From: Parasynechococcus marenigrum WH 8102
GTDB taxonomy: Bacteria; Cyanobacteriota; Cyanobacteriia; PCC-6307; Cyanobiaceae
Assembly: GCF_000195975.1 (NCBI RefSeq)
Contig: NC_005070.1
Location: forward strand, 1,830,001 to 1,862,000
Direction: 5' to 3'
DNA: 32,000 nt
Numbering within the stretch: position 1 is the stretch's first letter; each line of letters starts with the position of its first letter. Below, piece after piece: positions 1 through 32,000 of this stretch. The translations under genes were made by a program, and so were the position numbers. The notes under the pieces are model-generated. The model did not search any database and was not told where the DNA came from. It was given only the letters and a program-made list of their open reading frames with translations.

Positions 1-1
1 C

Positions 2-1603
2 AGCGCCCTCAGCGAGGCAGTGGCAGCAGCCCCAGAGAACGAAGCGCTGTTGTCCGAACTGGGCCAACTGAGCCAGCGCATGGACGATGAAGAGGCCTGG
101 AGCCTCGAGCAGCAATGCCAGGAAGTGCTGCAGAAGCTCGGCATCAGCGATCTCCAGCGTCCCGTAGCGGACCTCTCGGGGGGCTACCGGAAGCGGGTTG
201 GCTTGGCCTCCGCCCTGGTGGCCTGCCCGGATGTGCTGCTGCTGGATGAGCCCACCAACCATCTGGATGCTGCCGCCGTGGAGTGGTTGCAGAGCTGGTT
301 GGACCGCTACCCAGGGGCCCTGGTGCTGGTGACCCATGACCGCTACGTGCTGGATCGGGTGACCAGCCGCATGGTGGAGGTGGACCGAGGACGGGCCCGC
401 ACGTACCAGGGCAACTACAGCACCTTCCTGCAGCACAAGGCGGACGAGGAGGCCTCGGAAGCGTCCTCCGCCGCCAAATTCCGTGGTGTTCTGCGGCGGG
501 AGCTGGCCTGGCTTCGGCAGGGGCCCAAAGCCCGCAGCACCAAACAGAAAGCCCGCTTGCAGCGCATCGAGGCCATGCGCGAAGCACCCGTCCAGCAGGG
601 GCGCAAAACCCTGGAAATGGCCAGTGTCAGCCGCCGCATCGGCAAACTGGTGATCGAGGCCGAAGCCGTGGGAGTTACCGCCGATGGCCGGCCCGATGGC
701 AGGCCGCTCCTCAGAGACTTCAGCTACAGCTTCAGCCCGGAGGATCGCATCGGCATCATCGGGCCGAACGGCAGCGGTAAGTCGACCCTGCTGGATCTGA
801 TCGCCGGTCGGCGTCAGACCACGTCCGGCGCGCTGCGGCTGGGGGAGACCGTCCACATCGGCTACCTCGACCAGCACACCGAGGCTTTCACCGAGGGGAA
901 GGGGCTGCAGCGCAAGGTGATCGAATTCGTTGAAGAAGCCGCCAGCCGCATCGAAGTCGGCGGAGAGCAGGTCACCGCCTCTCAATTGCTGGAACGGTTC
1001 CTCTTCCCCCCGGCCCAGCAGCACAGCCCCCTGGCCAAGCTGTCCGGCGGCGAGCGTCGGCGTCTGACCCTGTGCCGGATGCTGATCCAGGCCCCGAACG
1101 TGCTGCTGCTGGATGAACCAACCAACGATCTCGACGTCCGCACCCTGAGCGTTCTGGAGGACTTTCTTGAAGACTTCCGGGGCTGCGTGATCGTCGTGTC
1201 CCACGACCGGTACTTTCTCGATCGCACTGTGGATCGCCTGTTCTGGTTCGATCAGGGACGTCTGCAGCGGTTCGAGGGGAACTACAGCGGCTTTCTCGAG
1301 CAGCAGCGGCAGCAGGAACGGCAACGCACCTCAGCGCCGGTGCCGACGATCAAACAAGACAGCCGCCAAGCCGATGCCAAACCATCGACGGGCCCTCGGC
1401 GGCGCAGTTTCAAGGAAACCAAGGAACTGCAACAACTCGACCAGCGCCTGCCGCAACTGGAGGAACGCAAGACGGCCCTCGAGGAGAAACTGGCCGCTCA
1501 TGGAACGGATCTCTCGCAGCTCAGCCTCGAATTAGCGGAGCTGATCGCCACCATTGAGGCCGCCGAAGAGCGCTGGCTGGAACTCAGCGAGCTTCAGGCC
1601 TGA
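2..1603 (+). CDS. ABC-F family ATPase (Uup-like), 5'-truncated by the window edge
   Basis: The reading frame is open from base 2. The first-domain signature LSGGYRKRV and Walker B LLLDEPTNHLD are present. The second domain has Walker A GPNGSGKST, signature LSGGERRRL and Walker B LLLDEPTNDLD. The C-terminus is a charged coiled-coil tail. There is no transmembrane domain. Confidence 0.9.
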   Translation, partial: SALSEAVAAAPENEALLSELGQLSQRMDDEEAWSLEQQCQEVLQKLGISDLQRPVADLSGGYRKRVGLASALVACPDVLLLDEPTNHLDAAAVEWLQSWLDRYPGALVLVTHDRYVLDRVTSRMVEVDRGRARTYQGNYSTFLQHKADEEASEASSAAKFRGVLRRELAWLRQGPKARSTKQKARLQRIEAMREAPVQQGRKTLEMASVSRRIGKLVIEAEAVGVTADGRPDGRPLLRDFSYSFSPEDRIGIIGPNGSGKSTLLDLIAGRRQTTSGALRLGETVHIGYLDQHTEAFTEGKGLQRKVIEFVEEAASRIEVGGEQVTASQLLERFLFPPAQQHSPLAKLSGGERRRLTLCRMLIQAPNVLLLDEPTNDLDVRTLSVLEDFLEDFRGCVIVVSHDRYFLDRTVDRLFWFDQGRLQRFEGNYSGFLEQQRQQERQRTSAPVPTIKQDSRQADAKPSTGPRRRSFKETKELQQLDQRLPQLEERKTALEEKLAAHGTDLSQLSLELAELIATIEAAEERWLELSELQA

Positions 1604-1686
1604 TGTCAGCGAACGATTGAAAAGGGTGTCTCGGGAGCAGGAACGAAGCATCGGCCGTAAGGTGGCCACGGCAGAAAAGTGTTCCC

Positions 1687-1905
1687 ATGAAATCGATCGA
1701 CGAGCACATTCAGAAGGACAAGACCGACATCGAAGCAGCCAAGGCTGCTGGTGATGAGGCCAAAGTGCGCCACCTCGAGGGGGAACTGCACTCCCTTGAG
1801 GAGTACAAAGAGCACAACCCCGAGGACAAGCACGATCCCACGCCCTTGGAGTTGTACTGCGACGCCAACCCAGAAGCTGACGAGTGCCGCGTCTACGACG
1901 ACTGA
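1687..1905 (+). CDS. cp12: CP12, the small Calvin-cycle regulator that binds GAPDH and PRK
   Basis: The 72-aa protein ends in YCDANPEADECRVYDD, the canonical CP12 C-terminal Cys-x8-Cys loop plus acidic tail. The N-terminal half is helical and charged, as in picocyanobacterial CP12. Confidence 0.85.
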   Translation: MKSIDEHIQKDKTDIEAAKAAGDEAKVRHLEGELHSLEEYKEHNPEDKHDPTPLELYCDANPEADECRVYDD

Positions 1906-1908
1906 ACC

Positions 1909-2175
1909 TCAGTATTCGTCGTTGTAATCAGAGGGGCTGCCGGTGAGGCTGCACACCACAGCCTCCTGATCTTTCATGGCGCGGACCTGGGCGATCGGAC
2001 GCCCCATACGCTTCAGAACGGCGATTTCCTCTTGCGTCTGACAACGGGCGATGACAGATCCCTTGTCATCCAGGCAGGTGTAGAAGGTCATCACGAGGTG
2101 GTGGATCACTGTTCCGTTATGGCGGCGCTGAGACGTGTTCACAACCACCGATGTGGTGGCCGACACGATTGTCAA
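1909..2175 (-). CDS. Hypothetical small protein downstream of obg
   Basis: An 88-codon ORF lies 12 nt downstream of the obg stop on the same strand, with core-like GC-rich codon usage. The annotated start is TTG, and an internal ATG (MTFYTC...) is an alternative. I do not recognise a family. Confidence 0.5.
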   Translation of the reverse strand: MTIVSATTSVVVNTSQRRHNGTVIHHLVMTFYTCLDDKGSVIARCQTQEEIAVLKRMGRPIAQVRAMKDQEAVVCSLTGSPSDYNDEY

Positions 2176-2187
2176 CCGATTCCGTCT

Positions 2188-3180
2188 TTAGGCGATCCCC
2201 AGTTCTTTCCAGACCCGTTCCAGCAGCTGATCAAGATTGCGTCCCATCGCTGCTGAGATGCACAGGGGAGCGCGTCCACTGACCTGTTCCAGCTCATTGC
2301 TGAGTTCAGGGAGCTGCTCGTCCAGAAGCAATTCCTGCTTGTTCAGCACCAGCAGGCGAGGTCGGTCCACCAGGCCATGGCCGTAGGCCTCCAACTCCTT
2401 CTCCACCACCCGTAGATCGCCGACGGGATCATCGGCCCCGGCATCGACAACGTGAATCAGCAGACGGGTGCGTTCGATATGACGCAGAAAATCGTGTCCC
2501 AATCCGGCGCCCTGGGCAGCACCAGCGATCAATCCAGGAATATCGGCAAAGACTGTGCCGTCGCCACTGGGGCGTCGCACCACGCCGAGATTGGGCACGA
2601 GGGTGGTGAAGGGGTAGTCGGCGATTTTGGGGCGAGCGGCTGACAGGACAGCGATCAGAGTGCTCTTGCCCGCGTTGGGCAAGCCGATGATGCCCACCTC
2701 CGCCAGAAGCTTCAGTTCCAGCTGAAGGGGCCATTCCTCCCCATCGCGACCTTCGGTGAATTTCTCCGGCGCACGGTTGCGATTGCTGAGGTAATGGGCA
2801 TTACCAAGACCGCCGCGGCCGCCGAAGGCCACGGTCAAACGCTCGCCGGGATCGGTCAGGTCCCCCAGCAGGATGCCGGTGGCGAGATGTCGCACCTCGG
2901 TCCCGCAGGGCACCTTGATCACCAGATCCCGACCCGAGGCTCCCGTGCACTTGTTCGGGCCACCTCGCCGGCCGTCATCCGCGGCGAACAACCGTTTGTA
3001 CTTGAAGTCGAGCAGGGTCTGAAGGTTGCTGTCCGCCTCAAGCACCACGGGCCCACCATGGCCTCCATCACCTCCGGAGGGTCCACCGGCCGGCACATAT
3101 TTCTCGCGACGAAACGCGGCGATGCCATCTCCACCGCGCCCACCGCGCACCGTGATCCGTGCCTGATCGATGAACTGCAC
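2188..3180 (-). CDS. obg: GTPase Obg/CgtA
   Basis: The N-terminal glycine-rich Obg fold reads [43 protein letters not shown]. The G1 motif GLPNAGKST and the motif DIPGLI are present. Confidence 0.95.
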
Positions 3181-3238
3181 GGCGCCACGCGATGGATCCA
3201 GCCTTCAACCCTAAGATTCAGCCGCTGCTGAACTGCCG

Positions 3239-4462
3239 TTGGCCGGCGTCCGTTTCGAAGCCCTCAGCAAGACCTATCCCGGACGCCGTGGCTCGGAGCC
3301 CGTGCCTGTGATCCGCGAGCTGGACCTCAGCATCGAAGACGGTGAATTCCTGGTGCTGGTTGGACCGTCTGGGTGCGGCAAGAGCACCTTGCTGCGACTG
3401 CTGGCCGGCCTAGAGAGCCCCACTGCGGGTGAAATTGTCATCGGCGAGCGCCCCGTGAGCCAGGTGCGGCCCGGGCGTCGCGACGTGGCCATGGTGTTCC
3501 AGAGCTACGCGCTCTATCCGCACCTGAGCGTGCGCGACAACCTCAGCTTCGGGCTGCGACGTAGCCGCCATCGCAGCCTGCCTCAGCTATTGCAGGATCA
3601 ACTCAGCCAGCTCAGCCGCGGACTTCCCGCGTTCCTGAGGGTGCGATCCCCGCGAGAAGAGCTGATTGAACAGCGCGTCCACACCGTGGCCCAGGCCCTG
3701 GAGCTGGAACCGCTCCTCGACCGCCTGCCGAAGGAGCTCTCCGGCGGGCAGAAACAACGGGTTGCCCTGGGGCGTGCCATGGCGAGGAAACCGGCGGTGT
3801 TTCTGATGGACGAACCGCTCAGCAACCTGGACGCCAAGCTGCGCAACAGCACCCGCACCCGCATCGTTGACCTGCAGCGGGAGCTGGGCACCACAACGGT
3901 CTATGTGACCCATGACCAGGTGGAAGCCATGACGATGGGTCACCGCATCGCCGTACTCAATCAGGGGCGCCTGCAGCAGCTCGGAACCCCGATGGAGCTC
4001 TACCGGTGGCCGTCCAATTTGTTCGTGGCACAGTTCATCGGCAGCCCACCGATGACGATGCTTCCCGTGGTGATCGGTCCAGGCGCCACCCTGCTTCTCG
4101 GCTCCAAGCGGCTGTCGGTGGAGGGGCCTCTGGCAACGGCTTTACCGGTATTGGAAGGCCAGACGCTGACGGCGGGCCTGCGGCCGGAGGGTTGGCGTGT
4201 GGCACCGGCCACGAACCGCAACCTGCCGGCCTCGGTGCTTCATTGCGAAGTGCTGGGAAACGAGCAATTGATCAGCTGCCGCCTGCACGACGGAGACCAC
4301 CTGGTGCAGGTGCGCACCGAGCCCGACTTGACGGTCAAGCCTGACGATGTGCTGCATCTGGATGCTGAACCCAGTGGCTGGCGGTTGTTCGATGCCAGTG
4401 GAGAAGCGATTGCATGGCAGGATCCCGTCACTGCCGGTCCAACGCTGCCCGAGCTGAACTGA
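3239..4462 (+). CDS. ABC transporter ATP-binding subunit, MalK/UgpC/GgtA-like sugar-import type
   Basis: Walker A GPSGCGKST, Q-loop VFQSYALYPH, signature LSGGQKQRVALGRA, Walker B FLMDEPLSNLD and a C-terminal MalK-type regulatory/TOBE-like domain are present. The start codon is TTG. Confidence 0.9.
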   Translation: MAGVRFEALSKTYPGRRGSEPVPVIRELDLSIEDGEFLVLVGPSGCGKSTLLRLLAGLESPTAGEIVIGERPVSQVRPGRRDVAMVFQSYALYPHLSVRDNLSFGLRRSRHRSLPQLLQDQLSQLSRGLPAFLRVRSPREELIEQRVHTVAQALELEPLLDRLPKELSGGQKQRVALGRAMARKPAVFLMDEPLSNLDAKLRNSTRTRIVDLQRELGTTTVYVTHDQVEAMTMGHRIAVLNQGRLQQLGTPMELYRWPSNLFVAQFIGSPPMTMLPVVIGPGATLLLGSKRLSVEGPLATALPVLEGQTLTAGLRPEGWRVAPATNRNLPASVLHCEVLGNEQLISCRLHDGDHLVQVRTEPDLTVKPDDVLHLDAEPSGWRLFDASGEAIAWQDPVTAGPTLPELN

Positions 4463-4627
4463 TCAGCGCTCCATCAGGTTGTAAGCCCCGTTGGTGTCGT
4501 CCTCCTCCTCACAGATCTCCTGACCGGAGACGGTCTGATTGGTCTGGCACTCAGCCTGGCTGGGAGATGGGACAACAAGGGCACCGATCAACACGATCAG
4601 GGCCACCGAAATCGGATTGATCACCAC
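4463..4627 (-). CDS. Possible small secreted Cys-containing peptide (start uncertain)
   Basis: A GTG at 4627 gives VINPISVALIVLIGALVVPSPSQA followed by ECQTNQTVSGQEICEEEDDTNGAYNLMER, a signal-peptide-like N-terminus followed by an acidic tail with two Cys. The longer ATG start at 4711 would overlap the mutS2 3' end. Confidence 0.3.
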   Translation of the reverse strand: MVINPISVALIVLIGALVVPSPSQAECQTNQTVSGQEICEEEDDTNGAYNLMER

Positions 4628-4649
4628 AATTGCGCGACTGACGTCGCCA

Positions 4650-7088
4650 TCAACGTACCCACACCACACTGCAACCGCCTCCGCCATCCCCCTGCTCGGC
4701 GTCGGTGACACGCTCGACGTAGGGCACCGTCTCCAGCCAGGCCCGCAGCCCCCGCTTGAGCTTGCCGGTTCCTATCCCATGGATCACCCACACCGGTCCA
4801 TTGGCCCCACGCAGATGTTCCTCCACAGCGGCCTCCGCCTCATGCACACGCATGCCGCGCACATCCAGCGTGTTGCGGCTGGTGCGCACCTGGGCACCGG
4901 AGCCCGGGTTGATTCGAGCATTCACCTTCACCACCGGCTTGGCGGGCGGCTCCGGCTTGCGGCCATCGAGGCTTTCCACGCCAGACAGCTCCACTGTGCT
5001 GCGCATCACGCCGCAGCGCACAGTCAGCTGCATGCCATCATCCGAAATCGCCAGCACCTCCGCCGCCTTGCCAAGGGCCAGCAGCCGGATTCGCTCGCCG
5101 GGTTCGGGTCTCCATCCAGGCAGGGGCTGACGCCGTTCCGGTTCGGGGCGGTGACGATCCTCCAGCCGACGCAGGCGCTGTCCGGCCCGCCGTGCTGTTT
5201 CCCCATCGGCGCGATCATCCCGAAGGCGCCGGATCAGGGATCGCACCTCCTTCTGACCGTCGCGGATCGAGCGTTCCAGCCGTTGGCGCCCCTGCTCCTG
5301 GCGTTCGGCCGATTGCTGTTTCTGCTTCTGCCATCGCTGCAGCAGTTCGTCGTGGAGAAGCTCGGTGCGGGCCAGCAGAGCGGCAGCATCCTCCGCCGCC
5401 GCCTGCTGCCGCTGCCGCTGTTCCTCCAGACCACGGATCACGCTGTTGACCTCTCCATCAGCAGCGGGCGCCAGCAACTGACTCGCCTCCTCCAGCACCT
5501 GGTCATCCAGGCCGAGACGGCTGGCAATCGCCAGGGCGTTACTGCGGCCAGGGATGCCCCAGAGCAACTCATAGGTGGGGGAAAGGGTCTCGGCGTTGAA
5601 GGCCACCGAGGCGTTCTCGAAGCGGGCATCGTTGTATTTGAGGGCCTTGAGTTCGCCGAAATGGGTGGTGGCGATGGTGAGCCGAGCGCGGTCGGCGAGG
5701 GCCTTGAGCAGAGACGTCGCCAGGGCCGTGCCTTCACTGGGGTCGGTACCGGCCCCCACCTCATCGAGCAGCACCAAGGCGGGCGAAGGGCCGGACTGCA
5801 ACGCCTCCAGAATCCGGCCGATCCGCTTGATGTGACCGCTGAAGGTGGACAGGCTCTGTTGCAACGACTGTTCATCGCCGATATCCGCCAGAACCTGAGC
5901 ACACCAGGGCAGGGTCGGCATCCCTGCACAGGGCAGCAGCAATCCCGCCCGGGCCATCAATGACGCCAGACCGATGCTTTTGAGCGTGACCGTCTTGCCG
6001 CCGGTATTCGGACCGGTGATCGCCACCACCCGCAGGTCAACTGAGACCTCCATCGAAATCGGCACCACCGCCGGCCCGCCAGCACGCTTGTGCTGCCAGA
6101 CCAACAGCGGATGGCGCAGGGTCTCGAAACGGAACGGTGCCGCGGCAGAGGCCTCCATGCGGGGAGCAGTGCCGCCGAGAAAGCGGCCATAGCGGCCTCT
6201 GGCCAGGGCCAGATCCAGCTGCAGCAGGATCGACACCAACTGCAAGAGCACAGGGTGATCGTCCGCGACGACCGCGCTGAGCTCGATCAGCACCTTGCGT
6301 TCCTCGTCCCGGATCCGACCCTCCAGATCGGTCAGTCGATTCCCGATGGTGAGCACGGAGCGGGGCTCGACGAACACCGTGCTGCCTGAGGCCGAACTGT
6401 CGTGAACCTGACCCGGCACCTGCGCTACTGCGCCAGCTTTCACCGCCAGCACCGGGCGGCCATGGCGTTGGGCGATCACGCTGTCCTGCAGAAAGGGCGC
6501 CAGGCGTCGCAACAGATCCTGCAGCTTGTCGCGGCGTTCCTGGCGCAGGCCATGCCATTGCTGACGCAACCACGCCAAAGGGGCACTGGCCCGATCGGCG
6601 ATGCGACCGCCCTCTTCGATGGAGAATTTGAGCCGTTGCTCCAGCTCCGGCAACGTCACCATCGTGTCGATCAGCGCCGAACAGGCAGGCCTGAGCTCAG
6701 GCTCATCGATCTGACGGCGCAGGCGACGGGCAGCGGCAAGGGTCTCAGCCACCGCCAGCAGCTCCTCGCCGGTGGCCACGCCCCCCTTGCTGCAGCGCAG
6801 CAACACCGGTGTGAGGTCTTGCACCCCGCGGAAACTGAGGCCTCCTTCGGTCAGGTCATCGAGCACCGCCATCTCGACGGTCTCCGCCAGCCGCTGCCGG
6901 CTCGCCTCCAGGGTTTCAGGCAACACAAGGTTTCGTGCCGCATCGCGCCCCATGCGAGTGGAGGCGAAGCTCGCCAGGTGGTCGCAGACCCTGGGCCACT
7001 CGAGCAGCTCCAGAGTTTCCTGGAAGGCCTGATCGATCCCCTTCGTCGGGTCAGCGGCAGTTGGAAGGAATGCCACCGGGGGGTTCAT
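4650..7088 (-). CDS. mutS2: Endonuclease MutS2 (MutS ATPase plus C-terminal Smr domain)
   Basis: The 812-aa protein has Walker A ITGPNTGGKTVTLK, the motif LLDEVGAGTDP, a long coiled-coil region and a C-terminal Smr domain (LDVRGMRVHEAEAAVEEHL...VIHGIGTGKLK). Confidence 0.95.
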   Translation of the reverse strand: MNPPVAFLPTAADPTKGIDQAFQETLELLEWPRVCDHLASFASTRMGRDAARNLVLPETLEASRQRLAETVEMAVLDDLTEGGLSFRGVQDLTPVLLRCSKGGVATGEELLAVAETLAAARRLRRQIDEPELRPACSALIDTMVTLPELEQRLKFSIEEGGRIADRASAPLAWLRQQWHGLRQERRDKLQDLLRRLAPFLQDSVIAQRHGRPVLAVKAGAVAQVPGQVHDSSASGSTVFVEPRSVLTIGNRLTDLEGRIRDEERKVLIELSAVVADDHPVLLQLVSILLQLDLALARGRYGRFLGGTAPRMEASAAAPFRFETLRHPLLVWQHKRAGGPAVVPISMEVSVDLRVVAITGPNTGGKTVTLKSIGLASLMARAGLLLPCAGMPTLPWCAQVLADIGDEQSLQQSLSTFSGHIKRIGRILEALQSGPSPALVLLDEVGAGTDPSEGTALATSLLKALADRARLTIATTHFGELKALKYNDARFENASVAFNAETLSPTYELLWGIPGRSNALAIASRLGLDDQVLEEASQLLAPAADGEVNSVIRGLEEQRQRQQAAAEDAAALLARTELLHDELLQRWQKQKQQSAERQEQGRQRLERSIRDGQKEVRSLIRRLRDDRADGETARRAGQRLRRLEDRHRPEPERRQPLPGWRPEPGERIRLLALGKAAEVLAISDDGMQLTVRCGVMRSTVELSGVESLDGRKPEPPAKPVVKVNARINPGSGAQVRTSRNTLDVRGMRVHEAEAAVEEHLRGANGPVWVIHGIGTGKLKRGLRAWLETVPYVERVTDAEQGDGGGGCSVVWVR

Positions 7089-7431
7089 AGAGCATTTCCA
7101 GCCAGTTGCCTTCAGGATCCTTCAGATAAAAGGATGCGGTTCCGTCACGGTGATCGTGGACGGCACCGACGTGCACGCCTTCTGCCTTCAGACGATCGTG
7201 CACACGATCCACCTCCTGGCGATCGCGAAAATGAAAGGCGAAGTGGGGACCGGCGGCCTTATAGCCAGGCCCGAGCAGGGCCAGCCCGTCCCTGCCTTCA
7301 CCCGCTTCCAGATAGCACCAATCGTCGGCCTTCCAGACAAGACGCATGCCGAGGCTTTCGTAAAACGCCACCGCCCGGGACACATCCTGAACGCGGATAG
7401 CCACATGACCTAGACGATCAACCGTTGTCAT
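7051..7431 (-). CDS. VOC/glyoxalase-bleomycin resistance family protein
   Basis: From the internal ATG at 7431 the protein reads MTTVDRLGHVAIRVQDVSRAVAFYESLGM...DPEGNWLEM, a typical VOC fold. The longer ORF starting at 7512 would overlap hemB. Confidence 0.8.
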   Translation of the reverse strand: MTTVDRLGHVAIRVQDVSRAVAFYESLGMRLVWKADDWCYLEAGEGRDGLALLGPGYKAAGPHFAFHFRDRQEVDRVHDRLKAEGVHVGAVHDHRDGTASFYLKDPEGNWLEMLYEPPGGIPSNCR

Positions 7432-7480
7432 CTGCAGCCTGCGGCGGTGTGCATTCTGAAGTGTTGGGCTGCCAGACCGC

Positions 7481-8482
7481 TCAGCCCTGACGCAGCCATT
7501 CCGCGGCATCACAGGCGTGATACGTGAGGATCAGATCCGCACCGGCCCGCTTGAAGCTGAGCAGGGTTTCGAGAACCACAGCACGCTCGTCGATCCAACC
7601 GCGTTCGGCGGCGGCCTTCACCATCGAATACTCACCACTGACGTTGTAAGCAGCAATGGGCAGCTCCGACTCATTGCGCAGTCGGTGAATGATGTCCAGG
7701 TAGGCCAAACCCGGCTTCACCATCATGATGTCGGCGCCTTCCTGCTCATCCAGCTGGGCTTCCGTGATGGCTTCCCGGGCATTGGCGGGGTCCATCTGAT
7801 ATGTGTCCTTGTTGGTTGGAATCGGCTTGCTGCCGGCAGCACGGGGGGCTGAATCCAGGGCCTCACGGAATGGCCCGTAATAGGCAGAGGAGTACTTCGC
7901 GGTGTAGCTGATGATTCCGACGTGCTCAAAGCCTTCGTCGTCCAAGGCCTCACGAATGGCCCCGACTCGTCCGTCCATCATGTCGCTGGGGCCGATCAGA
8001 TCGGCACCGGCTTCGGCTTGAACCACAGCCTGTTTACAGAGCAATTCGATCGTCTCGTCGTTGAGGACGACCCCCGCTGGGCTGACGATGCCATCGTGGC
8101 CGTCGCAGGAATAGGGATCGAGTGCCACGTCAGTCATGATCGCCATCCCAGGCACCTCCTGCTTGATCTGACGAATTGCTCTGGGAATCAGGCCATTGGC
8201 GTTGAAGCACTCAGCGCCGTCTTCAGTTTTCAGCCCCTCGGCAACCTTGGGGAACAGAACGATGCAGCGGACCCCCAGGTTCCAGGCGCGCTGAACTTCT
8301 CCGGTCAGGGCCGCCAGACTCCACCGACTCGCACCTGGCATGGCACCGATGGGTTCGACGTCGGTCCCCTCATGGACAAACAGTGGATAGATGAAATCCG
8401 CTGAGGACAACTGGTGCTCCCGCACCATGGCGCGCAGGGCCGGTGTGCGGCGTAAACGACGGGGGCGGTAGGTGAGCTCCAT
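7481..8482 (-). CDS. hemB: Porphobilinogen synthase (delta-aminolevulinic acid dehydratase)
   Basis: The 333-aa protein has the N-terminal RPRRLRRTPALR motif, the conserved stretch SPSDMMDGRV (seen here as GPSDMMDGRV), the motif YQMDPAN, and active-site lysine regions (IMVKPG). Confidence 0.95.
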   Translation of the reverse strand: MELTYRPRRLRRTPALRAMVREHQLSSADFIYPLFVHEGTDVEPIGAMPGASRWSLAALTGEVQRAWNLGVRCIVLFPKVAEGLKTEDGAECFNANGLIPRAIRQIKQEVPGMAIMTDVALDPYSCDGHDGIVSPAGVVLNDETIELLCKQAVVQAEAGADLIGPSDMMDGRVGAIREALDDEGFEHVGIISYTAKYSSAYYGPFREALDSAPRAAGSKPIPTNKDTYQMDPANAREAITEAQLDEQEGADIMMVKPGLAYLDIIHRLRNESELPIAAYNVSGEYSMVKAAAERGWIDERAVVLETLLSFKRAGADLILTYHACDAAEWLRQG

Positions 8483-8521
8483 CAGGATCTGCTTCCAGGG
8501 GGAGATCGTACGGCGAGTGGA

Positions 8522-9496
8522 TTAGAGAGCAGCTGATCGCAACCAGCCGTGGCGTGGACTCTCCGACCGTTGTCTGCGGAGCTGCTCAAGCAATTGCTGT
8601 TCTTCAGGACTCCACGATGTCGGCATCACCAAGGCCAGTGTCAGCAGAAGATCACCCCGTCCACCTTTGGCCGGCCAGCCTTTGCTTTTCAGTCGGAGGC
8701 TTCTGCCAGGGGCGGTGCAAGCCGGGATCGCCACCTGCGCTTCACCGTCAGGCGTCATTACGGTGACAGTGGCACCCAGCGCCAACTCGTCGAGGCTGAC
8801 GGGCAGATCTGCCTTGAGCTGGTCATCCTCCAGGCGCCAAACAGGATGATCTTTGACGTTCAGATTCAGGAAGAGATCCCCGCGACGCCCTGTCCCAGGC
8901 TGAAGATTTCCTTTGTCCTTCAAACGAAGGCGAGAGCCGTTCTTAACGCCTGAGGGAATGCGCACCTGCACCCGTTCGTTGTTGACAGAAAGGGTGCGTT
9001 CGGTGCCCCGAAATGCTTCCGCAAACGTGATGCTGACGGATGCTTCAGCATCCAGATTCACAGGTGTGCGGGCAGCTGCGTTGCCCCTCGGGAAGCCTCC
9101 ACCGGAAAAACCACCCCCAGGGAATCCGCTGCTCTGGAAGCCACCGCCCCCTGCAGGACCGCCGAAACGCCCGAGAAGATCGCCGATGAAATCATCAAAA
9201 TTTCCGTAACGTCCGAAATCCACATCCATTCCCGGGCCTGCAGCCCCCCCCGAAGCACCGGACTGGTTCCAGTACTGGCCGAATTGTTCGTAGCGTCGAC
9301 GCTTGTCGGGATCTGACAACACCTCATAGGCCTCGCTGATCTCTTTAAAACGAGCTTCAGCACTGGCATTTCCAGGATTCACATCCGGGTGATACTGCCG
9401 AGCGAGCTTTCGGAAAGCACGCTTAACCGAATCGGCATCAGCGCTGCGGTCAACCCCCAAGACCTGGAAGTAGTCCTTGTAACCGCTGCCCGACAT
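8522..9496 (-). CDS. DnaJ-family co-chaperone, CbpA-like (J domain, G/F region, C-terminal domains, no zinc finger)
   Basis: The J domain reads DYFQVLGV...YHPDVNP. A Gly/Phe-rich linker and DnaJ C-terminal beta domains follow. No CxxCxGxG repeats are present. Confidence 0.85.
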
Positions 9497-9615
9497 AGTC
9501 CTAAAAGCCCCTTTCCCATTCTCTCAAGCCAGGCATCATCCGTGTTGGTTCCCCATGGAGGGAAGCCCGAACGCGATGCCACAACTAGCGTTTTCCGAAG
9601 AATGCTCGAAGAGTG

Positions 9616-10020
9616 ATGCGGTGGAGCCCAGCAGGATCAGTCGCCGTGATCGCGCTTGGTCTTGGTGTTCTCAGCCCACCCGTCCTCGCCCAGGCATGGA
9701 GCGGCAACATCAAGCAGCCACAACAGGCATCAACCGCCAAGGCGCTCAACCTTTCTGAGCACTTGAGCAGGATTGGTGCTCGGTTTTTTGGGGCATGGAC
9801 CTGTCCAGCCTGCGTGCGCCAGATGGAGCTGTTTGGAAAGCAAGCAGCTGTTCTGGTTCCTTATGTGGAGTGCAGGATGCCGGAGCAACGCCCAAACGAA
9901 GCAGCTGCCTGCCGCGAGGCGGAGGTGCGGGCCTATCCCACCTGGCTGTTGCCTGATGGGCAAAGAAAAGAGGGGGTTCAGTCGATCGACGCACTGAGCC
10001 GTTGGAGCGGTCTCGACTGA
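9616..10020 (+). CDS. Exported thioredoxin-fold protein with a CPAC redox motif, resembling the Trx-like domain of cyanobacterial VKOR/DsbAB proteins
   Basis: The signal peptide ends in VLAQA. It is followed by FFGAWTCPACVRQMELFG...YVEC...YPTW, which matches the soluble Trx-like module normally fused to VKOR. Confidence 0.7.
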   Translation: MRWSPAGSVAVIALGLGVLSPPVLAQAWSGNIKQPQQASTAKALNLSEHLSRIGARFFGAWTCPACVRQMELFGKQAAVLVPYVECRMPEQRPNEAAACREAEVRAYPTWLLPDGQRKEGVQSIDALSRWSGLD

Positions 10021-10023
10021 GCC

Positions 10024-11706
10024 ATGGCTTTGATTCACGGCTTGCACACACGCAATCTGCGGGGGGACCTGCTGGGGGGGCTGACCGCAGCCGTCGTGGC
10101 TTTGCCTCTGGCTCTGGCGTTCGGTAATGCAGCCCTTGGTCCCGGTGGAGCCATTTACGGGCTTTATGGCGCCATCGTCACGGGATTTGTCGCAGCCCTG
10201 CTTGGGGGAACTCCGTCCCAGGTGAGCGGGCCAACGGGGCCCATGAGCGTCACGGTGGCAGGGGTGGTCTCCAGCCTGGCTGCTGTCGGTGTGTCCACAG
10301 ACCTCTCGGCTGGCGAGATGTTGCCGTTGGTGATGGCTGCAGTTGCCATCGGTGGCGTCTTCGAAGCACTGCTCGGCGTGCTTCGCCTGGGACGTTTCAT
10401 CACCCTGGTGCCCTATTCGGTGGTTTCGGGGTTCATGTCGGGGATCGGCATCATCATCTTGATCCTGCAACTTGGGCCGTTCGTTGGTGTGACCACAACG
10501 GGGGGAGTCGTCGGATGTCTGAGCACACTTGCCGAATTGCCGATACCGAATCCCTCAGCGATCAGCATCGGCGTGATGACCCTTGCAGTGGTCTTCCTCA
10601 CACCAGCACGGATTCGCCAATGGGTGCCATCACCACTGTTGGCCCTGCTCATCGTGACGCCGTTGTCGATGTTGATGTTCAACGACGATCGGTTGCAGTC
10701 GCTGGGGTTGGAGCCACTCAACCGCATCGGTGCCATTCCAGAGGGAGGGCTCCGTTTTGTCCTGCCGGACTTCAGTCAATATCTGCCGGAACTGCTCAAA
10801 GCAGGCCTTGTTCTGGCTTTGCTTGGAGCGATCGACTCGCTGTTGACGTCCCTTGTAGCCGACAACATCACCCAGACGAACCATGACTCCAACCGGGAGC
10901 TGATTGGTCAGGGGATCGCGAACACTGCGTCTGGACTTCTGTCAGGACTGCCTGGTGCTGGAGCCACGATGCGGACTGTCATCAACATCAAATCGGGGGG
11001 AACGACGCCGCTGTCTGGCATGACCCACTCCGTCGTGCTGCTGCTGGTGCTTCTCGGTGCAGGCACCATGGCTGCGCAAATTCCGACTGCCTTACTTGCT
11101 GGAATCCTGATCAAAGTGGGGCTCGACATCATCGACTGGGGCTTCCTTTTCAGAGCCCATCGGCTTTCGGTCAAAACCGCTGCATTGATGTATGCCGTGA
11201 TGCTGATGACCGTCTTCTGGGACCTGATCTGGGGGGTATTGGTCGGGATGTTCGTCGCCAATCTGCTGACGGTGGACGCCATCACGCAGACCCAGCTGCA
11301 GGGGATGGATGAGGACAACCCTCACAAGGGGAACAACCTCCAGATCGAGAACCTGAGTGCAGAGGAGCGGAGGCTTATGGAAAGCTGTGGAAACCAATTG
11401 ATGCTGTTCCGGCTGCGCGGGCCTCTGAGCTTTGGAGCAGCCAAAGGCATCAGCGCTCGCATGGGTCTCGTCAGCAACTACCAGGTGCTCATCCTGGACA
11501 TCACGGACGTGCCCCGCATGGGCGTCACTGCCGCACTGGCCGTGGAACGCATGGTGGAAGAAGCGGAATCACTGGGGCGAATGGTGCTTGTGGCAGGAGC
11601 CAATGAGCGCCTTCGCGAACGATTAACAAACTTTGGCGTCAGACATATTTTGTCGAAGCGTATCGAGGCACTGGAGATTGCAAGCAAGCGACTCAATCAC
11701 CCTTAG
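10024..11706 (+). CDS. SulP-family anion transporter with C-terminal STAS domain (BicA-like bicarbonate/sulfate permease)
   Basis: The 560-aa polytopic membrane protein has SulP motifs (DLLGGLTAAVVALPLALAFG, IDSLLTSLVAD). The C-terminal STAS region reads MLFRLRGPLSFGAA...ILDITDV. Confidence 0.9.
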   Translation: MALIHGLHTRNLRGDLLGGLTAAVVALPLALAFGNAALGPGGAIYGLYGAIVTGFVAALLGGTPSQVSGPTGPMSVTVAGVVSSLAAVGVSTDLSAGEMLPLVMAAVAIGGVFEALLGVLRLGRFITLVPYSVVSGFMSGIGIIILILQLGPFVGVTTTGGVVGCLSTLAELPIPNPSAISIGVMTLAVVFLTPARIRQWVPSPLLALLIVTPLSMLMFNDDRLQSLGLEPLNRIGAIPEGGLRFVLPDFSQYLPELLKAGLVLALLGAIDSLLTSLVADNITQTNHDSNRELIGQGIANTASGLLSGLPGAGATMRTVINIKSGGTTPLSGMTHSVVLLLVLLGAGTMAAQIPTALLAGILIKVGLDIIDWGFLFRAHRLSVKTAALMYAVMLMTVFWDLIWGVLVGMFVANLLTVDAITQTQLQGMDEDNPHKGNNLQIENLSAEERRLMESCGNQLMLFRLRGPLSFGAAKGISARMGLVSNYQVLILDITDVPRMGVTAALAVERMVEEAESLGRMVLVAGANERLRERLTNFGVRHILSKRIEALEIASKRLNHP

Positions 11707-11990
11707 AAACACAAGATCTTTGCGCAACAACCATCGCGAACAAAGATAACTTCAAATCAATCGATGCATTGATAATCGGTCAAAACCAAGCCCAATAGCC
11801 CGATCCAAAAGCTCAGCCGCGCGGCAATTTAATGGAGTTTAATCAAAATCCGCCCGAGCCTCGACGAAGCGAGAAGCAGATACATTTCCACAAGCAAAAC
11901 AAAAGCAAGAACAACCTAAACCAACATCAATCGCAACAAAAACCCCGCACATTCAATCGATCAAGCAAATTCTTACAGCCAGCAAAAAAT

Positions 11991-12626
11991 TCAACTCTGT
12001 ATTCCAACCGAATGCATTCTCACATCCTGTGGGTCATCAAGCTTTCCATCAAGAGCCCGCGACTCATGTTCAGCCAGCTCCTCCAACCGTGGTTTGATCA
12101 CCTCTCTAGACCATCGGGATTCGGCGAGAGTCCAATAAAGTCCAAAATGGCGTGCTTCGCTCGTCAACAGGTCTCCATACAACTGGCGCAGCTCTGGATC
12201 TGGACTGTGCTCAGCCAGCAAAGCCATGCGCTCATGGGAGCGCGCTTCGATCAAGCCGGCTACAAGAAAGGAATCCAGCATTCGGTGGGGCTCCGCTTTG
12301 CGAATGTGCTTGGCAAGCTCCGCTCCATAGCCAGGGGAAGGAAGAGGCTCTAAGTAACGTCCACGGGCTTTGATCACAACCAGAACTTGTTCAAAATGCT
12401 CCAGCTCTTCACGGGCCAAGGGGCTCAGCACTTCACCAAGACCGGGCTCACACAGATAACGAAACATCATCTGGACAGCAGAGCCAGCCGCTTTGCGTTC
12501 GCAATGGGCATGGTCGATCAACACCTCCACTGGGCAGGCATTGGCCTGTTCCACCCAGCTCCAGCTGGTGGGTGCCTTCAACCAGCGGATCGAAGCGACT
12601 GACTTATCCGGAGTGGACACGGTCAT
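11991..12626 (-). CDS. miaE: tRNA-(ms2io6A37)-hydroxylase MiaE family di-iron protein
   Basis: [38 protein letters not shown] and [10 protein letters not shown] align with the four helix motifs of enterobacterial MiaE. Confidence 0.85.
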
Positions 12627-13063
12627 CCGTTCTGCCGAAGGTGATCAATGAGGCCTTGCAGGGCCAGTGAGTAGCTCATTGCCCCGAAACCGGAAACCAC
12701 GCCAACAGCGCGATCAGCCAGGTAAGAGCGATGTCGAAACGGCTCCCGGGCATGGGTGTTGCTGAGGTGCAGCTCCACGTAGGGAATCGCTACCCCCAGC
12801 AGAGCATCCCTCAGCGCAATGGAGGTGTGGGTGAATGCGCCGGCATTGATCAGGATCCCCTGGCTAGCCCCAATGGCCTGATGGATCCGTTCCACAAGAG
12901 CCCCTTCGAAGTTGCTCTGGAAGCACTCCAGCACCGCCCCCGCGGCAGTGGCCTCCTGCCTCAGGCCGTCTTCGATCGATGCCAGCGTTCCACTGCCGTA
13001 GATCCCTGGCTCACGCTGGCCCAGCAGATTGAGGTTGGGTCCGTTCAGCAGCAGCAGGTGCAT
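12623..13063 (-). CDS. aroQ: Type II 3-dehydroquinate dehydratase
   Basis: The 146-aa protein starts [23 protein letters not shown] and contains [15 protein letters not shown] and HLSN. There is a 4-nt overlap with miaE, suggesting an operon. Confidence 0.95.
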
Positions 13064-13147
13064 GGCCGCAGGCCTGTTTCAGCTGGGCTGATCGTATCGA
13101 TTCGGTCGTGAGCGTCACACCGGCTGGTAAGTTCTTCCGGTGTGGTT

Positions 13148-13230
13148 CGGGTCGGTGCCCGAGTGGTTAATGGGGGCGGACTGTAAATCCGCTGGCTCTG
13201 CCTACGTTGGTTCAAATCCAACCCGGCCCA
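13148..13230 (+). tRNA. trnY: tRNA-Tyr (anticodon GTA), long variable arm
   Basis: The acceptor stem pairs GGGTCGG with CCGGCCC. The anticodon loop is CTGTAAA and the T-loop is GGTTCAAATCC. The overall sequence is very close to plastid/cyanobacterial trnY-GUA. No CCA is encoded. Confidence 0.9.
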
Positions 13231-13240
13231 TCCTCCACAT

Positions 13241-13312
<72 letters not shown>

Positions 13313-13317
13313 CTCAC

Positions 13318-13340
13318 AAATCTCTCGGCACCAGAGATTT
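13318..13340 (+). other. 8-bp hairpin immediately 3' of tRNA-Thr
   Basis: AAATCTCT-cggcacc-AGAGATTT lies 5 nt after the tRNA end. It could be a tRNA operon terminator or processing structure, or a recombinase site. Confidence 0.3.
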
Positions 13341-13387
13341 GCAGTCAGGCAGCGGAATCCGGCGTAAAACTGCGTTGTATCGCTGCG

Positions 13388-14308
13388 ATGCCTCGCCAAA
13401 ATCAAGACGTTCCTTACGTCCGCAGGGACCGAGGCGATCGGACGCTGTACTACAGGCAAATACCTGGCCGCCTTCGTCCTCATTTCGACAACAGGCGAAC
13501 CTGGAATCGAGCGTTACCAGGAAACCCAGGGGCCGCGGCATGGCACCGGGCCTATGCGGCAGCTCATTCCGAATTTGAAGATTTACTTCAGGCAGCCAAA
13601 GCTGCAACTGCTGAACATGACCCGCCAAAGGGCCAATTCACGGCAAGTGCTGAGCGCCAATTCAGGATGCGACAGCGGGACATCGCGGCAGTAGCAGCAG
13701 ATCCTCTGCGGAAAATGCTGCGGAGAATCCGAGGGGAGGACGTTGAAGCCGACTTCTCCGGGCTAGAGCCCCTCTGCAGAAAGCTCTTTGAGCTGATCGG
13801 TCCTGATTGGGAGGGCATGGGTCGAGATCAGTGCCTGAAGCAGCTCATGAAGCGGCTTGAGCAGCTCGCGCGAAACGATCGGGAGCAAGTGATCTACCTA
13901 ATTGTTCTGATTAAACACACTTTGCTGGAGACGACGTTGGCATCAACGCAGATCACCCCAGATCTGGACGATCAGCGGCGTATCAGCAAGCAGATGGGGC
14001 GATATCTCGGGGACCTGGCTGGCGACGTAGAGCGATTGGCCCAAGGTGACTATCGGCCTGGGGATTTGGAAGCGAAATCTCCCGAATTGCCTAAGCGAGT
14101 GACGACTTGGGAGGACTGCCTCTCTGCGTGGAGCAGGAAGCAGGGAAGCGTCCGAAAAGTTGATGGGTTTGGGGTGAGTGAGAAAAGAGAGCAAAAGCAC
14201 CGGCGCTCCATCCGCCAGATTCAGGATTGGACGGAAGAGCAGACCGGGCGAAGACTGGAAGCCGGCGAGATGACACCAATATTACAATCAATACCAAAGA
14301 CAAATTAG
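13388..14308 (+). pseudogene. Tyrosine-recombinase (phage integrase) N-terminal part only; catalytic domain missing
   Basis: The N-terminus MPRQNQDVPYVRRDRGDRTLYYRQIPGRLRPHF resembles the arm-binding N-terminal domain of island integrases (DUF6538-like). The stretch TWEDCLSAWSRK...SEKREQKHRRSIRQIQDW resembles the start of the SAM-like core-binding domain. No R...HxxR...Y catalytic region follows. The ORF runs into AT-rich DNA at about 14270 and stops. Confidence 0.6.
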
Positions 14309-14331
14309 TTGTTGAGAAGCTTTATTTGGTT

Positions 14332-14463
14332 ATGAATATGGAGGATTATTGGGGAATGAAAGATGAAGAAAACTGGATGTACGGTAACTACGAAAATCAA
14401 TTGTTACTAATCACAGCATTTTTATGCTTTCTGGTCCCTAGCCTTAGCGGACTTGTTTTTTGA
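14332..14463 (+). CDS. Possible 43-aa membrane peptide
   Basis: The peptide is MNMEDYWGMKDEENWMYGNYENQLLLITAFLCFLVPSLSGLVF. Its stop lies 2 nt before the ATG of the next gene. No family is recognised. Confidence 0.2.
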   Translation: MNMEDYWGMKDEENWMYGNYENQLLLITAFLCFLVPSLSGLVF

Positions 14464-14465
14464 CC

Positions 14466-14753
14466 ATGCGTCTTTCTCGCTCAAGAATCTCAACAAAGCA
14501 CGATTTCGAATATGCGGTCAAGTGGGAAAACTTGAGAGCTGCGTACTTCCGGGCCAATGGTCAACCTGCTCGGGCTGACGATTGCACCAAAAACATCAGT
14601 GAGCTTGAATGGCGACTAGCAATGCTTCCAACAGCCGAGCAGACCGAAACGCCCATTGCTGATGGCTTTGTCGATGCTGAGTGGAGCACAGCTGCCGAAA
14701 CGATGACCAATGCAGGTTGGCATCAAGAAGTGAAGGAACCTGTCGCCGTCTGA
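14466..14753 (+). CDS. Small protein, FEYA-WE-ELEWR family, copy 1
   Basis: MRLSRSRISTKHDFEYAVKWENLRAAYFRANGQPARADDCTKNISELEWRLAMLPTAEQ... is clearly paralogous to 14859-15065 and 23460-23711. Confidence 0.6.
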   Translation: MRLSRSRISTKHDFEYAVKWENLRAAYFRANGQPARADDCTKNISELEWRLAMLPTAEQTETPIADGFVDAEWSTAAETMTNAGWHQEVKEPVAV

Positions 14754-14858
14754 CAAAGTTCGCCTACAGAAACCTAAAAAGCAGGAAAAAGAGATACAAC
14801 ATTACTCAACCTTGCGTGTCAACTAATAGTTAGCCTCGCAGACATTTAATTGAATCTC

Positions 14859-15065
14859 ATGCCACGTTTCCGCAAAGGTCAATTATCTACAAAGACAGAT
14901 TTCGAATATGCAATCTATTGGGAGTATTTAAGAGAGGAGTATTTTAGAGTTAAGGGAAATCAACCCAAGTCTGATGAATGTCAAGGCAGAATCAAAGAAC
15001 TAGAATGGCGCTACGCAACAAGATTCGGTGGGTATGAAGTCGATACCTCTTCAAACAATAATTAA
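14859..15065 (+). CDS. Small protein, FEYA-WE-ELEWR family, copy 2
   Basis: MPRFRKGQLSTKTDFEYAIYWEYLREEYFRVKGNQPKSDECQGRIKELEWRYA... carries the same motif order as copies 1 and 3. Confidence 0.6.
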   Translation: MPRFRKGQLSTKTDFEYAIYWEYLREEYFRVKGNQPKSDECQGRIKELEWRYATRFGGYEVDTSSNNN

Positions 15066-15190
15066 AAAGATATTGGCGTAAAGCCATCCGACAAAATCTT
15101 TATAAAGGCCTAAAACTGATAAAAAGTTTGCGAGACATCTAATATCCTCTGACAAGACTTATCCGGCTGAACAAAAAAAATAAACATCGA

Positions 15191-15526
15191 CTATGGACAA
15201 TTGATTCTTTCCATCCCAGCTTTGATTGTCTGCTCTTGTTCTCTAAGCTGTTCTATCTCAGCAACAGCTGGAATAGCAGGCACAAAGGCGTTGACTTGCA
15301 CTGTAAGCAGGTTGACTTCTTCATTCTTTATTTCACGCAATGCATTCGCACCTGATAGACAAGCAAGAGTTATTGACTTCAGGTCGGCATCATCTTTGTT
15401 CTCTACCTTCTTGATTGATGAGATTGCTGACTGTATATTCTCCATCAGGTTTCCAGTCATTGCGAATACTGTAGTTGGAGTAAGTGCAAGTAATGCACAC
15501 AGAATTATTCCGAGTAATCGGTTCAT
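15191..15526 (-). CDS. Secreted hypothetical protein
   Basis: The 111-aa protein has a clear signal peptide, MNRLLGIILCALLALTPTTVFA. The mature part is helical and charged with 2 Cys. No family is recognised. Confidence 0.6.
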   Translation of the reverse strand: MNRLLGIILCALLALTPTTVFAMTGNLMENIQSAISSIKKVENKDDADLKSITLACLSGANALREIKNEEVNLLTVQVNAFVPAIPAVAEIEQLREQEQTIKAGMERINCP

Positions 15527-15576
15527 ATCAAATAGTGGCTTCAGTCAATTCTAATTTCTACAGCCAATGAAGCAAT

Positions 15577-15647
15577 AGCTATCTGTTGTGAGTACGCCGG
15601 CTAACGCCGGCTTTAAAGATTGATGTTCATAAGGGAGTTAACCCCCA
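15577..15647 (+). promoter_or_regulatory. Conserved leader with GCCGGC-TAAC-GCCGGC hairpin (copy A)
   Basis: AGCTATCTGT lies at 15577-15586, the hairpin at 15596-15611 followed by TTT, and the ATG 36 nt later. The same blocks occur in the same order and spacing upstream of the paralogous gene at 24064. Confidence 0.4.
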
Positions 15648-16363
15648 ATGACATTCTCCTCTGTGCCCATTGCTTCAGATCAGTTCGACCAACTTGCGGA
15701 AGACATTCCTGGGTTTACCAGCGATGAAAAACTGCTAAAGGAAACGCTCCAAACAACCATCTTTGTGTCAGGAGCATCATCCTCTTCTGATGGCCGTGCT
15801 TCCTACATTCTTGGAAATGATGGTGAAAGAGTGTGGCTACCAAATACGCTCGCTTGTTGGGTTAACAATCTTAAAATCGTGACTCAAACCTATGAACAGT
15901 ACGATCCAGTTGAAAAGCTGCTTGTTTATGTGACAAGCATCAATTCCACATCATGGATATAACGCACGGGCTTGGATTCATGGGCAAGTTCATCATTGCT
16001 TACAAACATCAAATCCATGTCACCAGCAATGATCAATGAGCGTGTTCAAATCAGCCTGAAGCCTAAAGGTCGCGCGTGTTTCATTGATGTTTCTGCAATC
16101 ACAGAAGATCAATCTGATTACAAGCGTGTTCAAATCAAGGAGGCTGACTTAGGCCGCAAGCTCGGATACACCGAGATGCTCGATGTCATTTCGTATTCTA
16201 TCTGGCACAATCCAGCATGGGAGCCCAGATGGCTACAGCATCCGTCGAACCCAAGCAGCTACCAGCAACCTCTGAGACCTCTTCAGAAGCTCTTGAAGCT
16301 ATGGCTAAACCCACGCGATCTAGGCGCAAGTCCAAAGCACCTGCAAAGGCTACAACCGCATGA
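15648..16363 (+). pseudogene. Disrupted paralog of the 237-aa island protein (24064-24777)
   Basis: The sequence is collinear with the intact copy over the whole length, at roughly half of positions identical. An in-frame TAA at 15963-15965 sits where the paralog has Tyr (WI*RTG versus WSYRTG). A 1-nt frameshift lies near 16197. After it, the homologous C-terminus (LAQSSMGAQMATASVEPKQLPATSETSSEALEAMAKPTRSRRKSKAPAKATTA*) is read in another frame and ends at 16363. Confidence 0.7.
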
Positions 16364-16369
16364 ATACAT

Positions 16370-16398
16370 AGCCTCGCATTTCTAGCGGGGCTTTTTTT
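16370..16398 (+). terminator. Rho-independent terminator
   Basis: The hairpin AGCCTCGC-atttcta-GCGGGGCT is followed by a run of 7 T. Confidence 0.6.
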
Positions 16399-16408
16399 GA
16401 TACTTGAT

Positions 16409-16433
16409 AGCCGGTTAACACCGGCTGTTTTTT
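16409..16433 (+). terminator. Second tandem rho-independent terminator
   Basis: The hairpin AGCCGG-ttaaca-CCGGCT is followed by GTTTTTT. Confidence 0.6.
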
Positions 16434-16522
16434 AGTGGTCGAAATGTAAAAGATGGATAGTTCCAACCAGGATCTCGAGGCATCAACAACTTCGGCCACC
16501 AAACCCACTAACTACTCACACT

Positions 16523-16744
16523 ATGCGCTTCAAAATCCCAGGTCGCAACATCCATGTTCGCGTTGTCGAACGTGTTGCCACCTCCGACCCTCAGTACGAC
16601 ATCTTTGATGTAGGTATTTAATACGAAGATGGATCTATCGATTCACTCGTCGTGCCAGGGAGTGGCTCTTACAATTCAGCAAAGGCTTTTTTCAAACCTA
16701 TTGACGACAAAGCACAGACAAAAGAATCAATTGCTACAGTCTGA
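16523..16744 (+). pseudogene. Small ORF interrupted by an in-frame TAA
   Basis: MRFKIPGRNIHVRVVERVATSDPQYDIFDVGI is followed by TAA at 16619-16621. The same frame then continues YEDGSIDSLVVPGSGSYNSAKAFFKPIDDKAQTKESIATV and ends at TGA 16742-16744, followed by a strong terminator. Confidence 0.35.
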
Positions 16745-16752
16745 ATAAATTT

Positions 16753-16778
16753 GCCTGCAATAACTGCAGGCTTTTTTT
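16753..16778 (+). terminator. Rho-independent terminator
   Basis: The hairpin GCCTGCA-ataac-TGCAGGC is followed by TTTTTTT. Confidence 0.7.
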
Positions 16779-17185
16779 ATTTTGCCCTTATCTTTAGACT
16801 TGCATTGCTAGCTATACACGCGAATATTTAATTAATTGACTTTCTAGCCATGGGTATTTTTGCTGCCACATTATCGAGCGTAAGCATTTTAATTTCTATC
16901 CCACTTATCCAAACGTATTTTAAGACTAACGAATCAAAACAGGCAATATTGATGGATTGTATTAGCAGGCAAATCATATCTCCGCTATGCACTGATTTGC
17001 GTCTTCGAAATCCAGGCAAAACTTACGCTGGACATTAACGAACGTGTAAGTTTTTAGAAGTGTTACAAAACTTAATAGGATCTGTTCCGTGTCACGTTCT
17101 ATGCTCTGTTCCATGTTTGTTCCGTTACACTCACAGGGCCAAAACCTTTGATATGACACGAACGTGCACGTCTACTTCTGAAGGC

Positions 17186-17290
17186 TCATCCTTTTGCTTC
17201 CGCCGTCGTGATCTTGTAGATATTCAGAGCGAAAAGAGCCATGCCGGCACTGAGGAAAAGCACGAGCAGGTCTTGAGTGCCGAAGGCCAT
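17186..17290 (-). CDS. Possible 34-aa single-TM peptide
   Basis: The peptide is MAFGTQDLLVLFLSAGMALFALNIYKITTAEAKG. It is below the ORF-track cutoff and I found it by manual translation. No family is recognised. Confidence 0.2.
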   Translation of the reverse strand: MAFGTQDLLVLFLSAGMALFALNIYKITTAEAKG

Positions 17291-17393
17291 CGGTTCGCGT
17301 AACAGAACTTTGTCAACTATTGTATCGGGGTGCGCCTGGTTTCGCACTGCGTCGTTTCTCTAGGGCTGTGAGGGCACGGCCTTGCTTTCTCCT

Positions 17394-17588
17394 ATGACTC
17401 ACCCGTTCGGCGCCACGAAGACTGATCTCGAAAAAGCCTTCCGTCTGAAGGCTGCTTCGAAGTCAAAGACCAACAAACAAAAGCTGGAGTCCCTGGAGTT
17501 CACCGAATCAGAGCTGGCGACGATCCTCTTTGAGCATCCGATCTTGGGCTCCCTAGCGGACTATCCAAATGGCCGCCTACTCGGATAG
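17394..17588 (+). CDS. Small hypothetical protein sharing its C-terminal 27 aa with 18199-18378
   Basis: The protein is MTHPFGATKTDLEKAFRLKAASKSKTNKQKLESLEFTESELATILFEHPILGSLADYPNGRLLG. Its 3' part lies inside direct repeat R1. Confidence 0.45.
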   Translation: MTHPFGATKTDLEKAFRLKAASKSKTNKQKLESLEFTESELATILFEHPILGSLADYPNGRLLG

Positions 17589-17699
17589 CTAGCCAACTGG
17601 CTACTCAGTTAAGGCGCAGCATCCTCCAGGGCCTAACGGCTCCAAGGAAGAGGAGCTTCTGAGCTAAGGCCGCGATAAGAACGCTGATCCTCCCTAGCC
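17491..17699 (+). repeat. Direct repeat R1 (~205 bp)
   Basis: R1 aligns with 18282-18483 at high identity, with a few substitutions and one indel near the 3' end. It covers the last ~30 codons of a small ORF plus ~110 nt downstream. Confidence 0.85.
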
Positions 17700-17720
17700 A
17701 CGGCAATAACCCACTAATCA

Positions 17721-17966
17721 TTAGGTTGATTGGAGAGATTCAACTGTGTTGTGCAATTCGCCTATATCCCTCAAACCTTCAACAGAAAACCAAGGAGAGT
17801 TCTCCCAACTGAAACCTTCCCCCATCGTGGAATCAGGGGCAGTGATGTACCAGTGACATGCAGTATCTGGTACATCAACGGCACACTTGCTCCAGTCATC
17901 TTGCCACTGGGGAACTTGAACCCACATCAGAGCTGCGAACACGAGAGAGAAAACAGACTTCATCAT
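17721..17966 (-). CDS. Secreted small protein (81 aa)
   Basis: The signal peptide is MMKSVFSLVFAALMWVQV and the mature part is Trp/Cys-containing. Its start overlaps the upstream gene's stop in an ATGA arrangement. Confidence 0.55.
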   Translation of the reverse strand: MMKSVFSLVFAALMWVQVPQWQDDWSKCAVDVPDTACHWYITAPDSTMGEGFSWENSPWFSVEGLRDIGELHNTVESLQST

Positions 17967-18163
17967 TTCTGGTAGAGCTCCTCAAGTTTTTCGCGACTGA
18001 ACTTGGCATAGAGAACTTCTTCGCCTGGGTCTGGTGCTTCGGGATGCCGCTTTGCCGGCTTTTCCCAGCTCGTGTTACGGATATTTCCCCACATCATTGC
18101 GAAAGCACCGCCTGCTATCACTGCGAAGAAAACGAAATAGATCGCTGCAAACCAGCTATTCAT
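17963..18163 (-). CDS. Small membrane protein (66 aa, one N-terminal TM helix)
   Basis: The protein is MNSWFAAIYFVFFAVIAGGAFAMMWG followed by a charged tail. It is translationally coupled to 17721-17966 by a 4-nt overlap. Confidence 0.55.
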   Translation of the reverse strand: MNSWFAAIYFVFFAVIAGGAFAMMWGNIRNTSWEKPAKRHPEAPDPGEEVLYAKFSREKLEELYQK

Positions 18164-18198
18164 TTGGATTAAAAAATTTTATTTACATAACTTAACGC

Positions 18199-18378
18199 AT
18201 GACGCGCTGCACTTGGCTTCTTGGAGAAAGCCTTCTGACTGCCGGATGCCTCATTACAGGAGCAGAAGCAAAATATGAGCCCCTGAAGCTCAGCGAATCA
18301 GAGCTGGCGACGATCCTCTTTGAGCATCCCATCTTGGGCTCCCTAGCGGACTATCCAAATGGCCGCCTACTCGGATAG
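18199..18378 (+). CDS. 59-aa ORF with signal-like N-terminus and the shared SESELATILFEHPILGSLADYPNGRLLG C-terminus
   Basis: Manual translation gives MTRCTWLLGESLLTAGCLITGAEAKYEPLKLSESELATILFEHPILGSLADYPNGRLLG. It is one residue below the ORF-track cutoff. Its 3' part lies in repeat R2. Confidence 0.4.
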   Translation: MTRCTWLLGESLLTAGCLITGAEAKYEPLKLSESELATILFEHPILGSLADYPNGRLLG

Positions 18379-18483
18379 CTGGCCAACTGGCTAACCAGTT
18401 AAGGCGCAGCACCCTCCAGGGCCTAACGGCTCCAAGGGAGGGGGGCTACTGAGGCCGCGAGAAGAACGCTGTCCTTCCCGAGC
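18282..18483 (+). repeat. Direct repeat R2 (~205 bp)
   Basis: This is the partner of R1 (17491-17699), in the same orientation. Confidence 0.85.
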
Positions 18484-19890
18484 GATGCGACCATCGGTAC
18501 AACCAAGTTCGCCGCACCACTGAACTTTTTGGCGAACGCACCAAGTCTTTTCAGGATTCCGAAGCACAGAACGGTGTCTCCTACGATCGCTCACGCAGGA
18601 GACAGGGGTTCTGCCAGCTCTCAGATCGCTCTACTGAGGCCGTCGCGTGTGGATGAACTCCCCATGTCCGCGCACAGCAAATATGGGGCCAAGCAGCGTG
18701 TTCGGCAACACGTCTTTTGGTCATTTTTGGATTCCAGAAAATCTCCCGTGAAGCCCTATGAATCTGGTATGGGAGGACACGGACAAGAGAGTTGCTATCT
18801 GCAGAATTCAGTCCACGCCTGGCTTTTCGCTCCAGCTGCTTTTCGATCCTTGATGCCAATGCGAATTTTCAGCCAAGGCAGCCAATGTGCTCTAGCAGGC
18901 AATTCAGGGCTCTGTTCCTGCTCCCCATAAGGGCTTAGTTGGGCGCCATCCCTGGTGCTGCAATGACTTCCACATCTGCTCTGTTGAGTCTTTCTGGAGG
19001 TGGCGTCGTTGCTCCAGCAGAGGTGGTCCCATCGGGCATCGCTCGACCCCGATCGACGAAAACCTTTGGATCCCTGACCCAAGCAGATTCATCCCTTTAG
19101 AACCGCCACACCCAGTGGTCGTTGGCGTCGATCAACCATCCTTCTCTCATCAAGCCACCTCCGGGCACCAGCCGATCTCGCGCTCACCCCTAAGCATCCA
19201 CTGATCAGTCTTCGACAGCCTTCTGAGCGATAGCTGCAGACACTCAGAAGTTCATTTGACCTGAGAGCCATAGCTCGTGCCACATCGCAGCAGGAGACGA
19301 GCTCAGTGCCAAAAAGCAAGTCGTAAAGATGGCTCCGGTGGTCAAGCCAACGCCCATCACGATCAGCGCAGTCAGTCCCTGCTCGTCGGTCAGCGGACGG
19401 TTGTCTAAGAAACGGCGCTTCGCCATTGGCTGGATATCGCTGTTTACGTTCTGCCAATCGAACCAGCTGAGTGGCAACAGGCCATTGCACTCATACTGCA
19501 ACTTCTAGGCACGTCCTTCTCACAATCGGCTGATTGCTCTTCTGAGGCAATGCGCCTTAATGCCGATAACTTTGTGCCCTCAAGGCACACAAACTGAGTT
19601 CAATGCGATCGGAGGCGCCATAAAAGACGAAACTCCACCCCAGCAGATCGCAGTAGCTGACTGACTTTCTGGCCCCTGCTCCAACAGTCTCAAAAATGAC
19701 CTGCGTTGGTCCTTTGGTAGGCACGCATTGGTCCGCCACGCCATTCGACGCTCCGCTTGCACCGTTTCAGGTGCCCTAGGAGAAAATGATCCTTCCATTA
19801 GAGCAAATGGCCCCAGGGCGCCTTTAGCCAAAAGCTTCGACCCTCTTTCTTCAGAAATGATGGGTTGAACCATGCACAAGCGAGCGAGCG

Positions 19891-19920
19891 AGGCCGTCTT
19901 TCCACCGGGAAGGACGGCCT
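19891..19920 (+). repeat. Hairpin element copy E1 (13-bp stem, ACCG loop)
   Basis: AGGCCGTCTTTCC-ACCG-GGAAGGACGGCCT is followed by TCCGCTTGTT. It is homologous to 23247-23276. Confidence 0.5.
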
Positions 19921-20378
19921 TCCGCTTGTTCAGGGTCAGTCACCGCTTCGATCTCAGTGAAGGGGCATGAAACCTAGTTGAGCATTCAGGACACCATCGA
20001 AAGATCCGATCCGTCATCAATTTGAAGATGTGTCCTCAGGCAGGTGGTGACGCATGTCCCATCATCGAGGTCGCACTCACTGATGCAGACAAAGTATTCA
20101 TCTAGTGCCTCCCATCGTTCAGTAATGGATAGATGCTCGTGTTCATTTTTGAGTGAATACAACTGTTTGTCCCAAGTGAGGCATTCTTACCAGCACTTTT
20201 CGCGCCAGGTCAATTTATATATTACAGAAAATAAAATACCTAGGGAGATGTTCTTAAGTGCTAATACTTAGTTCCTTTGACCCCTCAAGGGAGTTTTCGC
20301 CTATGTAACGGAATGAGTAAAGTACCTATTGATCTAGGAGTGGAAAGGAGTAGAGATAAGTCAGCGACAAGGAGAAAG

Positions 20379-20555
20379 ATGGTCACGATCTGTTCAGGTT
20401 TTTTCGATCTGTGCATTCCCCTCAATGCATTTGACAAGACGCAGCCAGAGCAAGCTGATGAACCCAATCAAGCGATGAAATCTCAGCACGATCTGTACTG
20501 GGAGGAGCGTTGCGACAGGTCCCCCACTGCGCCTGGATGCAAGATCTACGACTGA
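20379..20555 (+). CDS. CP12-like mini-protein (C-terminal Cys-loop only)
   Basis: AAGGAG lies 5 nt upstream of the ATG. The 58-aa product ends WEERCDRSPTAPGCKIYD, with the same C-D-x-x-P-x4-C-(K/R)-(I/V)-Y-D spacing as the canonical CP12 tail YCDANPEADECRVYDD at 1687-1905. Confidence 0.5.
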   Translation: MVTICSGFFDLCIPLNAFDKTQPEQADEPNQAMKSQHDLYWEERCDRSPTAPGCKIYD

Positions 20556-20770
20556 GCACAGCAAGTCTCAGCTGACGTCATCAAGGCAACGCAATCGGTT
20601 CTCTTTGGTTCAAACAACAAGTCCTGACTGACTTGCCCACAATTGTTGTTGACATCCACTGATCACCCCGCGTCTTAATTGCGGGGTGAAATGAATCTGC
20701 AGCGGGAATTTATACAAATCACGACCTTGATGGCTTTTAACACCAATTGATCAATCAATGGTGAGATTTA

Positions 20771-22159
20771 ATGAAAGACAAAATCGTCGTTCTCGACACG
20801 AATGTTCTGCTTCACGATCCTGAGGCTCCACACCGCTTTGGAGATCTGAGGGTTGTGATCCCAATGCAAGTGGTTGAGGAAATTGATCGCTTTAAAAAAG
20901 ATCACTCTGAAAAAGGCCGAAACGCCCGGCGAATTTCAAGACTCCTGGATTCCTATCGAGACCGCGGATGCCTTGCCGATGGTGTTCCCATTGAGGGCAC
21001 GAATCACGGCCTGCTTCAGGTAATTTTCTGTCAGGCCCATGCTCTTGACGCCTTACCGGCAGAGCTTCAGGGGGGCGGCGGCGACAACAACATCCTCGCA
21101 GTGGCCCTTGAGCAGCTGCGGCGCGGTGGGCTGAAACAGGCCCCGGAGGTTGTGCTGATCAGCAAAGACATCAACCTGAGAATCAAGGCCGACGCGGTAG
21201 GCCTGCAAGCCGAGGACTACGTCAATGACAACGTCTCGATTGATGACCTCTATGCAGGGTTCCGGGAACTCAGCACTGATGCAGTGACGATCTCGAGTCT
21301 GCATGACGAGGGTCAGCTCCCTCTGGACGCTGTCACCGATCCAGAGGGGCAGCACCCACAGGCAAATGAAGGCGTGGTGCTGGTGGATGAGCGCAACGAC
21401 AGCCGCACCTTGCTTGCCCGGCGTCAAGGAAACAGCAACTCACTTAAACCACTTGACTGGCTGAATCGTGCCCATTTGGGACGGATCAAGGCGAGAAATC
21501 GGGAGCAAAGTTTTGCGCTGGATTTGCTGCTCGATCCATCCGTTGCTCTGGTGACCCTAGTGGGCAAGGCAGGCACAGGCAAAACGCTGCTGGCCATTGC
21601 CGCTGGTTTGCACCAGGTGGCCGACACCCATCACTACGCCCGTCTGCTGGTGACACGTCCGCCAATCTCCCTCGGCAAAGACATTGGCTACCTGCCTGGA
21701 ACGCTTGAAGAGAAACTTGGGCCTTGGATGAAGCCGATCATCGACAACATCGACTTCATCACCGGCTCTTCTCCCGGCGAGGACTCTGAGCAGAAGAAGA
21801 AGCAGCGGCACCGCGAACCACGCAACGCCTGGGCTGATCTGCAAGGCATGGGTTTGTTGGAGGTTGAAGCGATAAACACCATCCGCGGGCGCTCAATTCC
21901 CCAACAGTTTCTGGTGGTGGATGAAGCGCAAAACCTGACGCCCTTGGAAGTGAAGACGATCGTCACGCGGGTGGGTGAAGGAACCAAGGTTGTCTTTACC
22001 GGTGATCCGTATCAAATCGACAACCCATACGTGGATGCCGAAAGCAACGGGCTCACATGGCTGGTGGAAAAGCTCAAAGATCAGCCTCTGGTAGGACACA
22101 TGACCCTCACCAAAGGAGAGCGCAGTGAACTGGCTGAACTAGCCGCCAACATCCTCTGA
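20771..22159 (+). CDS. PhoH2-type protein: N-terminal PIN-domain nuclease fused to a PhoH-like ATPase
   Basis: The PIN start reads KIVVLDTNVLLHDP with acidic residues downstream. The PhoH module has Walker A LVGKAGTGKTLLA, Walker B LVVDEAQNLT and the motif FTGDPYQID. Confidence 0.9.
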   Translation: MKDKIVVLDTNVLLHDPEAPHRFGDLRVVIPMQVVEEIDRFKKDHSEKGRNARRISRLLDSYRDRGCLADGVPIEGTNHGLLQVIFCQAHALDALPAELQGGGGDNNILAVALEQLRRGGLKQAPEVVLISKDINLRIKADAVGLQAEDYVNDNVSIDDLYAGFRELSTDAVTISSLHDEGQLPLDAVTDPEGQHPQANEGVVLVDERNDSRTLLARRQGNSNSLKPLDWLNRAHLGRIKARNREQSFALDLLLDPSVALVTLVGKAGTGKTLLAIAAGLHQVADTHHYARLLVTRPPISLGKDIGYLPGTLEEKLGPWMKPIIDNIDFITGSSPGEDSEQKKKQRHREPRNAWADLQGMGLLEVEAINTIRGRSIPQQFLVVDEAQNLTPLEVKTIVTRVGEGTKVVFTGDPYQIDNPYVDAESNGLTWLVEKLKDQPLVGHMTLTKGERSELAELAANIL

Positions 22160-22183
22160 GGCAAGACAACACCATCGTTATTA

Positions 22184-23080
22184 ATGACTGTTGAACAAAT
22201 GACTCAATTTCCAGAAACCTCAACACCTGAGCAAGCCAATCTGGATGCCATTCTGAATTCACCTACTTACAGAATTGCCCATGAAGATCCCGAGTTGATG
22301 AACAGCAATGTCATGCGTGGTGTGCGCATGCTGCTTGAAATCACCAAGCCGGATCTGCATCTGGAGACAGCCGGGATAGAATCGACGATCATTGTCTTTG
22401 GTGGTGCCAGGATCGTCGACAGAGACACCGCTCATCAGCGGCTAAAAGATGCAGAGAAAAATTTTAACCAAGATCCAAATTCATCAACTCTAAAGAGGAA
22501 AGTGATTAATGCTCAGCACTTAATTGAACTTTCTCGTTTTTATGACGCCGCTCGACAATTTGCCTACTTGGCGTCCCAGCATGGTCAGGCCAGCAAGGGG
22601 CAAGGCCATGGCTGCGCATCTCATGTAATCGTGACTGGTGGTGGTCCCGGAATCATGGAAGCTGCCAACCGTGGCGCATTTGATGCAGGATGCCGATCAA
22701 TCGGACTCAACATCACACTTCCCTTTGAACAACACCCCAATCCCTACATCACACCAGATCTTTGCTTCAAATTCAATTATTTCTCACTCCGCAAATTTCA
22801 CTTTGTGATGCGCTCTGTGGGAGCTATTTTATTTCCAGGAGGTTTTGGCACGCTTGATGAACTGTTTGAGTTGCTGACCTTGCGGCAAGTTGGAACTAAA
22901 GGACGCATGCCAATTGTGTTATTTGGAACAGAGTTCTGGACGAAGCTTGTGGACTTCGACTACCTCGCCGAATCAGGCTTAATTTCAAATGATGACCTAG
23001 CTCTAATTCGTTTTTCGGATACTGCCGAGGAAGCCTGGGAATATATACAAAGCAGCACTGAGCCAGTCCGCGGGCAATGA
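22184..23080 (+). CDS. LOG family (TIGR00730-type, lysine-decarboxylase-like) nucleotide N-glycosidase-fold protein
   Basis: Motifs IIVFGGARI, VTGGGPGIMEAANRGA and the hallmark PGGFGTLDELFE are present. The gene starts 24 nt after the PhoH2 stop on the same strand. Confidence 0.9.
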   Translation: MTVEQMTQFPETSTPEQANLDAILNSPTYRIAHEDPELMNSNVMRGVRMLLEITKPDLHLETAGIESTIIVFGGARIVDRDTAHQRLKDAEKNFNQDPNSSTLKRKVINAQHLIELSRFYDAARQFAYLASQHGQASKGQGHGCASHVIVTGGGPGIMEAANRGAFDAGCRSIGLNITLPFEQHPNPYITPDLCFKFNYFSLRKFHFVMRSVGAILFPGGFGTLDELFELLTLRQVGTKGRMPIVLFGTEFWTKLVDFDYLAESGLISNDDLALIRFSDTAEEAWEYIQSSTEPVRGQ

Positions 23081-23246
23081 AGAAACAATGCCATTAATTG
23101 ATATCGATTTGGTTGCTATTATGTGCTTGACTCGTAGAGGTATGTAAAGCGATCAACAAGAGAGTCCAACCTATTCCTTTCATGGGTGGTCTGGTCTCTC
23201 AACCATTACCACATCACATGTTTAAAGATGCGTAAGCCCGCGACAT

Positions 23247-23276
23247 AGGCCTTCTTTTCACCAGGAAGAGCGGCCT
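23247..23276 (+). repeat. Hairpin element copy E2 (13-position stem, ACCA loop); possible terminator of the PhoH2-LOG operon
   Basis: AGGCCTTCTTTTC-ACCA-GGAAGAGCGGCCT is followed by TCCTCTTT. It lies 167 nt downstream of the LOG stop. Confidence 0.5.
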
Positions 23277-23459
23277 TCCTCTTTAGGAAGTTACGAACAA
23301 TAGGGCCATCCTCCTGCAAGTTAGTCTTATTAAACCTGGGTTGTTTGGCACTCAAGTCCGCCGTGAAGCCTTGGTACGGATAGTACGAAAAATATTGCGA
23401 CAAAAACCATCGGGTAGCTGTCTTCTGCTTACTAGTTTTGATGCATCTACAGTTGTTTG

Positions 23460-23711
23460 ATGAACTTCCGAGTGCGCCTAAGAAGCAGATCCGACTACGA
23501 ATATGCAATTCTCTGGGAGAACGTTCGAGTCGAATATTTTACTAGTGTTGGTGATCAACAGCGGGCTGATCAATGCAAGAAATACTCGCAGGAGTTGGAG
23601 TGGCGCTTGGCCATGCTTCCATCGGCTGATCAGCTTGAAAAAAGCTCAAGTGATCCGCTAGCAGATTCCGGATGGATGCCTTCTGAGGAAATACCTAATT
23701 TCACTCAATAA
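23460..23711 (+). CDS. Small protein, FEYA-WE-ELEWR family, copy 3
   Basis: MNFRVRLRSRSDYEYAILWENVRVEYFTSVGDQQRADQCKKYSQELEWRLAMLPSADQ... shares even the RLAMLP(T/S)A(E/D)Q tail with copy 1. Confidence 0.65.
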   Translation: MNFRVRLRSRSDYEYAILWENVRVEYFTSVGDQQRADQCKKYSQELEWRLAMLPSADQLEKSSSDPLADSGWMPSEEIPNFTQ

Positions 23712-23994
23712 CAACAGTAAGCGCCGTATCTTAGCTCTTTACCCCTGATAAACTACTGAAAAAACGCTCCTGAGGACCCTAAATCTGGTGAAATTTTTGC
23801 GTGAGGTTTAATCCCCTCAGACTTGTTCCTGTCAGGTGAGTAAAAAAAAGAAACTGGAGATAAGACTTCTGCTTTTTGGAGTGGTGGCTTGTCTATGCCA
23901 GACACAACAGAGCTTCTGACATTTCACTGAGTTCTGCACACGTGTCTGGCTGGAATGATTGCGCCTGCCGCGCCAACAAACAGGCGCTAAGCGA

Positions 23995-24063
23995 AGCTAT
24001 CTGTCGCAACTCGCCGGCTAACGCCGGCTTTGAGCGTGGGTGTTCTTTCTGGAATCAACCCAG
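23995..24063 (+). promoter_or_regulatory. Conserved leader with GCCGGC-TAAC-GCCGGC hairpin (copy B)
   Basis: AGCTATCTGT lies at 23995-24004, the hairpin at 24013-24028 followed by TTT, and the ATG 35 nt later. The layout mirrors 15577-15647. Confidence 0.4.
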
Positions 24064-24777
24064 ATGACATTCACTCCTGTTCCTGTCCTTCGTAACGGGC
24101 AGCTAGAAAGATTGGCCCAAGACTGCCCAGGCTTCTCGGACGAAGAGGAACGACTGATCCATGACGATCGCAAAACGATCTTCATCGCAGGCGCTAGTGC
24201 AGCATCCCAGGGCCGTGCGGCTTACTGCCTCGGCGATAAGGGCGAACGTGTCTGGCTTCCTAACTGCCTGACATGTTTCCTCAATCGGATCGACATCACC
24301 ACCCAGCAATACGAGCGCTTCGACCCACGGGAGATGCTCATCGTCCACACCACCTCCATCAATGGCGAGTGCTGGAGCTACCGCACAGGCTTTGACAGCC
24401 ACGCTGCAAGTTCACTACTGAGCTGCATCAAGGCCATGTCTCCTGCCCAACTGGCGGAGCGGGTGCAGCTAACGCTGGTTCCGAAAGGACGAGCAACGTT
24501 CATCAACATGAGCACCATCTCCTCAGACCAAACCGGCTACTGCCGTGTGCGGGTTCCTGATGCAGATGTCGGGAGAAAGCTTGGCTACTCCGAGCAACTT
24601 GACATCATTTCCTACTTTCATCTCTCACAGACCAAGGCCCAAGCAGCTCTGACTGCAACTCCTGCGGTTGCAGCTGAGCTTGAGCCAACGCCTGTCGAGG
24701 CTGAAGTCATAGAGGCAATGGCGAAGCCCAAACGACCAAGGCGTAAGTCCAAAGCACCGGCTGAGAGACAAGTCTGA
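24064..24777 (+). CDS. Island protein of unknown function, 237 aa, with a Lys/Arg/Pro-rich C-terminal tail (intact copy)
   Basis: I place the start at MTFTPVPV, matching the MTFSSVPI start of the paralog. Conserved blocks include GERVWLPN, SSLL..IK.MSPA, PKGRA.FI and VGRKLGY. The tail is AMAKPKRPRRKSKAPAERQV. A terminator-like hairpin follows. Confidence 0.75.
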   Translation: MTFTPVPVLRNGQLERLAQDCPGFSDEEERLIHDDRKTIFIAGASAASQGRAAYCLGDKGERVWLPNCLTCFLNRIDITTQQYERFDPREMLIVHTTSINGECWSYRTGFDSHAASSLLSCIKAMSPAQLAERVQLTLVPKGRATFINMSTISSDQTGYCRVRVPDADVGRKLGYSEQLDIISYFHLSQTKAQAALTATPAVAAELEPTPVEAEVIEAMAKPKRPRRKSKAPAERQV

Positions 24778-24782
24778 ATCAA

Positions 24783-24808
24783 AGGCCCCATCAGAGCAGG
24801 GGCCTTTC
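24783..24808 (+). terminator. Terminator-like hairpin
   Basis: AGGCCCC-atcagagc-GGGGCCT is followed by TTTCCCC, a weak U-tract. Confidence 0.45.
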
Positions 24809-25017
24809 CCCTGGGTTGGCGCTGACCGTCTCCCAGCGCTTGAGCGAACGAACCTCCTAGAGCTACTGAATTGCTTAAGAAACAAGCCTGGCTTCGCGGC
24901 TACTAAGCGCGTAGCTTAATTCGGTAGCAGATGCTACTAATCGTTCACTCCGTTATCGCGGAGCGCAGTCAAGCCAGGCCATGGAACGGGGACCTGGATT
25001 TCTTCGAGGAACACCCA

Positions 25018-25200
25018 ATGACAACCCTTCTGTATCGCGGCAACGAGTACGTCCAGCAGAACAAGGCTGCTGAAACATCCCCTGTGCAGCTGACCTACCG
25101 TCGCAACGTTTACCAGGGGCGCCTGAACGAGGCCGCTCTTCATAACGTTGCCCTCACTGGCGTTCAGCTCACCTACCGCGGCGTTTCTTACACACGCTGA
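25018..25200 (+). CDS. DUF4278-like small cyanobacterial protein
   Basis: The 60-aa protein has the repeated L-x-YRG-x-x-Y pattern: LLYRGNEY, LTYRRNVY, LTYRGVSY. Confidence 0.7.
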   Translation: MTTLLYRGNEYVQQNKAAETSPVQLTYRRNVYQGRLNEAALHNVALTGVQLTYRGVSYTR

Positions 25201-25260
25201 TTTGGTAGCAGCACTCACAGTCAGCGGCTCTGGTGCTGGGGCTTAATAGGCCCAGCACCA

Positions 25261-25485
25261 ATGACTGGTTTGGACTTAGTCGCTCAGAGCTCTCCCAAAG
25301 GAATGCTTGCTGTAAGCCCTGCAAGCGTCCATGGCATGCTCTGGCTTCAAACACACTTCTCGAAAGAAAGCTGGGAAGCTTTGGCTCGTGGCCAAGCTGT
25401 TTTCAGTCAAGATTGTGTTGATGAACTCCTCAACGACGCAAGAAGCGCAGGCCTGAAGATTGACGCTTCTACCATTCTTTCCTGA
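25261..25485 (+). CDS. Hypothetical 74-aa protein
   Basis: The protein is MTGLDLVAQSSPKGMLAVSPASVHGMLWLQTHFSKESWEALARGQ... and is followed by a terminator. The start is uncertain because a strong hairpin abuts the ATG. Confidence 0.5.
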   Translation: MTGLDLVAQSSPKGMLAVSPASVHGMLWLQTHFSKESWEALARGQAVFSQDCVDELLNDARSAGLKIDASTILS

Positions 25486-25512
25486 GAAGGTTGAAAATCC
25501 TAGATGCATTAA

Positions 25513-25543
25513 AGCCCATGCAGATGCAGGGGCTCTTTTGTTT
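25513..25543 (+). terminator. Rho-independent terminator
   Basis: AGCCCATGCA..TGCAGGGGCT (one mismatch) is followed by CTTTTGTTT. Confidence 0.55.
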
Positions 25544-25791
25544 ATTAAAATGTGAAAGTTGCCAGCCTAAGGTGATTGTCAAATCCAAGCCCGACGACCT
25601 AAATAGCCGCTAATAGCTGCGCTCAGAAACAATTGTCCATCGATCAAGTGACCGAGCCAAGCAACAACAAACACGCCCTTGGATAAAGTTTATTTGCGAT
25701 GTAACGAGCGAGCATCGTGCGGTGTAACGAGTCCAACCTCAGGGGCAGTCCGAAGCAAAACGTCAGTATTTACAAGGGTTTTGGCGGATGC

Positions 25792-25820
25792 AGTTCAACA
25801 CTTAAGGGCCGACAAGGGCT
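25792..25820 (+). repeat. Candidate attR: remnant of the tRNA-Thr 3' end
   Basis: AGTTCAA lies at 25792-25798. CGACAAGGGCT at 25810-25820 is identical to the last 11 nt of tRNA-Thr. The repeat ends 1 nt before the stop codon of the core GH13 gene. Confidence 0.65.
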
Positions 25821-25821
25821 T

Positions 25822-27228
25822 TTATCCCTGCAGATGCACCACTGCAGATTGCGGCTCTAGAGCTTGTCCATCGCAGGCGCCACAACTCCAGATTCTGGAA
25901 ATCCCAGGATCAATCTGCAGCGAGGTCGTGGTGCTGCGGTTAACCCAGACGCTTAAACCGCCAGGGGTGCTTCCCAGCAGTCCGTCGCGTCCGATCGGCT
26001 CCCACTTCAGATCGCCGCGAATGAGATTGGGTTGATTTCGCCGGAGATCAGCCAAGGCCGCAATGGTTGAGCTCAGATCCGCAGGCCAGGGTTCACCCCA
26101 GGGAAAGGCTTCACGACAGGCGGGTTCCGGGCCACCGCACAATCCAGATTCGGTGCCGTAGTACACGCATGGGGCCCCTTGCTGCAGAAAGATCAGCAGC
26201 AGGGCGAGCTTCAGAGCCTTCACATCTCCATCGAGGCTGTGGAGTGCCCGAGGAACATCGTGGCTATCGAGCAGGTTCATCTGAGCTCGATTCACGGCTG
26301 GGCGGTACCAACCGGACGTGGTGCTCCAGATTTCGATCAAATCCTCGCTACTGAGGGGATTCAGTGGGTACTCCGGATTGCGGTATCCCTGCCTCAACCG
26401 ATCTCCTGCCACCCAGCCGAGGCTGCTCCAGCCGAGGCGGTAATTCATCACCCCATCAAAGTGCTCGCCCCGCAGCCACTCCCGGGCATCACCCCAGATC
26501 TCACCCACGATCCAGGCGTCAGGGTTGACCTCCCGCACCACGCGACGGAAATCCACCCAGAACTCGGCTGGCACTTCCGCGGGCACATCCAGACGCCAAC
26601 CATCGATGCCCCGTTCCAGCCAGAAACGACCCACCTCCAACAGATGGTCCCGCACTGCGGGATTGGCATGGTTGAACTTGGGCAGATCAGGCACAGCCCA
26701 CCAGCAATCGTAGCCGCAGTCCTCGCCCTCGGCCGGATACGGCTTTACAGGCCAGCGGTGCACATTGAACCAATCCCGGTAGGGGGAGTCCTGGCCGTTT
26801 TCCACCAGGTGATGAAAGGCCCAGAAGCCACGGCCGCAGTGGTTGAACACACCATCGAGCACCAGCCGCATGCCCCGCTGGTGTAAGGCTGCGATCAACG
26901 TATCCAGAGCGTCATTCCCCCCCAGCAGGGGATCCACCTCGAAATAGTCGTAGGCGTGATAGCGGTGATTGGCGGCGGAGCTGAAGATCGGCGTGAGGTA
27001 CAGGCAGCTGATGCCCATGGCCTGCAGCTGATCCAACGCCTCGATCACCCCGTAGAGATCCCCCCCTTGAAAGCCCTGCTCACGGGGATCACTGCCCCAG
27101 GGCTTCAGCTCAAGATGTTGCTGAGCCTTCACCTGACCACTGCGGCGGAATCGATCCGGAAAGATCTGATACACCACGGCATCCGCCACCCAGGCCGGTG
27201 GGTCGTGGAAGGGCGTGGAGGACGCCAT
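25822..27228 (-). CDS. GH13 alpha-amylase-family glycoside hydrolase (alpha-glucosidase/neopullulanase-like)
   Basis: Conserved GH13 regions are present: DAVVYQIFPDRF, LVLDGVFNHCG, GWRLDVPAEVP, VGEIWG and LLDSHDV. I place the start at ATG 27228 (MASSTPF); the longer ORF would run into the glpK start region. Confidence 0.9.
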   Translation of the reverse strand: MASSTPFHDPPAWVADAVVYQIFPDRFRRSGQVKAQQHLELKPWGSDPREQGFQGGDLYGVIEALDQLQAMGISCLYLTPIFSSAANHRYHAYDYFEVDPLLGGNDALDTLIAALHQRGMRLVLDGVFNHCGRGFWAFHHLVENGQDSPYRDWFNVHRWPVKPYPAEGEDCGYDCWWAVPDLPKFNHANPAVRDHLLEVGRFWLERGIDGWRLDVPAEVPAEFWVDFRRVVREVNPDAWIVGEIWGDAREWLRGEHFDGVMNYRLGWSSLGWVAGDRLRQGYRNPEYPLNPLSSEDLIEIWSTTSGWYRPAVNRAQMNLLDSHDVPRALHSLDGDVKALKLALLLIFLQQGAPCVYYGTESGLCGGPEPACREAFPWGEPWPADLSSTIAALADLRRNQPNLIRGDLKWEPIGRDGLLGSTPGGLSVWVNRSTTTSLQIDPGISRIWSCGACDGQALEPQSAVVHLQG

Positions 27229-27279
27229 GGCCTTTCCAGGAAGCAATCCCCTCGCTAGCAGGGAAGAAACGAGTCGGCC

Positions 27280-28785
27280 ATGGCAGATCAGCCTCTCCTG
27301 TTGGCGCTGGATCAAGGCACCAGCAGTTCCCGAGCAGCGGTGTTTGACGCCAAGGGCGACCTTGTGGCCAGTGCGACGGCGCCCCTACCAATCCAATACC
27401 CCGCCGATGGCTGGGTGGAACAACACCCCGGCGACATCTGGAACAGCCAAAGGCAGGCACTGCAGGATCTGCACCAACAGCTCGATGAGGAGCAACGTCG
27501 GGCCGTGGTGAGCTGCGGCATCACCAATCAACGCGAAACCACGGTGCTCTGGCGTCGCAGCAGCGGCAGCCCCTGCGGACCGGCCCTGGTCTGGCAGGAC
27601 GGCCGTACAGCAGACATCTGCCAAGCCTGGAAAGCAGACGGCCTCGAATCCGCGTGGTGCCAGCGCACCGGCTTGCTGCTGGATCCGTACTTCAGCGCCA
27701 GCAAGATCCGTTGGATGCTCGAGCATCACCCCGAGGCGGCAGCCGCTGCGGCCCAGGGCGATCTGTGCTTCGGCACGGTGGAGTCGTGGCTGCTCTGGAA
27801 CCTCACGGGAGGACAGCGCCACGGCAGTGACATGAGCAATGCCAGCCGCACGCTGCTGATGGATCTCGAGCAGCGCTGTTGGATGGATGAATTCCGCGAA
27901 CAGACGGGTCTTCCTGCGAACGCTCTACCGGAGCTGTTGCCCTGTCGTGGGGAGTTCGGCCACATCGCAGCGAAGCTTCCCTTCGCCGGATTGCCCATCC
28001 AGGCCCTCCTCGGTGATCAACAGGCCGCGACCCTTGGTCAGCTCTGTCTGCAGCCTGGCGAAGCCAAATGCACCTATGGCACTGGGGCCTTTCTGGTGAT
28101 CAATACCGGCGACAGCATCCGCCGCTCCAGCGACGGTCTACTCAGCACCCTTGGCTGGACCGATGCCAGCGGCACACCCACCTACTGCCTGGAGGGCAGC
28201 CTGTTCAATGCAGGAACTGTGGTGCAGTGGCTGAGGGACGGCTTGCAGATCATCGAGCAGGCTGATGAGGTGAATGCCCTGGCGCAATCGGTGCCGGACA
28301 GCGGCGGGGTGATGCTGGTGCCCGCCTTCACCGGTTGGGGGACCCCCCACTGGGACCCCCAGGCCCGCGGTGTGCTGGTGGGGCTCACGCGGGACAGCAA
28401 CCGCGGCCACATCGCCCGAGCCGCCCTGGAGGGCATCGCCCTGTCGGTGGCCACCCTGGTGGAGCTGGCGGGAGAGGCCCTCGGGCGTGGCCTGGGGGAA
28501 CTGGCGGTGGATGGGGGGGCTGCCGCCTCCGATCCCTTGTTGCAGGCGCAGGCGGACAGCACCGGCCTGACGGTGCGCCGCCCCCGGAACCTGGAAAGCA
28601 CAGCCCGCGGCATCGCTCTGTTTGCCGGTGTGCAATGCGGCCTGATCCCCGACCTGTCCGCCATCGCCGCCCACCGGCAGGACGATGTACAGCGCTTCGA
28701 ACCGCAGATCAACACCGAGCGGCGCAGGCTTCAACGTGACCGCTGGAATGACGCCGTGAACCGCAGCCTGGGCTGGCATGGCTGA
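27280..28785 (+). CDS. glpK: Glycerol kinase
   Basis: The 501-aa protein has LALDQGTSSSRAAVFD, ITNQRETTVLW, the FGGY-family motifs and YGTGAFL. Confidence 0.95.
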   Translation: MADQPLLLALDQGTSSSRAAVFDAKGDLVASATAPLPIQYPADGWVEQHPGDIWNSQRQALQDLHQQLDEEQRRAVVSCGITNQRETTVLWRRSSGSPCGPALVWQDGRTADICQAWKADGLESAWCQRTGLLLDPYFSASKIRWMLEHHPEAAAAAAQGDLCFGTVESWLLWNLTGGQRHGSDMSNASRTLLMDLEQRCWMDEFREQTGLPANALPELLPCRGEFGHIAAKLPFAGLPIQALLGDQQAATLGQLCLQPGEAKCTYGTGAFLVINTGDSIRRSSDGLLSTLGWTDASGTPTYCLEGSLFNAGTVVQWLRDGLQIIEQADEVNALAQSVPDSGGVMLVPAFTGWGTPHWDPQARGVLVGLTRDSNRGHIARAALEGIALSVATLVELAGEALGRGLGELAVDGGAAASDPLLQAQADSTGLTVRRPRNLESTARGIALFAGVQCGLIPDLSAIAAHRQDDVQRFEPQINTERRRLQRDRWNDAVNRSLGWHG

Positions 28786-30355
28786 TCACAACGTTGACCT
28801 ACTGGTGATCGGTGCCGGTGCCAGCGGTGCTTCGGTGGCCATGGAGGCCGTGCGCCGGGGACTGACGGTGGCGTTGCTGGATGCCGGCGACATCGGCGGT
28901 GGCACCAGCTGCCGCAGCACCAAGCTTCTCCATGGCGGAGTCCGCTACCTGGAACTGGCGTTCAAGACCTTCGACCTGGCCCAGCTGCAGCTCGTCCGAG
29001 AAGCACTGCTGGAGCGTGGTCACTGGCTGGAGCAGGCGCCGTTTCTTGCCCACCGGCTTGAGCTGGTGTTGCCCACAGACACGCTGTGGGGTCAGCTGTA
29101 CTACCAGGCTGGGCTGGGTCTCTACGACCTACTGGCCGGCCAGCAACGCATCGGTCGCAGCCGTGGCATCAGCCGTGACGCCTTGCAGGAGTCCCTGCCG
29201 ATGCTGAAACCCGGCCGAGGAGGGGTCGCCTACAGCGATGGGCAGTTCGATGACGCCCGGTTGAATCTGCTGCTGGCACGCACCGCCGAACAGGGAGGAG
29301 CCAGCCTGCGCACCCGCTGCCGAGTGGTGGGATTTGAGCGATCAGCGGATGGGCGTCTGAGCGCTGCCATCAGCGAAACCGACACGGGGATGCAGGAGCA
29401 CTGGGCCGCTGGCGTGATCGTCAATGCCACCGGAATCCAGGCTGATTCGATCCGCCAACTGGCCGACCCACAAGCAGCCCCGCGCATGCTCACCAGCCGT
29501 GGCTGCCACCTTGTGCTGAAGCAGAACCTCTGTCCTGGAGGTCAGGGGCTGCTGGTGCCATCCACCGCGGATGGACGCGTGTTGTTCATGCTGCCGTTCC
29601 ACGGCCGCACCTTGGTGGGCACAACCGATGCCCCCTGCGCCATCGATGCAGCCACCACCCCCACCAACGAGGAGGAGGCCTACCTGCTTGGCTATGTGCG
29701 CCAGTGGTTCCCGGCCGTGTCCGATCCCACGGTGACGAGCCGCTGGGCCGGAGGTCGGCCGTTGCTCCGCCCTGCAGGGGACAGCCTCAACAGCAGCCGC
29801 GTAGTGCGGGAGCACGAGGTGGAGCAACTGCCCTGTGGTCTGGTCAGCGTGATGGGGGGGAAGTGGACCACCTGCCGACCCATGGCCGACGACACCCTGC
29901 AGGCGGTTGCTGCCCAAATGGGTCGTCCCCTTGGAGCGCCGCAACAACTCAATCTGCTCGGGAGCGCAGACACACCGTCAGAAACGCGACAGCTGCTGAT
30001 GGAGCAGGCCGGCCAACTGAAGGATCTGCTGCCGGACGGGCCTTTGAGGGATCAGCAGATCACCCATCTGCAGAGCAACCATGGGCTGCAGGCTTTGCCG
30101 ATGATCAGTCGGGTCGATCCGACTCTGCGCCAACCGCTCAGCAGCGTGATCCCCCTCTGCCAGGGAGAGATTGATCACGCCATCCAACGAGAACATTCGC
30201 GCAGTGCCAGCGATGTGCTATCCCGGCGCTGCCGGCTTGCCATGGTGGATCTGGCGGAGGCCCGCCGGCTGCAACCCCTGGTGGAGGAGCGACTGGATCA
30301 GCTCACGGGCACAGCGGTATCCACCTCGCCGATCAACCACCAGTTGATGCCGTAA
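28778..30355 (+). CDS. glpD: FAD-dependent glycerol-3-phosphate dehydrogenase
   Basis: The N-terminal dinucleotide fold reads DLLVIGAGASGASVAMEAVRRG and is followed by GGTSCRSTKLLHGGVRYLE. There is an 8-nt overlap with glpK. Confidence 0.9.
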   Translation: MADHNVDLLVIGAGASGASVAMEAVRRGLTVALLDAGDIGGGTSCRSTKLLHGGVRYLELAFKTFDLAQLQLVREALLERGHWLEQAPFLAHRLELVLPTDTLWGQLYYQAGLGLYDLLAGQQRIGRSRGISRDALQESLPMLKPGRGGVAYSDGQFDDARLNLLLARTAEQGGASLRTRCRVVGFERSADGRLSAAISETDTGMQEHWAAGVIVNATGIQADSIRQLADPQAAPRMLTSRGCHLVLKQNLCPGGQGLLVPSTADGRVLFMLPFHGRTLVGTTDAPCAIDAATTPTNEEEAYLLGYVRQWFPAVSDPTVTSRWAGGRPLLRPAGDSLNSSRVVREHEVEQLPCGLVSVMGGKWTTCRPMADDTLQAVAAQMGRPLGAPQQLNLLGSADTPSETRQLLMEQAGQLKDLLPDGPLRDQQITHLQSNHGLQALPMISRVDPTLRQPLSSVIPLCQGEIDHAIQREHSRSASDVLSRRCRLAMVDLAEARRLQPLVEERLDQLTGTAVSTSPINHQLMP

Positions 30356-31959
30356 GGAGACAGATTCACAAACCATTCGCGGCTGGCCAGCGGGAATTCA
30401 CAGCCCCACATCACCTCGCGAGTCCGCAAGCCCTCCCAGGCCGTGAGATCCAGGCTGAAGGAGGCTCCGGCGGCCGTGACATTGCCCGCCACCAACACCG
30501 TCATGGCCTCAGTCGCGCGGACGTAAACCAAGGCACCGGGATGGCTGCACGGCAACAGCTGCAATGATCCATGGGCGAGGGCCGGCAGCAAACGCCGGCA
30601 AGTGAGCATGCGGCGGTGCCAGTTCAGCAAGGAACCCGGCAGCTGTTTCTGTACCTCAACGTTCACGACTCGGTAGTCGTACCCAGGAGCTGTGATCGGC
30701 GGAAGCACCAGCAAAGGGTCGGGAGCCGAGGAGAAGCCACCGTTGCGGGCAGGTGTCCAGGCCATGGGTGTGCGGTTCGGATCCCGATCCCGTAACCCCG
30801 GCCAATCCCCCATCCCCAGCTCGTCGCCGTAATACAGGCAGGGCATGCCTGGAAGGCTGTAAATCAGTCCGTGAAGCAGTCGGTTGGAGCGGGGGTCGCC
30901 ATTGAGCAGCGGTGCCAATCGACGGTTGATGCCCCAGTTGAGCCAATGCCCCTGCCCCTGGGGCAAGCCCACCCGGATCGACTGGATCACCTCGTCGGGG
31001 ATCAGGTGCCCATCCCCCAGCCAGAGCTCGTCGTGGTTGCGGAGCGGCAGGGCCCAGCGCGGGCCATCAACCGCGTGTTCCGCCTCGTTGAGACAGTCCC
31101 CGAGCTGGCGAGTGCTGCCGGAGGCCACAGCAGCGAACAGATGGGCTGTGAGCACGAAGTTGAAGGCTCCGTGCAGTTCGTCCTTCGCCAGATAGGGGGC
31201 TGCCTCCTGCACGGGTTGGATCGCTTCCCCCAGCAACAGCACCTCTCGTCCCATGGCATCCACACGGGCCCGCAGACGCCGCAGGAAGGCATGGGTCTCC
31301 GGCAACCCTTCACACCGGGTGCCCTCCTCCTCAAACAGAAACGGCACCGCATCAAGGCGAAAGCCGTCGACCCCACGCTCCAGCCAGAAGTCAACCACCT
31401 CGAGCATGGCCTCCTGCACCCACGGGTTGGCGTAGTTGAGGTCGGGCTGATGGCTCAGGAAACGGTGCAGGTAGTACTGCTCCGCCACTGGGTCCCACTC
31501 CCAGTTGGACGCTTCAAAGTGCCGGAACAGCACCGGGGCGTCGCTGTAGCGGGATGGGTCGTCGCTCCAGACGTACACATCCCGTTCAGTGCTGCCCTTG
31601 GGGGCCCAGCGGGCTCGCTGGAACCAGGGGTGAAGGTCGCTGGTGTGGTTCAGCACCAGATCGAGAATCACGCGCATGCCCTGGCTGTGGGCTGCCGTCA
31701 GAAACCGATGGAACGACGCCAGATCGCCCAGATCAGGGTGAATGTCCTTGAAGTCGGTGATGTCGTAGCCACCATCCCGTAAGGGAGATGGGTACGTGGG
31801 TGTCAGCCAGAGCGTCTTCACCCCGAGCCAGCGCAGATAGGGCAAGCGCGAAGCCAGACCCTTGAAATCGCCGATGCCATCACCGTTGCCATCGGCGAAG
31901 CTGCGCACGATCAGTTGATAGATGACCGTGCCGGTCCACCACGGCATGGTTTGGCTCAT
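30298..31959 (-). CDS. treS: Trehalose synthase-like GH13 enzyme (maltose alpha-D-glucosyltransferase family)
   Basis: Long collinear blocks are typical of TreS: YPSPLRDGGYDITDF, LNHTS, HRFLSHQPDLNYANPWVQEAM, DGFRLDAVPFLFEEEGTRCEGLPETHAFLRRLR, LRNHDEL, NRRLAPLL, SLPGMPCLYYGDELGMGD and NVEVQ...SLLNWHR. Confidence 0.85.
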   Translation of the reverse strand: MSQTMPWWTGTVIYQLIVRSFADGNGDGIGDFKGLASRLPYLRWLGVKTLWLTPTYPSPLRDGGYDITDFKDIHPDLGDLASFHRFLTAAHSQGMRVILDLVLNHTSDLHPWFQRARWAPKGSTERDVYVWSDDPSRYSDAPVLFRHFEASNWEWDPVAEQYYLHRFLSHQPDLNYANPWVQEAMLEVVDFWLERGVDGFRLDAVPFLFEEEGTRCEGLPETHAFLRRLRARVDAMGREVLLLGEAIQPVQEAAPYLAKDELHGAFNFVLTAHLFAAVASGSTRQLGDCLNEAEHAVDGPRWALPLRNHDELWLGDGHLIPDEVIQSIRVGLPQGQGHWLNWGINRRLAPLLNGDPRSNRLLHGLIYSLPGMPCLYYGDELGMGDWPGLRDRDPNRTPMAWTPARNGGFSSAPDPLLVLPPITAPGYDYRVVNVEVQKQLPGSLLNWHRRMLTCRRLLPALAHGSLQLLPCSHPGALVYVRATEAMTVLVAGNVTAAGASFSLDLTAWEGLRTREVMWGCEFPLASREWFVNLSPYGINWWLIGEVDTAVPVS

Positions 31960-32000
31960 CCCCCGGATGCCGCTGCACCACTGCTAGACCCGACGGGCCT

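What the first reader, a model, noticed from the sequence alone, without database searches (positions are those of the whole stretch)
23460..24777. Intact copy of a recurrent two-gene module of unknown function (84-aa ELEWR protein plus 237-aa basic-tailed protein): best candidate for an undescribed system
The island carries the same gene order twice. A small FEYA-WE-ELEWR protein is followed on the same strand by a ~237-aa protein, at 14466-16363 and at 23460-24777. The two modules have diverged: the large proteins are identical at roughly half their positions and DNA similarity outside short blocks is low. So they are old paralogs or independent acquisitions rather than a recent duplication, yet synteny and a structured leader are retained. 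That argues for a functional pairing. I recognise neither protein. The large one ends in a KPKRPRRKSKAP-type tail suggestive of nucleic-acid binding. The small one has a conserved single Cys and an invariant ELEWR motif. A small regulator or partner plus an effector in a mobile island would fit an element-maintenance, exclusion or defence function, but that is speculation.
Basis: partly seen in the sequence, partly recalled or inferred. Interest (0 to 1): 0.7.

Follow-up and report, generated by a model that had tools for sequence, protein, structure and literature searches.

The report
Orphan mobile-element module with structured leader
The repeated small-gene/large-gene pair is real. It is a leftover piece of small integrase-carrying mobile elements of marine Synechococcus: its large protein is an undescribed, probably single-stranded-nucleic-acid-binding protein, always preceded by a conserved RNA leader that hides its start codon, and the small "partner" gene is interchangeable.

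Summary
An 83-aa ELEWR gene (23460-23711), a 352-nt spacer and a 237-aa gene (LF, 24064-24777) recur at 14460-16363. That first module has two tandem ELEWR genes, and its LF was recently inactivated (TAC->TAA at 15962 plus a 1-nt deletion). Both families are under purifying selection. Neither matches Pfam, NCBIfam, PHROGs, PADLOC or PDB sequences.

LF is rare and found only in marine picocyanobacterial contexts. It is the constant gene. In other clades its upstream neighbour is an unrelated 121-aa protein, an HTH protein or a 60-aa protein. LF is usually the last gene of an operon in integrase-bearing, tycheposon-like elements, in several cases directly downstream of a DUF3987 helicase. One such element assembles as a 9.9-kb apparent circle.

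A confident AlphaFold core has OB-fold topology. Its weak fold matches are ssDNA binders, including phage SSB, DUF669, LEF-3 and PrgE.

Every LF gene examined carries a roughly 55-nt leader. It has a covarying 6-bp hairpin with an invariant UANC loop, a GUGUYC box, and a second hairpin that pairs the AUG. The same leader precedes other cassette genes in these elements and is absent from Rfam.

Best reading: these are orphaned accessory replication modules of tycheposon-like elements, not a stand-alone two-gene system.

The parts
13241..13313 (+). tRNA-Thr(GGT), preceded by tRNA-Tyr at 13149-13230. It marks the left edge of the low-GC island.
   Evidence: ARAGORN, Rfam, GC profile
13391..14320 (+). 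Truncated, inward-facing tyrosine-integrase remnant (N-terminal part only)
   Evidence: tblastn gives 28% identity to the integrase of the SYN20 LF-carrying element. There is no Pfam catalytic-domain hit. The same remnant is present in syntenic L007.
14460..14753 (+). ELEWR paralog 1 (97 aa from TTG; ATG at 14466)
14850..15065 (+). ELEWR paralog 2 (71 aa), in tandem.
   Evidence: (repeat D3)
15191..15526 (-). Gene for a 111-aa signal-peptide protein inserted in the spacer of module 1
   Evidence: 100% conserved in L007-L011; no family hit
15592..15647 (+). Structured leader of LF copy 1 (hairpin GCCGGC-TAAC-GCCGGC at 15596-15611)
   Evidence: repeat D4; 43.5 bits
15648..16363 (+). LF copy 1, a pseudogene: TAA at 15960-15962 and a 1-nt deletion near 16195
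   Evidence: the intact allele is P0006 in L007
16406..16449 (+). Copy of the leader consisting of the UAAC hairpin and T-run only, downstream of LF copy 1
   Evidence: (24 bits, E=0.003)
23374..23459 (+). Conserved region upstream of ELEWR. It is the left limit of the segment shared with mobile contigs L012/L013.
   Evidence: blastn; alignment A8
23460..23711 (+). ELEWR gene of the intact module (83 aa). It has an Arg-rich N-terminus, an acidic core and an acidic W-containing tail.
23712..24008 (+). Spacer conserved among ELEWR-type modules. It is a possible long 5' UTR, promoter or ncRNA; its structure is not established.
24009..24063 (+). Structured leader. Hairpin 1 has stems 24013-24018 and 24023-24028 with loop TAAC. 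The GTGTTC box is at 24040-24045. The inner hairpin pairs CTGG 24049-24052 with CCAG 24060-24063 and abuts the ATG.
24064..24777 (+). LF, intact, 237 aa. It has a predicted OB-fold core (about residues 30-200), an acidic linker (201-220) and a basic tail KPKRPRRKSKAP.
24784..24807 (+). Hairpin downstream of LF (GGCCCC-N9-GGGGCC followed by TTT), a probable terminator
   Evidence: sequence; the simple scan did not call it on the + strand
24939..25200 (+). Glutamine-II riboswitch (24939-24998) and its downstream DUF4278 peptide gene (about 25018-25200). They travel with LF on L012/L013 and L037.

Best explanation
The two modules are independently acquired, orphaned pieces of small integrative, tycheposon-like mobile elements of marine picocyanobacteria.

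LF is the conserved functional core. It is a previously undescribed protein with an OB-fold-type core and a flexible acidic linker ending in a basic tail. It is encoded as the last gene of an element operon, in several element lineages directly downstream of the DUF3987 (VirE-type) helicase. I infer that it binds single-stranded nucleic acid and serves the element's replication or recombination as an element-encoded SSB-like or annealing-like protein.

Its synthesis appears to be gated at the RNA level by a conserved leader of about 55 nt. The leader consists of a GC hairpin with an invariant UANC loop, a U-rich run, a GUGUYC box that pairs with codons 2-4, and an inner hairpin containing the AUG. 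This structure would keep the start codon sequestered until something opens it. The same leader precedes other cassette genes of these elements.

ELEWR is one of several interchangeable small upstream genes. It is probably a clade-specific regulator or partner, not an obligatory half of a two-gene system.

Shown: the gene family distribution, the contexts, the pseudogenisation of copy 1, leader covariation, the predicted fold topology, and the absence of known-family matches. Inferred: ss-nucleic-acid binding, a replication role, translational gating, and the role of ELEWR.
For: Distribution:
- LF has 21 clusters at 90% identity and 71 representatives at 50% identity among 1.84 billion proteins.
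- It has one hit among 185,579 species genomes, a Synechococcus SAG.
- It has none in phage, plasmid or IMG/VR collections.

Context:
- LF lies next to or convergent with tyrosine integrases in L001, L002-5, L015/16 (Synechococcus SYN20), L018/19, L020-23 and L049.
- The operon RHH-DUF3987-HTH-p60-(p205)-LF is found in L001, L033, L049-52.
- In L049 the DUF3987 ORF reads through the joined contig ends, as expected for a 9,948-bp circle.
- The ELEWR-LF-riboswitch segment of the window (23374-24756 and 24917-25200) is 78-84% identical to contigs carrying DUF3854, ParA and a resolvase.
- The window has a truncated integrase beside tRNA-Thr.

Fold:
- The AF2 model built on 32 sequences has pLDDT 83-96 over residues 30-200. 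Its strand/helix order is b(68-81)-b(89-98)-b(103-109)-helix(113-130)-b(134-141)-b(144-152), which is the OB topology.
- The weak PDB Foldseek hits include several OB folds or ssDNA binders: Whirly, PrgE, Teb1, AIM2-HIN and SubB.
- BFVD gives 13 hits at E<=1e-3. Most of the annotated hits among the top 50 are SSB, DUF669 or LEF-3.

Leader:
- 95.8% of cells are paired and 6/6 pairs show double-sided changes. 0/500 shuffles reach this, and slid controls give 26-52%.
- The covariance model hits every LF examined at 40-53 bits, except the L025/L046/L047 variants (19-30 bits).
- Fold z-scores range from -2.7 to -3.8.
- P(AUG paired) is 0.77 versus 0.55 in shuffles, Wilcoxon p=2e-4, n=24.

Selection: LF dN/dS is 0.10-0.16.
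Against: - No sequence-level link to any SSB family: Pfam, NCBIfam and PHROGs are empty, and hhalign against T7 gp2.5 gives probability 0.1%.
- Fold matches are weak. The best PDB E-value is 5e-3 with TM <=0.26 normalised to the query. The top BFVD hits are uncharacterised, with TM 0.37-0.49.
- The C-terminal tip is basic, whereas classical SSB and gp2.5 tails are acidic.
- In several LF elements the large neighbouring proteins (619-864 aa) have no helicase or primase signature and no Walker A motif. The 'replication module' label is therefore secure only for the DUF3987 lineage.
- The window copy at the LOG locus persists without any integrase or helicase in several Synechococcus lineages. 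This could mean a host-beneficial function unrelated to element replication.
- Hairpin 1 followed by a U-run could simply be an intrinsic terminator.
Confidence: 0.45

Rival explanations
1. ELEWR plus LF is a self-contained two-gene system (exclusion, defence, addiction or anti-defence). Hosts retain it after the carrier element has decayed. ELEWR would be the regulator or antidote and LF the effector.
For: - The pair recurs in at least 5 contexts and on at least 3 backbones, and ELEWR stays next to LF even when the LF allele is swapped (L025, L046/47).
- Both genes are under purifying selection.
- The LOG-locus copy is kept intact in the window, A18-46.1 and several metagenomic lineages with no integrase nearby.
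- ELEWR has an acidic, Trp-containing tail and LF a basic tail, which could interact (inference).
Against: - LF occurs with unrelated upstream genes in most other clades.
- hhalign finds no similarity between ELEWR and p60, p121 or RHH proteins.
- ELEWR occurs alone.
- There is no PADLOC hit.
- One of the two copies in this genome has just been inactivated without loss of its ELEWR genes. That is unlike a toxin-antitoxin pair if LF were the antitoxin, but it is compatible if LF were the toxin.
Confidence: 0.15
2. LF is primarily an RNA-binding regulator. It binds the UANC hairpin or the leader shared by several cassette genes and controls their translation or termination, in the manner of T4 gp32 autoregulation or of antitermination. 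It would not be a DNA replication protein.
For: - The leader is strictly co-inherited with LF across clades that are only about 20-40% identical.
- The same leader also precedes p121 and other genes of the same operons.
- The invariant loop bases argue for sequence-specific recognition.
- The OB fold and basic tail are compatible with RNA binding.
Against: - There is no direct evidence of binding.
- Leader copies also occur in elements only as terminator-like hairpins.
- LF sits directly downstream of the DUF3987 helicase in one element lineage, which favours a DNA role.
Confidence: 0.15
3. Both modules are functionless debris of decayed mobile elements. The leader hairpin is just an intrinsic terminator inherited with the cassette.
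For: - Copy 1 is a fresh pseudogene.
- The adjacent integrase is truncated.
- No replication or integration genes remain in the window island.
- In most clades hairpin 1 is followed by a U-run.
Against: - Copy 2 is intact. Its dN/dS is 0.10 against A18-46.1 and 0.16 against L012.
- The U-run is degenerate exactly in the ELEWR clade (TTTGAGCG, GTGTGTGG), yet the hairpin, the loop, the 11-nt spacing and the GUGUYC box are kept.
- The AUG-sequestering hairpin and the box-codon pairing are not terminator features.
Confidence: 0.15

Closest known systems
Tycheposons (Hackl et al., bioRxiv 10.1101/2020.12.28.424599) and tycheposon-like insertions in marine Synechococcus (Grebert et al. 2022, PMC8995045)
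   Same: - Marine picocyanobacterial host.
- A low-GC island abutting tRNA genes, with an inward-facing tyrosine integrase (a remnant here).
- Related loci carry an integrase, a small RHH, and a DUF3987/VirE-type helicase module, with cargo such as Nif11 peptides.
- Islands are built from decayed element fragments.
   Different: - The window holds only fragments.
- LF, ELEWR and the leader are not named in the text I could read. The paper lists only 'unk = conserved unknown' hallmark profiles.
- Several LF elements lack any recognisable primase or helicase.
- One backbone has DUF3854, ParA and a small serine resolvase instead.
Phage and plasmid-encoded non-canonical SSBs (T7 gp2.5-like, DUF669, baculovirus LEF-3, pCF10 PrgE)
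   Same: - Size of about 190-240 aa.
- Predicted OB topology with a helix between b3 and b4.
- A disordered C-terminal extension.
- Encoded by a mobile replicon next to replication genes.
- These are the annotated proteins that Foldseek retrieves.
   Different: - No sequence or profile similarity.
- Low TM-scores.
- The tail ends basic rather than acidic.
- LF has an extra N-terminal three-stranded sheet, a conserved N-terminal peptide (MTFxxVPI...GF) and a long C-terminal helix.
Translational operators and start-codon-sequestering leaders (for example T4 gene 32 autoregulation, RNA thermometers) and intrinsic terminators. These comparisons are from general knowledge.
   Same: - The hairpin plus U-run resembles a terminator.
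- The second structure pairs the AUG and early codons, as in translational repression elements.
   Different: - No Rfam family matches.
- The loop (UANC) and the spacing are invariant, which is unlike generic terminators.
- The motif is reused in front of several unrelated cassette genes.

Membership tests
Tycheposon / tycheposon-like integrative element | Site-specific (mostly tyrosine) integrase at one end, facing inward | tested here: met
   The window has only a truncated remnant at 13391-14320. Full integrases with Phage_integrase, SAM-like and DUF6538 domains flank LF in L015, L020, L002, L049. Membership in the tycheposon-specific integrase lineage was not tested phylogenetically.
Tycheposon / tycheposon-like integrative element | Integration at a tRNA gene / island abutting a tRNA | tested here: inconclusive
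   Module 1 lies directly downstream of tRNA-Tyr/tRNA-Thr. Module 2 (LOG locus) has no tRNA or att repeat nearby. The SYN20 element lies beside tRNA-Ser, but no att repeat was found.
Tycheposon / tycheposon-like integrative element | Small replication module (primase/helicase hallmark genes) | tested here: inconclusive
   There is none in the window. A DUF3987 helicase is in the same operon as LF in L001, L049-L052. Other LF elements have large proteins with no recognisable family and no Walker A motif.
SSB / gp2.5-like OB-fold ssDNA-binding proteins | OB-fold core (b1-b2-b3-helix-b4-b5) | tested here: inconclusive
SSB / gp2.5-like OB-fold ssDNA-binding proteins | Sequence/profile match to an SSB family | tested here: not met
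   No Pfam, NCBIfam, PHROG or PDB-sequence match. hhalign against T7 gp2.5 gives probability 0.1%.
SSB / gp2.5-like OB-fold ssDNA-binding proteins | Acidic C-terminal tail mediating partner binding | tested here: not met
   The linker 201-220 is acidic (pI 4.05) but the terminal 17 residues are basic (pI 12.0).
SSB / gp2.5-like OB-fold ssDNA-binding proteins | Binds single-stranded DNA | not testable with these tools
   Needs EMSA or fluorescence anisotropy with purified LF.
Known anti-phage defence systems / toxin-antitoxin | Match to a catalogued defence or TA protein family | tested here: not met
   PADLOC shows nothing for ELEWR, LF or p121. Pfam shows none.
Intrinsic (Rho-independent) terminator (hairpin 1) | GC-rich stem-loop immediately followed by a U-run | tested here: inconclusive
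   The U-run is present in the p121 and HTH clades. It is degenerate in the ELEWR clade: TTTGAGCG and TTTAAAGA in the window, GTGTGTGG in L006/L012. The simple terminator scan did not call 24013-24031.
Any Rfam RNA family (leader and spacer) | Covariance-model match at or near the gathering score | tested here: not met
   The gathering scan of the window and an E<=5 scan of 23400-24900 returned only chance-level hits in this region.

The most novel reading that the evidence does not exclude
The ~55-nt two-hairpin leader (UANC hairpin, GUGUYC box pairing with codons 2-4, AUG-containing inner hairpin) is a new, portable translational-control signal. It marks exchangeable gene cassettes in tycheposon-like elements. 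LF is the OB-fold protein that reads it, either as RNA or as the ssDNA form of the element. This would couple cassette expression to the element's single-stranded or replicating state. ELEWR-LF would then be a minimal version of this circuit that hosts have kept after the element decayed.
Probability: 0.15. Interest if true: 0.7.

Novelty: new variant of a known kind. Interest (0 to 1): 0.5.

Why it matters
Tycheposon-like elements are thought to build the genomic islands that drive niche adaptation in the ocean's most abundant phototrophs, yet most of their genes are unannotated.

This analysis identifies a conserved but unnamed core gene (LF). It sits in the helicase operon or beside the integrase in many such elements, and the analysis gives it a testable biochemical prediction: it is an OB-fold protein that binds single-stranded nucleic acid.

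It also defines a covarying RNA leader shared by several cassette genes. That leader could explain how these elements keep their genes silent until mobilised, and how cassettes are swapped.

For genome annotation, it shows that the 'two-gene system' seen in Synechococcus chromosomes is an element fragment. The LF profile together with the leader model can therefore be used to flag decayed elements.

Tried and rejected
- Family searches for ELEWR, LF, p121 and the large element proteins against Pfam, PHROGs, NCBIfam and PADLOC gave nothing meaningful.
- PDB sequence searches with LF, ELEWR and p121 profiles gave only chance hits.
- tblastn of LF against 50,697 phage and 72,556 plasmid records found no match. 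IMG/VR scans with LF patterns and with the leader pattern found none.
- The first AF2 model (20 sequences) was poor, with pLDDT 54. The second, with distant homologs added, was usable.
- hhalign of LF against T7 gp2.5 showed no similarity.
- I tested whether ELEWR is a diverged version of the other upstream partners (p60, p121) or an RHH protein. hhalign probabilities were <1% in every case, so this was rejected.
- I considered LF as an HUH or relaxase-type enzyme acting on the hairpin plus GTGT motif. There are no conserved His or acidic metal-site residues among the invariant positions, so this was rejected.
- I considered LF as ParB on the ParA contig. A separate 106-aa gene follows ParA there, so this was not favoured.
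- The sigma-70 promoter scan of 23000-25000 found no sites.
- RNAalifold on the 352-nt spacer predicts stems, for example GCCAGACAC...GTGTCTGGC, but with almost no compensatory changes among 6 sequences. No ncRNA is claimed.
- No att repeats were found for the SYN20 element. L012 shows no terminal overlap, so its circularity is unproven.
Full report
**1. Observation**

The window has high-GC flanks (0.60-0.68) around a low-GC island from about 13.3 to 25.7 kb. The island starts immediately after tRNA-Tyr (13149-13230) and tRNA-Thr (13241-13313).

ELEWR is at 23460-23711 (83 aa), the spacer is 352 nt, and a 237-aa ORF (here called LF) lies at 24064-24777.

A paralogous module lies at 14460-16363. 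The two LF copies are 54% identical over 184 aa (E=7e-75). The ELEWR copies are 39-43% identical and share an invariant core.

There are three ELEWR genes, because module 1 has a tandem pair at 14460-14753 and 14850-15065. Module 1 also carries a minus-strand gene for a 111-aa signal-peptide protein inside its spacer.

LF copy 1 is a pseudogene. Compared with an intact allele on a syntenic BATS metagenome scaffold (L007, protein P0006), it differs at four positions. Two of these are inactivating: TAC->TAA at 15962 and a 1-nt deletion near 16195.

Both gene families evolve under purifying selection. ELEWR dN/dS is 0.25-0.30 and LF is 0.10-0.16 at moderate divergence. Synonymous sites are saturated between the two window copies.

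**2. No known family**

Neither protein matches any of the following:
- Pfam, PHROGs, NCBIfam or PADLOC, whether as single sequences or across whole alignments.
- PDB sequences.

**3. Distribution**

LF is rare.
- It forms 21 clusters at 90% identity in a 5.8-billion-protein collection.
- It has 71 representatives at 50% identity among 1.84 billion proteins, many of them fragments.
- A profile search adds a distant subfamily, including SynSYN20_00845 of Synechococcus sp. SYN20 and a tail-less 195-aa group.
- Among one genome for each of 185,579 species, only a Synechococcus SAG matched.
- Phage records, plasmid records and IMG/VR gave nothing.

ELEWR has 38 clusters, including SynA18461_02271 of Synechococcus sp. 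A18-46.1.

**4. Genomic context**

I read 52 loci and typed them by tblastn.

ELEWR is followed by LF in these contexts:
- At the tRNA-Thr island (window, L007-L011, L029).
- At the LOG locus. The window here is 96.7% identical to A18-46.1 over 22000-26500. The same locus in L025 and L046/47 carries a different, P0021-like LF allele behind a 75-86% identical ELEWR.
- Next to argJ in SAG AG-670-A05 (L006).
- On contigs L012-L014, which also carry a DUF3854 protein, ParA and a small serine resolvase.

The window segments 23374-24756 and 24917-25200 are 78-84% identical to L012/L013. The first segment covers ELEWR, the spacer and LF. The second covers the glutamine-II riboswitch with its peptide gene. 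Module 2 is therefore a fragment shared with a mobile backbone.

In other LF clades the upstream gene is different:
- A 121-aa protein (p121) in L002-5, L015/16, L018/19, L037/38 and L041/42.
- An HTH_7 protein of 168-174 aa in L020-23, L030, L040/44.
- In L001, L033 and L049-52, the operon RHH-DUF3987 helicase-HTH-p60-(p205)-LF.

hhalign finds no relationship between ELEWR and p60, p121 or the RHH proteins. ELEWR also occurs without LF (L048, and a second copy in L046).

LF is typically the last gene of its operon. It lies convergent with a tyrosine integrase or with an integrase-RHH-large-protein operon.

In L049 the DUF3987 ORF reads seamlessly across the joined contig ends. This is consistent with a 9,948-bp circular element carrying integrase, RHH, DUF3987, p60 and LF.

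In the window, ORF 13391-14320 beside tRNA-Thr is a truncated integrase homolog.

This architecture matches published tycheposons and the tycheposon-like insertions of Synechococcus: a tRNA-adjacent island, an inward-facing tyrosine recombinase, a small replication module, cargo, and decay into fragments.

**5. What LF looks like**

An AF2 model built from 20 close homologs was poor (pLDDT 54). Adding the distant subfamily (32 sequences) gave pLDDT 83-96 over residues 30-200, with disordered ends.

The element order is a small three-stranded sheet (37-41, 53-56, 62-65), then b68-81, b89-98, b103-109, helix 113-130, b134-141, b144-152, and finally a long helix 175-197. The central part has the OB-fold topology.

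Foldseek against the PDB found nothing significant (best E=5e-3). The weak list includes a number of OB folds and ssDNA binders: Whirly/PBF-2, PrgE of pCF10, Teb1, AIM2-HIN, SubB and PUR-alpha.

Against BFVD there are 13 hits at E<=1e-3. The best two are uncharacterised phage proteins (6e-7 and 2e-6). Most of the annotated proteins further down are SSBs, DUF669 proteins or LEF-3.

A profile comparison with T7 gp2.5 shows no sequence similarity.

The C-terminus consists of an acidic linker (pI 4.05) followed by a basic tip KPKRPRRKSKAP (pI 12.0). This is the opposite charge to the tip of classical SSB tails.

I therefore treat 'OB-fold, single-stranded-nucleic-acid-binding' as the best-supported inference, not as family membership.

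**6. The leader**

Directly upstream of every LF gene examined, whatever the upstream partner, lies a conserved leader of about 55 nt. Its parts, in order, are:
- A 6-bp GC-rich stem with an invariant U-A-N-C tetraloop. In the window this is GCCGGC-TAAC-GCCGGC at 24013-24028 and 15596-15611.
- A U-rich run, which is degenerate in the ELEWR clade.
- A fixed 11-nt spacing to a (G)UGUYC box.
- A second small hairpin whose 3' arm abuts or includes the AUG.
- Genes that begin with AUGAC.

On 16 distinct sequences, 95.8% of stem cells pair and all six pairs show double-sided changes. None of 500 shuffles reach this, and slid controls give 26-52%.

Single-sequence folds predict the two-hairpin architecture with z-scores of -2.7 to -3.8.

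Across 24 distinct leaders the AUG is paired with mean probability 0.77, against 0.55 in shuffled controls (Wilcoxon p=2e-4). The box often pairs with codons 2-4, with apparent compensation: GUGUC:GACAC, GUGCU:AGCAC, UUGUU:GACAA.

A covariance model (R1) finds the leader in several other places:
- Before the p121 gene in five element types.
- Before a 94-aa and a 54-aa gene.
- Before a 133-aa gene in SYN20.
- As hairpin-only copies downstream of LF, including window 16406-16449.

It is not found before ELEWR. Rfam has no matching family.

L037 differs from L002 by one extra leader-plus-ORF unit between p121 and LF. This suggests that leader-bounded cassettes are the unit of exchange (inference).

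**7. The ELEWR-LF spacer**

Among ELEWR-type modules the 352-nt spacer is as conserved as the coding regions. RNAalifold finds stems with little covariation. No sigma-70-like promoter was detected. Its role is open; it could be a 5' UTR, a promoter or an ncRNA.

**8. Interpretation**

The best explanation is that the two modules are orphaned, independently acquired accessory modules of tycheposon-like elements. I put confidence at about 0.85 for this origin and about 0.45 for the mechanism.

In this reading LF is an element-encoded OB-fold protein acting on single-stranded nucleic acid in replication or recombination. Its translation is gated by the structured leader. ELEWR is a clade-specific upstream partner.

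The rivals are:
- A stand-alone ELEWR-LF system (0.15).
- LF as an RNA-binding regulator of the leader (0.15).
- Functionless debris with a plain terminator (0.15, partly overlapping for copy 1).

But the pairing is clade-limited and the 'undescribed system' reading is weakened.

**9. Novelty and score**

Both protein families and the leader motif are undescribed in the libraries searched. They sit inside a known kind of mobile element, and LF probably belongs to a known functional class.

I rate this as a new variant of a known kind, with interest 0.5. The leader and the LF family are worth following up experimentally. The 'two-gene system' as framed is not.

Noticed in passing
window 18441-18644 (-), with repeats at 17487-17663 and 18277-18453: There is a full-length Cyano-2 sRNA (Rfam RF01702, 189.7 bits) inside the island. 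One copy of a 177-nt direct repeat (93% identical) overlaps it (18277-18453) and the other lies about 800 nt upstream (17487-17663). The repeats also form the identical C-termini (…ESELATILFEHPILGSLADYPNGRLLG) of two small ORFs, 17382-17588 and 18199-18378.
   Followed up: no
window 24939-25200; L012 2675-2943; L037 9050-9172: A glutamine-II riboswitch (RF01704, 65 bits) with its downstream DUF4278 peptide gene lies directly after LF. It is co-inherited with LF on the mobile contigs L012/L013 (84% identical) and next to a p121-type LF in L037. The riboswitch cassette therefore travels with these elements.
   Followed up: partly
The tandem pair is conserved in L007-L011 and L029.
   Followed up: yes
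window 13391-14320: This ORF, directly after tRNA-Thr, is a truncated tyrosine-integrase homolog (28% identical to the SYN20 element integrase; no catalytic domain detected). It marks the island as a decayed tRNA-targeting element.
   Followed up: partly
window 15191-15526 (-): A gene for a 111-aa protein with an N-terminal signal peptide is inserted on the opposite strand in the spacer of module 1. It is 100% conserved in five metagenomic copies and has no family match.
   Followed up: partly
window 23712-24008: The ELEWR-LF spacer is conserved among divergent modules about as well as the genes. It includes blocks such as GGTTTAATCCCNTCAG, an A8 run, and GTGTCTGGCTGNGATGANTGCGCCTGCCGCGCC. It could be a long structured 5' UTR, an ncRNA or a promoter/operator region.
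   Followed up: partly
window 20771-23080: A PIN-PhoH ATPase gene (20771-22159) and a LOG/lysine-decarboxylase-like gene (22184-23080) sit between the two modules. The same PhoH-LOG-ELEWR-LF order occurs in A18-46.1, L025 and L046, with integrase fragments further upstream. These 'core-looking' genes may therefore be island cargo.
   Followed up: no
window 23206-23508 (-): A 100-aa minus-strand ORF overlaps the ELEWR start. It is conserved at 77-83% in several loci but split in A18-46.1 and L025. It is probably not a gene, or is a decaying one.
   Followed up: partly
L002-L005 (e.g. L002 472-3620): Arrays of seven Nif11-type (prochlorosin-like) precursor peptide genes lie immediately upstream of p121-LF in an integrase-bearing element. 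Lanthipeptide precursors therefore appear to be cargo of LF-carrying elements.
   Followed up: no
L049 (ENA ERZ841824 NODE_9443, 9948 bp): The contig begins and ends inside the same DUF3987 gene, and the ORF reads through the join. This suggests a complete circular 9.9-kb element carrying integrase, RHH, DUF3987, p60 and LF. No terminal overlap remains in the contig, so circularity needs read-level confirmation.
   Followed up: partly
L015 5022-6034: Three copies of a roughly 43-nt direct repeat (AACTACCACCA...ATGACTACTGCTA) spaced about 485 nt apart precede three successive small genes of the SYN20 element. This is another repeated gene-leader type within these elements.
   Followed up: no
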